From: Alkalispirochaeta sp.
GTDB lineage: Bacteria; Spirochaetota; Spirochaetia; DSM-27196; Alkalispirochaetaceae
Reading direction: 5' to 3'
Length of the DNA stretch: 64,000 bases
Assembly (NCBI GenBank): GCA_965242725.1
Contig: CBDESZ010000017.1
Coordinates: 52,556 to 116,555 of the forward strand
Below the pieces are notes generated by a model. The model worked only from the letters and a program-made list of their open reading frames with translations. It was not told where the DNA came from and ran no database searches. The translations under genes were made by a program, and so were the position numbers. Positions 1-64,000 of this stretch are shown in pieces (positions within the stretch are counted from its first letter, which is position 1; every line of letters begins with the position of its first letter).

Positions 1-734
1 TGGCTGCCCGTCCGACCGGCATCGCATATGACCGCCGTGCCGGAGCTCATGACGTGCGCGTCCGCGGTCTGAACACGCTGACCACTGCCTACCACCGCAG
101 TGACCTTTCCGTTGAGGTAATGGAACATTGTGTATTTTTCGGCGGTCGTCATTGCGTGAAAGTCGACTATCACGACGACGCTGTCTTTCTGGATACGCTC
201 CAGAACGTTTGCAAGATAGGTGAAGGGATTGCCACCGTGAATACGGGTAAAACCGGACTGTCCGATAAGGTTGACGACGGCGACTTTGACCCTGGGGAGG
301 GACTGTGATGTTTCATCACCGCCGGCCTGCCGCTGTTCCCCGCCGTCGGGGGCGTCCACGGATTTGCCGTCGTCATCGGCGGGCGACGCGTTGTCGATCT
401 GAGACCACTCAGACGGGTTGACGGTGAAATGCCGCCACCCCCTTCCCGGCATTTCCGGGGGTAAATTGGCCGGCCTGAGAATGTAGGGTGCCTTGTCGAT
501 GTGGTCGGCGATGTCCTTCTTGAAGAAGGTCTGATCACCACCGGTTATGACGTCTACACCCAGTTTCCGCAGATAGACGCTATGATTCTTTCCGATGCCG
601 AATCCTCCGGTGGCGCCGTCGCCGTTGGCGACGACAAAATCGATATTCAGCTCCTTCCGGAGTCGGGCGAGGTGTGTTTTCACACAGTAGATTCCGGGTT
701 TCCCCACGATTTCGGCGATGTACAAAATACGCAT
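1..734 (-). CDS. YmdB/TIGR00282-family metallophosphoesterase-like protein (3' end runs off the window)
   Basis: Hand translation from ATG at 734 (absent from the ORF track): MRILYIAEIVGKPG...FVVANGDGATGGFGI...LGVDVITGGDQ...ILRPAN...DFHAMTTAEK...VGSGQRVQTAD...CDAGRTGS. Open to base 1; follows the YmdB motif order. Confidence 0.85.
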   Translation of the reverse strand, partial: MRILYIAEIVGKPGIYCVKTHLARLRKELNIDFVVANGDGATGGFGIGKNHSVYLRKLGVDVITGGDQTFFKKDIADHIDKAPYILRPANLPPEMPGRGWRHFTVNPSEWSQIDNASPADDDGKSVDAPDGGEQRQAGGDETSQSLPRVKVAVVNLIGQSGFTRIHGGNPFTYLANVLERIQKDSVVVIVDFHAMTTAEKYTMFHYLNGKVTAVVGSGQRVQTADAHVMSSGTAVICDAGRTGS

Positions 735-910
735 GTGTTTTCATCGTACCCGCCTTACCGGTGAGCGTCCAGACGGCGCGCGGTGACGTCATACCGGTAA
801 AAAAGTGTTATATTCTCAGGTGAGACGCCGAAGTGCTCTCAGCCGTCGATCCAATGATGACGGTTTCGCGCTGCCTCCGGGAGCGCACATATCACATGAG
901 GAGGTGCACG

Positions 911-1405
911 ATGCACAACCGCGATTACGTCGATCTGGGAACACTCCTGGATCAGATCTTCCAGGCAACGGAAGAGTTCACCCACACGTTCGGCAACTTC
1001 GCCTTCAACCAGAAAGAGCGGGGTGAGCACCGCAATTACTACTCGGTCTATCCCTTTCCCCCGGCAAACATTTACATGCTCCAGGACAAGACAATGGTCT
1101 TCGAGTTTGCCCTTGCGGGGTACAGGGACAACGATATCTCCCTCGAGTTTCAGGGCGATTATATGGTTCTCTCCGCCCACGCGCCGGATGCCGCCCCGGA
1201 CTCGGACGAAGTGATTTTTTTCAATCGCCGGCTCAAGTACACGGAGATTCCCGACCAGCGGTACTACGTTCCGGAAGACAAGTTTGACCGGGAAACCGCA
1301 AAGGCGGTCTACAGGAACGGCATCCTGAAGGTAACGATTCCACCGAGAGAAGAGGTCCGGAATCACGAGGGCGTGAAAATAACGATTATCAACGAAGACG
1401 AATAA
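911..1405 (+). CDS. Small heat shock protein (Hsp20/alpha-crystallin family)
   Basis: FPPANIY...FEFALAGY...AVYRNGILKVTIP; GAGGAGG RBS just upstream of ATG 911. Confidence 0.9.
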   Translation: MHNRDYVDLGTLLDQIFQATEEFTHTFGNFAFNQKERGEHRNYYSVYPFPPANIYMLQDKTMVFEFALAGYRDNDISLEFQGDYMVLSAHAPDAAPDSDEVIFFNRRLKYTEIPDQRYYVPEDKFDRETAKAVYRNGILKVTIPPREEVRNHEGVKITIINEDE

Positions 1406-1414
1406 AACAACCCC

Positions 1415-2116
1415 TCATCCCTGCAGCTCGTCTCCAACGATACCGAGATCACAGGAGTCCGGCGGAACAAAGACGATGGGCACGAGGATACGCCAGAGGT
1501 TGCTTCGCGCCCATCCGCTGCGTTTCCGCCACTCCCGAAACTGATCGTTGCTCCCGATCCACCCGCCTCGTTCCCGGGCAACCTCTATGATCGTCGGGTC
1601 GGCGGGGGTACCGGCCGGGGCGTACCGGAACTCCTCGACTCGATCCGAGAGGAAAGCGATATTCCCGGGATCGGCGACGACGTATTGCAGATTTGCATCG
1701 GCAACGGCGACTATCTCGGCAACGTGGTGGCGCCGCAGACAGTGAATAATGTGTAATAGAGGTTCCACCTTCGGCCCTGACGCGTTGAAGGACCACACGA
1801 GATTGCTCACATCCAGGACGGCGGTCCCCTTCTCTTCGGGACGGAGACGACGCATGTATACATTGCCGTCGCTTCCGCGGATGAGTCGCGCCGCCGTCGT
1901 CGAAGAGCGCAGGAGCTGATCAAGCGCCTCCGTCCCGCCGGACAGCAGGGCGTGCACCTGTCGCACCGCTTCGATTGAGGTATTCCATCTGCGTCTGGAA
2001 AAGAGTAACCGTAACGTCTCCACCGAGACCCGCTGCCCGGGGTGATAGGCGGTCAGCAGTTCCGCCGCCAGTTCGTCCGCGGACGCTCCCGCCGGCAGGT
2101 CTCCCCGTTTACCCAT
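1415..2116 (-). CDS. PIN/NYN-fold ribonuclease of Zc3h12a (Regnase)-like type
   Basis: AVLDVSNLVW...AVADANL...APAGTPADPTII...IGSNDQFREW resembles the DGSN...D...SND.F..W pattern. Confidence 0.7.
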   Translation of the reverse strand: MGKRGDLPAGASADELAAELLTAYHPGQRVSVETLRLLFSRRRWNTSIEAVRQVHALLSGGTEALDQLLRSSTTAARLIRGSDGNVYMRRLRPEEKGTAVLDVSNLVWSFNASGPKVEPLLHIIHCLRRHHVAEIVAVADANLQYVVADPGNIAFLSDRVEEFRYAPAGTPADPTIIEVARERGGWIGSNDQFREWRKRSGWARSNLWRILVPIVFVPPDSCDLGIVGDELQG

Positions 2117-2125
2117 CGCCTGCAG

Positions 2126-3628
2126 TCACTGAATCGGGGCGGCCAGATAGGCAAGTCGTGAGAAAATCCGCAGGGTGATCGGCATCTTGCGCATTTCGTC
2201 CACCGTCATGAGCCGGGAATGACCGAAATCCCGTTCCAGCATCTCCTCCACCTGCTCGGCAAATCGCCTTCCTACGACGATGGAGGTAATTTCAAAGTTC
2301 AACCGGAATGACCGGTTATCAAGGTTGACGGTACCGACGGTACCCACGGTGTCGTCTATGAGCATCACCTTTTGATGGAGAAAACCGGGCAGATAGCGGT
2401 ATATCCTTACCCCCGCTTCAAGCATGTGTCCGACGAAGGCGAACGCCGAGAGATAGACGAGCAGGTGATCCGGTCTGTCGGGAATGAGAATCCGTACATC
2501 CACGCCGCGCAGGACGGCCAGTTTCAACGCGTCCTGAACCCCTTCGTCGGGAACGAAATAGGGACTGGCGATCCACAGCCGGTTTCCGGCGGAGTGAATC
2601 GCATGCTGTATGAGGAGACTTGCCGTGGATGAGTCGTCTGCGGGACCCGAGGGAAGGACGAGGGCGGTAACGTTGGATACTGCGGGGAAATGCCTTGTAT
2701 ACGGGGAAGCCCCTTCCGCACCGTAGTCGGAGGGCGGCTGGAACACGTCCCGATCCCGCAGAGATTCGTCGGTGACACAACTCTGCCAGTCGAGATCGAG
2801 ATACTCCTCGGTCGCCCAATGCCAGTCCTCTACAAAGGTCAGCTGGAGCCCCATCACCGCCGGTCCCGTCAGGTGCAGGTGGGTATCCCGCCACGGGCCG
2901 AAACGCTCGCTCCGTCCGAGATACTCATCGCCCACATTGAGTCCCCCGAGGAATCCCTCCACTCCGTCCACGACGAGTGTTTTCCGGTGGTTGCGAAAAT
3001 TCAATTGAAAGCGATTTTTTGCGCCTCTGGTCGATGAAAAGGGCTGGATACGGACGCCGTGGTTCCGCAGGAAGTGCACGTATCTTCGCCCTATCTGGTA
3101 GCTGCCGATCTCGTCGAAGAGGAAATAGACCTCTACTCCCCGGCGGACCGTTTCGATCAGGAGTTCCTGTAATTCACCGCCAATCTGATCATCCCGGACG
3201 ATGTAAAACTGAATAAGGCAGTACCGTCGGGCTCGCCGAATCGCGGCAAACATGGATTTGAAGGCATCCGTCCCGTCGCTTAACAGCTGTACGCCATTTC
3301 CCCGGGTAAAGGGAAGACGGGCGATACGTTCCAGGGCAAGCGCGCGTCCCGTATCATCGTCATCCCTGGCGTGACGCGTTTCCAGGCGGCTTCGGAGATC
3401 ACTGAGGCGGGTCCTCAGTCTGCCGTCCACCTCCTTGCGGGACTGGACATATCCATTAAACCGGGTGCGCCCGAATATCCAGTACGCCGGTACGGCGAGG
3501 TAAGGGAAGGTGTTGAGTGAGACGATCCACGCGATGGCACCCTGGGCGGTACGGGTAGTCAACAGCGCCGACACCGACGTCAGGACGCCGAGAATCTGTG
3601 CGACGGTGATAATTACCGCTAGTACCAT
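2126..3628 (-). CDS. cls: Cardiolipin synthase
   Basis: Two N-terminal TM segments and two HKD motifs (NHRKTLVVDG, LHQKVMLIDD), plus SPYFVP and NLDNRSFRLNFE. Confidence 0.93.
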   Translation of the reverse strand: MVLAVIITVAQILGVLTSVSALLTTRTAQGAIAWIVSLNTFPYLAVPAYWIFGRTRFNGYVQSRKEVDGRLRTRLSDLRSRLETRHARDDDDTGRALALERIARLPFTRGNGVQLLSDGTDAFKSMFAAIRRARRYCLIQFYIVRDDQIGGELQELLIETVRRGVEVYFLFDEIGSYQIGRRYVHFLRNHGVRIQPFSSTRGAKNRFQLNFRNHRKTLVVDGVEGFLGGLNVGDEYLGRSERFGPWRDTHLHLTGPAVMGLQLTFVEDWHWATEEYLDLDWQSCVTDESLRDRDVFQPPSDYGAEGASPYTRHFPAVSNVTALVLPSGPADDSSTASLLIQHAIHSAGNRLWIASPYFVPDEGVQDALKLAVLRGVDVRILIPDRPDHLLVYLSAFAFVGHMLEAGVRIYRYLPGFLHQKVMLIDDTVGTVGTVNLDNRSFRLNFEITSIVVGRRFAEQVEEMLERDFGHSRLMTVDEMRKMPITLRIFSRLAYLAAPIQ

Positions 3629-3735
3629 TGGGGTATGGTGAATGGGGAAGACCCGTTGGTCAACCGCCCCGAGACGGCCGAGACGTTGCGACGGCGTTGT
3701 TTTCCCCACGCAATTGGGATACTATCACAGCCACT

Positions 3736-4440
3736 ATGATAGATTCGTCTCCAAACGTCCTTCCTCAAGGAAAGGCGTATACATATCTTTCCGCGTTATT
3801 TGTCGGCTCCATCGTCGCCGCCAACCTGATGGGAACGAAAGTCATCCCCTTTTTCACGATCGGTGGATTCGAATTTACCGGATCGGTGGGTATTTTTCTC
3901 TTCCCCCTTTCATTTCTGGTAACAGATATCATGGCGGAAATCTGGGGAGGGAAATCGATTCGCTCCCTCATCGGGGCGACGGTGGTGATTCTCCTCCTCA
4001 TTATGGCCGTCACTGCGCTTGCAACGATCATCCCCCCTGCCGATCGGTTTGCGGCCAACAATGACGCCTACCTCACCATTTTCCGGAGCTCCCTCCGTAT
4101 TACAGCGGCGAGTGTCGTTGCCTTCGCCCTCTCCCAGACCCACGATGTCTGGGCGTTCGAGCTGTGGAAGCGAGTCACCCGGGGAAGACTCCTGTGGCTG
4201 CGAAACAACGCGTCCACGATGGTCAGCCAGCTCATCGATACGGTGGTGTTCATGCTTATTGCATTCTGGATGGTGGGCGAACGCTTTACCCTCGGCTACG
4301 TTCTGGGAAGCATGGTCCCTCCCTACTACTTTCTGAAGGTCATCATGGCGCTTCTTGATACACCCTTTGTCTATCTTGGTGTACGAATCCTGCGGGGTGA
4401 GGCTCGGGGTAAAGTGACCGCAGTCAAGGCGGCGTCATAA
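3736..4440 (+). CDS. Queuosine precursor transporter (YhhQ/Vut_1 family)
   Basis: FPLSFLVTDIMAE, SQTHDVWAF, LWLRNNASTMVSQLIDTVVF, ALLDTPFVY. Confidence 0.9.
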   Translation: MIDSSPNVLPQGKAYTYLSALFVGSIVAANLMGTKVIPFFTIGGFEFTGSVGIFLFPLSFLVTDIMAEIWGGKSIRSLIGATVVILLLIMAVTALATIIPPADRFAANNDAYLTIFRSSLRITAASVVAFALSQTHDVWAFELWKRVTRGRLLWLRNNASTMVSQLIDTVVFMLIAFWMVGERFTLGYVLGSMVPPYYFLKVIMALLDTPFVYLGVRILRGEARGKVTAVKAAS

Positions 4441-4492
4441 CGGAGCGTTCGATTGCCGTGACCGATAGAACGTACGCGAAGGGTATTGTCGC

Positions 4493-6349
4493 GTGAAAAG
4501 AAATGCACTTCCCGCCAGATGGAAATCCCGTCGCTTTCTGATCGGCGCCGTGGCGATACTGTTTGGAAGTGCATTTTATATCGCCATACTCTTCTCCCTG
4601 CCGCCGTCGATGAAGGGCGGGGACGTTGCCGTTCAGGATGGCGTCGTCAACCTGTCGGCGGAGACCCGGAATTCCGTCATTTCCCTTACGGGCACGTGGG
4701 AGGCGGTAATCGGCAGACACGTTCTTCCCGCATCTCTTTCATTTATTGAACAGCGCTACATTTCCGTCCCGGGATCCATAAAAGGCGTCGAGAAGATGAC
4801 ATACCGGGTGACCGTCCAGGGGTTGAATCCGGAGGAGCGGTACGCCCTCTATGTGACGGGCGTCGCAGCCTCGGCGCAGATCTATGCCAACGGCGTATTC
4901 ATAGGCACCTTCGGCAGACCGACCGAAGGAGGAGACGCGGAAGCGGGGTTTGTACCCACCCTCTACCCAAACCTGCCAAGGAGCGGGAAGCTTGAACTGG
5001 CGTTCCTCGTGACCAACAACCTCCATGAGCGGGGGGGACTCTGGAGTGAGGTATACTTCGGCCCCCAGCGGGTACTTATCCGCTATCGGGACCGCCTCAA
5101 CCTCGTGGAAACACTGCTCATCGGTGCTCTTGTGACGGTGGCAATATACCACTTGATTCTCGCCTCGATTCACACCGGAGAAGGATCGACTCTGATATTC
5201 GCCGTATTCACCCTCCTCGCGGCGGTCGTCGCGGCAGTGGCGGGACAGCGCGTTTTCCTTCGCCTTCTCCAGCCTCCGCGGGAGTTGCCGTGGATCCGCC
5301 TCGCCTACACCGCCGTCTCTCTTGCCGTGCCGACATTGGTGGCGTACTCGGAACGGCTCTTTCCGCCGCCCCGGAGAAGGAAATTCGTCCCGATTCTCAC
5401 ATCCGCGGCCGCCGTTCACGTCGCCGTGGTGTGGTTGGTACCGTATGCACTGTTTCAGCAGATCCGTGTCGTATGGTATATGATCATTTTCCTCGTCTCC
5501 ATTTATTTACTGTATCTGACCATCTCCGCGGTGAAGCGGCGAGAATGCGGCGCCGCCGTCTCCCTTGTCGGTTTTCTCATTTTTATCGCGTTTACCGGCA
5601 ACGACATCCTCTTCGACATGAGAATCATTCACACCGGATATGTGATGTCCCTCGGTCTGTTTGCCTTCATCCTCTCCCAGGCGACGGTGATCGCCCTGCG
5701 ATATGACGTGATGTTTCAGGAGCTCTCGGAATTTCGGGTACGTCTTGAAGAAACGGTGGCGCAACGGACGGAGCAGCTCCAGGAAGAGCGAAATCGCCTG
5801 CGCTTTCTTGCGCTCAACGATGAACTCACCGGTCTGATCAATCGGCGGTACGGTACGGAGCTTTTAACCAATGAGGTCAGGCGATTTCTCCGCTACTCCA
5901 CATCTCTCTCGGTGGTCCTCGTTGATATCGACTACTTCAAGGAGATAAACGACAATCGGGGCCATCAGGTGGGCGACGACACACTGCAGGGATTTGCCCA
6001 GTTTCTGAAAACGACCACCCGCTCGACGGATATCGTCTGCAGGTGGGGAGGAGAAGAGTTCCTGCTCATACTGCCTAACACCGACGAGTCGGAAGCACAA
6101 AACCTTGCATACAAGCTTCAGGAGACGCTTGCGGCAACGCCTCTCGAAACGCGGGAGGGGTCGACATTACTCACCTTCAGCGCCGGTGTCACCGGTCTGA
6201 GCGAGTCCGACCAGGACGGAGCGGCCGACGCCCATACCGATGCGATCCTGGACGCCCTGCTGCGGTCCGCCGATATTGCGCTGTATACGGCAAAGCGGGA
6301 CGGACGAAACCTCGTGCGCGGCGAGTCCTTTCATCTCGGGCGAGGGTAA
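4493..6349 (+). CDS. Diguanylate cyclase with periplasmic beta-sandwich and 7TM-DISM-like domain
   Basis: N-terminal TM, periplasmic domain, ~7 TM helices, coiled coil, then DELTGLINRR...DIDYFKEIND..GHQVGD...RSTD (I-site)...RWGGEEF. Confidence 0.9.
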   Translation: MKRNALPARWKSRRFLIGAVAILFGSAFYIAILFSLPPSMKGGDVAVQDGVVNLSAETRNSVISLTGTWEAVIGRHVLPASLSFIEQRYISVPGSIKGVEKMTYRVTVQGLNPEERYALYVTGVAASAQIYANGVFIGTFGRPTEGGDAEAGFVPTLYPNLPRSGKLELAFLVTNNLHERGGLWSEVYFGPQRVLIRYRDRLNLVETLLIGALVTVAIYHLILASIHTGEGSTLIFAVFTLLAAVVAAVAGQRVFLRLLQPPRELPWIRLAYTAVSLAVPTLVAYSERLFPPPRRRKFVPILTSAAAVHVAVVWLVPYALFQQIRVVWYMIIFLVSIYLLYLTISAVKRRECGAAVSLVGFLIFIAFTGNDILFDMRIIHTGYVMSLGLFAFILSQATVIALRYDVMFQELSEFRVRLEETVAQRTEQLQEERNRLRFLALNDELTGLINRRYGTELLTNEVRRFLRYSTSLSVVLVDIDYFKEINDNRGHQVGDDTLQGFAQFLKTTTRSTDIVCRWGGEEFLLILPNTDESEAQNLAYKLQETLAATPLETREGSTLLTFSAGVTGLSESDQDGAADAHTDAILDALLRSADIALYTAKRDGRNLVRGESFHLGRG

Positions 6350-6376
6350 CATCGCGGGAGGGTCACGGTTCCACCG

Positions 6377-8488
6377 TCACCCGTCCAAAGACACAACGAT
6401 GCCCTCTCCGCTGCCGACTTCTGCGACATAGAGAGACCCTCCCCGGTCGATAAGGGGGAATGGTTCCGCCTGCCGACGTCCTTCTTCAGTTGAAAAGGCG
6501 AGGGTACCCGTCTTTGCCTGCTCCTTCGTTCCGAGGGGGACTTTCAAGTGTTGAACGGGCTTCTCCGCATAGTTCACCACAAAGAGATACATACCGACGC
6601 GCCACGCGACATACGCCGTTCCGCCCGTCCCGTCCGGAGGAAGGAGCATAGTCACCCGTTCTCCCGCAAGGGAGGGCAGAAGCTCTTCCGCGAAGAGGCG
6701 TATTCTCATAACGTGATAGAAGAGGTATCCGTTCTCACCGAAACGGAAGGGGCCGGCGGTTGCCTTGGGACCGTCTGACTCGTGAAAGACGTAGAGTTTT
6801 GTGTAATGCTCGTTCGGCGCCCGTTGAAAATGGGGATCCCGGCATTCAAAGTTCAACGCCGTATAGGACGGCATATCCACGAGAAAAAGGGCGGTGAAAT
6901 ATCGTGCTTCGTTGCCCCTGAGGTAGTAGTCGTCAAATCGCGGATCGTCCTTGTCCGCCGTCATAACCGTAAATGACGGTGTAACGCGGCGGGTATCCAT
7001 AATATCCCGATAGAGACGGAAGCGCCGGAAAAACTCGGGATCGTCCACCCGCAGGGATTGCAGGTCGCCAAGGGTTACCTCGGAACCACACGCCTCCAGG
7101 TGGTCCACCTCGTTACCGTACGCCATCGTACCCGGTGGTGCGATGAAAGACTCGGCGAAATAGGCAAAAGAGGGTGCGCCGTTATCCCGGCGAACGGCGG
7201 CGGCAATCGATCCGAGGAGATCATAGTACTCGTCGGGATACGGTGGCGTGCCGTCACGACGCATCTGGACGTGGGACATATCTCCCCGCATAAAGTCGAA
7301 TCCATACCGGTCCTGGAGGGACGCGTAGAAGCGCTGCACCTCTTCCCACACCTCCCGTCGGGGACGGGAAAAGTCGATCTCCCACTTCCGATTGTCGTCC
7401 AGACGCTCATAGAGTTTATACCTCGCCAGCGGCCCGAAGACACGGGACATCGGCTCCGGATCGGTGAAGGTGTACTCCCGCCAGATGTGGCCGTCTTCAT
7501 CACGGTGAAATGAATCGGTGTCCACTCGCAAGCCCCGGTAGGGTGGTGCCATCGTGGCCGGGACCGGTTCATACCCCACCCTGTAAATGAAGCGGGCAAT
7601 CGCCTTCCGACGGGAGGAGCGCTGCGAGGGGTCCCCGGACGGCCCGAAAAGCAGATACTCCCGCTCCGCGACGGGAGTGGAATCATCGAATATCGCCTCA
7701 ATGGCGGCGTGTTCGATGGGACGCCCGTCCGCCGCCCCGTATTGTCGAAGAAACACTTGTATCCGTTCCATCACCTCTTCATGGAGATCGGCCCGGTGGT
7801 CGACAATACGCGTATCCTCCCGTCGAAGCCATTCGAAATGGTGAGGAAAGGCAAGGACCACTTCTGAAAATCGATCGGTGTGGGGAATGACGTCCATGCC
7901 GACCGACTTGCCGAGAAGGTGCAGCAAATTCACCGCCCCCTTTAACTGCCGGGCGGGAGTGTTCAAGTGGGGAAAGAGATCGGCGACCGAGGCGCTGTAG
8001 AACTCGCCGTTGATATGACGGCTGCTCATCCCGTAAAGACTGCCGACGACTCCGGGCTCCCATATCGGCAGTATATGGATTGAATCATGAACGCGGGAGA
8101 GCGTGAGGGCGTACTTCACGACACCAAAGAAATCTCCAACGGTTCGGACGTTGACGCCGACCATGTTGGTCCGACGAATCCATTCCGTGTCGGTACGGTA
8201 CGTCGCGGGGCCACGAATCGAAGAAGGCATTTCGTCGGCGGATCGCGCCGGATCGGTACAACCGGGAGAAACGGCGAGATCTGCATCTCCGCCGAAACGA
8301 CCGCGCAATGTATCAAAAAGCTCCTCCACTGTAAGCAGAAGGGCGTCGGCAGGTAACACATTAAGGCATGCATCACTTTGTCCGGTACGGAATAGTGATG
8401 CGGTCGTTCCGTCGTCGGCGGACCGCAGCTCACGGATCGCTTCTACGGTCTTGCCGAGGCGCGCCGCCGAACCGTACCAATCCATCAC
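6377..8488 (-). CDS. GH13 (alpha-amylase clan)-like glycoside hydrolase/phosphorylase, substrate unknown
   Basis: IHILPIWE, GMDVIPHT (region I), GFDFMRGDMSH (region II), FAESF (region III). Confidence 0.7.
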   Translation of the reverse strand: MMDWYGSAARLGKTVEAIRELRSADDGTTASLFRTGQSDACLNVLPADALLLTVEELFDTLRGRFGGDADLAVSPGCTDPARSADEMPSSIRGPATYRTDTEWIRRTNMVGVNVRTVGDFFGVVKYALTLSRVHDSIHILPIWEPGVVGSLYGMSSRHINGEFYSASVADLFPHLNTPARQLKGAVNLLHLLGKSVGMDVIPHTDRFSEVVLAFPHHFEWLRREDTRIVDHRADLHEEVMERIQVFLRQYGAADGRPIEHAAIEAIFDDSTPVAEREYLLFGPSGDPSQRSSRRKAIARFIYRVGYEPVPATMAPPYRGLRVDTDSFHRDEDGHIWREYTFTDPEPMSRVFGPLARYKLYERLDDNRKWEIDFSRPRREVWEEVQRFYASLQDRYGFDFMRGDMSHVQMRRDGTPPYPDEYYDLLGSIAAAVRRDNGAPSFAYFAESFIAPPGTMAYGNEVDHLEACGSEVTLGDLQSLRVDDPEFFRRFRLYRDIMDTRRVTPSFTVMTADKDDPRFDDYYLRGNEARYFTALFLVDMPSYTALNFECRDPHFQRAPNEHYTKLYVFHESDGPKATAGPFRFGENGYLFYHVMRIRLFAEELLPSLAGERVTMLLPPDGTGGTAYVAWRVGMYLFVVNYAEKPVQHLKVPLGTKEQAKTGTLAFSTEEGRRQAEPFPLIDRGGSLYVAEVGSGEGIVVSLDG

Positions 8489-9126
8489 ACAAATTCCACA
8501 TCGTAATCGCGGGAAATGACGATATTCGCCTGCCGCCGGTGAGGTGCAATAATGTCGTGTTCAACCTTCAGTACTTCTTCGATAAACGGATCAAAGAGCT
8601 CCCGTGCGCGCCGCTTGCGCGCGGGCAATGTATCATTGTAGTCCCTGGCGATGAAGACGTGTACGTCCGCTTCATCAAGGATGGTGGTATAGGTCCCTTC
8701 CGCGATAATGACACGAAGCCCCTCGGTGTTCAGCTCTTCCTCGATGATCGTGTCTTTTTCATAGATCACCAGAGGTTTGGCCAGCTTCTTCACGCCGCTC
8801 TTCAGCTGCCGCAAATGACCGTTCAGGTCGTCAAGCTTAACCTCACCCGTCCCGACCCAGGATTGGTCGGACCGGCGCCTCGCATCGTTCGATTTTGGAG
8901 GCAGGACGAAGTAGTCGTCCTGTTGCAGGACGATCGCGGGAAAACCGGCGACCTCAAAGGCCTCCTTCAACGCCTGTCCCATCTCGGACTTTCCACTTCC
9001 CGATTCACCGGCAACGGTCAGTGCCAGAGGTCGGTCGAGGAAAGAAAGTCGGGACTGCAACGCTTCCACAATGACTGCAGCAGCATTCCGGTGATGTTCC
9101 TCAATGATAATGACGTCACCATGCAT
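8485..9126 (-). CDS. P-loop kinase, uridine kinase/PRK-like family
   Basis: Walker A AGESGSGKS, QDDYF, IIAEGTY; 4-nt overlap with the GH13-like gene. Confidence 0.75.
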   Translation of the reverse strand: MHGDVIIIEEHHRNAAAVIVEALQSRLSFLDRPLALTVAGESGSGKSEMGQALKEAFEVAGFPAIVLQQDDYFVLPPKSNDARRRSDQSWVGTGEVKLDDLNGHLRQLKSGVKKLAKPLVIYEKDTIIEEELNTEGLRVIIAEGTYTTILDEADVHVFIARDYNDTLPARKRRARELFDPFIEEVLKVEHDIIAPHRRQANIVISRDYDVEFV

Positions 9127-9144
9127 CGACAGCCTCCATGTAAA

Positions 9145-9188
9145 TTGGTTTATCCAACCAACGTACTAAAGAAATGCCCATTTGTCAA
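9145..9188 (-). promoter_or_regulatory. Sigma70-like promoter with a downstream palindromic operator for the kinase-GH13 pair
   Basis: Minus strand TTGACA (9183-9188), 17 nt, TACGTT; palindrome TTGGTT-N5-AACCAA at 9145-9161. Confidence 0.5.
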
Positions 9189-9209
9189 CGTTCCCGGGGG
9201 GCATTTCCC

Positions 9210-9725
9210 TCAGTCAATAGTCCCGATGTAGGGCAACCAGCGGTATTTCTGGTCGAAATCGATTCCGTAACCGACGATAAAGAGATCGGGGATCTCCTTT
9301 CCCACATATTTCACCGGCACCTCCGCCTGACGCCGTGCGGGCTTATCGATGAGGGTACATATTTCAAGGCTCGCAGGCCCTTCTAAAAGCAGCCGCTCTC
9401 TGATCCTGCTCAAGGTGAGACCGGTATCGATGATGTCCTCCACGATCAATACGTGCCGCTCATGCACCGACTCATTGAGACCTTTCAGGATGACCAGCTC
9501 GCCCGTACTCTCCCTGCCGGCATATGACGTGGCCGCCATGAAATCGACTTCCGCCGGAATATTCAACGCCCGCATGAGGTCGGACATAAAGACAAAGGAG
9601 CCTTTCAGGAGTCCGATCATGAGCAGGTCTTTTCCGTCATAGTCATCACGTATGCGTCGAGCCAGCTCCGATACCGTTTCTTTGATTTCCTCTTCAGTGA
9701 GGACCGGGTGAAGTTCAGGTTTCAT
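9210..9725 (-). CDS. hpt: Hypoxanthine phosphoribosyltransferase
   Basis: LLKGSFVFMSDL, VLIVEDIIDTGLTL (PRPP-binding), FIVGYGID. Confidence 0.95.
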   Translation of the reverse strand: MKPELHPVLTEEEIKETVSELARRIRDDYDGKDLLMIGLLKGSFVFMSDLMRALNIPAEVDFMAATSYAGRESTGELVILKGLNESVHERHVLIVEDIIDTGLTLSRIRERLLLEGPASLEICTLIDKPARRQAEVPVKYVGKEIPDLFIVGYGIDFDQKYRWLPYIGTID

Positions 9726-9784
9726 GGGGAATGAGTATACATGCGGGCGGCCACAATTAACATCGGGTTATGAAGATCGGGCAA

Positions 9785-10171
9785 TCAAGAACGGGATGCA
9801 TTATAGTCGCGGACTGATTTTGTGATCATATCCAGAAGCGAATCGTCAAGCTCTCCCCGCTCCTCCTGCAGGCGGAGTATGACCTCTTCAGGTACGGGAC
9901 CGGCGTCACCATAGAGGATTGCCGTCGCTTTCCAGGGACGTCCGCGCCCGTCGTCGCCGCTGGAGACATAATGACTGCTACGTTTGTTTCGATGCCACGT
10001 AAAGGCGCGCTCGACCTTGTTGCGGTTATAGCAGAGCTGAAATCCCACAAGCTCCCCCGCTGCCGATTCGTACCAGACGATCACATCAAAGAAATCGTTC
10101 ACAAACCAGCGTCGAAATCCTTCGTCCGGTCGCTGTCGAACACCTTTATGTTCCACCAGGGGCTCACTCAT
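9785..10171 (-). CDS. Hypothetical protein (~128 aa)
   Basis: MSEPLVEHKGVRQ...RRWFVNDFFDVIVWY...GFQLCY; fills the gap between asnA and hpt in the same orientation. Confidence 0.65.
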   Translation of the reverse strand: MSEPLVEHKGVRQRPDEGFRRWFVNDFFDVIVWYESAAGELVGFQLCYNRNKVERAFTWHRNKRSSHYVSSGDDGRGRPWKATAILYGDAGPVPEEVILRLQEERGELDDSLLDMITKSVRDYNASRS

Positions 10172-10247
10172 GGTGTAATAATACCGCACATTTCGCCCTT
10201 TGGCGTCGTCAACCCCGGTTGGAATGGACGCCTGCCGGGCGGATGCG

Positions 10248-11288
10248 TTACAACAGCGGGATTCCGGCGGAACGGCACGCCTCTTCCATCTCCGGCGGCC
10301 ATATTCCGGACTGTATTTCGCCGATATGGGCCTTTCGCAGATAGAACATGGCGAGACGACTCTGACCGATGCCGCCGCCGATAGATAAGGGAAGGTCGCC
10401 CGCAAGCAGACGTCGGTGGAAAGACAGTTCCCGCCGCTCCTCAACGCCGCGAATGGTCAGCTGCCGCTCAAGGGCTTCACGGTCAACACGGACACCCATG
10501 GACGAGAGCTCAAATGCCATGTCGAGGACACGATTATACACGAGAATATCGCCGTTCAGCCCGCGATAGTCCGGCGCAATTTCGGTTGACCAGTCGTCAT
10601 AGTCGGGAGCACGTCCGTCATGGATCGAACCGTCGCCGAGGGCACCGCCAATACCGATGACAAAGACCGCACCATGTTCCCGACAGATCTCCCGCTCACG
10701 TTCCTTGGGCGCAAGTCCGGGATAGCGGCGACGGAGATCTTCGGCGTGGATAAAGGTAATCCCCCGCGGCAACTCCGGCGTCAGCTCATCATATTCATGA
10801 CAGATGTGACGTTCGGTTCTGCGGATCACATCGTAAATGATCTCCACCGTCTCTTTCAGCGTTTCTATGGTTCGTTCTTCAGGTGTGATTGTCCGTTCCC
10901 AGTCCCACTGGTCGACGTATATTGAATGGGTGTTGTCCATGGCGTCGTCCGGTCGGAGGGCATTCATGTCCGTATACAGTCCCTCTCCCGGTTGAAAACC
11001 GAGGTCACCAAGGGCGACCCGTTTCCATTTTGCCAAAGACTGAACGATTTCCGCCTCACGGTCGCCGAGACCGCCGATGTGGAAGCGAACGGGGCGCTCG
11101 ACCCCGTTGAGATCGTCATTGATACCGGTCCCCGATTTTACGAAAAGCGGTGCCGTTACACGAATGAGGTTGAGCTCATAGGCCAAGGCGGTCTGAAATG
11201 CGTCCTTGATCGTCTGTATCGCCCGCTCAGTGTGGCGGGCGTCCAAAATCGGAACATACCCCGGGGGAATGATTAACGTGTCGCTCAT
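10248..11288 (-). CDS. asnA: Aspartate--ammonia ligase (asparagine synthetase A)
   Basis: NDDLNGVERPV, VQSLAKWKR, HSIYVDQWDWE, HDGRAPDYDDW, SIGGGIGQSRL. Confidence 0.97.
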   Translation of the reverse strand: MSDTLIIPPGYVPILDARHTERAIQTIKDAFQTALAYELNLIRVTAPLFVKSGTGINDDLNGVERPVRFHIGGLGDREAEIVQSLAKWKRVALGDLGFQPGEGLYTDMNALRPDDAMDNTHSIYVDQWDWERTITPEERTIETLKETVEIIYDVIRRTERHICHEYDELTPELPRGITFIHAEDLRRRYPGLAPKEREREICREHGAVFVIGIGGALGDGSIHDGRAPDYDDWSTEIAPDYRGLNGDILVYNRVLDMAFELSSMGVRVDREALERQLTIRGVEERRELSFHRRLLAGDLPLSIGGGIGQSRLAMFYLRKAHIGEIQSGIWPPEMEEACRSAGIPLL

Positions 11289-11373
11289 GTTGCGACTATA
11301 TCAGATCACCCGCCCGGGGGCGAGGAGGCCTTCCGATGACGGAGATCCGTCAATCACGAAAGGCCCACGATCG

Positions 11374-12981
11374 CTATCGCCGGGCCGCCCCCAACAGGCC
11401 GATATGCTTTTCAAAGTGGTGTCGCAGCATCTCAGAGTATTCGTTCTCGAAATGGTGCAGGGAAGCGTACAGCTTCCGCCGCAATTCCTTGTTTTGAAGG
11501 ATACCGCCATAGGAAATATGGAGCATCTGCCGGGCATTTTCGTCGTCCAGGTACGCAGGCAGATCCCCGTCGGACTGCCGATCCAGCGGTGCAATCGCGT
11601 CGAAGTCGGCGGTTATGTGGTAGAAGTTGAGCGCCGTCGGATAGTAGGAAACGGCAAAGGCGTGGATCTCCCTGTAAAGGTCCGGCTCATTGACGGCAAT
11701 CGTACGCAGCGCCTCGAGCCAGCTTGTACCGGAGGTCTTGAGGTGCAGTCGCATACCCGTCTCCCGTCCCACCACGGGATAGACTGAAAATTTGTCACTT
11801 CCGGAATGGACTGAAATCTTATAGTGACCGTACTTCTGCGCGATAAGACAGTGAACGCGGAACTGCGTCTCAAATGTATCAAGATCACCGATATAGTCTA
11901 TCGCCTTCTGAAACTCCCCGATAAACCGGGGCGCGAGGCTGTTGACGAGGACTCCCCGATGCTGCAGTTCCCGGGCGATGAACAGGTGATGCGCGGGGAG
12001 CGTGGGCGTCGTCGTTTCGTCTATCGAAATCTCCAGGTCATAGGCCCCTCCGGTGATCTCGTCGAGGTGGTCATTCACCTCCCGGCTGAACGATATGGCA
12101 GGACCGTACATCACGGCACATCGCTTTGCCTCAAGGGCGGAAAACGAAATGGTCACCCCCTCGTCCAGCCTATACGTCTCGTCGCAATACTCCGAAAGGA
12201 CCCGTGCCCGAAAGGTCTCGTCCAGTTCCAGGAATCCCTCTTCTATTTCCGCTTCACTCCACTCGGCAACGTCCGGGCGCATGACCTCCGTCAAATCGAG
12301 GGTTATCATCGGCATCGATGCCGCGAGTGCAACATCGATGGAGGGTATGTTCTTGAGATGGTCACCGTCGGCACCGTAGCCGTCACGATATCCTTCTTGA
12401 AAGACGCACCATGTCGCGTTTGCCACCACATCGTCAAAGGTACGACCGATGAAGTCGTTTTCCCGTACGCTCTGCTGGGCGAACACGGGGGAGATATCAA
12501 ATTGTCGCGCCGCCCTGATGTGGCCCGCAGTTGCGATACCGAGGCGGTCGCCCATGCCGACAGTCGTTTTCCGCTCCCGCAGCGACGCCGGCTTCGTCCA
12601 GGGAAAGAGCTCATGAAGGGCGCGGGCGTTCTCCACGCTCAGCTCCGCCGTGCCGAGCCACATCCCGTCGGAGGAGTGTTCCGCCAGGCGAAGAGACCCG
12701 ACGACATCGTCGTCAGGTCTGGCGGTGGACGCCGCGAAGAAGACGCGTGCGCCCTCGGGAATGTCGATATCACCGTCGATAAGAGCGTCGAGGCCGTATC
12801 GCGCCATTCCGTAGAGCAGTCCGTCCTTCCAGGTGAGACTGCGCATATAGATCTGAACCGGCTCGTCGCCCAGGAGGGGACTTTCGGATGGGGAGAGTGC
12901 CGCAAGGCGGCGATGCAGACCTTCCTGTACACCGGGATCCAGAAGATTTTCATTCTTGATACATGTAATGAGCTCGTTCAT
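11374..12981 (-). CDS. uxaE: Tagaturonate/fructuronate epimerase
   Basis: GMGDRLG, FAQQSVRE, YGADGDHLK, EISIDET, SLAPRFIGEFQKAID, SVHSGSDKF, HLKTSGTSWLEALR. Confidence 0.92.
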   Translation of the reverse strand: MNELITCIKNENLLDPGVQEGLHRRLAALSPSESPLLGDEPVQIYMRSLTWKDGLLYGMARYGLDALIDGDIDIPEGARVFFAASTARPDDDVVGSLRLAEHSSDGMWLGTAELSVENARALHELFPWTKPASLRERKTTVGMGDRLGIATAGHIRAARQFDISPVFAQQSVRENDFIGRTFDDVVANATWCVFQEGYRDGYGADGDHLKNIPSIDVALAASMPMITLDLTEVMRPDVAEWSEAEIEEGFLELDETFRARVLSEYCDETYRLDEGVTISFSALEAKRCAVMYGPAISFSREVNDHLDEITGGAYDLEISIDETTTPTLPAHHLFIARELQHRGVLVNSLAPRFIGEFQKAIDYIGDLDTFETQFRVHCLIAQKYGHYKISVHSGSDKFSVYPVVGRETGMRLHLKTSGTSWLEALRTIAVNEPDLYREIHAFAVSYYPTALNFYHITADFDAIAPLDRQSDGDLPAYLDDENARQMLHISYGGILQNKELRRKLYASLHHFENEYSEMLRHHFEKHIGLLGAARR

Positions 12982-12982
12982 T

Positions 12983-14407
12983 TCATACCTCCCTGGGAAC
13001 ATCGTCGATCCCGAAATAGTCGTGGGCGTTGTACCAGCAGATATTCCGCACCATATCACCGAGAAGGTTCATGTCGTGCGGCGCTTCCCCGTTTTCAACC
13101 CATCCTCCCACAATGTCACAGAGGATGCGCCGGAAGTATTCATGGCGGGGAAAGCTGAGGAAGCTGCGACTGTCGGTGAGCATGCCGATAAACCGGCTCA
13201 ACAATCCGAGGTTGGCCAGACTGGTCATCTGACGGATCATTCCGTCTTTCTGGTCGTTGAACCACCACCCCGAACCATGCTGAATCTTACCGGGAACCGT
13301 GCCGTCCTGAAAGTTCCCGATCATCGTTGCGAGCAGTTCATTGTCCCGCGGGTTGAGGCCGTACACGATCGTCCTTGGCAGCTTCTCTTTTTTGTCCAAT
13401 CGATCAAGAAAGCCCGCCAGCGGCGCCGCCATCGGTCCGTCCGCAATGGAGTCAAATCCTGAATCGGGACCAAGGGCGTTGAACATCCGGCTATTATTGT
13501 TTCTGAGCGCACCGATGTGAAGCTGGAAGACCCAACCACGCTCTGCATACTCCTCGCCGAGAAACTCAAGGACCGCCGTGGTGAAGGCATCTATCTCACG
13601 CTGTTCCGGAACCTCTCCTTTCAGGGCGAGAGCGAGGGTTCGATCCAGGGAGCGCTCCGTATATTCAGTGTTCACGGGAAGGATGAGCGCATGGTCACTG
13701 ACGACACATCCCGCCTCGGCGAAGAAGGTGATCCGTCGACGAAGCGCCTCTTTGAGGTGCTGAAATGTGGTAATCCCGTCAAGGTTGGCCGTCGCCGCCA
13801 GCCTGGTGATCCACTCGCTGAACGCAGTCGGGTCTGAGAGGCCATACGCCTTGTCGGGACGAAAGGTCGGACGGACAACGACGGGATAGTCCGACGCGGC
13901 AAGAGCTTTGTGATGGCGAAGATCGTCCGTGGGATCATCGGTTGTTCCCACGTATCTGACGTTCATGCGGGTCAAAAGGTTTCGGACGGAAAAATCCGGC
14001 GCGCCGATCTGTTCGTTCGCCATGGACCATATGTTTTCCGCCGTTTGAGGTCCCAGTACGTCGGTAATACCGAAGTACCGTTGCAGCTCCAGATGAGTCC
14101 AGTGGTAGAGGGGATTACCTATGGTCTGCGGGACCGTATCGGCCCATTTGAGAAACTTTTCCTTCCACGTGGCGTCGCCGGTTACGAATTGCTCGGCAAC
14201 ACCGTTGCTGCGCATGGCGCGCCACTTGTAGTGGTCACCTCCGAGCCAGACCTGGCCGATATTGTCAAAATGGTGGTCCTCGGCGATAGCTTCCGGCGAG
14301 AGATGGCAATGGAAGTCGTAAATGGGCATTTCCGCCGCGTACCGGTGGTAGAGATCCCGTGCCGTTCCCGTGGTCAGAAGAAAGTCTTCATCCATGAAAG
14401 ACTTCAT
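12983..14407 (-). CDS. uxaC: Glucuronate (uronate) isomerase
   Basis: DFHCHL, GDHYKWRAMR, GNPLYHWTHLEL, WWFND, GMLTDSRSFLSFPRHEYFRR. Confidence 0.97.
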   Translation of the reverse strand: MKSFMDEDFLLTTGTARDLYHRYAAEMPIYDFHCHLSPEAIAEDHHFDNIGQVWLGGDHYKWRAMRSNGVAEQFVTGDATWKEKFLKWADTVPQTIGNPLYHWTHLELQRYFGITDVLGPQTAENIWSMANEQIGAPDFSVRNLLTRMNVRYVGTTDDPTDDLRHHKALAASDYPVVVRPTFRPDKAYGLSDPTAFSEWITRLAATANLDGITTFQHLKEALRRRITFFAEAGCVVSDHALILPVNTEYTERSLDRTLALALKGEVPEQREIDAFTTAVLEFLGEEYAERGWVFQLHIGALRNNNSRMFNALGPDSGFDSIADGPMAAPLAGFLDRLDKKEKLPRTIVYGLNPRDNELLATMIGNFQDGTVPGKIQHGSGWWFNDQKDGMIRQMTSLANLGLLSRFIGMLTDSRSFLSFPRHEYFRRILCDIVGGWVENGEAPHDMNLLGDMVRNICWYNAHDYFGIDDVPREV

Positions 14408-15228
14408 ATATTATCCACCAGAAAACCGCCGTCCACCGGAATGGTAACTCCCGTCACAAATCCAGAGGCCTTTCGGCTTGCCAGATAGACCGTCGCACCT
14501 TCCATATCTTCCATTTTTCCAAAGCGACCGAAGGGCGTCCGGTCGATAATCGCCTGTCCCCGCGCCGTCAATTCTCCCGTCTTGTCGTCCGCGACGAGGA
14601 GTGCACGATTCTGATAGCCAAGGAAAAAGCCGGGAGCGATGCCGTTTACCCGGATCCCGTACCGGGCAAGCTCTTTGGCCGTTCCTTCGGTGAGATTTTT
14701 CACCGCGCTCTTGGCGGCGTTGTATGCCCAGACTCCCGAAAGCGCCTTGTAGCTGGTCATGGATGCGAGGTTGATAATCGACCCCGGTTGTTCCGCAGCA
14801 ATCCACTCGCGGGCAAAGATCTTGGTGGGAATGACGAGTCCCGCGAGGAGGTTGAGGGAGAGAACCTTCTCAAAGTTCTTCACGTCAACATCCACAAAGT
14901 CGCCTTTTCCCGTATTCCCTCCGACACCGTTTACGAGAATCGTCGGCATTCCGAGGCGATCACGGGTCTCCGCAAAAGCGCGCACCACCGCTTCCTCATC
15001 GCCGGTATCGACGGTCACGGCGATCACCTTCTCCGCAGGTACGCCCGTCTCTTTCACAAGTGCGTCAGCCGCTTCCTGAACGGGATGATTTGTGCCCCGA
15101 CCCCAGATCGCCACTCTTGCTCCGGACCGTGCGAGTGAGGAAGCCATCGCGGACGGCAATACCCCGGCACCGCCGGTGACAACGGCGATGTCATCATTCA
15201 ATGAGAACATCTGTTCTACATAATTCAT
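14404..15228 (-). CDS. SDR oxidoreductase, probable D-mannonate/fructuronate oxidoreductase
   Basis: TGGAGVL, YNAAK, NGIAPGFF..QNRALL; overlaps the uxaC start. Confidence 0.8.
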   Translation of the reverse strand: MNYVEQMFSLNDDIAVVTGGAGVLPSAMASSLARSGARVAIWGRGTNHPVQEAADALVKETGVPAEKVIAVTVDTGDEEAVVRAFAETRDRLGMPTILVNGVGGNTGKGDFVDVDVKNFEKVLSLNLLAGLVIPTKIFAREWIAAEQPGSIINLASMTSYKALSGVWAYNAAKSAVKNLTEGTAKELARYGIRVNGIAPGFFLGYQNRALLVADDKTGELTARGQAIIDRTPFGRFGKMEDMEGATVYLASRKASGFVTGVTIPVDGGFLVDNI

Positions 15229-15986
15229 ATAATCTCCTTACGAATAACGTGTACTTTTGCCGCTTCAAGAGCGCGGCATTGCTCCTCACTTCCATTGGTA
15301 ATAAGGATCGAAATATCTCCGGGACCGGCGAAAATGCTGAACGCCTGAATCCCGATCTTTTCTCCATCCGCCACGACGATGCTGGTCCGGGCCGCCCCTA
15401 TTGCGGCAGATTTGACCTGAGACTCCAGACTGTTCTGGGACGAAAACTTGCCGTCGAGTGATATTCCGGTCGTTCCGAGAAATGCGTGGTCAAATTGAAC
15501 GCTTCGCAGCGATTGTTCCGCCCAGGGACCGATAAAGCTACCTGCATCGTGTCGATAAGATCCGCCGACGACAAGGAGCGTAATATTAGGCCGGTCCGCG
15601 AGGATATTGAGCACATTGAGACTGTTCGTCACCACACGTAATTCCATCTCCTCCACACACCGGGCAATGCTTTCACAGGTGCTGCCCGAATCGAGGTAGA
15701 TCGTCTCCCCGTGACTGACCAACTCGCTTGCCGCCTGGGCCAGGTATTCCTTGACTTCCCGATTCTTCGCCTGCCGCGCAGGAAGGGACAGGTCGGGATC
15801 GAAACGCTCCGCGGCAACGGCGCCGCCGTGGGTTCGCCTGAGGTAGCCCTGCTCTTCCAGCAGTGCCAGATCCTTGCGAATGGTTACGTCGCTGACTTCC
15901 AGTCGGATCGACAGCTCGGCGACCCTGATACTTTCACGTGCCTTGATGATTGCGAGTATTGCGTTACGTCGTTCCGATGAAGTCAC
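15225..15986 (-). CDS. DeoR/GlpR-family transcriptional regulator
   Basis: VSDVTIRKDL..LE..G...RTHGGA HTH; LDSGST, VTNSL sensor domain. Confidence 0.93.
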   Translation of the reverse strand: MTSSERRNAILAIIKARESIRVAELSIRLEVSDVTIRKDLALLEEQGYLRRTHGGAVAAERFDPDLSLPARQAKNREVKEYLAQAASELVSHGETIYLDSGSTCESIARCVEEMELRVVTNSLNVLNILADRPNITLLVVGGSYRHDAGSFIGPWAEQSLRSVQFDHAFLGTTGISLDGKFSSQNSLESQVKSAAIGAARTSIVVADGEKIGIQAFSIFAGPGDISILITNGSEEQCRALEAAKVHVIRKEII

Positions 15987-16007
15987 TTACGTTTCCTTTG
16001 CAAAAAC

Positions 16008-16036
16008 ACACTATCCCGAAAGTAACACGCTGTCAA
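16008..16036 (-). promoter_or_regulatory. Sigma70-like promoter of the deoR-SDR-uxaC-uxaE operon
   Basis: Minus strand TTGACA (16031-16036), 17 nt, TAGTGT (16008-16013). Confidence 0.6.
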
Positions 16037-16046
16037 ACCATGTGAA

Positions 16047-17327
16047 GTATTCATAAGCCTGTTGATACGGCCGCCAGGAGATCCCGGGCCGCATACCCGG
16101 GAACCCTGACGGTCGTACCTTTCTGCCCCTTCTTCCACCGCACCGGCGGCGTCGCGACCTGTGCAAGAAAGACCTCCCGGATCGATTCCGGTATCGCCTG
16201 CCGGGTCACCCGGTATCGTCGGGTATAGAACCGTTCATTCAACCCGCGGATCAATTCCGACGAGATCCCCGCCGCAGAGGCGTGACTTCCCATCTCTGCC
16301 CGCTTCTCCCGCCACGGCCGCACGCAGTTATGGTTCCACCCGAATACCCACGCCCGATGCATCTGTATCGTTCCATGACGCCCGAAGGCGATCGTCTCCC
16401 GGGTATGTTCCTTCTCCCGGTGCCGCAACAGCCGGTCAACATAGTTTACCGGAAACAACCGGTTCTCCATCGTCCGCGGGGCACTCCCCGCGGTCCGGAT
16501 ATGCGTCAGCTGCCCCGCCGTCCGGAGATGCCGGTAACAGTCGTTCGACCGGAGAACCGATCGATACACCGGGTGTTCGTCGGTGTCGATAACAATCGGT
16601 GCCGTGCAGGTATATCGGACATAGTCGAGTATTTCACGACACAACAGAGAGATAGCGCTCCCCACCGCCCCCTTCGTCGGAGACCATACGGCGTACTTTC
16701 GCCGCCGTCGTCGTCGTTGTCGGGATGTCATGGTACCGCCCCGACGGGTGATGGTATGGGTCATGGTCAGGATCATCTCACCGGTTCGACTGACCACCGT
16801 GGTAATATCGCAGGGGTAGTCCTGGGAGGTCACGAATGACCGCAGGCCGTCGAAGACGACATTCCGGAGGGGTGGCATGGTATCCAGCAGATGGATATGC
16901 CCGATCATTGCCTGACGACCGAGGCGCAGAACGGCGTTTCGTATCGCTGCCGGAGAGACGTGGTAGCGAGTCGCCGCTTCGCGCATGGAAGCGCCGCCGG
17001 TGAGGGTGGTGGAGATCGCCTTGAGGGGGAGGCGTCGTTTGGCGTAGTAGTGCATGGATTCGGTCTGATCACTGAAGGTCTTGCCGCAGGCGATACAGCG
17101 ATAGCGCGGGACGGTTCCGTGGGCCACTGTATCGTAGGAGCCGAAGCGGACGCGCCAACGGGGCGGCGGATGGTGGAAATGGCGACAGGCAGGATTGGAA
17201 CAATGGGTCGGAATGGGCATGAGGGATACCTCCGGGGTACGGATCGGGAACCCGCAAAGTTGGGTTCCCGTCATAACTCCCTACACACCAATGACTACTG
17301 TCACTTTTTCAACACGCTTGTGAATAC
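16047..17327 (-). mobile_element. IS1-like insertion sequence (~1.28 kb) with terminal inverted repeats
   Basis: Left TGAAGTATTCATAAGCCTGTTGA (16043-16065) versus reverse complement of 17309-17331 TGAAGTATTCACAAGCGTGTTGA: 21/23 identical. The repeats flank a single transposase-like ORF. Confidence 0.8.
16051..17220 (-). CDS. IS1-like transposase (Zn ribbon + HTH + RNaseH-like DD[E] domain in one ORF, 389 aa)
   Basis: CSNPAC...RYRCIACGKTFS Zn ribbon, GASMREAATRYHVS HTH, VFDGLRSF, IDTDEH, VNYVDRLLRH, HNCVRPW; GGAGG RBS before ATG 17220. Confidence 0.8.
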   Translation of the reverse strand: MPIPTHCSNPACRHFHHPPPRWRVRFGSYDTVAHGTVPRYRCIACGKTFSDQTESMHYYAKRRLPLKAISTTLTGGASMREAATRYHVSPAAIRNAVLRLGRQAMIGHIHLLDTMPPLRNVVFDGLRSFVTSQDYPCDITTVVSRTGEMILTMTHTITRRGGTMTSRQRRRRRRKYAVWSPTKGAVGSAISLLCREILDYVRYTCTAPIVIDTDEHPVYRSVLRSNDCYRHLRTAGQLTHIRTAGSAPRTMENRLFPVNYVDRLLRHREKEHTRETIAFGRHGTIQMHRAWVFGWNHNCVRPWREKRAEMGSHASAAGISSELIRGLNERFYTRRYRVTRQAIPESIREVFLAQVATPPVRWKKGQKGTTVRVPGYAARDLLAAVSTGL

Positions 17328-17328
17328 T

Positions 17329-19149
17329 TCAAACATTACGCGGTAAGTCGTGTCCCGCTTCCAGCGGATTCTGGGCCTCATAGGGAGAAAGGTAAACCCG
17401 CGGCCGCGGCCGGACGACGATCTCCTCACACACCCGGGCGAGGCGCAGGAGGAGAGCCTCCTCCCAATGGCGTCCCATAAACTGGACCCCGACGGGGACC
17501 TGAGAGTAGATATTGCCGTCCTCGTCGGTTTCGTCAATTTCGTGCCAGAACTTCTTGCTCCGGGCGGTGATAAAACCGGCGGGAACGGAGACCGCGGGAT
17601 ATCCCAGCATATTTGCCGGCACGACGTATCTCATCGTCCTGGTCAACGACGAAAAGTCGGAGACCCCCGACAGGAGGCGGCTTCGATGCAACCGGGGAGG
17701 CAGGTTGGCCGTCGTTGGCGTGGCGATGACATCAACATCGGCAAAGACATTCCGGAAAATTGTAAGCATCCGATTCCGCACCTGCTGCGACTTGATGTAA
17801 TCGCCCGAGGTCAGGTACTTCGCGAGGGCAAGACTTGCCCTGCTTTCATTACTGAAGTCGGTACGGTGATCCTTGAAGGTATCAGAAAGAGCAGCACGCA
17901 TCTCCGTCGAAATGGTGATGAGGTGGGCGATACGTAAGCTGTCGAGTTCCGGAATATCCACATCCACAACTTTGGCGCCCTGCTTTTTCAATTCGTCTAT
18001 GAGATTGCCGGCGGTATCAACCACTTCCGGACGGGCGTGTTCAAACCACGGCCTATAGACGCCAATCCGCAGGCCCTTAATATCGTCCCGGAACCCGTCA
18101 AGATGCGGTCGGGGACGTCCTTGTGACCGGGGATCGTTCCTGTCCGGGCCTGCGATGGTGAGATACATCAGGGCGAGATCGCGGGCATTTCCCGCCATGG
18201 GTCCGACATTTGAGACCGTCCTGGCGAGAGGAAACTCCCCGCGGTCGCTGGTCCTTCCCATAGTGAGCTTCAGCCCGAAAACACCGCAGTAGGCGGCGGG
18301 GATTCGTACCGAGCCGCCTCCGTCGGCACCAAGGGCGGCGGGGCAGATCCCCGATGCGACGACGCTGGCACTTCCGGAAGAAGAACCACCGGGATATCGC
18401 CACGGCGCATAAGGGTTGACGGGCGTGCCGTAAAATGGATTGAGACCGGTCACACCGAGGCCTACTTCATGCATATTGGTTTTCCCCAGAATGATCGCCC
18501 CGGCCTCGCGAAGGCGTGCGACAACCCACGCGTCCTGTTCGGCAGGATGGAGGGTCAGAAAGCTCGTTCCGAGGGAAGTGTTGTAACCGGCAACATCGAT
18601 TTCATCCTTCACGGCGACAGGAACGCCTTCAAGGATCGAGCGACTGCTCCCTTCGGAAAACCGTCGTTCCGATTCTGTCGCCTGCATTCTAATATCGTCG
18701 GCATTCCACCCGATGAATCCGTACAGGGGAGGATTCCCACTGTCCTGATGTTCCAAAACGTGAATGATCCGGTCGGCGACCTGTCCCGGCCGGAGCGTCC
18801 CGTCACGGTATGCCCGGGCGTAGTCCCCAATGGAGGGGAATATCCAGCTGTCCCGGGGGCGCTGAGTCGTACCGATCATTTCCAGAAGCGATTCGTCGGG
18901 CAAAGGATCGGGAGCTTCCTCGCTCCGTGACCGTTCCGTCGTTGTTCCAGCTTCCGATGGATAACCGGTGGAGTACCACACCGGCGCTTCATCGTACCCG
19001 CGTCGCCGGAACGCTTCGATTCCCATGACCGACAGAAAGAGCCGCGCCGGAAGCTTGCCGACGAAAGGATGTTCCAACAACGACGCGAGAAAAAGCAGCC
19101 TTGCCCCTTCAATACGCGGGGTGTCAATATTTTTCAGGTCATAGGCCAT
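17329..19149 (-). CDS. Amidase-signature enzyme, fatty acid amide hydrolase-like
   Basis: GVPVAVKD (Lys), PGGSSSGS, LGADGGGSVRIPA (Ser-cisSer-Lys triad). Confidence 0.88.
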   Translation of the reverse strand: MAYDLKNIDTPRIEGARLLFLASLLEHPFVGKLPARLFLSVMGIEAFRRRGYDEAPVWYSTGYPSEAGTTTERSRSEEAPDPLPDESLLEMIGTTQRPRDSWIFPSIGDYARAYRDGTLRPGQVADRIIHVLEHQDSGNPPLYGFIGWNADDIRMQATESERRFSEGSSRSILEGVPVAVKDEIDVAGYNTSLGTSFLTLHPAEQDAWVVARLREAGAIILGKTNMHEVGLGVTGLNPFYGTPVNPYAPWRYPGGSSSGSASVVASGICPAALGADGGGSVRIPAAYCGVFGLKLTMGRTSDRGEFPLARTVSNVGPMAGNARDLALMYLTIAGPDRNDPRSQGRPRPHLDGFRDDIKGLRIGVYRPWFEHARPEVVDTAGNLIDELKKQGAKVVDVDIPELDSLRIAHLITISTEMRAALSDTFKDHRTDFSNESRASLALAKYLTSGDYIKSQQVRNRMLTIFRNVFADVDVIATPTTANLPPRLHRSRLLSGVSDFSSLTRTMRYVVPANMLGYPAVSVPAGFITARSKKFWHEIDETDEDGNIYSQVPVGVQFMGRHWEEALLLRLARVCEEIVVRPRPRVYLSPYEAQNPLEAGHDLPRNV

Positions 19150-19169
19150 GAACGATCTCCTTGGAGAAA

Positions 19170-20390
19170 TTATTGGTCCGCTTCTACAGGAATATCAACA
19201 CACACAACCAGTTCTCTTCCATCGGCGGAGACAAAATGACGGGAAATTGTCCGGCAGAGCTCACCACTGTTCAGGGAGAGGTAGGGTTGGCTTGTGTACC
19301 GGTCGTGATCCAACGCTCCGAGACCATATGCGTAATCCATGAGACGGTGGTCCGTACCGACCGGGGTGGGGTGAAAAACGGGGTGTCGCTCACGCCGCTT
19401 TCGTGGGCGGGTCATAATCGTCCGACTTACCTGGATTCCGTCGCGATCCAGAATATACCCGGCGTCGAAGATATCCAGATCCAGGATGATCCGTTCCAGC
19501 TCGGTCGTCATGAGATCCGTGGAAATGCGAGAGAGAGATTCGACGATTACATCGGTTTTCTCATGTATCACCCTGAACCGATCCCGCCGCCTGCGTAAAT
19601 AGTCGGGAAGACTGCGACGGAGCATATTGAAATGGGACGACGATCGCCGTACCGTCTCGGGCCGGACGACGGGATCGGGACGCCCCAAAAGAAACCCCTG
19701 GGCCAGATCGACATTTTCAAGACGGCATACCTCCAGATCATCATAACGCTCCACCCCATGGGCGAGACAGAGGGCTCCCATTTCACGGGTGACATAGACG
19801 ATCGACTTCAGCACGCCTCTTTGCCGCGCGCCTTCGGCGACGTTGTGAATGACGGAACGGTCGATTTTTACAATATCCGGACGGAGAGCGGCGATACGCT
19901 CGAGACTCGACCTCTCCGTACCGAAATTGTCAACGCAAATAAGAAATCCGCCCTGCCGCAGAGACCTGGAGAAATGGACCAGCGAATCCAGGTCATGCAC
20001 TTCCGAAGCGGGGAGTTCAACGGCGACATTGCGCACCGCCAGACCGTAATGACGCACGGTGGAGAGAAGAAGAGTACCGTTCACTTCCCCCGAATCGATG
20101 AGGGAGGGAGATATATTCAGAAAGAGGATGATTTCAGGTGACGGAAGTTCGGCAGAAAAAGCCTGAAGCGATGCGACACGGGCTGCCTGATCGAGATCCC
20201 GAAGTGACCCTTCTTCCATGGCACCCTGCAACAGTACCGTCGGCGGGATGTGATCGCCCCCTTTGGTACGGGGACGCAACAGCGCTTCAGTCCCCATGAC
20301 CGATCCGGTACGTACATTGAACACCGGCTGGAACCAGGCTTCCACACTCTCAATCTCCAATCGCCGTGTGACCGCATCGATCCCGTCCAT
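19170..20390 (-). CDS. EAL-domain protein with C-terminal YkuI-like sensor domain, catalytically degenerate
   Basis: FQPVF..TEALLR, FLNISP, VDNFGTE, IVKIDRS, AHGVE, AQGF; C-terminal SQPYLSLNSGELCRT. Confidence 0.85.
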   Translation of the reverse strand: MDGIDAVTRRLEIESVEAWFQPVFNVRTGSVMGTEALLRPRTKGGDHIPPTVLLQGAMEEGSLRDLDQAARVASLQAFSAELPSPEIILFLNISPSLIDSGEVNGTLLLSTVRHYGLAVRNVAVELPASEVHDLDSLVHFSRSLRQGGFLICVDNFGTERSSLERIAALRPDIVKIDRSVIHNVAEGARQRGVLKSIVYVTREMGALCLAHGVERYDDLEVCRLENVDLAQGFLLGRPDPVVRPETVRRSSSHFNMLRRSLPDYLRRRRDRFRVIHEKTDVIVESLSRISTDLMTTELERIILDLDIFDAGYILDRDGIQVSRTIMTRPRKRRERHPVFHPTPVGTDHRLMDYAYGLGALDHDRYTSQPYLSLNSGELCRTISRHFVSADGRELVVCVDIPVEADQ

Positions 20391-20498
20391 GACAACCCCT
20401 TTCCAGATAGGATATATCGATTCCGTCGATTCGTCATTATCACAACGACACAGGAGAAATTGCTTGATCAACGGGACGGAGAGAAGTACCCTGTCCAA

Positions 20499-22244
20499 AT
20501 GGGTCAGTCATTAACCATACGTGATCTTGCCGTTCATGCATTGCGTGAATACCCCGGTAACGTCGCCTCGGGATACGTGGACGGACAGTCGTGGACGTTT
20601 GGAGAAATCAGCGTCGTCATTTCAAGACTTTTTCACCGCTTTGAGGAACTGGGGATCGCGCCGGGAGATCGAATCGCCCTGTTAAGCGAAAACCAACCCT
20701 CGTGGGCGCCGATTTACCTCGCAACCGTCTGTTACGGGGCTATCATTGTACCCATTTTACCCGATTTCTCAGTCGAGGATGTTACGGAGATATTGCGCCA
20801 TTCCGAGTCGCGCATCGTGTTTGCCTCACGACGCCAGATGGAACGTTTGACAACACGGCCGGAGGGAGGACCCGCCATTCCCGAGGCATTTCTTGTCGAC
20901 ACCGTTCTGGACGAGTACCTGCCGCCGCGGGAAGGGATGACTCCGGAATCGGCACTTGGGGATATTGAAAAGGTGGCGGCACCGAAACCGGACGATACGG
21001 CGGCGATCATCTACACTTCGGGAACGACGGGGCACTCGAAGGGCGTCGAATTGAGTCACAACAACATCGCCTCAAATGTGGAGAGCGCCGACCATTTTGC
21101 CCACATCGCTCCGGGTGAACAGATGCTCTCTATTCTGCCCCTCGCCCACACGTATGAATGCACCCTCGGGATGCTTATCCCCTTTTCACGGGGTGCAACG
21201 GTGAACTATTTGAGCCGCCCCGCATCGCCCTCTGTGCTCATGAAGGCGATGCAGTCCGTACGACCGCACTTGATGCTTGCGGTGCCTTTGCTAATCGAAA
21301 AAATCGTTCGGGGACGGGTTGTGCCTCAGCTCTCCAAAGGTGCCGTGGCGTTCCTCCGTAAAATTCCCGGCCTGCGAAGACTGGTATACCGCAAAGCGAG
21401 AAAGAAACTGGTCACGGCCTTTGGCGGAAGGCTGCGTTTTTTTGGAATCGGCGGAGCACCTCTCGCCGCGGATGTGGAAAAGATCCTCTACGACATGAAA
21501 TTTCCCTACGCCATTGGATACGGACTTACCGAGACAGCTCCCCTGTTGGCAGGAACAAGTCCCTATACCAACTGTTTGCGCAGCACCGGGGTACCGACAC
21601 CGGGCGTGGAAATTCGTATACAGGACGGAGAGATTCAGGCGCGTGGTCCGAACATCATGAAGGGGTATTACCGCGATCCGGAACGGACCGCAGAGATGTT
21701 TACCTCCGACGGATGGTTTCGTACCGGTGATCTCGGTTCCTTCGATGAAGAGGGCCGCCTTTACGTCCAGGGACGCAGCAAGACGGTCATCCTCGGCAGC
21801 AGCGGCGAAAACATTTACCCCGAGGCAATTGAATCAATAATCAATCAGTTTTCAGGGGTTGAAGAATCTCTGGTCGTCCAGGAAGGTTCGCAGTTGATCG
21901 CACGGGTAAAGGTGGATTACGAACATTTCACGGAAAACGCACGCTCCATCGCCCATAGCGCGGTCAAACGTGCAGGTGAGGTAGTGGAAGCGGCGGCGGA
22001 CGCTGCCGGACACGCCGGTGATCATGTGCGCACCTACCTGGACGATCTGCGGAAGCGGGTCAACGAACGTTTGAGCACCTTCAACCGCATTTCCGAGTTC
22101 AGAGAACAGGATGAACCGTTTATCAAAACTCCGACGTCCAAGATCAAACGGTACCTCTATCAGAACGGCGGTACCGGAGCGCAGGACGATGAGAATGACG
22201 GCTCGGAAGACCCGGATGAGCCGGAAAAGAAGAGTGGGACCTGA
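20499..22244 (+). CDS. Long-chain fatty acid--CoA ligase (AMP-binding family)
   Basis: IIYTSGTTGHSKGV, GYGLTE, GWFRTGDLG, GENIYPE, KTPTSKIKR. Confidence 0.9.
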   Translation: MGQSLTIRDLAVHALREYPGNVASGYVDGQSWTFGEISVVISRLFHRFEELGIAPGDRIALLSENQPSWAPIYLATVCYGAIIVPILPDFSVEDVTEILRHSESRIVFASRRQMERLTTRPEGGPAIPEAFLVDTVLDEYLPPREGMTPESALGDIEKVAAPKPDDTAAIIYTSGTTGHSKGVELSHNNIASNVESADHFAHIAPGEQMLSILPLAHTYECTLGMLIPFSRGATVNYLSRPASPSVLMKAMQSVRPHLMLAVPLLIEKIVRGRVVPQLSKGAVAFLRKIPGLRRLVYRKARKKLVTAFGGRLRFFGIGGAPLAADVEKILYDMKFPYAIGYGLTETAPLLAGTSPYTNCLRSTGVPTPGVEIRIQDGEIQARGPNIMKGYYRDPERTAEMFTSDGWFRTGDLGSFDEEGRLYVQGRSKTVILGSSGENIYPEAIESIINQFSGVEESLVVQEGSQLIARVKVDYEHFTENARSIAHSAVKRAGEVVEAAADAAGHAGDHVRTYLDDLRKRVNERLSTFNRISEFREQDEPFIKTPTSKIKRYLYQNGGTGAQDDENDGSEDPDEPEKKSGT

Positions 22245-22307
22245 CAGTAACGACAGATTTGCCCTTTCGGTCCCCCTTTAGTATCCTTAGGGTTCAAAGG
22301 AGCTACT

Positions 22308-23294
22308 ATGAACCCATTGAGAAATAATCGAATCCGACCCATTTTCAGTGTCGTCGTCATTCTCGTTATCGCCATCAGCGGTAACGTTTATGCCGGTGGT
22401 GCAGCGGAAACGCCGCAGACCGACGCATCCGGAAGCGAAATGGAATCCAAGGGGCCCATCACCGTAGCAAGCAAGATCGACACCGAAGGAAGCCTCCTCG
22501 GTTACATGATGGTACATATCCTGGAAGACGCCGGTTATACCGTGGACAACCAGGTTGAGTTTGGCCCCACCGATGTCATTCGCAGGGCGATTACCAACGG
22601 CGAAATAGACATCTATCCCGAATACACCGGAAACGGCGCATTCTTTTTTGGTGAGGCCGACAGCGACGTCTGGAAGGACCCCCGGGGCGGTTACGATCGG
22701 GTAAAGGAACTCGATGCGGAGCGAAACAATCTCATCTGGCTGACACCCGGAAATGCAAACAATACGTGGGCAATCGCCGTCCGGGAGGAACTCTATCAGA
22801 ACGGCGTGACTACCATGGAGGATATCGGTCCGTGGATGGAAGAAGGAAATCCCTTCAAGCTGGCCGCAAGCGAGGAGTTTGTCAGCCGCCCCGACGTCCT
22901 GCCCGCCTTTGAGGAAACCTACAATTTCTCGTTGAGCCAGGAAAATCTTCTCGTTTTCTCCGGAGGGAATACGGCAACGACAATGCAGGCAGCGGCGCGA
23001 AATCAGGAAGGCGTCAACGCGGCGATGGCCTATGGTACGGACGGTCAACTATCCGCCCTGGGACTGTACGTTCTTGACGACACCCGGGGTGTACAGCCGG
23101 TCTATCTTCCCGCTCCCGTCGTACGCGGTGAGGTCCTTGATCAGTACGAAGAACTCCCCGGTCTTCTCCAGCCGGTTTTTGAAAGCCTTGATCGGGAAAC
23201 TCTCCAGTCCTTGAACGCGGCAATCGCCGTGGAAGGACGGAGTGCGGAAGTGGTGGCGCGACAGTATCTCACGGATAACGGTTTCATCCGTTAG
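22308..23294 (+). CDS. Osmoprotectant (glycine betaine-type) ABC transporter substrate-binding protein, OsmF/YehZ-like
   Basis: Signal peptide, VASKIDTEG, DIYPEYTGN, ANNTWAIAVR, AMAYGTDG, QPVYLPAPVVR. Confidence 0.92.
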   Translation: MNPLRNNRIRPIFSVVVILVIAISGNVYAGGAAETPQTDASGSEMESKGPITVASKIDTEGSLLGYMMVHILEDAGYTVDNQVEFGPTDVIRRAITNGEIDIYPEYTGNGAFFFGEADSDVWKDPRGGYDRVKELDAERNNLIWLTPGNANNTWAIAVREELYQNGVTTMEDIGPWMEEGNPFKLAASEEFVSRPDVLPAFEETYNFSLSQENLLVFSGGNTATTMQAAARNQEGVNAAMAYGTDGQLSALGLYVLDDTRGVQPVYLPAPVVRGEVLDQYEELPGLLQPVFESLDRETLQSLNAAIAVEGRSAEVVARQYLTDNGFIR

Positions 23295-23309
23295 GGCTTC
23301 TCGTCCCGG

Positions 23310-24566
23310 ATGGCACAAAATGTAAACGGGGCTTCCCTTTCGGCGGCCCCGTTACCTGTCGTACTCTCCTTTATTCCATCGCTGCTTGCTCTTTTTCTCC
23401 CGTGGATAGTGTTACGGCCGAACCGCATCGCCGACGGCGTGGGGTACGGCGTATTCACCGTGCATTCCGGAGGAACCATTTTTCTTCTCGTCCTGCTGGG
23501 GATTGTCGCAGCGTCACTGGGGAGTGTCGTTGCATTCGACTCCCGGACCGGACAATCGCGGATCATCCGGGAGCGATACCGATCCGGTATGATCACCGCC
23601 ACCCTCATAGCGTGGACCGTTTCCGTCACCGTCTTTCCGTGGTACGTCGTACTTCAGGGAACAAAGAGTCTTCTCGCGGCAGGTGAGATCGGAGAACTGG
23701 GCAGAATCAACCCTTCCGCCGGGTTCCTGCTCATGCTCCTCTCCGGACTCATCGGGTGGCATGAGCTTGCCCGCCTCGGCGGTCGCCGATCCCGGCGCAT
23801 CCTCTATCCGGCTCTCGCGGTCAGCGCGATCGCGATTGCGGTTATCATCGTACAACCTCAATATCGATATCTCTCATACTATGCCGAGTACAGCGTTCGG
23901 GCGGAACGTTTCTACGGCGCACTGATCCGTCACATCGCGCTCAGTGGAAGCGCATTGAGTCTCGCCTGTATAATCGGTGTCCCCGCAGGAATCGGAGCAT
24001 ATCGCTTTCCCCGTCTTCGGGATGCCATCCTCGACGCTACAAGTACGATCCAGACCGTTCCCAGTCTGGCGATGTTCGGCCTTCTCATTGCGCCTTTGGC
24101 GGCGCTGAGCAGGGCGTTTCCGCTCCTCAGGGAGGCGGGAATATCGGGCGTAGGCGTCACTCCCGCCCTCATCGCCCTCACCCTCTACGCTCTTCTGCCC
24201 ATCGTTCGAAATACCGTAACAGGTCTCCTTGTGGTCTCACCGGAGGTCAGGGAAAGCGGACGCGCCATGGGGATGAATCGTCGGCAGCTCTTCCGGATGG
24301 TGGAAATTCCAGTGGCTCTTCCCGTCGTCCTGGGAGGAATTCGGACCGCGGCGGTTCAGGCCGTCGGGAATACCACAGTGGCAGGGCTGATTGGCGCAGG
24401 CGGTCTTGGCTGGTTTATATTCCAGGGCCTCGGCCAGGCAGCGACGGATCTGGTCGTTCTGGGAGTCATTCCCATCGTCGTTCTGGCCGTCGCGGTTGAT
24501 CGCCTCTTCGGCCTTTTGCAAAAGATTTCGGACCGCGGAAAAGTCGTTACGGAGGTGGCCGGATGA
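23310..24566 (+). CDS. Osmoprotectant ABC transporter permease (YehY-like)
   Basis: RPNRIADG, QTVPSLAMFGLL, LYALLPIVRNT, EAA-like ESGRAMGM. Confidence 0.9.
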   Translation: MAQNVNGASLSAAPLPVVLSFIPSLLALFLPWIVLRPNRIADGVGYGVFTVHSGGTIFLLVLLGIVAASLGSVVAFDSRTGQSRIIRERYRSGMITATLIAWTVSVTVFPWYVVLQGTKSLLAAGEIGELGRINPSAGFLLMLLSGLIGWHELARLGGRRSRRILYPALAVSAIAIAVIIVQPQYRYLSYYAEYSVRAERFYGALIRHIALSGSALSLACIIGVPAGIGAYRFPRLRDAILDATSTIQTVPSLAMFGLLIAPLAALSRAFPLLREAGISGVGVTPALIALTLYALLPIVRNTVTGLLVVSPEVRESGRAMGMNRRQLFRMVEIPVALPVVLGGIRTAAVQAVGNTTVAGLIGAGGLGWFIFQGLGQAATDLVVLGVIPIVVLAVAVDRLFGLLQKISDRGKVVTEVAG

Positions 24567-25477
24567 TTGAGTTCACCCGCGTCGATAAATCATTTGGTAC
24601 GGTACAGGCGGTCTCGGATTTGTCTTTCACCGTAGAGAACGGCTCGGTCTGTGTCCTTATAGGCCCCTCCGGTTGCGGTAAATCCACGACCTTGCGCATG
24701 ATCAACCGCCTGCTTGAACCCGACTTCGGCACCATCGAGGTCGACGGCATTGCCCTGCGGGACTACGAACCGTCCCAGTTGCGTCTTCGGACGGGGTATG
24801 TTATCCAGTCGGTCGGTCTTTTACCGCATATGTCGGTCTGGCAGAATATCGCCCTCGTTCCCCGTCTGTTGAAGTGGGAAAAGAAACGCCGCATCTCCCG
24901 GGCCGAGGAGCTTCTTGACCTGGTCGGACTTGATCCCAAGCTCTATCGCGACAAGTATCCCCGGGAACTCTCCGGCGGTGAAGCTCAGCGCGTTGGTGTT
25001 GCCCGGGCCCTGGCGGCGGATCCGCCATATCTGCTCATGGATGAACCTTTCGGCGCTGTGGATCCTCTTACACGAACAAGTCTGCAACAGGAATTCCGGA
25101 AAATTCAGGAGCGACTCAGAAAGACGGTCGTCCTTGTGACCCACGATCTGGATGAGGCGATCTTTCTGGGAGATACTATTGCGCTCATGAAGGACGGCTC
25201 GCTCCGTCAGCACGGCACGGCGGCGGAACTGCTTACAGCGCCGAAGGACGACTTCGTCGCCGATTTTGTCGGATCCGACCGGATGATTCGCATGCTGCAG
25301 ACGGTAGCCCTCCGGAAAATCGAGGGGTGGGAAGGAGATGGAACGCCGACACTTCATGATGCACTCGGACTTTTGCTGAAGAGCAACACCGATGCCGTAG
25401 ATGTCGTTCTCCCGGACGGGGCTTCACGGTCCATCGATTTTACCGATATCCGCCGGATGGTGCAGCCGTGTCGGTAA
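24563..25477 (+). CDS. Osmoprotectant ABC transporter ATP-binding protein (YehX-like)
   Basis: GPSGCGKST, LSGGEAQR, LLMDEPFGAVD, VTHD. Confidence 0.93.
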   Translation: MIEFTRVDKSFGTVQAVSDLSFTVENGSVCVLIGPSGCGKSTTLRMINRLLEPDFGTIEVDGIALRDYEPSQLRLRTGYVIQSVGLLPHMSVWQNIALVPRLLKWEKKRRISRAEELLDLVGLDPKLYRDKYPRELSGGEAQRVGVARALAADPPYLLMDEPFGAVDPLTRTSLQQEFRKIQERLRKTVVLVTHDLDEAIFLGDTIALMKDGSLRQHGTAAELLTAPKDDFVADFVGSDRMIRMLQTVALRKIEGWEGDGTPTLHDALGLLLKSNTDAVDVVLPDGASRSIDFTDIRRMVQPCR

Positions 25478-26196
25478 GACTCGTGCGTCCGCTCATACTC
25501 ACCCTTCTGCTCGTCGGAACCATACATCCCGGGATCTATACCCCGATAGCCCGGTTTCTTTTTTCCGATGAGTCCGTACATATCTACCAGCGGGTTTCCC
25601 TGGTAACGCTCCTTGGTCAGCACGTGGTGCTTACCGTGCTGGCGATGACCGCGGCGGTAATAACCGGTATTTCCGTCGGTGTTCTCGTGACGAGACCGCG
25701 GGGCCGGTCTCTCATACCCCTGGTACGAGATCTTGCAGCGTTGGCCCAGACGATCCCTCCCGTAGCGGTCCTGGTGCTTTCAGTACCGTTGTTCGGATTC
25801 GGCACACGACCGACCGTCTTTGCATTGTATCTTTTCAGCGTCCTGCCGATTCTCGGCAACACCGTGACAGGTCTGCAGCAGATCGATCCCGCCCTTCTCG
25901 AGGCGTCGACGGCAATGGGCATGCGTCCGTGGAGGAGGCTGCTCGTGACCGAACTTCCCCTCGCGGCGCCGATCATTCTCGCCGGCGTGCGTACGTCGGC
26001 AGTCATTTCCATCGGGACGGCGACGATCGGCGCGACCATCGGTGCCGGCGGTCTCGGTGTGGTGATAATTGCCGGCCTCGTACGGGACAATATGTCCTTT
26101 ATCATGTCAGGCGCGCTCTCCGCCGCCCTTCTGGCACTTCTCGTCGACTGGGGTTTTGAGGCGTTCAGTCGGCGCTTCGTCACTGCCCGTCAGTAA
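25468..26196 (+). CDS. Osmoprotectant ABC transporter permease (YehW-like)
   Basis: QTIPPVAVL, EASTAMGM, ELPLAAPIILAGVRT, IGAGGLG. Confidence 0.9.
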   Translation: MSVRLVRPLILTLLLVGTIHPGIYTPIARFLFSDESVHIYQRVSLVTLLGQHVVLTVLAMTAAVITGISVGVLVTRPRGRSLIPLVRDLAALAQTIPPVAVLVLSVPLFGFGTRPTVFALYLFSVLPILGNTVTGLQQIDPALLEASTAMGMRPWRRLLVTELPLAAPIILAGVRTSAVISIGTATIGATIGAGGLGVVIIAGLVRDNMSFIMSGALSAALLALLVDWGFEAFSRRFVTARQ

Positions 26197-26204
26197 CATT
26201 TTAC

Positions 26205-26339
26205 GTATTCACAAGATTGTTGAGCGACACCCGACAAACATCCGTCCCACAACGAATTGCTTGAACAGCATTATCAAATGGGACGTAACGTTCTCCGCGG
26301 AAATGAATTACCTGCAATAATCAACAATCTTGTGAATAC
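26205..26339. mobile_element. MITE-like non-autonomous element (135 bp) related to the IS at 16047-17327
   Basis: Perfect 19-bp inverted repeats GTATTCACAAGATTGTTGA (26205-26223 / 26321-26339), 17/19 identical to the IS right TIR; internal IR CGTCCCA/TGGGACG. Confidence 0.75.
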
Positions 26340-26976
26340 TGCAGACAGATAGCATTTCCGCGACGATCATCGCCGTCGCGCCCCAGATCGTCTTCCCGCC
26401 AAAGTGATAGCTCGGCACCGTGATTGTACCGCGACGGCTGCTGACGACGCGCTCGGTCCGCGTTTCATCAAGTTCACACAGGGGAACCGGAATTATTTCC
26501 GCCACTTCAAGGGGATTCGGCCTCAAGGAACTCCAGGGAAACGGGGACGTTCCGTCGTACACTCCGACCACAGGGGTGATAAGATAGTTGCTCACGTCGA
26601 TGTAAAGCGGTGTCAAAGTACCGGTGACGGCGACGATACCCGGGGAAAGGCCGATTTCCTCCTCCGCTTCGCGGAGGGCGGTATGAATGATCGACCGGTC
26701 ATGCCGCTCCTTCGCGCCACCGGGAAGGGCGATCTGGTTGGAATGGGGGCCCCTGTCGGCGGCACGTCGTATGAACGGGGTTACCAACGAATCTGCCTCG
26801 CTCAACAACAGAAGTACGGCGCTTTGCCGCACCCGTCCCCTGCCGGGTACGGCCGAATCCGTTCTCGTGACTCTGTGGTACGGCCTCCCGGCGGGCATGA
26901 GCATCCTGTGGACCTCCTCTCCGGGCAGCGGGCCCTTCAGCGCGCCCTCGAGGGTGTTGATCAATCGCCGATTCAC
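26308..26976 (-). CDS. Nudix hydrolase, CoA pyrophosphatase (NudL/PCD1-like)
   Basis: SAVLLLL, HSNQIALPGG, TALREAEEEIG Nudix box, NPLEV, IWGATAMI. Confidence 0.9.
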   Translation of the reverse strand: MNRRLINTLEGALKGPLPGEEVHRMLMPAGRPYHRVTRTDSAVPGRGRVRQSAVLLLLSEADSLVTPFIRRAADRGPHSNQIALPGGAKERHDRSIIHTALREAEEEIGLSPGIVAVTGTLTPLYIDVSNYLITPVVGVYDGTSPFPWSSLRPNPLEVAEIIPVPLCELDETRTERVVSSRRGTITVPSYHFGGKTIWGATAMIVAEMLSVCSIHKIVDYCR

Positions 26977-27138
26977 GCCCTTATTCTACGCGAAAGAGCG
27001 GATTCCCTGTAAGTACATCCTATTGCTCAGGTCGCTTAAGTCGATATACCTTGTGCAAGGACGATGGACCGAAAGAATCGAGAGCCCCCTCACCTTGTTC
27101 ACCCCGTACTGAAACCTACTCCGCTTCGGTCTCACTAT

Positions 27139-27170
27139 ATGATCAGCCCACGGAATGATCAGCCCACGGA
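27139..27170. repeat. Perfect 16-bp tandem duplication ATGATCAGCCCACGGA x2
   Basis: 27139-27154 equals 27155-27170. Confidence 0.9.
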
Positions 27171-27215
27171 CCCCTCGTCCCGACGGAGGGGACATATTCC
27201 CGAAGAAGGAGAGAA

Positions 27216-28990
27216 ATGAATCGCGGCGAGGGTAACCGTATCACCACCATCCTCCTTGTTGAGAACTCAGCTCCTCTCGCCCTGAGGCAAAGGGAACGGC
27301 TGGAACGCGCCGGTTTCGTGGTGGTGACAACAAATACCGACGACGCGGTAATACCTTTTAGGGAGGAGCGTCGGGACATCGACATCGTGCTTATGGATAT
27401 CGATCCGGTTCCAGGGGTGGACGGAATGGAGGCGGCTCGCCGGATCCTGCACCTGCGGGAAATTCCGATCATATTCCTCTCTTCGCGCCCTCAGTCGGCC
27501 CGCGTCCGCAGTGCTGAAGACGTTATCCACTACGGGTACATCCTGAAGGATGCCGATGATTTTACGACGATCCAAACGATTGAGACTGCGCTACACCTTC
27601 ATAAGGCCCACAATACCGTCACCCACAGCGAGTTACGGTTCCGGTCGCTCTTTGAAAACGCGCCTCATGTATCGGTCCGGGGGTACGGGCGGGACGGGGA
27701 CCGTCCAGTTCTGGAATCGAGCGGCGGAAGTCATTTTCGGATACTCTCCGGAGGAGGCGATCGGTTCAAATATCATTCAACTCCTCGCCCCGGATGAGCG
27801 GCAACGGATTCTGGTAGACCATATTCAGACGATTTTCAAAGATGGAAACCCTACGCCGACGTCGGAGATGAGAATGAGACGGAAAGACGGCACATTCGTG
27901 GACGTCTATTCAAGCCACACGCTCCTCACCCATCCCGACGGTACCACCGAACTGTTCTCTCTGGACGTAGACATCACCGAACGGAAGGCAATCGAGTTGG
28001 AACTGCACCGGAAAGAAAGGGGAGTACCGCTCTCTCGTGGAGAACCAGAACGAGCTCATCGTCAAAGTTGACCGGGACGGTATCTTTCAGTATGTCAGCG
28101 AATCCTACTGTCGCATGTTCGGAAAACGACGGGACGAGTTGGTGGGCAGGAGTTTCATGCCGCTGGTCCATCCCGATGATCAGGAGAGTACCCGCCTCGC
28201 AATGGAGAGTCTCTACGCACCGCCCTACAGGGTGTCGACTTGAACAGCGAGCGTGGACGGTGGACGGATGGCGCTGGCTCGAGTGGGACGACTCCGCCGT
28301 CGTCGATGATAACGGCACGGTTCATACGATTCTCGGCGCAGGGAGGGACGTCACCGACCGAAAAGAGGCGGAACAGCTGATGGAACAAGCGGTAGCCGAA
28401 AAAGACCGCCTCATGCAGGAGTTGAATCACCGGGTAAAAAACAATATCACCCTCATATCCTCACTGGTGAGCATGAAGGAGGCGGAACTATCCGGCCGGA
28501 TAGACCTTTCGGACGTACGGGGGACAGTTGGACGCGATCGGCCTTGTCCACGAGAAACTGTATTCCGCCGGGAGAAACCAAGGAAATTCCTCTCGCCTCA
28601 TATCTGGAGGATCTTCTTCCGTCGATATTTTCGTTCTACCAGGGCGAAGAAGTCGATATCCGCATAGAGGTGCCGGAGATACGCCTCCCCACGCGAACCG
28701 TTGTTCCCCTGGGAATCATTATCAACGAACTCGCGATAAATGCGATCAAGCACGGTTTTGACGGTTCCGAGGCGCCGCAATTCTTCGTTTCATTCAGTGA
28801 CGTCGGTGACGACACCCACCTTCTTACCGTTTCAAATAACGGCAAGCCCTTTCCACGGAACATTGGCCTGGACACGACGTCGACACTGGGACTGCGCCTC
28901 GTATCCGCCCTGGTGGAACAGATTCAGGGCAGCGTTGAGATTGAACAGAACAGCACCACCGACATAAAAATCACCCTCCCCGCGCGCTGA
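27216..28990 (+). CDS. Receiver-PAS-PAS-histidine kinase (HisKA_2/HWE type), frameshifted
   Basis: REC (VLMDIDP), two PAS segments, [10 protein letters not shown]-box and [11 protein letters not shown]...TLGLRLV ATPase, spread over ORFs 27216, 27550, 28037, 28068 and 28544. Confidence 0.85.
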
Positions 28991-29026
28991 TCTTGCGAAA
29001 TGACGCGACGGGGAAGGGGCGGGAAG

Positions 29027-30538
29027 TTATATGCCCTTTGCCAGGTGGTAGTAGAGCTCGTTCCAGCGCAGCTCCTTCCGGAAGGAATCGATTTCCGTTT
29101 TTTTCGCCGATATGGAGAAGTTCCACGCCCGCCATCGCCGAGAAATCGCGCATGTGGTCGATCGTCACCGCCTGGCTGTACCCCGTATGGTGGGCGCCGC
29201 CGGCGTATATCCACGCTGCAGCCGCCGTGGCGAGATCCGGCCTGGTCTCCCACAGGACCCGGGCAACCGGGAGCTTCGGAAGGTCCGCCGGCGGCTTCAC
29301 CGCTTCGACGTCGTTCACCACCATTCGAAAGCGGTTGCCCATATCTACAACGGTGGCGTTGATCGCCGGGCCGGCCTTTCCGGTAAATACAAGGCGTGCG
29401 GGATCATCCTTCCCTCCTATTCCAAGAGGATGGACCTCAAGGGAAACGGGGCCGTCACTGATGGAAGGACACACCTCAAGCATATGGGAACCCAGTACGA
29501 GCGGGCGCTGCGGGTCGAAATGGTACGTATAGTCTTCCATGAAACTCGTTCCACCGGGCAGACCGGCGGCCATAACCTTCATGGTCCGGAGGAGAGCTGC
29601 AGTTTTCCAGTCTCCTTCGGCACCGAAACCGTATCCGTCCGCCATGAGACGCTGGACGGCGATTCCCGGCAGCTGTGTGAGCCCGTGGAGATTTTCAAAT
29701 GTCGTGGTAAAGGCGTCAAATCCGCCGTCGGTCAGAAATGCGCGCAACCCCAACTCTATGCGGGCGGCATCACGGACGCGCCGTGCCTGAGTCTCTTCCT
29801 TCAGGTCGTCGGCAAATCGATAGAGCTCCTTGTACTCTCCGACCAGCTTCGTCGTCTCTTCGTCCGACACGGCATCGACAAAACCGGAGTAGATCGCCCA
29901 CGCCGTATCCATTGACGCTGTAGCCGAATACACGTTGTGCCGCCACCTTGTCTCCCTCGGTGACCGCCACCTCCCGCATATTGTCGCCGATCCGGGCGAC
30001 CTTCAGTTTCTTACCCGCGGCAAAGGCGACGGCCGCCCTCACCCATACCGCGATACGGTCCAGAACCGTGGCATCCTTCCAGTGGCCCACCACGACCTTT
30101 CGCTCCATGCGGAGGCGACTGCCGATGAAACCGAATTCCCGACCACCGTGGGCGGTCTGATTCAGGTTCATGAAATCCATATCAATTGTCTCCCACGGAA
30201 TGTCGCGGTTGAACTGGGTATGGAGCTGGAGAAGGGGTTTGGTGAGCTCCGACAGCCCGGTGATCCACATCTTGGCGGGGCTGAATGTGTGCATCCACGC
30301 GATGACGCCGGCACAGCGGTCGTCTCCGGACGCTTCACGGAGGGTTCCCGTTATTTCATCCCTCGTTTTTACCGTTGGGTTTCCAGACTATTTTTACGGG
30401 AAGCGACGAGGACCCGTTAAGTCCCGCGACGATCTTCTCCGCGTCCGAGGCAACCTGTTTGAGTGTTTCCGGTCCGTACAGGTGCTGACTGCCCGTAACG
30501 AACCACAGTTCGTACTCATTGAACACTTCACTTTTCAT
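29027..30538 (-). CDS. araA: L-arabinose isomerase (frameshifted)
   Basis: [71 protein letters not shown]-terminus ...[14 protein letters not shown] in a shifted frame. Confidence 0.95.
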
Positions 30539-30548
30539 AGTTCTTTCC

Positions 30549-31250
30549 TCACTGTCCGTAGTATGCGTTTGGTCCGTGCTTGCGTTGATAGTGCTTCTGC
30601 CTCAGTGAATCGGGAAGACGGGAGGCATCCGGAGCGACGACGGAAGTAATCGTCGCCATCTTTGCAATTTCCTCAAGAGCAACGGCGTTCTCCACCGCCT
30701 TTTCCACCGTCGGCCCCCAGGTAAAAGGCCCGTGGCAGCCGACAAGGGACCATGGGGACCTCCCGATAGTCCAATCCAAGTGATTGAAAGTGCGCGACGA
30801 TCTGGTTGCCCGTCTCCACTTCATAATCGTTCTCTATACGTTCCGCTTCCATGGGCGGTGTACAGGGAATATCCTGGACGGTCTGGTCTGCATGGGTCGT
30901 ACCGAAGATCGGGATCGCCGCGGAGCGCCTGGGCCCAGCCGACGGCATAGGTCGAATGAGTGTGGACGATCCCCTCGATCTCCGGAAAGGCGCGGTAGAG
31001 AACGGTATGGGTTTTTGTATCGGAGCTCGGCTTCAACCGCCCCTCTACGACTCGGTTTTCCAGGTCCACCACGACGATATCGTCTTCGGTGAGTTCATCG
31101 TAGGAAACGCCGCTCGGTTTAATGGCGACGAGCCCCTCATCCCGGTCACATCCGCTCACATTTTCCCCAGGTAAGCTTTGCCAGCTTCTGCCGGGGAATT
31201 TCCATGTTGGCGCGGTAGACGCGACGTCGCAGTTCCGTGACACTTCCCAT
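30549..31250 (-). CDS. araD: L-ribulose-5-phosphate 4-epimerase (frameshifted)
   Basis: [17 protein letters not shown]...[53 protein letters not shown]. Confidence 0.95.
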
Positions 31251-31251
31251 C

Positions 31252-32424
31252 TTATGCAGCCTGTTCCTTCGTCTTGGTGACAACGTCAAAGAAAACTGCC
31301 AGGAGCAATACGACACCCTTGATGGCCTGCTGCCAGTCGACGCTGACGCCCATAATGGACATACCGTTGTTCAGAACACCCATGACGAGTCCACCGACGA
31401 TGGCGCCGATAACGGTACCGACACCCCCCGTCGCCGAAGCGCCGCCGATAAAGCACGACGCGATCGCGTCGAGCTCGAACATCGTCCCCGCTTTCGGCGT
31501 TGCCGCATTGAGACGGCCGGCGACGACGAGCCCCGCCAACGCCGCCATGAGTCCGTTGTTCATATACACGAGGAAGAGTACCCGCTCCGTCTTTACCCCT
31601 GAAAGCTTTGCCGCCTTGGCGTTTCCGCCGAGGGCGTACACATGTCGACCGAAAATCGTGTGCTGGGTGATGAAGGTATAGATCGTCACAAGGAAGAGCA
31701 GCAGAATGAGGACGATGGGAATACCGTTGTAATCAGCGAGGCTGAAGGTGAGGAGGTTGATACCGATGACGATGAATACGATGCGGAACATCTCGATCCA
31801 CAGCGGCGGGACTTCAAAGCCGTACTTCACCTTGTTCTGTCGCGATCTCAGAACGGTAATGATGAAAATCGCCGAGAGGATGAGTCCGAATACGAGGGCG
31901 ATGGTATTGAAACTGCCGATACGGATTTCCCGACCGGGGAGGTACCCCGCGGCGATCGCCTGAAAGCTGCGCTCAAAGGGTGATTTCGTCTGTCCCTTCA
32001 GAATCACCATGGTGAGACCGCGCCAGATCAACATACCCCCCAGGGTTGTTATGAACATCGGTATCTTGAGATAGGCGATGAGATATCCGTGAAAAGCGCC
32101 CACGAGCATGCCGATGACCAGGGCGGAAAAGATGGTGATTCCAACCGGAACTCCCCAGTCGACCATCATCACCGCCGAGACGGCGCCGACGAAGGCGACA
32201 ACCGAACCGACGGAGAGATCTATCCGGCCGGTAATGATAACCAGGAGCATACCGGTGGCGAGGATGAGTACATAGGCGTTCTGCAAAACCAGGTTATTGA
32301 CGTTCATCGGCCGAAAAAGGATACCGCCGGTCAGTAATTGGAAGAGCACCATTATCAGAACGAGAGCCATTACCATTCCGTTCTGGCGGATGTTGCTCTT
32401 GAAGTAGCTAATCAGTTGGTTCAT
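31252..32424 (-). CDS. gguB: Multiple-monosaccharide ABC transporter permease (GguB/MmsB)
   Basis: [39 protein letters not shown]. Confidence 0.88.
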
Positions 32425-32426
32425 CG

Positions 32427-33972
32427 TTACTCCTTTACCAACGCTTTTTGATGGTTCATGATGATTTTCATGATGCTTTCGGGAGAGGCTTCGTCCCGTT
32501 CAACGACTCCCGCGATCTCGCCGGCGTTAATGACGTAAATGCGGTCACACATGCCCAGCAGTTCCGGAAGCTCGGAGCTGATCATGAGCACCGCTTTTCC
32601 CTCAGCCGCAAGTTCATTGATTATTGTATAGATTTCATATTTGGCACCGACATCGATACCGCGGGTCGGTTCGTCCAGCAGCAATACGTCCGGCTCGGAC
32701 ATGAGCCATTTGCTCAGGACCACCTTCTGCTGGTTTCCTCCCGACAAGGTCTGAACCACCTGGCCGAGACCACGACTGCGCACGGCGAGACGCTTACGGT
32801 ACGCTTCGGTCTGCACGATCTCTTCATTGCCGTTGATCACGCCGTTGTGCGAAACGGTCTTGAGGTTGGCCAGGGAGATATTGTTCTTGATGTCCTGAAT
32901 GAGTACGAGGCCGTAGGTCTTGCGGTCCTCGCTGAGGTAGGCAATTCCGTTTTCAATGGACTGGTCCACCGACTCGAGATTCACTTCCTTGCCGTTCTTG
33001 AACACTTTCCCCGAGTGTTTCTGCCCGTAGGCGCGTCCGAAGATACTCATGGCGATCTCAGTCCGCCCCGCCCCCATGAGACCGGCGAATCCGACGACTT
33101 CACCTCGCCTGAGATGGAAACTGACGCCGTTCACGATTTTCCGCTGCTCGTGTTCTGGGTGGTATACCGTCCAGTCCTCAACGCGAAAGACCTCTTCTCC
33201 GATGACATGATTCCGTTCCGGCCATCGATCGGTGATTTCCCTTCCCACCATGCTCCGGATAATACGGTCCTCGTGAAAGTCTTCCACCCCCCTCGTCAAT
33301 GTTTCGATAAAACGACCGTCCCGAATGACGGTGATATGGTCCGCAACTTTCTCGACTTCGTTCAGTTTGTGACTGATAAGAATGGAAGTAATGCCCTTCT
33401 TCTTCAGTCCGACGAGAAGCTCAAGCAGCTTCTCCGATTCCTCGTCATTGAGCGCCGCCGTGGGCTCATCAAGGATGAGCAGTTTCACGTCCTTGGAGAG
33501 CGCCTTTGCGATCTCCACAAGCTGCTGTTTTCCCACACCGATATTACCGACCAGGGTAGTCGGATTCTCAACGAGCCCGACCTGTCTCAAAAGATCCGCG
33601 GCGCGGCTCTGCGTTCGGTTCCAGTCGATTTTACCCGATACGGTTTGCTCGTTCCCGAGAAAAATATTTTCGGCAATTGAAAGATTCGGAACCAGTGCAA
33701 GTTCCTGGTGGAATAATGACTATTCCCAATCGCTCGCTGTCCTTGATGCCGCGAAAGGAACACTCATTGCCCTCCAGAAAAATCTGTCCCGAATAGGTGC
33801 CGTGGGGATATACACCGGACAGGATATTCATAAGCGTCGATTTACCGGCGCCGTTTTCCCCGACCAACGCGTGAATCTCATCGTCCTGTACGGTGAGATG
33901 CACATCATCCAGCGCTTTTACACCGGAAAACTCCTTCGTGATGCCTCGCATTTCCAGAATCACGTTTCCCAT
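32427..33972 (-). CDS. gguA: Multiple-monosaccharide ABC transporter ATPase (GguA/MmsA), frameshifted around 33600-33720
   Basis: [21 protein letters not shown]; second half [30 protein letters not shown]. Confidence 0.88.
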
Positions 33973-34017
33973 TTTTCCGTTCTCCTCGCCCTCTCGTAGT
34001 GTACCACGAAGAAGGGC

Positions 34018-34042
34018 CGGCAGGGACACGTCGTCCCTGCCG
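34018..34042 (-). terminator. Intercistronic stem-loop after chvE (mRNA stabiliser or weak terminator)
   Basis: CGGCAGGGAC-ACGTC-GTCCCTGCCG, 10-bp perfect stem, no U-tract. Confidence 0.55.
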
Positions 34043-34078
34043 ACCGAATTAGCATAAGATTATCGGCCGCTGCCGAAA

Positions 34079-35155
34079 TTACATGTCCAGCTGGTCTTTC
34101 GTGTAGTAGCCGGTGTCGATCAGCGCCTCTTCCCAGTTGTCGATGTCTACGGAGACCGGCTCTTCCAGGTAGGAAGGAACGACCTTCACGTTGTTGTCGT
34201 AGGTGGTGGTGTCGTTGATTTCCGGCTCTTCGCCCTTTAACACCGCGTCGACCATGTCGGCTGCGCGGGCGGCGAGGACACGGGTATCCTTGAAGACCGT
34301 CTGAGCCTGCTCGCCGGCAAGGATCGACTTCACCGACGGGATTTCAGCGTCCTGTCCCGTCACGATGGGAAGTTCCTTGGAGGTACCGTATCCGACGCTC
34401 TTCAGCGCGGAGAGAATACCGATCGAAAGTCCATCGTAGGGTGAAAGCACGGCGTCCACGTCGCGGTCGGTGTAGTAGGCGGCGAGGATGTTGTCCATCC
34501 GCTGCTGCGCAACTGCGCCGTCCCAGCGAAGGGTCGCGACCTGGTCAAAATCGGTCTGGCCACTGGGAACATTGAGCTGTCCGTTGTCGATATAAGGCTG
34601 AAGCTCGCTCATGGCACCGTCAAAGAAGTAGTAGGCGTTGGTGTCGTCGGGAGACCCGGCAAAGAGCTCGATATTGAAGGGACCGGCACCGGATTCCAGA
34701 TCAAGGGCTTCCACGATATATCCGCCCTGCTGCACGCCGACCTGGAAGTTGTCAAATGTCGCGTAGTAACTGACATGGGGGCTGTTGATGATGAGGCGAT
34801 CGTAGGAAATGATCTCCACGTCATTTTGCGCCGCCTGTTCAAGAACGTTAAAGAGAGCTGCACCGTCGATTGCGGCGATGACCAGCACGTCGGCGCCCTT
34901 CACGATCATGTTTTCTATCTGCGAAACCTGTGCGTCGATGTTGTCTTCAGCGTACTGAAGGTCGACCCGGTAGCCGCGTTCCTCAAGAATCTCTTTCATG
35001 TATCCGCCGTCCTGGATCCAGCGCTGTGACGATTGAGTCGGCATCGCCACACCGACGAGGGGGGCATCACTTTCACCCTGTCCTCCGGCAAATACGGGCA
35101 TCAGGCTCATGGTAAGCACCATCAATCCGACCAAAACGATTGTGAACCTTTTCAT
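34079..35155 (-). CDS. chvE: Multiple-monosaccharide ABC transporter substrate-binding protein
   Basis: [60 protein letters not shown]. Confidence 0.92.
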
Positions 35156-35220
35156 CTGAGGTTCCTCCTTATGGGGTTTGTCGATTCGCACGGAAAAGAA
35201 CACGTTTCGTGCAAAAACGT

Positions 35221-35276
35221 AATCGTTCCGTTACGATTGTGATTGTTATGATGGGACCGAATGGAGCTCCTGTCAA
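35221..35276 (-). promoter_or_regulatory. Putative chvE promoter with a palindromic operator
   Basis: Minus strand TTGACA (35271-35276), 17 nt, CATCAT; palindrome AATCGT-N6-ACGATT at 35221-35238. Confidence 0.45.
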
Positions 35277-35345
35277 GAAAAATCTTTCGTGGCGAACTCA
35301 CATTCGATCTGCTATGATCGGAGCAGGTTTGCGGGAAGGGATAAG

Positions 35346-36128
35346 ATGTACGCAATAGAACGAACGAGAATCATCAGGCAATACCTTCACGAGAACGGCA
35401 GAGCCAGTGTGCACTCCCTCAGCGAACTGCTGGGAGTTTCCGAGGTGACGGTCCGACGGGACCTGGAGCGACTGGAAGTTGAGGGACTCTTGACCCGGAC
35501 CCACGGCGGCGCCATGCTGAACTCTGCGGAGTCGATTCCCGTCGCCATCACCCGCATTGACCTCTCCCGGGATGAAATACGGGAAATCGCCCTGCAGGGT
35601 GTACGCATGGTGGATGACGGAGAAATCGTCATGCTGACAAACGGCGCCATTTGCACCGGTATCGCCGAAGGGCTGGAGTCCCGCTCAAACCTGACGGTCC
35701 TTACAAATGACATCGCCATCGCGGGCCAGATGACGGTGCAGCAGGCCAACCGCGTCGTTCTTCTCGGAGGAGACCTTGATATTCAGGAGCGGTGCGTCTA
35801 CGGGTCCATGGCGGTGGATAATCTGCGCAGGTTTTTCGTGCAGCGTCTGTTCATCGAGGTGGACGGAATAAATGAGGACTTTCAGCTCTCCGTGAACAGC
35901 CAGTCCAAGGCGGACCTTATCAGGGCTGCCATGGAAGTCTCCACTGAAACGATCGTGACGTGCCTGCCGGAAAACTTTTCCCACAACTCCTTTTTTCGTC
36001 TCGGTCCGGTATCCCTGGCGGACCGGGTCATAACCGGCACGGATATCGACGAGTCATACAAAACGGGGATTTTCAATCTGGGGGTGCCCCTCTACACACC
36101 GGTAACCCCCTTTGAGGGCAGTACATGA
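35346..36128 (+). CDS. DeoR/GlpR-family transcriptional regulator
   Basis: VSEVTVRRDLERLE..G..TRTHGGA. Confidence 0.9.
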   Translation: MYAIERTRIIRQYLHENGRASVHSLSELLGVSEVTVRRDLERLEVEGLLTRTHGGAMLNSAESIPVAITRIDLSRDEIREIALQGVRMVDDGEIVMLTNGAICTGIAEGLESRSNLTVLTNDIAIAGQMTVQQANRVVLLGGDLDIQERCVYGSMAVDNLRRFFVQRLFIEVDGINEDFQLSVNSQSKADLIRAAMEVSTETIVTCLPENFSHNSFFRLGPVSLADRVITGTDIDESYKTGIFNLGVPLYTPVTPFEGST

Positions 36129-37633
36129 GTTTCGATAGTCGATCGGGTCCTGTCGTCGAGTTGAAAGGAGTGTACAAGCACTTCCCCGATTTCTTTCTCG
36201 CCGATATCAACCTCGATCTCTACCCCGGAGAAGCTCACGTCATCGTCGGAGAAAACGGCTCCGGTAAATCGTCGGTGATGAAGCTTCTCAGCGGCTGGTT
36301 TCCCCCCGACAGCGGCACCGTTCTCTTCCGCGGGCAGCCCCTGAAAATCAAATCCATTCACGACGGTCCGGCGGAAGGCGTCCTGTACATTCACCAGGAT
36401 GTTCAGTGTTTCGACAATCTGTCCGTCGCGGAGAACGTCTTTTTCTACAGCCTGCCCCGTCTTCTGAACGTACCTTTTCTCTTTGACCGAAATCGCACGC
36501 TCTACAAGTGCGGAAAGGTTTTTTCGGACCTCGGCGTTTCTCTCGATCCGGCCACGCCGATGGGACGACTTGGATACGCTGAACGCCAACTGGTCGTTGC
36601 GGTCCGGGCGTATGTAACGGCCTCTCCCGTCGTCATTCTCGATGAACCGACATCGGCGATGACCGAGCCGGACAGGGAAATCCTCTTTGAGATCGTGGCG
36701 CGTCTGAAGGAGGACGGCCGGGGTATTTTCTATATTTCCCACCGCATGGATGAAATCCGTCAAATCGGCGATCGCGTATCGGTGATGCAGCGGGGACATA
36801 TCGTTGGAACCCGGGCATGCGAGGGCATCGACCGGGAAAGTATCGTACAGATGATGGTCGGTGACGTGGAAAAGAAGGGCTATCCCCGTTTTCGCTCCAC
36901 CAAAGGACCGATTCTCATGGAAGTGAAGGGAATTTCGTCGCCCCCCATCCTTCGTGATGTGACCTTCAACGTCCGCCGCCGGGAGATACTCGGCATAACG
37001 GGGCTTATGGGTTCGGGCAGAACCCTTCTCGCCCACTGCCTCTTCGGGATGACCAGACCCGCGGGCGGGACGATCACCATCGACGGCCGGGACGTCGCCA
37101 TCGGCCATCCCGTGGAGGCGATGAACGCCGGAATTTCTCTCGTCCCGGAGGACCGGGCGGACAACGGACTCTTTCCCCGCCACAATCTGGTGCACAACTC
37201 GACGATCGCCACCCTCAAACGTTTTCGCCATCTCGTTGCCCTGGACGGAAAGTACATGTGGGAAATGACCCATGACTTTGCGCGTTCCCTCGATGTGAAA
37301 CCGGGGCATCCCAACGACGTGGTGGGAAGATACTCCGGCGGAAACCAGCAGAAAGTGCTCGTATCCCGCTGGCTCATGAACCGTTCCAAGATCTACATCA
37401 TGGACGAACCGACCCGGGGAATAGACGTCGCCTCCAAAGTGGACATTTATAACGCCATGAACGACCTCGTTCACAAGGGAGCGTCGATCATTCTCATCTC
37501 GTCGGAAATTGAAGAGATCCTTGGAATGTGCGACCGAATCCTCGTCCTTGCGGGAGGGAGAATAACCGCCGAAATGGACCGCACGACGGCAACGAGGGAG
37601 CGTATTCTCGCCTCCGCCACCGACGATTCGTGA
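36125..37633 (+). CDS. Two-domain sugar ABC ATPase (RbsA/MglA-like) with no adjacent co-oriented permease
   Basis: [50 protein letters not shown]. Confidence 0.88.
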   Translation: MSFDSRSGPVVELKGVYKHFPDFFLADINLDLYPGEAHVIVGENGSGKSSVMKLLSGWFPPDSGTVLFRGQPLKIKSIHDGPAEGVLYIHQDVQCFDNLSVAENVFFYSLPRLLNVPFLFDRNRTLYKCGKVFSDLGVSLDPATPMGRLGYAERQLVVAVRAYVTASPVVILDEPTSAMTEPDREILFEIVARLKEDGRGIFYISHRMDEIRQIGDRVSVMQRGHIVGTRACEGIDRESIVQMMVGDVEKKGYPRFRSTKGPILMEVKGISSPPILRDVTFNVRRREILGITGLMGSGRTLLAHCLFGMTRPAGGTITIDGRDVAIGHPVEAMNAGISLVPEDRADNGLFPRHNLVHNSTIATLKRFRHLVALDGKYMWEMTHDFARSLDVKPGHPNDVVGRYSGGNQQKVLVSRWLMNRSKIYIMDEPTRGIDVASKVDIYNAMNDLVHKGASIILISSEIEEILGMCDRILVLAGGRITAEMDRTTATRERILASATDDS

Positions 37634-37711
37634 AAATCAGACGGGATGGTTTTTTTCTTTTCTCTAGGGTACAGTTCAAAAGATCCAAATAAACGTAAAA
37701 CGGAGGCACTC

Positions 37712-39784
37712 ATGCCCAACACCCGCCGAATCCTGCTAACCGGACTCTCGCTGCTGTTATTCTTTCTGGGGATCGGATCCGCCATTTTTCTGGTTCAGGG
37801 GATCGTCGTAGGAACCGTTGGTGCTGCTGTAGCAGGTACCGTCATTCTCGTTGCGATACCGATGCTCACCAAAGAAAAACTCCGTCAGCTTCAATCGGCG
37901 ACTCATGATTCGGGGCTGAATATCACCGACTTGCGCCGTGCGTCAATGGAATCGGAAAATGTCGGCCGCAAACTCGCCGCCCAGGTTGGAGAGACCCTCT
38001 CCTCAACCGCACGAATCGCTTCGCAGACCTCCGATGCCCGTGGCCGCGTCCAGAATCTCTCGGACCAGATCAGCAACGGCGCATCGGCGATGGAGGAAAT
38101 TCTCGCCGCGGTGGAAAGTCTCTCCCGTCAGATAGAAGAACAACGCCACGTCGTCGACCAGAGTGCCGCAGCCATAGAAGAGACCTCAGCCTCCATAGAC
38201 AGCGTCGCCTCGGTGGCGATGGTGAAACGAAACGCCGCCGACACGCTGCGGGACCTGGCGGACCAGGGAAACAGAACGGTCAAGACGACGGATCAGGCGA
38301 TCACCGAAGTGGGCGAAAGTGTCGTCGCCGTGAACGCGATGATCGAGATCATTAACGACATCGCCGCCCGAACCAACCTGCTGGCGATGAACGCAGCCAT
38401 CGAGGCGGCCCACGCGGGCGCCGCAGGCCGGGGATTCGCCGTTGTTGCCGGAGAGATACGCAAACTCGCCGAGACGACATCACAGAATGCGGGCCACATT
38501 TCCGATCGCCTCCAGGCGCTGGTCTCCCGCATTGACGAGGCGCGTGCGGCGAGCGGCGAAACAAGCAACGCCTTTTCAAAGCTCGAGGCGGGCGTCGTTG
38601 AAGTTTCGGAAGCATTTGCGGAAATCACCGAGAGCACCGGAGAGATTTCCGCCGGGACAAAAGAGGTGGTGACGGCGACCGAAACGCTCCGTGATCTCTC
38701 CCATCAGATAGTCGGAAGTACCGATGAAATGAAAATCGGCGCCCGGGAAGTCACCGAGGTCATCACCGCTGCCCGGGATACCGCCCATGCCACCGTGGAC
38801 GCCATGGAAGTCATCGGAGACGCCGCACGGGACGTCACGGAGGCAAGCGGCCGGATCTCGACAATCAGCGTTGAAAACAACAACCAGGTTGCAAAAATCC
38901 TCAGCGTCGTCGAAAGCGCCGGTGGCCCCGACGACGGCGAGACGAGGGACGCCCGGGAGCGGCTGTACATATCCAACATCATTCTGAAACACATGGGATG
39001 GATAGGCGCCGTTCGGTCGGTCATCGACGCGGGCAGTATCAACGCTTCGGTCCTGCCCGCGGGATTGTCGGCGGCGGCTATCACCGATCACGACGCATGT
39101 CCCGTGGGCGAGTGGCTCGCACTGGAAGGCAAAACGGCGATCGGAAATCCCGAGACCTATCGCCGCATACGGGAGCTCCACAAAGAGCTCCACGCAAAGG
39201 CGGCGGAGATCGTCCGTTCCGTCACCCTGACGGAGCGCAGAAGCGGTGACTCCGGCGGGAACGGGGAAGCGCAGTTCCAGGAGATTCTCGCGACCTCCCG
39301 CACCTTTGTCGAGGCGTTGACCTCCGTTCAGGGCGCTGCGGTCGCCGTCTGGACACCGGAGTTTGCCGTCAACGTGCAGCAATTCGACGTACATCACAAA
39401 CGTCTTTTCGCGCTGGTTGATCGACTGTATCGGGTGATGCAGTCAGGGTCGGACGAAACGATTCTAAAAGAGGTCTTTGACCAGCTCACGGCGTACGCGG
39501 GATACCACTTCTCGGCGGAAGAGGCGGCGTTTGAGCATTTCAAATACCCCCAATGCGACGTACACAAGGCTCAGCACGCCGAGCTGGTACGGGAAGTGAC
39601 GCGGCTGCGGGCGGAGCTTGAAGCGGGTAAACCGATGGTCGCCGTGGAGGTCATGGAATTCCTGCGCGACTGGCTGACCAAGCATATCAAGGGATGCGAC
39701 AAACTGTACTCCTCCTTCTTCCGCAATACCGAGGTGGAACACTACCTGTCGATGCGGGAAAAGGAAGGAGCACCCGCTTCGTAA
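37712..39784 (+). CDS. Methyl-accepting chemotaxis protein with C-terminal CZB and hemerythrin domains
   Basis: Two adjacent TMs; [40 protein letters not shown]...[11 protein letters not shown]...HKELH; hemerythrin DVHHKRL...HFSAEE...HKAQH...WLTKHI...D; GGAGG RBS. Confidence 0.9.
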
Positions 39785-39791
39785 CGGTCCG

Positions 39792-40733
39792 ATGACGATC
39801 ACCGCGATCACCCTCGTCATCCTCTCGGCCTTCGTACACGCCGGGTGGAACGTGCTCGGGAAGCGAAGCGGCGCCGATGTAGCCTTCTATCTCGTGGCCG
39901 CCGCATTCAGCTTCCTGGTCATGGTTCCACTTGTCGCACTGTGGCGCTCCACACTTCTTCATCTGCCCGGCGGAATGTGGTGGTACCTCGTCCCGACGGG
40001 ATTCTTCCAGGGCGTATATTTCATCGGCCTCGCCGGAGCGTACCGAAAGGGAGAACTGGCGGCAGCCTATCCCGTGATACGGGCAGTTCCGGTCCTGATC
40101 GTACCGTTTGTAACCATGCTCTTCGGTATCGGTTCCTCGCCGTCCGCCCTCGCCTGGGCGGGCATTATCGCCGTCATATCGGGTCTCACGCTCCACGCCC
40201 GCCCTGCGGAATGGAAAGGCCAGACTCTTCCCGCCGGATCCCGTGGGAATCGCTGGTTCGGCTGGGCCCTTCTCGCGGGGACGGGCACCGCGGGATACTC
40301 CCTCGTCGATGACATGGCGTTACGCCTTGCCCGGCAGACCGTGGTCAACTCCGACGGGGTGTTCACTGCGTCCGCCGCACTTACGGTTCACGCTCCCCTG
40401 CTCTATGCCGCGTTTCAGGCGTTGTCTACCGTTGTTTTTCTCGGTCTGTGGAGTATCGGCACGCGGGGGGTCCGAACGGTGGCGAGGGATGTGCGAAAAA
40501 CTCCCCTCATTTCCACCGCGGCCACCGGCATTGCGGTGATTCTCGCATACGCTCTCGTGCTGATCGCATACGGGTATGCCGACAACGTCGGACACGTCGT
40601 CGCGTTCCGCCAGGTCAATCTGCCCATCGGCGCGGTTCTCTCTATTACGGTCCTGAGGGAACGACCTTCACCGATTCGCGTTGTCGGGACGATTGTTGTC
40701 GTGACGGGTCTCGTTGCCGTCGCCCTGGGATGA
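39792..40733 (+). CDS. EamA/DMT-family transporter
   Basis: SAFVHAGWN, AYRKGELAAAYPVIR, AGYSLVDD, AFRQVN; ~10 TM helices. Confidence 0.88.
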   Translation: MTITAITLVILSAFVHAGWNVLGKRSGADVAFYLVAAAFSFLVMVPLVALWRSTLLHLPGGMWWYLVPTGFFQGVYFIGLAGAYRKGELAAAYPVIRAVPVLIVPFVTMLFGIGSSPSALAWAGIIAVISGLTLHARPAEWKGQTLPAGSRGNRWFGWALLAGTGTAGYSLVDDMALRLARQTVVNSDGVFTASAALTVHAPLLYAAFQALSTVVFLGLWSIGTRGVRTVARDVRKTPLISTAATGIAVILAYALVLIAYGYADNVGHVVAFRQVNLPIGAVLSITVLRERPSPIRVVGTIVVVTGLVAVALG

Positions 40734-40795
40734 TTCATGGGAAGAGACAACGGGGCCGGTAGGCGGGAGGAATGCAGACCATTACACTATGAGAC

Positions 40796-42181
40796 GTGGA
40801 TAAAGTCTTAGAAAACCAGCTGACGGCGCTCCGGGAACGGCAGCGAACATACTTTTGCGCAGGAATGACCCGACCTCCGGAATTCAGGCGGGCGATGCTT
40901 CGCAGACTCAAGTCGGCGATTGCGGAACATGAAGATGACTTCATAACCGCCCTTCAGCACGACCTGGCGAAGTCGCCCTTTGAAAGCTATTCCAACGAAA
41001 TCGGAATGGTCTACCGGGAGATAGAACACGCGATAAAACGGGTTCGTCGATGGTCCCGGACGCGACGGATCATTCCCGATTTTTACCTCCTGCCGGGATG
41101 GGGGCGTGTCATACCGGAGCCCTACGGCACTGCGCTCATCATCGCACCCTGGAACTACCCGATGCAGCTCCTCTTTGCCCCCCTGGTGGCGGCAATCGCC
41201 GCAGGGAATACGGTGGTCCTCAAACCGTCGGAACTGGCGCCCCATACCGCCGCCGTCAGTCGCCGGGTGGTGGAATCAGCCTTTCCCGATGACTATATCG
41301 CCGTGGTGGAGGGTGATTCAGCGGTGAGTGAACGCCTCATAGACGACGGATACGACTACCTGTTCTTCACCGGAAGTGTTCCGGTTGGTCGAAAAATCAT
41401 GGAACGCGCCGCGCCGCACCTCACCCCGGTCACGCTGGAGCTGGGCGGGAAGAGCCCGGCCGTGGTCGACAGGACCGCTCCTATTGATGCGACTGCCCGC
41501 CGTATCGTCTGGGGGAAATTCAACAACGCCGGGCAGACGTGTGTCGCCCCGGACTACATACTTGTCGAACGCGCCGTCGCGGACGAGCTCGTTTCCCGGA
41601 TCGGCGTCATGATAGATCGATTTTACGGCGCAGATCCTTCCCGGAGCGCCGACTACGGCAGAATAATCAACGAGCGCCACCTGCACAGGCTCTCAAACCT
41701 CCTTGATCCCTCTATCACCGTCCATGGAGGGGGGATATCGGAAGCCGAACGGTACATAGAGCCTACCGTTCTCTATCCCACCCCCTGGGACCACCCGGTA
41801 ATGGAGGACGAGATCTTTGGTCCCATCCTGCCGATCATCCCGTACGATACGCTTGATGAAGCGATGCAACGCATCTCCGAACGTCCCCATCCCCTCGCCC
41901 TCTATGCCTTCAGCCGGGATGCCGCCGCGACACGCCGACTGACGGAAGAACTCTCCTACGGCGGAGGCGGAGTCAACTGCACCGTACTCCACGTAGCCAG
42001 TACGAAACTGCCCTTCGGGGGAATAGGACCAAGCGGCATGGGTTCCTATCACGGCAAGGCGGGATTCGACACGTTTTCCCATCAGAAGAGCGTCCTGGTA
42101 CAGCTCGCGGCGATGGATCTGCCCCTTATGTATCCCCACAAACGCATCCCCCTGAAGATTCTCAGGAGGATTCTCAAATGA
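40796..42181 (+). CDS. Aldehyde dehydrogenase (ALDH3/YwdH-like)
   Basis: PWNYP, LKPSE, FFTGS, TLELGGKSP, NAGQTCVAPDY, EIFGPILP, PFGGIGPSGMG. Confidence 0.93.
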   Translation: MDKVLENQLTALRERQRTYFCAGMTRPPEFRRAMLRRLKSAIAEHEDDFITALQHDLAKSPFESYSNEIGMVYREIEHAIKRVRRWSRTRRIIPDFYLLPGWGRVIPEPYGTALIIAPWNYPMQLLFAPLVAAIAAGNTVVLKPSELAPHTAAVSRRVVESAFPDDYIAVVEGDSAVSERLIDDGYDYLFFTGSVPVGRKIMERAAPHLTPVTLELGGKSPAVVDRTAPIDATARRIVWGKFNNAGQTCVAPDYILVERAVADELVSRIGVMIDRFYGADPSRSADYGRIINERHLHRLSNLLDPSITVHGGGISEAERYIEPTVLYPTPWDHPVMEDEIFGPILPIIPYDTLDEAMQRISERPHPLALYAFSRDAAATRRLTEELSYGGGGVNCTVLHVASTKLPFGGIGPSGMGSYHGKAGFDTFSHQKSVLVQLAAMDLPLMYPHKRIPLKILRRILK

Positions 42182-42585
42182 TACGTACCTTCGTACTGAG
42201 GATGCTGTTGGCAGCCCTCGGCAGGGTGATGGTAATTGTTCAGAAATTTGACCCTGCGGTACGAAGGGAATGGAGCGTCTACCCCGAGGGAACGAGAGTG
42301 GCCCTGATACCGCATCCCGGAGCACGGCCACTGGTGCTGTTGAAAGAAGGGGGCGTCTTCAGCCCGGCATCCGGGGAAGACTCGGAGGAGGCGTGGGACT
42401 ACCGCATCGTCTTTAAATCCGCACGCATCGCCTGGCCCGTTCTCACCGGCGCCAAAAGGGTGGAGCAGGCGTTTCTGGAGCATGGTGTCGTGGTGTTCGG
42501 CGATATTATGAATATCCTCCCCCTCGTGAGGGGCGTTCTCATGGTGGAACGTCATATCGGTATGCGCCCGAAATGGAGACGATGA
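42178..42585 (+). CDS. Hypothetical protein, possibly SCP2-like lipid-binding fold
   Basis: Overlaps both neighbours by 4 nt; IVFKSARIAWPVLTG....QAFLEHGVVVFGDI. Confidence 0.6.
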   Translation: MIRTFVLRMLLAALGRVMVIVQKFDPAVRREWSVYPEGTRVALIPHPGARPLVLLKEGGVFSPASGEDSEEAWDYRIVFKSARIAWPVLTGAKRVEQAFLEHGVVVFGDIMNILPLVRGVLMVERHIGMRPKWRR

Positions 42586-43781
42586 TGACCGTGAATGACT
42601 CCTATATCTTCCAGAATTCGACAAAACTGATATCCGGCGTAAATGCCCTGGAACATCTTGCACACGAGATCGCGCTCTTCGATGCGTCCCGGCCGCTCGT
42701 GATGGTCGATCCGGCACTGCTCCGTAGGGGGCACTATAAAAAGGTGCGGAAAGCGCTGCAAAGCGGCGGCATGACCGAGGCAGCGTCGTATACCGACCTC
42801 CCGGCGGACGCGCCGCTTGAGAAGGTGGACGCCGCCGCCGACCACTATCGTGCGAACCGGTGCGATGCGATCATCGCCGTCGGCGGCGGCTCCGTCATAG
42901 ATGCGGCCAAGGGCGTATCCATGACCGTCAGTACCGGCTCTTCCTCGGTGAGGGACGTCATGGGCTACGACCGCCTGACGGGAAAGATGACTCCCCTTAT
43001 CGCGATTCCGACGACCGCCGGCACGGGGAGTGAAAGCACCCTCGTCGCGGTACTCTCGGACCATGAAGCAGAAGTAAAACGGGAGTACCTCTCCTATCTG
43101 CTCCAGCCCCACGTGGCGATCCTCGATCCGGAAATGACCGTATCGCTGCCGCCCCGGATTACCGCAGCGACAGGTATGGATACCCTGGTTCACGCCGTGG
43201 AGGCGTATACGGGACGACAGAAAAATCCCCTCAGTCGGGCGTACGCACATGGGGCGGTCTCGCTCGTGTCGTCCTTTCTCGTGAGGGCGGTCGTCATCGG
43301 CCGTGACCGGGAAGCGCGACTGGGTATGGCAAACGCCGCGTATATGGCGGGCGCAGCATTTTCAAATTCAATGGTCGGAGCGGTTCACGCGATCGGACAC
43401 GGTGTGGGGGCGGTATGCGGAGCACCCCACGGAGAGGTGATGAACATTCTCCTCCCCCATGTACTGAGGGTCAACGGGCGGGATTCCGCCGTCGCGCGTG
43501 ACTACGCGGAATTGGCGGCACTCTTTCAAAACGACGTCACGTCCGTCCCCGGGGGCGGCGGAAACGAAGGAGGGCCGGCCCGGCTCATCGCCGAGGTCAT
43601 GCAATTACAGCATCGCCTTCAGGAGAAAACGGGTCTCCCCCTTCGACTGCGGGACGCCGGGGTGATTCAGCGTGATTTCCCTTCGATCGTGGAGAAAGCG
43701 TGGCTTGACGGTGCGATTACGGCGAATCCGATAGAACTCACCGAGGACGAGTGTCTCGGTATTCTCGACGCCGCGTGGTGA
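42582..43781 (+). CDS. Iron-containing alcohol dehydrogenase
   Basis: GGGSVIDAAK, IPTTAGTGSE, GMDTLVHAVE, VHAIGH, PHG. Confidence 0.92.
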   Translation: MMTVNDSYIFQNSTKLISGVNALEHLAHEIALFDASRPLVMVDPALLRRGHYKKVRKALQSGGMTEAASYTDLPADAPLEKVDAAADHYRANRCDAIIAVGGGSVIDAAKGVSMTVSTGSSSVRDVMGYDRLTGKMTPLIAIPTTAGTGSESTLVAVLSDHEAEVKREYLSYLLQPHVAILDPEMTVSLPPRITAATGMDTLVHAVEAYTGRQKNPLSRAYAHGAVSLVSSFLVRAVVIGRDREARLGMANAAYMAGAAFSNSMVGAVHAIGHGVGAVCGAPHGEVMNILLPHVLRVNGRDSAVARDYAELAALFQNDVTSVPGGGGNEGGPARLIAEVMQLQHRLQEKTGLPLRLRDAGVIQRDFPSIVEKAWLDGAITANPIELTEDECLGILDAAW

Positions 43782-43866
43782 CCTGCTCAGGCAGCTCCTG
43801 TTGGTAGCGCCGCGTGGTGACGTCTTTCGGCAACGCCCTTTGGTAACGCCCCTCGGCACCGACGAG
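43776..43866. repeat. Degenerate 13-bp tandem repeat, ~7 units
   Basis: TGGTGACCTGCTC AGGCAGCTCCTGT TGGTAGCGCCGCG TGGTGACGTCTTT CGGCAACGCCCTT TGGTAACGCCCCT CGGCACCGACGAG. Confidence 0.6.
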
Positions 43867-43929
43867 TAACAGCGTGGTGTGTGACCGGACGGAACGGATA
43901 CCAAGGCAGGGAGTCGCCTCCCCTATTGG

Positions 43930-44616
43930 TCAGCCCGGATAGGCGAGGTGCACCGAATACCCCATAAAGAATGAAATACTCCCTGCAAGGACAAAGAGAT
44001 GCCAAATGACGTGGTTGAAGGGGAGTTTCCGCCACACATAGAAGATCACGCCGATGGTGTAACTCACCCCGCCGGCGATCATCCAGAACATGAATCCCGG
44101 CGGCACCATTTGGATCATAGGTTTTATTGCGATCACCATTACCCACCCCATGGGCAGGTAAAGGAGATCGGTGATTATGTGATGTTCCCGAAAGACCATG
44201 GTTTTCAAAAAGATTCCGATGAGGGCCATTGACCACACGATTATGAATACCGTCCACCCCCAGGGCCCTCTCATGGCGGTCAGCGTCACCGGCGTATAGG
44301 TCCCCGCAATGAGCAGATAGACAAAGGCCTGATCGATGATGCGGAGGTAATACCGGATGCGCGGCAACGCCGCAAAGCTGTGCACAAGCGCGCTTGAAAG
44401 ATAGAGGAGGATCTGGCTGATCCCGTATATGGAGTAGGCCGTATACTTCCAGGGATCGGGATCCATATTGGTCAGCATGATAAGGGCTACAAACGCCGCG
44501 ATCGCCAGTCCTGCGCCGATCGCATGTGTGAGGCTGTTGAAAATCTCTTCCAGAGCGTTTCCGCTCTCGTACCGGATCTCGTCGGGATGGATCGCCCGCG
44601 GCAATTCTTTGTGCAT
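43930..44616 (-). CDS. Hemolysin III / PAQR-family membrane protein
   Basis: EEIFNSLTH, SSALVHS, IAGTYTP, YLPMGW, HVIWHLFV. Confidence 0.92.
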   Translation of the reverse strand: MHKELPRAIHPDEIRYESGNALEEIFNSLTHAIGAGLAIAAFVALIMLTNMDPDPWKYTAYSIYGISQILLYLSSALVHSFAALPRIRYYLRIIDQAFVYLLIAGTYTPVTLTAMRGPWGWTVFIIVWSMALIGIFLKTMVFREHHIITDLLYLPMGWVMVIAIKPMIQMVPPGFMFWMIAGGVSYTIGVIFYVWRKLPFNHVIWHLFVLAGSISFFMGYSVHLAYPG

Positions 44617-44697
44617 GGGGGAGAGTCTATCAAAGAGCGCCAGCCGGGAACAGCAGCCGTTATTCCGCTTAATCGCATCCCGGCATATACTGCGATC

Positions 44698-46875
44698 ATG
44701 CTGACAACGGATCAACGCCAGGCAGGACGGACACGCCTCCTGTGGTTCGGCTTTTTCAACTCCCTCAGTTTCACCCTTCTGACGGGAAATATGATATCTC
44801 TCTATTTGATACGCCTCGGTGCATCCAACTCCCTCATCGGAGTCATAGCGTCATTCAGCTACGTCGCCTTTTTCATGCTCTTCGTGGGGCGGGCGCTGGT
44901 GCCGCGGGTGGGGGTGATCAGACTCTTCGCCTGGGCGTGGCTCTATCGCTACATCGTCTTTATACCCGTTCTCCTTGCACCGGTATTTCTCATCAACGGA
45001 TCATCCAGGCTGGTGTTTTTTATGGTCGCCGTCGGGGTACTCGGATTCCACATCGCCCGGGGCATCGGGCTTGTGGCAAACACCCCCCTCTTCAGCGGAT
45101 TTGCAAGTACAACGGAACGGGGACGCTTTCTCAGTCAGTTTCTCATGATCGGTTCCGTTGCATATATCGTCATGGGAGTACTCATTGCATTCCTCCTGGG
45201 CGACCAGGCGGGGCTCGGTCGCTACGTACTCTTTCTCGCCGCGGGTATGGCTGCCGGCATCGTCGCGGCGGGGCTGCTCTTCCGGATACCGGAACTGGAG
45301 GATGAACGGGAGAGCGCCCGTCGTCCGATTGCACCGATCATCAGGGAAATGCTCCGCCGGCCGCAGATGCGTCTCTTTTTTACCTCATTTCTCCTCGTTG
45401 CCGTTGCATCGGGTGTCGGACGAAGTTTTCTCGTCGTATTGGCCAAACATGCCCACGGCTATACCGACCGACTTGCCTTTCTGATGGTTACCGTGGGAAG
45501 TGTCGGCAACTTCCTGGCGGGCTATCTCGGCAGCATTCTCCTCGACCGCCTCGGAGCCCGTCCTCTCATACTCTTTTCCCTTATTTCCTATATCGGCAGT
45601 CTCCTCCTGGCCATTTTCCTTCCCGTCACAGGAGGTTTTGCGATCTCCTTCATCATGGGAATGGTCTTCTTTTTGGGAACCCTTGGGTATTCGGGCAATG
45701 AAAACAGCTTTCAGGCGTATTTTTTCGGTGTGACCAGCAAGGATGACCGTCTCAATCTGGGAATCATTTTCTACATGATTCTCGGATTAGGTGGAACCAT
45801 CGGTTCCTTCACCGGTGGATTTGTCCTGGACGGCCTCCTGGCAATCATGAACGCCGCGTGGGCCTTTCGTCTCTTTTTCCTCGCCGTCGCCGCCCTCGCC
45901 ACCGTCGCCCTGATGTATGCGGTCCGTCTGGAATCGCTGGGAGCCGAGACGTTCCGCGGTACCATGGAGGTCATTTTTTCACCCCGGGATCTCCGCACCG
46001 TCGGACTTCTCAATCGCCTCAGTCGAACCCGGGCGGTCGAGGAAGAGCAGTCCACCATACGCACCCTCGCCCAGTCAAAATCACCGCGGGCGGTTCAGGA
46101 AGTTATCGATCGATTGAACTCCCCGTCATATGCGGTGAGACAGGAGGCGCTGGAAGCATTGGGCACACTCCCCTACACCGACGCCGTTGAACGGGCGCTC
46201 ATCAACCATCTCTCCGCCGCACTTCATACCACCGCCTTCATGGCCGTACGCATTCTCGGACTACGGGGAAGCAGGGAAGCTATTTCCGCGGTCGTCGATG
46301 CCGTGCACTCGGAAGACCGGCTCCTCGCGGAACGGGCGGTCGTCGCCTATGCCAGACTTGCCGGCGGTGAGGCACTCCCGGTACTGCGGGAGCAGCTGAC
46401 CGCGTCAGACACTCCCCGCTACCTCATGCACGTTGCGGTGGCGATCCAGATCGCGGGAGGTGCCGCGGAGCTGTCGGTGCTGCTTCAACAGCTCAAGCGG
46501 AAACGCCTTCCCGACTATGTTGTTGATGAAATCCTCTTCGCGGCGGCCCGCATCATGGACATTCACAAACGCTTCTATCCCCTCTATTCCGCGTATATCA
46601 GAGGCAGGAGTCCCGCGGAGCGGGAGGAGCTGCGGGATGAAATGACCGCCCTCGTGGATGAGCGGGGAGGGGGCGAAGATGCACACCGGCTGAAAGCGGC
46701 GATCGAGACGCTCCTCATCGGCGATGAGACAACCGAAACCCGTCGTACGAGACAGGCTCTCAACCACATTAACGGTGAGGCGACACTGCTCCCCGATACG
46801 ATCGGTGCCCTCGCGGCGGAACTTCCCGTCCGCGGACGGGTCGTCTTTTTTTATATTTGCGTCATTATGGGATAG
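44698..46875 (+). CDS. MFS transporter fused to a C-terminal HEAT-repeat region
   Basis: ~12 TM helices with LLDRLGARP motif, then repeats such as SPSYAVRQEALEALG and SEDRLLAERAVVAYARL. Confidence 0.82.
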   Translation: MLTTDQRQAGRTRLLWFGFFNSLSFTLLTGNMISLYLIRLGASNSLIGVIASFSYVAFFMLFVGRALVPRVGVIRLFAWAWLYRYIVFIPVLLAPVFLINGSSRLVFFMVAVGVLGFHIARGIGLVANTPLFSGFASTTERGRFLSQFLMIGSVAYIVMGVLIAFLLGDQAGLGRYVLFLAAGMAAGIVAAGLLFRIPELEDERESARRPIAPIIREMLRRPQMRLFFTSFLLVAVASGVGRSFLVVLAKHAHGYTDRLAFLMVTVGSVGNFLAGYLGSILLDRLGARPLILFSLISYIGSLLLAIFLPVTGGFAISFIMGMVFFLGTLGYSGNENSFQAYFFGVTSKDDRLNLGIIFYMILGLGGTIGSFTGGFVLDGLLAIMNAAWAFRLFFLAVAALATVALMYAVRLESLGAETFRGTMEVIFSPRDLRTVGLLNRLSRTRAVEEEQSTIRTLAQSKSPRAVQEVIDRLNSPSYAVRQEALEALGTLPYTDAVERALINHLSAALHTTAFMAVRILGLRGSREAISAVVDAVHSEDRLLAERAVVAYARLAGGEALPVLREQLTASDTPRYLMHVAVAIQIAGGAAELSVLLQQLKRKRLPDYVVDEILFAAARIMDIHKRFYPLYSAYIRGRSPAEREELRDEMTALVDERGGGEDAHRLKAAIETLLIGDETTETRRTRQALNHINGEATLLPDTIGALAAELPVRGRVVFFYICVIMG

Positions 46876-46887
46876 GATGGTACAACC

Positions 46888-47638
46888 ATGACTGATATGG
46901 ACCGGAAAAGAACACTCATTCCTGCGGCCGTCGCCGTTTCGTTGATTATCGCCGTTGCGGTGACCGCAGCGGGGATGGCTTGTCGGAAACGGCATAGAAA
47001 ACACCCGCGCATATGAACGGTTTGTCACCGTCAAGGGGCTGGCGGAACGGAACGTCATGGCCGACCGCGCGGCGTGGCCGATTACCTTTGTCGCCACGGA
47101 CGATGCGCTGCAGGTCGCCCAGGAAAAGATCGACGGCGACACCCGGATCGTCAGGGAGTTTCTTGCGGAACATGGACTCGCCGGCGACGACGTTGAGGTC
47201 CAGAATCTCACGGTGACGGATCAGCTTGCCCAGCCGTACCGGTCCGGCCCGGTGGACAGCCGTTTTATCATCGAACAGACACTTCTTGTGCGTTCATCAA
47301 GGGTAGACGCGGTTCGCCGGGCGACCCAGGATATCGGCGCGCTTCTGACGGAAGGGGTGATCCTGGGAGGTCAGGGATTTCGTCCCGGTCCCAGCTACAC
47401 CTTCACCGGTCTCAACGACATAAAAACCGATATGATCGCCCAGGCGACCGCGGCGGCACGATCGAGTGCCGACCAGTTTGCCGCGGACTCGGGAAGCACC
47501 CTTGGACCGATCAGACGGGCCAATCAGGGCGTCTTTCAGATACTTCCCGTCGACGGCGTGGACAACGTTCCGGAATCCACGCAGATCCACAAGACCGTTC
47601 GCGCTGTAGTCACCCTTGAATATTTCCTTGAAGACTGA
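46888..47638 (+). CDS. SIMPL (DUF541) domain protein, one frameshift near 46970
   Basis: N-terminal TM; removing one G from GCGGGGATGG restores RFVTVKGLAER..ADRAAWP...IRRANQGVFQI...KTVRAVVTLEYFL. Confidence 0.88.
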
Positions 47639-47658
47639 CGGTCCGGCACATCGCCAAA

Positions 47659-48168
47659 TCAGCGTGCGCCGTCTTCGTCGGCAACCTCACCGGGTTGAAA
47701 GGCGTCCCTTCCCGGAAAGTGAAGGCGCCTGCGCGCCACGGCCTCGCTGAATAGGACATAGGTGCACCGGGTGGTGCTGAAGAGTGTCCCGCTTCCGCCG
47801 CGGAGTTCAATGTGAATCACACTGCGCTTGGAATCCCCTTCCTCTTCCCACGCCTTCAACTGGAACGGTCCGTCCGTCGTACGGGCCGGTTTGTGGTAGG
47901 TTATGTGAAGATCACCGGTCATACCGGCTGTTCCCTTTATCACGTGAATATACCAACCGCCTATTTCATCCGCCAGCGTCGCCTGTATCCCGCCGTGTAT
48001 GACGCCGGGGTATCCCTCCAGTTCCGTACGCGGCTCCCACACGCTCCGTACCGTCGTTCCGTCGGTTGTAAATGTAAGGCGAAGACCTACCGGGCTGTGG
48101 GGATCGCATCCGAAACAGTGGTACTCCTCATGACCGGCATAGGGATTCGGAACCTGCCGCTCACTCAT
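47659..48168 (-). CDS. PaaI-family hotdog thioesterase
   Basis: CFGCDP..PVGLRL, GYPGVIHGGIQATLADE. Confidence 0.88.
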   Translation of the reverse strand: MSERQVPNPYAGHEEYHCFGCDPHSPVGLRLTFTTDGTTVRSVWEPRTELEGYPGVIHGGIQATLADEIGGWYIHVIKGTAGMTGDLHITYHKPARTTDGPFQLKAWEEEGDSKRSVIHIELRGGSGTLFSTTRCTYVLFSEAVARRRLHFPGRDAFQPGEVADEDGAR

Positions 48169-48440
48169 GGCGCGATGATCTCACGGTATTCGGGGTGGCG
48201 GGCGACAAACGCTTCCACAAACGAGCACGTCGGTCGCACCAGAAAGCCCTCGCGCCGGGCGTAGTCGAGCGCGCTTTTCACGATTTTTCCTCCCACGCCG
48301 CCGCCACGCAGCGCCGGCGGGACAAAGGTGTGGGAAAAATCGAGGACTCTTTCATCAACTTTACGATAGAGCAGTTCCGCCTCACCGTTTTCACCGACGA
48401 GGACAAAACGTGATTCTTCCGGTCTGTGCTGTACATCCAT
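48165..48440 (-). CDS. Small GNAT-family protein (YjdJ-like)
   Basis: HTFVPPALRGGGVG, PTCSFV. Confidence 0.9.
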   Translation of the reverse strand: MDVQHRPEESRFVLVGENGEAELLYRKVDERVLDFSHTFVPPALRGGGVGGKIVKSALDYARREGFLVRPTCSFVEAFVARHPEYREIIAP

Positions 48441-48501
48441 GCCGCCATCATACCTTTTTGATTCCTTTGACGATAGGGAGAAAAAACACTATTCTCGAAC
48501 C

Positions 48502-49251
48502 ATGAAGGCAATTCTTATCACCGGGGCTACTACAGGGATTGGCGCCGCACTGGCGACAACCGTTCCAGGGCCGGGCGATACGGTTTTTCTCCATTATCGC
48601 GCCAATCAGGAGCGGTGCTCCCGCCTCGCCTCGGAACTCCGGGAACGGGGAATCATCACTCATATGATTCAGGCCGATTTTGCCGCGGATCCGGACGGCG
48701 GAGCGCGGGCACTGGCGGAGGAGATTACCGCCACCGTCGACGGTCTGCACGTTCTTATCAATAACGCGGGGGGTATTGTAGAGCGGGCGACCGTGGAGAA
48801 TGCAACCTTTCCCGTCGTCTCGGAGACGATCAACCTGAACCTCATCGCCCCCATGATGCTCTCCACATATCTCACACCGGCCCTGAACGCCGCCGCGGAA
48901 GCTTCCGGACGGGCGGACGTTATCAATATCACATCCATCGCCGCCCGCTCGGGCTCACCTACATCCACACCCTATGGTGCGGCCAAAGCGGGGCTTGAAA
49001 ATTTTTCCCGGGGTTTCGCAAAAGAAGCGGGTCCCCGGATACGGGTCAACAGCATATCTCCCGGTGTCATTGACACGCCGTTCCACCACGGGACAACACC
49101 AAAGGATCGCTTGGATCAATGGCTTACCATGACGCCCGTCGGCCACCACGGCAAACCGGAAGACATCGCACAGGCCGTGATGTTTGTCCTGGCAAATGAG
49201 TTCATGTCGGGTGCCGTGGTTCCCGTAAACGGTGGCATGCAAATGATTTGA
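48502..49251 (+). CDS. SDR-family oxidoreductase
   Basis: TGATTGIG, LINNAG, YGAAK, VNSISPG. Confidence 0.9.
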   Translation: MKAILITGATTGIGAALATTVPGPGDTVFLHYRANQERCSRLASELRERGIITHMIQADFAADPDGGARALAEEITATVDGLHVLINNAGGIVERATVENATFPVVSETINLNLIAPMMLSTYLTPALNAAAEASGRADVINITSIAARSGSPTSTPYGAAKAGLENFSRGFAKEAGPRIRVNSISPGVIDTPFHHGTTPKDRLDQWLTMTPVGHHGKPEDIAQAVMFVLANEFMSGAVVPVNGGMQMI

Positions 49252-49277
49252 ACCGATTGCCATGCGGGCGCACATAC

Positions 49278-51044
49278 ATGACGAAAAAGATTCTGCGAGT
49301 TTTACTACCCGCCTTCGCCCTCATTGCAGTAACGGGAACGGCCGCAACCATACTCGTTCAGCGTTATTTCACCCAGCAATACGAGAGTGAATGGAAAGAC
49401 GAACTTCGCAACAATTCCGCACGCATACGAATCATCCTTGAGGAGATTATCGCCGCCGATCTCGCCACCACCCGCGCAATGGCGGCGTACATTTCGGTTC
49501 ATCCGGACCTGGACGGAGAGGAGTTTACCCGGTACGCCCGTGAAATTGTCGGCGACTCTCCGACCATACGGAACATCGTCGCCGCAAAGGGATTTATCAT
49601 CACCTACGTCTATCCCCTGAAGGGCAACGAGAGCGTTCTGGGCGTTGACTACCGGGATGTTCCCTCCCAGCTCCCCCTGGTCATGGAGGCGAGGGACAGC
49701 CGGCGTCTCGTCATGGCCGGCCCCCTTGAAATCATCCAGGGAGGCCGGGGTGTCATCGGACGCGCCCCCGTCTTTACCCCACCGGAGGAAGCCGGCGGAG
49801 AGCCCCGATTCTGGGGCATCGTTTCATCGGTCATCAATTTCGATGAAATGATGAGGGCGATGGCGCCGACCATTTCGCAGTTTCAGCTCGAGATTGCCCT
49901 GCGCGGCGTCGACGGCAAAGGAGAAGCGGGTGCGGTCTTTTACGGCGACGACGCCCTTTTCGAGAACGACCAGGCGGACGTGCGGGATGTGACACTCCCC
50001 ACCGGCACATGGCAACTGGCGGCGGTACCGGCAACACCCTACCCGATGCGCCACCCCTTCTGGGGTACCGTCAATGTCGCCGCCATCATCATCGTCGCGT
50101 TTCTGACGACCCTCACCTACTCCAAGATACGTTCCGATGTCCTCCTCAGGGACAGTGAACGACAGCTGGAGCGGTACATCAAGATCGTTGATGACCACGT
50201 TGCGATCTGTCAATTTGACGAGGCAGGAAGGATAACTTCCGCCAGCACGACCATGATCAATTTAATGGGATTTGATGAATCGTCCCTCGTCGGACGCTCG
50301 TTCAATGAGATCATTTCCGAAGAAAGCCGCCGCGCCGTTTCCCATGAAATGTGGCGAAAACTCAGGAGGGGAATGGGCTGGCACGGAGAAATCCCCGCCC
50401 GGACGCGCGGCGGATCACTGCTGTGGCTGGAAACGGATATTTCGACCTTTCCGCGGGACACCGACCAGTCGATTACCTATATGGCGATCAATCAGGATAT
50501 CACCGCCCGAAAGGAACTGGAGATCGTTTCCATTACCGATCGTCTTACCGGGCTGTACAACAGACAGAAAACGGACCTCGTACTTGAGGAGGAGCGGGAG
50601 CGTTTTATTCGATACGGCGAGGTTTACGCCGTCATTCTCTTTGACGTGGATCATTTTAAAAGAATCAATGACCGATACGGCCACCTGGAAGGCGACAGGG
50701 TTCTCAAAAAGATCGCCTGCATCACCGGCGACCAGACACGGAAGACCGATGTGATCGGACGATGGGGAGGTGAGGAGTTTCTCATCCTCTGCCCCCACAC
50801 CAACCAGGACGGAGCGCTCTCACGCGCCGAGGCACTCCGGGAAACCATTGAAACGTGTGACTTCGGCCTGCGGGCAAATGTAACAGCCAGTTTCGGCGTC
50901 GTCGGCGTCGATGAGGTGGCAAGCCGGCGTACCGCCGAGTCACCGGACTTTACCGAGCTCATCCTGAAATCCGCCGATGACGCTCTCTACCGTGCCAAGA
51001 CGGAAGGCAGAAACCGCGTCGTCAGCGCCGATTTTCGTACGTGA
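49278..51044 (+). CDS. CHASE-PAS-GGDEF diguanylate cyclase
   Basis: TM, CHASE (YVYPLKGNE..LGVDY..AGPLEIIQGG), TM, PAS, TDRLTGLYNR, RKTD I-site, RWGGEEF. Confidence 0.92.
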   Translation: MTKKILRVLLPAFALIAVTGTAATILVQRYFTQQYESEWKDELRNNSARIRIILEEIIAADLATTRAMAAYISVHPDLDGEEFTRYAREIVGDSPTIRNIVAAKGFIITYVYPLKGNESVLGVDYRDVPSQLPLVMEARDSRRLVMAGPLEIIQGGRGVIGRAPVFTPPEEAGGEPRFWGIVSSVINFDEMMRAMAPTISQFQLEIALRGVDGKGEAGAVFYGDDALFENDQADVRDVTLPTGTWQLAAVPATPYPMRHPFWGTVNVAAIIIVAFLTTLTYSKIRSDVLLRDSERQLERYIKIVDDHVAICQFDEAGRITSASTTMINLMGFDESSLVGRSFNEIISEESRRAVSHEMWRKLRRGMGWHGEIPARTRGGSLLWLETDISTFPRDTDQSITYMAINQDITARKELEIVSITDRLTGLYNRQKTDLVLEEERERFIRYGEVYAVILFDVDHFKRINDRYGHLEGDRVLKKIACITGDQTRKTDVIGRWGGEEFLILCPHTNQDGALSRAEALRETIETCDFGLRANVTASFGVVGVDEVASRRTAESPDFTELILKSADDALYRAKTEGRNRVVSADFRT

Positions 51045-51058
51045 GGCGGGGAGCGCGG

Positions 51059-51910
51059 TTACCGGACGCCGTCTATCGAGATGGAGCCCGAGGCGGTATC
51101 GATTTCTATGCCGAAACGGCCGTTCCCGCCCCGAAGGGCGCCCTCCGCCGAGGTGGATCCAAACCGGATACGCCCGGACACGCTGCGCAGGCGATAGGCC
51201 ACGTCCCGCAAATCATTCCGCAAGGTGATTTCGATATCGCCGCTGGCGCTTTCGCCGCGAAAGGTGGACGTCAGTTCCAAAGACCGACCAAGAATCCGCC
51301 CGGACGCGGTGTGCACATCGAATATTCCGCGACTGTTTGACAGTTCAACGGTACCCGATGCGGTTGTTATCTCAATCGTGCCCGTCGCATCGGTGAGAGA
51401 CACCCTCCCTGAAGCACTGCGAATCGCCACACCACCACCGAGGTTGTGTCCCTCCACATTTCCGCTGGCGCTGCGGATTCGACTGACCCCCTGGATGTTC
51501 CCGATTTCGACATTCCCCGATGCCGTATCCACCTTTACGTCAATTCCGGTCGGTGCATACACAACGATTCGCGGTGAGCCGGAGGTCCGGGAAAACCACG
51601 TGTTGCGGCCCCGGATATCCACCGTGGCAACTCCCCGCCGAACGGTATCACGAACATCGAATCCGTCGGGAATATCCGTCACCGAGACCTCTACCTGGTT
51701 TCCCCCGGACGTCCGTCCGCCCCCGACGATCTGAACATCAAAGATCGACGCGTTGATTTCTATCGCCTCAAGATCGGAATAGGTAAGAAACTCCGTTTCC
51801 GGCGTACCCGCCGCAAAGAGGACGTTCGTGGCGACGAACATCGTCGCCATGATGTATACCGCGATACCAAAACCGACGAAATGACTCTGCTTCATATTTT
51901 TTCGCTTCAT
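51059..51910 (-). CDS. Exported DUF4097 (putative adhesin) beta-repeat protein
   Basis: Signal-like N-terminus; many [TS]ASG.[VI] repeats. Confidence 0.85.
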   Translation of the reverse strand: MKRKNMKQSHFVGFGIAVYIMATMFVATNVLFAAGTPETEFLTYSDLEAIEINASIFDVQIVGGGRTSGGNQVEVSVTDIPDGFDVRDTVRRGVATVDIRGRNTWFSRTSGSPRIVVYAPTGIDVKVDTASGNVEIGNIQGVSRIRSASGNVEGHNLGGGVAIRSASGRVSLTDATGTIEITTASGTVELSNSRGIFDVHTASGRILGRSLELTSTFRGESASGDIEITLRNDLRDVAYRLRSVSGRIRFGSTSAEGALRGGNGRFGIEIDTASGSISIDGVR

Positions 51911-54210
51911 ATTTTGATCCCTCCAAAGGCGTGAGGATAGACGCGGATTCCCTCACCGAAAATGGCAAAACCATCCCCTGAATGAGTGCCCGCCGGTTCC
52001 TGTCCGTCAAAAACGCGCAGCGCATCAAAGCGCATACCTCCGATCACGGCAAAACGTCGTCCCAGCTGCAACCCGCCGGAGAGCCTGAGACTGGGGAATA
52101 TCCGGGGACCCCGATAATCAAAGGCCGCTTCGCCGGTTCCCTGAACCATCGCCGAGAGATCGGCGTCGAGATAGATCGTGCCGCTCCAGATGCGCGTCCC
52201 CAGCCCGGCCGCAGTTGAAAACTCGACCGCTTCCGACTCGAGATCGGATTGCCTGGTGCCGAACTGATAGACCGTGTACAGGCGTTCCGTTCCATTCTGA
52301 AAGGCGACCCAGCTCCCGCCACGATCATCCATGGTCAGTGCAAAGTCCTGAACGCCGAAACGCACGAGATTGAGCACCCCCAGGGTGATGCCGTCAACAT
52401 CATTTGCGATATTCACCACACCCAGCTGTGCACCACGCACCGTGTCGGAGATGTTCACCACTCCGGCCTGGACACCCCGCACCTCTTCCGCGATATCAAC
52501 CACGGCAGCCTGTACTCCCGTGAGGTAACGACTCATTGCAAAGACACCGCCAAACTGCACACCCCGCACGCCGTATCCGGCGACGGCACCGAGACCGCCG
52601 CCCTGCATACCCCGTATTTCTCCGTCAACGACGCCCACCGCGCTGGAAATCTGTAACCCTCGGACATCTCCGTCCACCACGTTCAGGAACGACGAACTTT
52701 GAATGCCGCTGATGTCTCCGGAATGGATATTGAAGAAAGACGCCGCCTGTATTCCGGCGACCTTCCCCCGGCGAATGTTTCCGACATAACTCCACTCGAT
52801 ACCTCGGGTCACACCGGTACCCAGGTTCATTCCAAGAGACGCCATGATTCCGTCGGTATAGCCCGACTCCGCGGCGAGAACTCCCAGGACGACGTTGTGC
52901 ACGCTCTCCCCTTCCGGAAGGGAGGGCGACGGTACGAGCCGCGTTCCCGGAATGACATCAAGCACAAAAGGTTCCCGCTGGAGCGTCCGGGGATTCTCGG
53001 GCACAAATGCGGAATGGATCGGATCGGCCCTGCCGAATGCGTCCCACGTCGCCCGCCCGGCGTCGCCCACCGCCCGGCTCGTACGGTCCCAGAGGTCCCC
53101 AAGGTCGTCGAGCGGGTCGTCCAGGGAACCGTCGCCGCGAATTCTGTTCCGCTCCAGGCGCATCGACGAAAAGTGCTCCGCCGACAGAGTCACCGGCCCG
53201 AACGATCCTGCCGAGATAAAGGCGATGGACATGCCGTCGGCTCCCCGCCGTTCCACACGATAGTCACCTGAGGGGACGACGATGTCCGTTGACTCTCCGT
53301 AGTACTTTTCAAACTCCGCGACGATGCGTCCCCGCTGGTCTTCCCGAACAAAAATCCGACCTGAAACATCGGAATCAAGGGTAATGCGGGAGTTCCCCTG
53401 GGCGAGATCGGTGAGGACAAGATCCCCCGCGCCGGTAAGCTGTATTTCGTACGATGGATGCTGGGGACCGGCAAAGGTTCCCGACGTTCGTGTCAGTGTT
53501 TCCGTAAAGGCGTACTGGTAGACTTCATTAAGGGTGACCCGGTTGTCTCCGGTGCTGTCCGCGGCACCGAGAAGCCCCGAGACGAGGTAGTGGGTAAAAA
53601 AGGAGGCACCTATTTCGTCGGATTCCTGGGATGCCTCGTTGTCGGAACTTGAGGTGAGAAAGGCATACCCCGTCATGTCCGCGGTGTCATGAATGAGAAA
53701 GGGCTGGCCCCTGCGGCCGCCCTTCAACCGGGTGAAGCTTCCAGAGGAACAGCTGTCCAGCATCGCGACGGCGACATCGGCATCCACCGACTCGATGGCG
53801 TTACGCAGTTCCCGGTAGCGGTACTGCTCATTGCCGAGAAGGAGCCCTTCTTCGTCGCTGTGGCCGGAGTAATAGAAGAGGAATTCAACCCGTTTTGCCG
53901 CACCCTTTGCCCGACCGATCTCCCCGGCGATCCACTCCATCGTCCGGTCGATCGTCGGACCGTCGGGGTTCTGAAGCAGTCTTGCGTCGGCGGGTTCTAC
54001 GCCCCCGACGGTATACATCACATCCGCGACGCGTGCGGCATCTGTCACCGCATATCTGAGGGTGACACGCTCACTGCCGCCGTCGTTGGCACCGACAAAT
54101 AGGGCAAATCGCCGTACGCCGCCTCCATCATCCTGGGCAGAAAGAGAAAGAACCGCGAAGAGCGCAAGAAGAAGTACGGGAGTCGTCCGCTTAACCCTAC
54201 CGTTCACCAT
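51907..54210 (-). CDS. Exported caspase-family (peptidase C14) protease with C-terminal GxQ beta-solenoid repeats
   Basis: Signal peptide; RFALFVGAN, YSGH117, LDSC154SSG, SFFTHYLVSGLLGAAD..GD..VTLNEVY, PQHP; repeats GIQ/GVQ/GLQ. Confidence 0.9.
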   Translation of the reverse strand: MVNGRVKRTTPVLLLALFAVLSLSAQDDGGGVRRFALFVGANDGGSERVTLRYAVTDAARVADVMYTVGGVEPADARLLQNPDGPTIDRTMEWIAGEIGRAKGAAKRVEFLFYYSGHSDEEGLLLGNEQYRYRELRNAIESVDADVAVAMLDSCSSGSFTRLKGGRRGQPFLIHDTADMTGYAFLTSSSDNEASQESDEIGASFFTHYLVSGLLGAADSTGDNRVTLNEVYQYAFTETLTRTSGTFAGPQHPSYEIQLTGAGDLVLTDLAQGNSRITLDSDVSGRIFVREDQRGRIVAEFEKYYGESTDIVVPSGDYRVERRGADGMSIAFISAGSFGPVTLSAEHFSSMRLERNRIRGDGSLDDPLDDLGDLWDRTSRAVGDAGRATWDAFGRADPIHSAFVPENPRTLQREPFVLDVIPGTRLVPSPSLPEGESVHNVVLGVLAAESGYTDGIMASLGMNLGTGVTRGIEWSYVGNIRRGKVAGIQAASFFNIHSGDISGIQSSSFLNVVDGDVRGLQISSAVGVVDGEIRGMQGGGLGAVAGYGVRGVQFGGVFAMSRYLTGVQAAVVDIAEEVRGVQAGVVNISDTVRGAQLGVVNIANDVDGITLGVLNLVRFGVQDFALTMDDRGGSWVAFQNGTERLYTVYQFGTRQSDLESEAVEFSTAAGLGTRIWSGTIYLDADLSAMVQGTGEAAFDYRGPRIFPSLRLSGGLQLGRRFAVIGGMRFDALRVFDGQEPAGTHSGDGFAIFGEGIRVYPHAFGGIKI

Positions 54211-55087
54211 GGCCGTCTCCTTTCCAAACGGTCACGTCATAGATGTCGGCGTCTTCCGGTGCGGCTTTGTCGATTACATCGTCAAGTCGCTCCCAGAGAG
54301 TTGCCGCGTCCCCGATTTCCCGTTGGTTCAATAACCGTTCCATCGCCGTCATGATGTCGCGACTGCGAAACGGTTTCGACGCCGTAATAAAGAAGAAGCG
54401 TTCAAAGGAGGGGGCGTCATCCAGTATATATGCATACGGAAGAGCCGTCTCACCTTCACCGGAAAGGCGCCCGACTTCATCGGGACCTTCAGGATAGTGG
54501 AGAGTGACGACACCCCATCCGTCCACCGAGATGATCGTTCCGTATGGCGCACCGGCGGCGCGGTATGAGATCTGCAGGCGATCGCCGCCCCGGACGACGC
54601 TGCCGTCGGAGAGTACCTCCGCACCGTTGTCGCCGGTGCTGCGATAGAGGACGATCCGTTCATCAAGCCCCTTTATCCGTTCACCCCGGGCGATCTGTTC
54701 CGGCGTCGTTTCATCGATGAGGAGTCGCGGTATCAGCAGCGCTCCCAGCACGGTCAGCGCGACGAGGGGTACCAGAGTGCCCCAGAGCGGTCGGCGGGTG
54801 CGCTCCCGCAGCGACGACACAAAGCCCTCCCCGTTCCGCAGCCACCGCAGGAGCACACCGTCCGAAGCGGATGTGGTTCCCGATTTTTCACGGGAGCGGA
54901 TACGTTCATCGATCCGGTCCGCAAACCAGCCGGGAGGATAGGCGGCAAGGATCGCCTCGCTGTCGCTCTCCAGTTCCTGCAGGCGCATGAGGGCTTCTTC
55001 GTCGTTTTCGATCATCCGGGCTACATCGTCGGATGCCTCACCGATCCGATACTGTTCAAGATAAATGTCGGGTATTCTGTCATTCAT
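54197..55087 (-). CDS. Putative anti-sigma factor: cytoplasmic N-domain, one TM, periplasmic DUF4384-like domain
   Basis: IPDIYLEQYRIGE N-terminus; TM LWGTLVPLVALTVLGALLIP; GDRLQISY...ISVDGWGVVTLHYP...LDDAPSFERFF; starts 2 nt after the sigma gene. Confidence 0.75.
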   Translation of the reverse strand: MNDRIPDIYLEQYRIGEASDDVARMIENDEEALMRLQELESDSEAILAAYPPGWFADRIDERIRSREKSGTTSASDGVLLRWLRNGEGFVSSLRERTRRPLWGTLVPLVALTVLGALLIPRLLIDETTPEQIARGERIKGLDERIVLYRSTGDNGAEVLSDGSVVRGGDRLQISYRAAGAPYGTIISVDGWGVVTLHYPEGPDEVGRLSGEGETALPYAYILDDAPSFERFFFITASKPFRSRDIMTAMERLLNQREIGDAATLWERLDDVIDKAAPEDADIYDVTVWKGDGHGER

Positions 55088-55089
55088 GG

Positions 55090-55569
55090 TTACGCCTCCC
55101 TCAGTGCCAGGCCGCTTCGCTGCAACGATTTCAACCGTTTCCGTACGCCGGAAATGGACATTCCACACACGTCCGCCGTCTGTTCCAGTGTCAAACCATC
55201 CACGTACCGGCACACCGCAATCGTCTTCGTGTCCGTCTTCTGGGTGCCGAAGAGTCGATCGAGAAAATGTCCGGTGAGGACGCGATCGGCGTGATCGTCC
55301 GCCGTGGCGATCGATTCAACCAACTCTCCAACGGCATCGCTCTTCCTCCGTTTTCCCGACCGTATGCGATTCAGACAGACGTTGGTTGCAATGGTATAGA
55401 GGAGGCTTGACGCCCCCTTGTCTTCCAGACGGTCCTGGTATCGCATCACCCGGACAAAGGTATCCTGCATCGCGTCCGCCGCATCCTCTTCGTCGTGTAA
55501 TAGTTGCCGACACCGTCGCATCACCATCGGACCGTATCGGCGGTAGTATTGTTCAACATCCAAAGCCAC
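55090..55569 (-). CDS. ECF RNA polymerase sigma-70 factor
   Basis: Region 2 DAADAMQDTFVRV...LLYTIATNVCLN; region 4 GLTLEQTADVCGMSISGVRKRL; GGAGG RBS before GTG. Confidence 0.92.
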   Translation of the reverse strand: MALDVEQYYRRYGPMVMRRCRQLLHDEEDAADAMQDTFVRVMRYQDRLEDKGASSLLYTIATNVCLNRIRSGKRRKSDAVGELVESIATADDHADRVLTGHFLDRLFGTQKTDTKTIAVCRYVDGLTLEQTADVCGMSISGVRKRLKSLQRSGLALREA

Positions 55570-55596
55570 GATTCTCAGACCTCCCGTATCGACCTG

Positions 55597-56304
55597 TTAA
55601 AAGGCGATTCCTCCGTATATTCGCACGGTAAAGCGGTGGGGTGAAAAGGTATCACCGTCAAAGGCAAATCCTCCGACGTTCTGATAGATCACGTTGTAGT
55701 CCACGCCCGTTCCCAGAACGAGTCCCGCCAGATTGAGCTGAGCCCCCGCACCGAGGTACTGATACACACCGACACGATCCACCCGTTCTTCCGACTCCAT
55801 GTCGTCATCGTCTTCAGCAGCCTTTTCCGTTGTCCATACTTCCCGGTCCCGGTCATAACCGAAGTCGGTCGTGATCGATGACTTTACATCGACACCTCCG
55901 CCGTAGCGGATGTAGGGATCGATAAAGCTTCCACCGCCAAAGAGGTGAAAGGAGACGAAGATGTCACTGTATCCTTCATACCACCACGCGTCACGCTGAC
56001 TGGAGATTGCGGGACTCTCCGACTCATCAAGGACCTCTACCGTCTCCATGGTGAACCGTCCCCCATGGCGAAGGCCGAATCCCAGATGGTCAAACCAGAT
56101 TTCTCCTTCTATACCGCCGTAACGGTCCTCATTGCTCGCATTTTCGTACTCTCTGCCGAGATCATTCACATCGTGAGGATTCTCAACGACGGCTGCGGCG
56201 GCAAATCCGACAATCTGGCCACCGACATCCGCGGCGACACCGTGCAACGCCACGAAACCCGCAAACATCGCTATGATTATCGTCCGCCCAAAAGTCCGAC
56301 TCAT
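55597..56304 (-). CDS. Exported hypothetical protein, probable outer-membrane beta-barrel
   Basis: Signal peptide, alternating aromatic/Gly beta-strands, C-terminal VRIYGGIAF; AAGGAG RBS. Confidence 0.6.
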   Translation of the reverse strand: MSRTFGRTIIIAMFAGFVALHGVAADVGGQIVGFAAAAVVENPHDVNDLGREYENASNEDRYGGIEGEIWFDHLGFGLRHGGRFTMETVEVLDESESPAISSQRDAWWYEGYSDIFVSFHLFGGGSFIDPYIRYGGGVDVKSSITTDFGYDRDREVWTTEKAAEDDDDMESEERVDRVGVYQYLGAGAQLNLAGLVLGTGVDYNVIYQNVGGFAFDGDTFSPHRFTVRIYGGIAF

Positions 56305-56415
56305 ATTTTCATTCTCCTTCACTCATACAACACCGATCCACCGGAAAACTGTCACTTTCTATGCATTTGAAACGATACCCCTTTATAATAGTGTGCACGA
56401 GGAGTGGAGGTTTCT

Positions 56416-57552
56416 ATGGGTGGTCCAAAGACGAAATGTATTGGAATTCTCACGAGCGGCGGCGACTGTCCCGGTCTCAATGCGGCGATTCGCGGTGTCG
56501 TCAAGGCGTCTATCGGTTCGTACGGGATACGGGTCATCGGTTTTCTGGACGGTTTTCGGGGATTGGTGGAAAACCGCACCATCGCGCTGGAAGACAGAAA
56601 TGTGAGCGGGATACTCACCCAGGGTGGGACAATCCTCGGCACGTCCCGGGACAAACCGCACAAGATGCCCATGGGCGGAACAAAGATGGATATGACCGAG
56701 GCGGCGGTTGAGAACGTCCGGAAACACCATATTGACTGCCTCGTCTGTCTGGGCGGCGGCGGAACCCAGAAGAACGCCTACCATCTCCATACAGAGGGCG
56801 GCATAAACGTCCTCACCCTTCCAAAGACAATCGACAATGACGTTGCGGAAACGGATGTGACCTTTGGATTTGATACGGCGATGAACATCGCCACCGACGC
56901 CATCGATCGCCTGCACACAACCGCGACCAGCCACCACCGCATCATCGTCTGTGAAATAATGGGACACAACTCGGGTTGGCTTGCCCTGGGCGCAGGAGTT
57001 GCGGGAGGAGCCGATGTCATTCTCATTCCGGAGATCCCCTACGATTTAAAGGCAGTGGCGGCGCATCTGGAAAAACGACGAATGAGCGGAAAAACGCTTC
57101 TCGATTATCGCCGTGGCGGAGGGCGCCGTTTCAAAGGAAGAAGAAAAGGCGTTGTCCTCGGGGAAGAAGGACCGGAACGACAAGAAAGACCAGGTCGTGG
57201 TGGAACATGATGAGACGGGGTGAAGCGTATCACCTCGTTCAGGAACCGAAGGCGAGCCAGATCGCCCGAAAGCTCCAGCAGCTCACCGGTACGGAGGCGC
57301 GGGTCACATCACTGGGACACGTCCAACGGGGTGGAAGCCCCTCACCGCGTGACCGGCTCATATCATCCCTGCTGGGAACTGCCGCAGCGGAAGCACTCGC
57401 CAAGGGCGACTACAATAACATGATCGCCATACGCGGAAACGACAGCGTCCTCGTTCCCCTGAAAGACGTGGCAGGCAAGAAAAAGACCGTTCCCCCCGAC
57501 CACCCGTGGATTCGCAGCGCCCAGCTGGTCGGAAACGTGTATGGGCACGTGA
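56416..57552 (+). CDS. pfkA: 6-phosphofructokinase (frameshifted)
   Basis: [49 protein letters not shown]; end coordinate assumes a one-base correction. Confidence 0.9.
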
Positions 57553-57618
57553 TAACCACGCCGTACTCACGCTGGTAAAAAGGCAACGGGAGGACTATTT
57601 TTATTTCAGGAGATGTAC

Positions 57619-59035
57619 ATGCCCGACGGATCATTTGATATTACAAGCCCTTCCCAGCGGTACCGTTCACCGGACGATCGGCCTGCTCTACAGGGCCCTC
57701 GACCAGCTTGACGCCTCCATAGAGAGTGACACCATCGAGCAGATCGGCGTGATGATCCACCGTGCGATGAGCACCCAGCAGCGGACATTTCATACTCCCG
57801 AGCACATTTTCGAACTGGCCGATCCGGCGGATCCGCATACAACTCTGGCGGCGCTCTTTCATGACGTCGTCTACTTTCAGGTTGACGACGGTTTTCTCCC
57901 TGAAATCGAGAAGATACTCGCACCCTATGTCAGTGTCGACGACGACGCGGTCACGGTTCGCCACCGACATCGCAGAAGATGACCGCGCATTCTTCGGCTG
58001 TGCCGCCGTTTTCGGTTGTGGTCCCGGGTCAGGTGCTGTCTCCCTTCGGCGGACTCAACGAGTTTCTCAGCGCCCTTGTGATGGATAGTCTCCTTGAATC
58101 GATGGTACGAGATGTCGACCTCCTGATCGCGACGGCGTGCATAGAGGAAACGATTCCCTTCCGCGGTCCCGACGCCGGCGGCAGAAGACCTCCGATAGTG
58201 CTGGAACAGCGGATCTCGGAAGTCAACAGGTCGTTCGATCTCGGATTGTCCGATGTAAAAATCCGCGAGACCGTGAGTACGGCGGTAATCTTTTCCAACC
58301 GTGATGTCTACAATTTTTTCGGAATCCGATCCCGGTCGCTTCCTCGACAACACGTGGAAACTGCTGCCCGAGAGTAATCCGTCCCTGCGCATTCGTGGTC
58401 TATACACGATACGAAACTACAGTCTCGCCCTTATGAAGATGGAAGCCTTTCTGTCGCGCCTGGAAGCTGAGAATATTTTCAACCAGTACAGGGAGTGTCC
58501 TCCCCGGGCGGAATACGAGGGTCGACTGCAGCAAGGGCGCGCTTCAATTTGCGGACGGCGGAAATGTACCTTGGGGTCAAAATGATCAGCGCCGGAATCC
58601 TCCTCGCTCTCGCCGATCTCAGCGGCGGAGACGCTCCCATCGCCTACTTCATGGGGGATATCGATCCGCAGAACGAACAGAGTGAACTGTCGTCTCTTTC
58701 TCCCGGACACACCCGAATGCTGCGGCCGCGCCGATGATGAAGCGGACGTCCTCTACCGGCTTCTCCGCTACGGCCGTGCCAATGAATCCCATTTCGATCT
58801 CCGGCACTCTCCCCTTTCCCTCTTCATTTACCGTTCCATAGACGATGAAACGGTACGCAATGCAGTGACCGCTGCCCGCTCATTTTTCAACGGCGAGGAA
58901 GACCCTCACGCGTTTCTCGCACACCTTCCCTCTCACCTTGTCGAGGTGATCGCCCGGGCGTCGGCTCATATGGCGTTCACCCGCCGTGACGCTCTCACGA
59001 CAATTGCGGAGGAGTACGGAAATGGGTCTCTTTAA
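57619..59035 (+). CDS. HD-superfamily-like hypothetical protein (multiply frameshifted)
   Basis: RTFHTPEH...LAALFHDVVY, FGGLNEFLSAL, ACIEETIPF, FLDNTWKLLPESN across ORFs 57506, 57979, 58301 and 58682. Confidence 0.6.
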
Positions 59036-59807
59036 AAAGAAAATAACCCACGTGGGACTGGCCCTCGGGGGTGGTGCGGCCCGGGGGATTGCTCACATCG
59101 GTGTACTCAAAGTCATTGAGGAGCTGGGCATTCCCGTCACCGCCGTTGCAGGGACGAGCGTGGGAAGTATCATCGGGGCGCTCTACGCCGCAGGCATGTC
59201 GGCCGACGAAATCAAATCGTTCAGTGAGGAACTGGGGTGGTCAAAACTCCTTCAGCTCAGTCTCTCGGGATTCGGCATTGCCAAGACAGATCGCCTTGAG
59301 AGGCTCGTTGAAGAACTCGTCGGTGACAGGAAAATCGAGGCGCTCCCCCTTCCCTTTGCCGCCGTGGCGGTGGACATCGGTACATTTGAGCCGGTTATCT
59401 ATACAACCGGTCCCGTTGCCCGGGCGGTACGGGCGTCCAGCTCGATTCCCGGTATATTCGAGCCGGTAATGGAGGATGGACGGGCGATCGTGGACGGCGG
59501 AGTGGCCAACAATCTGCCCACCGACGTCGCGCGATCCCTGGGTGCGGATTTCGTCATCGCCGTCGATTTGAATGCCGGCATGGATCACCGGGACAAACCG
59601 AGCAACCTCTTTGACATCACCTATCGCAGTTTTACCGCGCTCATGTGGAATACCTCACGAAGGGGGCGGGAATCGGCGGACATTCTCATTGAGCCGGAGA
59701 TCGGTCATATTTCCTATCACGATCTGGGGAAGGCCGACGAGCTCTTTGCCGCGGGAGAAGCGGCCGCCAGGAAGGCACTTGCAAAGCTTGCCAGAAAAGT
59801 AGCGTGA
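59022..59807 (+). CDS. Patatin-like phospholipase (RssA/NTE-like)
   Basis: LGGGAARGIAHIGV, GTSVG, VDGG. Confidence 0.92.
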   Translation: MGLFKKKITHVGLALGGGAARGIAHIGVLKVIEELGIPVTAVAGTSVGSIIGALYAAGMSADEIKSFSEELGWSKLLQLSLSGFGIAKTDRLERLVEELVGDRKIEALPLPFAAVAVDIGTFEPVIYTTGPVARAVRASSSIPGIFEPVMEDGRAIVDGGVANNLPTDVARSLGADFVIAVDLNAGMDHRDKPSNLFDITYRSFTALMWNTSRRGRESADILIEPEIGHISYHDLGKADELFAAGEAAARKALAKLARKVA

Positions 59808-59813
59808 CCACCG

Positions 59814-61045
59814 CTAAAAGACGCGGGTACCCTTCCCTCATGCTCTGTATCGCCACCACTTCTCCACCGCGGACGTAGACGCGGGGCACCCGGATTGTGA
59901 GTCCGCAGGTGATCTCATAGGTGATCGTGTTGCACAGGCGCGCCAGTTCAAGGGCGTCGATTTCACCGCTTCTGGCGGCGGAGCGATGATCGTCGGGAAA
60001 CCATTCCTGCCGTCCCAGAAGAACGACCCCGTCCCCGACCGCCGCCGCCTCGGGCAGACCCGTGAGATCGAGGGCGATCATGTCCATCGAGACGCGACCT
60101 GCAATAGGTACGCGCATACCGTGCACAAGTGCTTCGCCCCGGCCGGACAGGATCCGCGGATAGCCGTCGCCGTACCCGATGGGGACAATACCGATCACGG
60201 AGCCGGGCCCCACCTTCCACGTTCTGCCGTATCCGATGGTCCACTCCCGCCGGTAGGTGGTGACTTTTACAATGCTGCTTTCAAGACGCATGGCCGGACG
60301 CAACCCGATGGAGCGATCAACTTCGTCACTCGGGTACATGCCGTACATCGCGATGCCCGGCCGCACGAGATCCCACGCAACGGCGTCGGGAAACTGTATG
60401 AGGGCACCGCTGTTTGCAATATGCCGGTACCGCACCGTGATGCCCTGTCGTTCCAGGTTATCGAGTATTTCCCTCGTCTGCCGTATCTGGAAATGGGAAA
60501 AGGAGGTATCTTCTTCATCGGCGCCGGGAAAGTGGGAGTAGACGCCCTCCATCGTCGTGTCGGGGAGTGAGGCGATGGTCGACAGCGCCGCCACGGGATC
60601 ATCACCATGCAACCCCATCCGGCCCATGCCGGTATCGAGGTTCACGTGAACCATCGCGGTGGTGTTCATCCGCCCCGCCCATTCGCTCAGCAGCCGGGCA
60701 TATTCCACGGAACCGACGGTGAGACGCGCCCCTTCCCGGAGCGCAACAGGGACTTCATCGGAAAAGATCTCTTCAAGGATTAACACCGGCAGTGTGGATA
60801 CCCCGGTCCCTGAGGTAGAGGTACTCCTCCAGGTTTGCCACGGCAACCATGGTGCAGCCCCACCGCTCACACGCGCCGGCGATCGCCGCCGCCCCGTGGC
60901 CATATCCGTCGGCCTTCACCGCCGGGACGAGACCCGCTCCGGGAACACGCCCTCCGAGAAGCCCCAGGTTGTGGTCGATCGCATCAAGATCGACCACGGC
61001 CCGGGTGTGTCGTATCGGATAGTCCAGAGGCAGCGACTCACCCAT
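59814..61045 (-). CDS. alr: Alanine racemase (frameshifted)
   Basis: AVKADGYGHG, DTGMGRMG, YSHF, HIANSG, VRPGI, IGYGDG, GRVSMD, TITYEI; 3' end approximate. Confidence 0.92.
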
Positions 61046-62176
61046 TATATGGCGACTCCGTCGATGAGATCGCCGGGATGGACATAGTTCATGCCAAACG
61101 CTTCGGCGACGCCGCGGTAGGTTATCTTGCCGTCGTAGGTGTTGAGTCCCCTGGCGAGGGCGGAGTTGGCCCGCAGCGCGTCCTCAAAACCGCGGTTGGC
61201 GATCTGCAGCCCGTAGGGCAGCGTCGCGGTGGTGAGCGCACCTGGGTGGAGGTTCTCGAGACCCCGCCGGGCATATTGGCGACGCAGTAATGGATGACGT
61301 CTTCAACGACAAAGACGGGATCGTCATGGGTCGTCGGCTTTGTCGTCTCGATACACCCGCCCTGGTCTACGGCGACGTCTACGATTACAGAGCCCTTTTT
61401 CATCCGCCGGAGATCGTCCTTCTTGATGAGATGGGGTGCCTTGGCGCCGGGAATGAGCACCGCTCCGACGATCAGGTCACTCTGCTCAAGAACGAGGTCC
61501 AGATGGGCGGCGTTGGAATAGAGAAGATGGACCCGTCCGGCAAAGACGTCGTCAAGATAATTGAGGCGGTCCACATTCACATCCAGGATCGTCACCGAGG
61601 CGCCGAGACCGACGGCCATCTTGGCGGCGTGGGTACCGACGACACCGCCGCCCCAGAATCGCGACCTTGCCTTTTTCAACACTGGGGATACCCCCCAGCA
61701 GGACACCACGACCACCCTGCGGCCGCTCGAGGAAACGCGCCCCCTCTTGAATGCTCATACGTCCGGCGATCTCGCTCATGGGACGCAGAAGGGGGAGCAC
61801 ACGATTGTCCTCCTCAACGGTCTCGTAGGCGAGACCTTTCACCTTCCGTTTGACCATTTCCTTGGTCAGCATTTCATCTGCGGCGAGGTGCAGGTAGGTG
61901 TAGAGAATCTGCCCCTCTTTCATCAAGGGGTACTCGTCCGGCTGCGGTTCCTTGACCTTGACAACCATGTCGCTGGCGTCCCAGATCTCTTCGGGGGTGT
62001 CGCAGAGGATCGCCCCCGCCCGTTTGTATTCGTCGTCTTCAAATCCGGCGTCGATACCGCTGGATTTCTGCACTCGGACCGTGTGACCCGCAGTGATATA
62101 CGCCTTGGCACAGCTCGGGGTGAGGCCGACGCGGTATTCGTGACGCTTTATCTCTTTTACTGAAACCTATTTGCAT
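61045..62176 (-). CDS. ald: Alanine dehydrogenase (frameshifted)
   Basis: [64 protein letters not shown] coupling to alr. Confidence 0.93.
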
Positions 62177-62298
62177 GGTAAACCTCCAACGTGGGAATGA
62201 TCGTAAGGTTCCCACGGATTTCGTAGCCCGTCAAACATTTTTTTACGGTTTTCGTTGTAGATTCACATGATTCGATAATTTATCATCGAATCTGTGGC

Positions 62299-62752
62299 TC
62301 ATACAAACTTGGAGTACGTTTTCAGGGTCACGAAACTCTCGGTACGGGAAATTCCCTCCACCTTTGAGAGTTCTTCAATGAGAAAATCGACAAGTCCGTG
62401 ATGGCTGTCCAGAAGGAGCTCAATGACCAGGTCAAAGCGCCCCGGAGACGATGGAGACGGAGAGGACGTCGTTAAGGAGGGATATTTCTTCCGCCTTCTG
62501 GGCAAGGAGGTGGCTTTCGGTCACATTGGCTCCCAGCCACACCACCTGCCGGTTGGCGAGTATTTCCGGGTTTATGAGGCCCCGGAGGGAGACGATCCCC
62601 AGCTCCCTCAACCGCTTGATGCGCTGACGGATCATGCCTTCCGAGACGCCGAGCTCTTTGGCGACGGCACTGTTGGATATGACTCCCGCCCGGAGCAACT
62701 CGATGATTGCCCAGTCCCGGTCGTCGAGATCGTGACGTTTGTCTCCGGACAT
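62299..62752 (-). CDS. Lrp/AsnC-family regulator (AldR-like; frameshift near 62440)
   Basis: LDDRDWAIIELL...SNSAVAKELGVSEGMIRQRIKRL; C-terminal GRFDL...VEGISRTESF. Confidence 0.88.
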
Positions 62753-62756
62753 CCGG

Positions 62757-63105
62757 CTATTCCCGCTCCCTGGAACGAGACAGATGAACTGCAAACGGTT
62801 CCGTGCCGGTGTTCCGAAACTGATGTTTCTCGTCGGGCAGGACCATGGCGTAATCACCGGCGGTTACGGGGCACTCCGCTCCCGCTTCATCAATGAGGAC
62901 GCCGGACCCGGCCAGAACGTAATTGAGGTGCTCCCAGGGGTGGGAATGGTAGGGGGTGAATCCCGCCGGGCTCAACGGTAAAGACCCTGAGCGACATCGT
63001 GGGTGTTCCGTCGGCGACTCCGACGGGAACCTGTTTGCTCACGCCCTTCACTTCCGGTGAATCAATGACGGTTCTGGGAACATCTGCCAGTTTGATCGTT
63101 TTCAT
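62757..63105 (-). CDS. Cupin-domain protein (frameshifted)
   Basis: GVSKQVPVG..DGTP, HSHPWEH, PDEKHQFRN, FICLVP. Confidence 0.82.
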
Positions 63106-63155
63106 GACCTGTAGTATGCAGGGGGTTTCCGCCGATAGCAAGCAGAACCGATGCC

Positions 63156-64000
63156 CTACGACCGTCCGCGACGGATCAGTTTTTTCCAGCTCTTCAAGCT
63201 GTCCGGCGCTCCCCAGACCGATGATTCTGTCGCCGGTTCTGATTTTCACCGAGGAGAGCCCCGCCCGTGTCGCATCGTTGCGGGCTGTGTCCGTTGCGGT
63301 CGGTTATGGCCAGGACGATGGCACCGGTGTGCTGTCCGATTTCCGCCTCCCGCAGGGTTTTTCCCGCCAGGGGGGCTGTCCTCGTCCACTGCAAACTCTT
63401 CCATTCGCATGGACACTTCCGTGTCTTCCACGATGACGTCGAGAAAATTCACCACCGAAGGACGCAGTATCGATGACGCGATCCGTCGTCCCGCGATCTT
63501 TGCGGGAGTGATGACCCGGTCGGCGCCGGCCCTGCGGAGTTTCGAAATCGACTGTTCGTCCGTACCTTTCGCGATGATCTTCAGCTCCGGGTGCATCTGC
63601 CGGGCGGTGAGGGTTACAAAGACGTTGTCCGCATCTGAGGGAAGCACCGCGACGAGGCCCGCAGCGTTCTCAATCCGCGCCTGCGCCAGGACCGCTTCTT
63701 CCGATGCGTCGCCGGTAATGAAGGAGAACATCCTCATCGTCGGCGAGCTCAGAATGGGAGGGATCCCGCTCAACCACGAGAAACATCGTTCCCGACCGCC
63801 GAAACTCGTGGACCACCTCCCGTCCGATATCCCCGGCTCCGCAGATAATGTAGTGGTTTTTTCATTTTTCTCAGATTTCGTTCCATACGTCGCTCCCGCA
63901 TTGCCGAAATGACCTGCCCCTCAAAGAGATATGAGATGACCGTGGATATTGAAAATCCCACGGTGGCAACGCTAATGACAATGAAAATGATCGTGAAATG
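63156..64000 (-). CDS. Potassium channel protein with RCK (TrkA_N/TrkA_C) domains (5' end off window, frameshifted)
   Basis: GDASEEAVL..ARI..A..L, SDADNVFV, LRRAGADRVITP..IAG, GKTLREAEI, GDRIIGLG. Confidence 0.85.

Follow-up and report, generated by a model that had tools for sequence, protein, structure and literature searches.

A distantly IS1-like insertion sequence in Alkalispirochaeta sp. that probably lost its target duplication to an adjacent deletion

Why does a complete insertion sequence stand between two genes without a direct repeat at its ends? This question is raised by a locus in a 64,000-nucleotide stretch of DNA from Alkalispirochaeta sp., which is called the window here. A 1289-bp insertion sequence (16043..17331, minus strand) lies there between the gene of a DeoR-family regulator (15225..15986, minus strand), whose start is 56 nt away from the element, and an amidase gene (17329..19149, minus strand). 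A sequence-only reading had proposed a divergent IS1-related group that integrates in its own way. The flanks, ...AAACCATG on the left and AACATTAC... on the right, are indeed not direct repeats.

The element and its transposase

The element is bounded by terminal inverted repeats of 23 nt, one at the 3' end of the transposase gene (16043..16065, plus strand) and one upstream of it (17309..17331, minus strand). The two arms are complementary at 21 of 23 positions (91%) and are separated by 1243 nt. As noted earlier from the sequence, they enclose exactly one transposase open reading frame (16051..17274, minus strand; 407 amino acids counted from the first ATG), and its stop codon, TCA on the plus strand at 16051-16053, lies within the left repeat. 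An alignment of the five genomic copies of the element, between which similarity ends at both positions, placed the two ends exactly at TGAAGTATTC... and ...GAATACTTCA. Therefore, the ends are correctly read as 23 nt long, and the alternative start at GTATTC was dropped. The outermost part of each end is a 3-nt tip. The left tip, TGA (16043..16045, plus strand), varies between copies; on contig 3 it is TAA. The right tip, TCA (17329..17331, plus strand), serves on the minus strand as the stop codon (TGA) of the amidase gene next to the element.

Homologues of the transposase are mostly 389 amino acids long and begin with MP(I/V)P. Therefore, the real start is the ATG at 17220, with a Shine-Dalgarno-like GGAGG (17229..17233, minus strand) 8 nt upstream, and the gene extends over 16051..17220 (minus strand; 389 codons and stop). 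In the leader, which has an MFE of -41.2 kcal/mol (z = -2.5 relative to shuffles), a nine-pair hairpin is predicted between the upstream repeat and the ribosome-binding site (17247..17270, minus strand). A scan of positions 15950-17420 for sigma-70 promoters and terminators gave no sites.

The protein combines a zinc ribbon (C7/C12/C42/C45), an HTH region at about residues 66-114 and an RNase-H-like domain with D124, D214 and D262. The four cysteines, D124 and D214 are invariant across the family; the third acidic residue is mostly D, with glutamate in three of 30 relatives. The HTH region is indicated by weak Pfam HTH matches together with helices at 66-114 in an AF2 model (pLDDT 86.3, pTM 0.88), in which the zinc-binding region appears as a beta ribbon (23-50). 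The best PDB matches of this model were retroviral integrases (5ejk, E 1.8e-4), the IS256-family ISCth4 transposase (6xg8, 1.9e-4) and Mos1, and the 389-aa protein is predicted to have an RNase-H-like DD(D/E) fold. The zinc ribbon, HTH and DD motifs recognized earlier in the reading frame were thus recovered by conservation, Pfam matches and the model.

A search for other genomic copies, proposed earlier as a check, showed that the element is present in five copies on contigs 17, 27, 3, 20 and 30, so it is not single-copy. They are 98.8-100% identical to each other, and all have open frames of 409 codons. The core pattern of the terminal repeats occurs four times in the window, compared to 0.02 occurrences expected from shuffles. 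Two of these are the element's own ends, and the other two bracket a 143-bp miniature element (26201..26343, no strand assigned) that shares these terminal repeats but lacks a transposase gene. Genome-wide, we counted 30 occurrences, including six such 143-bp pairs, and none for a reversed control. The six miniature elements, though diverged, showed no 9-bp repeat at their flanks. They may be old, because their interiors are unrelated to one another.

In related genomes, related copies are found at unlinked places, often at contig ends, and the element is not syntenic with relatives. A scan of genome contigs yielded just 8 loci, most of them truncated by contig ends, and a tblastn search against 72,556 plasmids gave no match. 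Neither an empty site nor a circle junction was seen in contigs from four runs of one sample, none of which joins across the element. A domesticated, immobile transposase gene as an explanation for the locus is refuted by five near-identical copies at unrelated loci and by the lack of synteny, and it also conflicts with the intact terminal repeats and the existence of miniature derivatives; nothing was found in its favour, and it can be practically discounted. The element is a live, mobile, multi-copy insertion sequence.

Missing duplication and adjacent deletion

The amidase gene on the right has its native length, ending with PRNV* where relatives end with PRNE*. The DeoR and amidase flanks are 6.2-6.5 kb apart in the congeners G007 and G009, and a third congener holds the first 1.5 kb. 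The same DNA is found next to the DeoR gene in G006 and G007. It includes a DctM TRAP-transporter gene, and the intervening operon was not found elsewhere in the host genome, which is 92% complete. An independent assembly of the same sample contains one contig that spans the element and both flanks without any differences. Judged from these relatives, which are only 67-79% identical in DNA, the window copy likely stands at the junction of a deletion of about 6 kb. A gain of the 6-kb operon in the lineage of the relatives would be the less parsimonious explanation. The adjacent deletion is also the likely reason for the missing duplication: intramolecular replicative transposition deletes or inverts neighbouring DNA and loses the flanking repeats, according to PMC7986276. 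Our main reading, to which we assign a probability of roughly 0.6, is that this IS copy, one of five with a 389-aa, distantly IS1-like transposase, lost its 9-bp duplication when the adjacent deletion removed about 6 kb. Taken alone, the window element is an ordinary active IS, and its missing duplication has a conventional explanation.

A single copy without a repeat says little, because IS1A in MG1655 also lacks a 9-bp repeat (ATTGAGGTA on one side, AGCAATTAC on the other). Across the family, the ends were defined from 32 copies of five related elements; the 3-nt tip geometry was chosen after the data had been seen. With this tip and k = 9, own-flank pairs agreed at 7 or more of 9 positions in six of the 32 copies (9/9 twice, 8/9 once, 7/9 three times), compared to one of 226 cross pairs. 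Without fixed geometry, exact repeats of at least 8 nt were found in 3/32 own pairs and 2/226 cross pairs. The 9/9 and 8/9 cases belong to elements with distantly related transposases (profile E ~1e-63 to 1e-67). None of the five young copies of the window element has a perfect duplication, the best being the 7/9 match on contig 3. The lack of a duplication noted from the sequence thus holds for the window copy, but integration without duplication is not supported, since copies of related elements carry a 9-bp direct repeat just outside the 3-nt tip. The other 26 of the 32 copies have no repeat, which is many for secondary loss. Because of this number, and because many of these copies stand against stop codons, there may be some difference in behaviour.

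We propose the following course of events. The transposase would bind the 23-bp repeats via its zinc ribbon and HTH, and its predicted triad D124, D214 and D262 would cut at the TG...CA tips. By analogy to IS1, the ends would then be joined to target bonds 9 bp apart. The element itself may have made the deletion by intramolecular transposition into a nearby site, as known for IS1, for whose replicative deletions PMC7986276 cites Turlan and Chandler (1995). If such events recurred within the limits set by selection, copies could come to lie directly beside genes and have no duplication. This mechanism is at odds with two junctions, on contigs 3 and 20: there, the TAA stop codon of the host is retained at the position expected for the IS tip, which a precise, transposase-made joint does not predict. 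In addition, the end on contig 20 is short by 5 nt.

Alternatively, the duplications could have been lost through homologous recombination between identical copies, leading to inversions, deletions or translocations in which the transposase has no part. Such an exchange of flanks is suggested by a 9-mer (GACAGCTTG) that ends the left flank of the copy on contig 30 and begins the right flank of the one on contig 3, the sole cross pair of the 226 with at least 7/9, and by a second, AT-rich 9-mer common to two copies in G038. But in G006 and G009 the sequences that flank the contig 3 copy adjoin each other, and they were therefore not swapped. Moreover, the 9-mer on contig 30 encodes the native C-terminus of its gene, and the one on contig 3 matches a conserved CAGCTTGACC in G009. 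Since both look native, a target preference fits better than a swap, and the shared 9-mer was ruled out as a swapped or a carried-along flank. When all ten flanks from the five copies were compared with one another, no shared stretch of greater length was found. We regard recombination as quite improbable and favour a deletion next to the element.

Element ends and stop codons

Across the family, IS ends lie against the 3' ends of genes far more often than expected by chance. At 13 of 64 ends, a frame of at least 100 codons has its stop codon wholly in the flank and no more than 15 nt away, compared to 145 of 8248 control positions. At 19 further ends, the stop codon of the gene overlaps the tip. 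Furthermore, at two sites the element stands in the place of a stretch that in relatives begins with the stop codon and includes a terminator-like hairpin up to its end.

These ends could indicate that loose integration is normal for the family. The two ends would often join target positions that are far apart or have the opposite stagger, target DNA ranging from tens of bases to kilobases would be replaced, and a 9-bp repeat would be one of several outcomes. The abundance of repeat-less copies, with no perfect repeat in any of the five ~99% identical ones, would follow from such a process, as would the stop codons at the ends, the two sites at terminator-like hairpins and the outermost 3 nt, which differ even between the most similar copies. 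But clean 9-bp repeats exist, and selection together with repeated adjacent deletions reaches the same end state. The view of insertion and deletion as one event also rests on relatives that offer no high-identity empty site, and we know of no DDE transposase that integrates by such target replacement. Loose integration as the normal mode is therefore rather unlikely. Equally doubtful is the more specific proposal that the family replaces the whole dispensable stretch between genes and ends on the stop codons of the neighbours, with a tip exchangeable with the host stop and no duplication left. If true, it would be a distinct habit of integration or deletion: either the insertion replaces the target, or a deletion ratchet is directed at T-R-A triplets. 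The element would then systematically remove terminators and intergenic DNA.

Loss of the duplication in an adjacent deletion remains our preferred reading for the window copy. If the family features hold, repeat-less copies, ends at stop codons and freely varying tips will be of interest to transposon specialists. They suggest that the element often drives the deletion of operons and intergenic DNA, as in the case of the missing 6-kb TRAP-transporter operon.

Comparison with IS1, ISL3 and IS1595

The window protein matched no Pfam family, including PF03400, and reached 23.9 bits with the NCBIfam IS1 model NF033558, compared to a cut-off of 100. The divergent IS1 relationship suggested earlier therefore stands as a distant one only. 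All 30 family members examined matched the NCBIfam models transpos_IS1 (best 2.4e-9) and transpos_ISL3 (best 7.8e-9), and 14 of 30 matched NF050000 (IS1_IS1595_Zn), in each case below the cut-off. The match to the IS1 model spans positions 19-131 of the 199 in the model and thus reaches the catalytic domain. An hhalign comparison of the family alignment with an IS1 alignment gave E 0.0023 at a probability of 12.5%, with 212 collinear columns in which all three acidic positions are paired (FDGLRSF/CDEIWSF, IDTDEHPLY/LTTDGLKAY, NYVDR/SHVER). With E. coli InsB alone, only the TDGWPLY stretch was aligned (probability 0.9%), and a search with InsB for longer homologues led to five proteins, all chimeric or fused and of no use here. 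In the ESM Atlas, the nearest cluster carries the automatic name IS1 family transposase. The family is large: one search at E <= 0.001 found 319 homologues, most of which come from metagenomes of sediments and saline habitats. No curated threshold is reached by the similarity to IS1, and the weak but consistent similarity to the IS1 and ISL3 models suggests a transposase that is distantly IS1-like. The family is easily missed or misnamed in genome annotation, because it has no Pfam model and falls below the IS1 and ISL3 thresholds.

The element could instead belong to ISL3 or IS1595. ISL3 elements are of similar size (~1.3 kb, one ORF of ~400 amino acids), and their N-terminus is resembled by the zinc ribbon and HTH region of the element. 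The best single NCBIfam match of the window protein is to ISL3 (7.4e-8), and nine of the 30 members weakly match the Pfam model HTH_Tnp_ISL3. But this match to NF033550 (31.9 bits, cut-off 180) covers residues 24-124 only, that is, the zinc ribbon and HTH, whereas the IS1 match reaches the catalytic domain. The Pfam catalytic domains of ISL3 and IS1595 were matched neither by the window protein nor by the 30 relatives. Neither the window protein (E <= 1) nor the 30 relatives (E <= 0.01) matched an IS1595 transposase model, and the sole match in this direction is the zinc motif common to IS1. Furthermore, the target repeats of both ISL3 and IS1595 are 8 bp long, and the repeat found here is 9 bp. 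Membership in either family is thus very improbable, and a distant relationship to IS1 is preferred.

IS1 itself (E. coli IS1A, with InsA/InsB/InsAB') has the same arrangement of an N-terminal zinc motif and HTH followed by a compact DDE domain, which is a predicted one in the element, and the motifs appear to be collinear (TDGWPLY/TDEHPVY, IERHN/YVDRL and GRKSLSFSK/TRETIAFGR in IS1 and the element family, respectively). Terminal repeats are about 23 bp in both. The 9-bp target repeat seen in relatives of the window element has the length of the IS1 target duplication (classically 8-9 bp). In contrast, IS1A has 768 bp and two frames joined by a frameshift, whereas the window element has 1289 bp and a single 389-aa frame. 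IS1A starts with GGT (GGTGAT and GGTAAT), and the window element reads TGA...TCA (TGAAGT); the earlier statement that GG ends and a frameshift are missing was correct. Within the protein, nothing in the IS1 alignment corresponds to a stretch of ~45 residues (two helices, ~160-205) between strands 3 and 4. The ~90 additional residues at the C-terminus, which include the conserved motif PPVRW, are also unlike IS1.

Longer IS1 relatives are listed in ISfinder as the ISMhu11-type subgroup, with extra transposase sequence and target repeats of 0-10 bp, and this description would fit the element. The name ISMhu11 was absent from a full-text literature search, and queries combining the IS1 family with Methanospirillum, or IS1595, ISAzo13 and direct repeats, found nothing on this group. 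The single-ORF IS1-family transposases of PF03400, such as P0136 (278 aa) from a spirochaete genome, share one frame, the order of HTH and DDE domain and the phylum with the window family. But these proteins score above the PF03400 threshold, and their sources assign them to the IS1 family. The proteins of the window family, in contrast, are longer by about 110 residues and reach the threshold of no Pfam model.

Copies and boundaries of the element

The inverted repeat that the sequence-only reading had placed around a single reading frame is borne out. The two TIR arms (16043-16065 and 17309-17331) are complementary at 21 of 23 positions and are separated by 1243 nt, and the sole frame between them (16051..17274) lies on the minus strand, with its stop codon within the left TIR as claimed. 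The TIR core occurs four times in the window, compared to 0.02 occurrences expected. Because the homologues of the transposase mostly have 389 aa and begin with MP(I/V)P, we placed the start at the ATG at 17220 (minus strand), with GGAGG upstream at 17229-17233. A nine-pair hairpin is located in the transposase leader (17247-17270, minus strand), just upstream of this ribosome-binding site. The predicted leader fold also pairs the surroundings of the start codon.

We subsequently searched for other genomic copies. Five copies with 98.8-100% identity were found on contigs 17 (the window copy), 27, 3, 20, and 30, all with an intact open frame, and a comparison of the five revealed that the similarity ends precisely at TGAAGTATTC... 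and ...GAATACTTCA. Across this genome, the TIR pattern is found at 30 positions and the reversed control at none. If 3 mismatches are allowed, 37 matches are obtained; 10 of these belong to the five full copies, others form six pairs ∼137 bp apart, 14 are lone ends, and one lies 1.2 kb from a pair on contig 12. One of the pairs is a miniature element of 143 bp in the window (26201-26343), which carries the TIRs of the element without coding capacity; the five further pairs elsewhere in the genome have a core spacing of 136-138 bp and unrelated interiors. A 9-bp repeat was seen at none of the six miniature pairs. The genome also contains a second related element of ∼1303 bp in three copies (L129, L130, and L131 on contigs 34, 25, and 18, respectively), with 24-bp repeats TTACTGTCCACAACCGTGCGGATG and, at one copy, a nine-bp repeat matching at 7/9 positions, as well as a single diverged relative on contig 33 (L128; 66% DNA identity to the window element). 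In the congeners, related copies are found at unlinked sites, frequently at contig ends. The gene is therefore not a syntenic single-copy gene, given its multiple copies in this genome and the unlinked copies in the congeners. Taken together, the element is mobile, a genuine insertion sequence that was active recently and belongs to a large group related to IS1.

Target duplication and the DNA missing beside the window copy

The flanks of the window copy (...AAACCATG / AACATTAC...) indeed form no direct repeat, as had been noted from the sequence, and this had been taken, among other features, as a sign of different integration behavior. We investigated 32 copies of five elements, with the IS ends defined by comparing copies within one genome: five copies of the window element, three of the second element, and four, eight, and 12 copies from the closed spirochaete genomes G028, G030, and G038, each of which harbors one related element. 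The geometry that fits is a conserved core (AGTATTC..., AGTGCC..., AGTGCACC..., or ACTGTCC...), followed by a 3-nt tip and a 9-bp direct repeat. With this geometry, the two flanks of one copy are at least 7/9 identical in 6/32 cases (9/9 twice, 8/9 once, 7/9 three times), compared to 1/226 mismatched flank pairs. Since this geometry was picked after inspection of the data, a geometry-free test for exact repeats (8 nt or longer) is fairer; it detected 3/32 own pairs versus 2/226 cross pairs. Based on the excess of own-flank pairs in both tests, the family makes 9-bp repeats, the length of the target repeat of IS1. Integration without a duplication is not supported by these family copies. A 9-bp repeat is lacking in 26/32 copies, and a perfect one is absent from all five copies of the window element (contig 3 copy: GGCCGCTTG versus GACAGCTTG). 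Likewise, E. coli IS1A in MG1655 (L169) lacks a 9-bp repeat between its flanks ATTGAGGTA / AGCAATTAC, which shows that an individual IS1 copy without a direct repeat is nothing unusual. In two pairs of related metagenome copies (L065/L066 and L095/L104), the shared sequence continues for 10-12 nt past the inverted repeat, but at one end only, which could reflect either longer ends in those lineages or a preferred target.

At the window copy, the neighboring DNA offers an explanation. The flanking DeoR and amidase genes are found in the same order in G007 and G009, 6.2-6.5 kb apart. Between them, the congeners carry a plus-strand operon of ∼6 kb (L161; G009:C42:15300-21900 compared to window 15986-17331), which includes a TRAP transporter with a confirmed DctM gene. 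This intervening DNA is whole in G007, and its first 1.5 kb are present in G006, up to the end of the retrieved stretch. The operon was not found elsewhere in the genome assembly of the window (92% complete). In another assembly from the same sample, one contig spans the element and both flanks with no differences, and the junction is therefore no artefact of the assembly. The comparison is most economically read as a deletion in the lineage of the window, with the element at the joint. For IS1-type elements, passages in PMC7986276 describe such deletions through intramolecular transposition, in which the flanking repeats are lost too. In the same way, the element itself may have caused the deletion, and its flanking repeats would have been lost along with it. 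The missing duplication at the window copy is best explained by such a 6-kb deletion beside it rather than by a novel chemistry of integration.

Variable tips and host stop codons

The outermost 3 nt vary among copies that are otherwise 96-99% identical; two copies in G038 with 15 differences in ∼1250 nt differ in their tips at both ends. In the window, the varying tips are 16043-16045 and 17329-17331, while L003 (contig 3) has TAA on the left, L002 has TCT on the right, and 5 nt are missing on the right of L004. At two junctions, the tip coincides with a TAA that is the native stop codon of the host gene. The amidase gene in the window has its native length (PRNV* versus PRNE* in three relatives), and its stop codon is the right tip of the element. 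The C-terminus comparison with homologues covers the copies of this genome only; here, six neighbor genes of the non-window copies keep their native C-termini, one of them shorter by a single residue. The left gene on contig 3 ends with GVGRL* as in G006, with a host TAA at the expected tip position, and the right gene on contig 20 ends with SRDFR*, again as in G006, and its TAA is joined directly to the IS end that misses 5 nt. The left gene on contig 30 has lost one residue compared to G006 and has its stop in the tip; on the right of contig 30 and on the left of contig 27, the distance between the native stop and the tip is 3-4 nt. On contigs 3 and 27, the element takes the place of a stretch that begins in the relatives with the stop codon and runs through a hairpin to its end. 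Overall, IS ends abut the stop codons of genes that read toward them: a frame of 100 codons or more whose stop falls entirely within the flank, no more than 15 nt away, is present at 13 of the 64 ends, compared to 145/8248 control positions (1.8%). At nineteen further ends the stop of a gene read toward the IS overlaps the tip, 13 of them with no open run of at least 70 codons out of the far side.

Two copies share the 9-mer GACAGCTTG next to a tip, as the last nine nucleotides of the left flank on contig 30 (L005 1492-1500) and as the first nine of the right flank on contig 3 (L003 2788-2796). Since both occurrences appear native to their loci, this suggests a target preference, which fits better than a flank swap or split duplication. 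A bolder reading, that insertion or a follow-up deletion systematically replaces intergenic DNA, seems rather unlikely to us, but the variable tips and the shared 9-mer leave it a small chance.

The transposase and its relation to IS1

A Pfam search with the transposase matched no family, and NCBIfam gave only sub-threshold matches to ISL3 (7.4e-8; N-terminal 100 residues) and IS1 (3.3e-5; residues 55-172). Every one of the 30 aligned homologues matches the IS1 model (best 2.4e-9) as well as the ISL3 model (best 7.8e-9), always below the cut-off. We aligned the family by hhalign with an IS1 alignment of eleven single-ORF PF03400 proteins, E. coli InsB, and two spirochaete IS1 frames, and obtained 212 collinear columns (E 0.0023, probability 12.5%), in which the three acidic positions are paired together with the motifs around them. 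The ESM Atlas places the transposase beside a cluster with the automatic name IS1 family transposase (score 0.98), and at rank 7 (score 0.92) beside an archaeal cluster, 79% with PF03400. C7, C12, C42, C45, D124, and D214 are invariant in the family alignment and D262 nearly so, with E in three members. The AlphaFold2 model derived from this alignment is confident (pLDDT 86.3, pTM 0.88) and has an RNase-H-like order of strands and helices, in which D124 and D214 end strands 120-124 and 209-214, respectively, and D262 lies on helix 256-269. Foldseek matches of the model are retroviral integrases, the IS256-family ISCth4 transposase, and Mos1. Based on topology and conservation, D124, D214, and D262 are a putative catalytic triad.

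Of the divergent IS1-related group that had been postulated, a distant relation to IS1 is supported, with scores below the curated cut-offs. Two non-classical features were also seen correctly: the ends of the element start with TG, whereas those of IS1 start with GG, and the element has one frame compared to two in IS1. In addition, its length is 1289 bp versus 768 bp in IS1. The transposase differs from IS1 by ∼45 residues between strands 3 and 4 without an IS1 counterpart and by ∼90 additional C-terminal residues. The element functions like an IS1-type insertion sequence, yet scores below the curated membership thresholds, and the IS1-related group to which it belongs is large and lies outside current family models.
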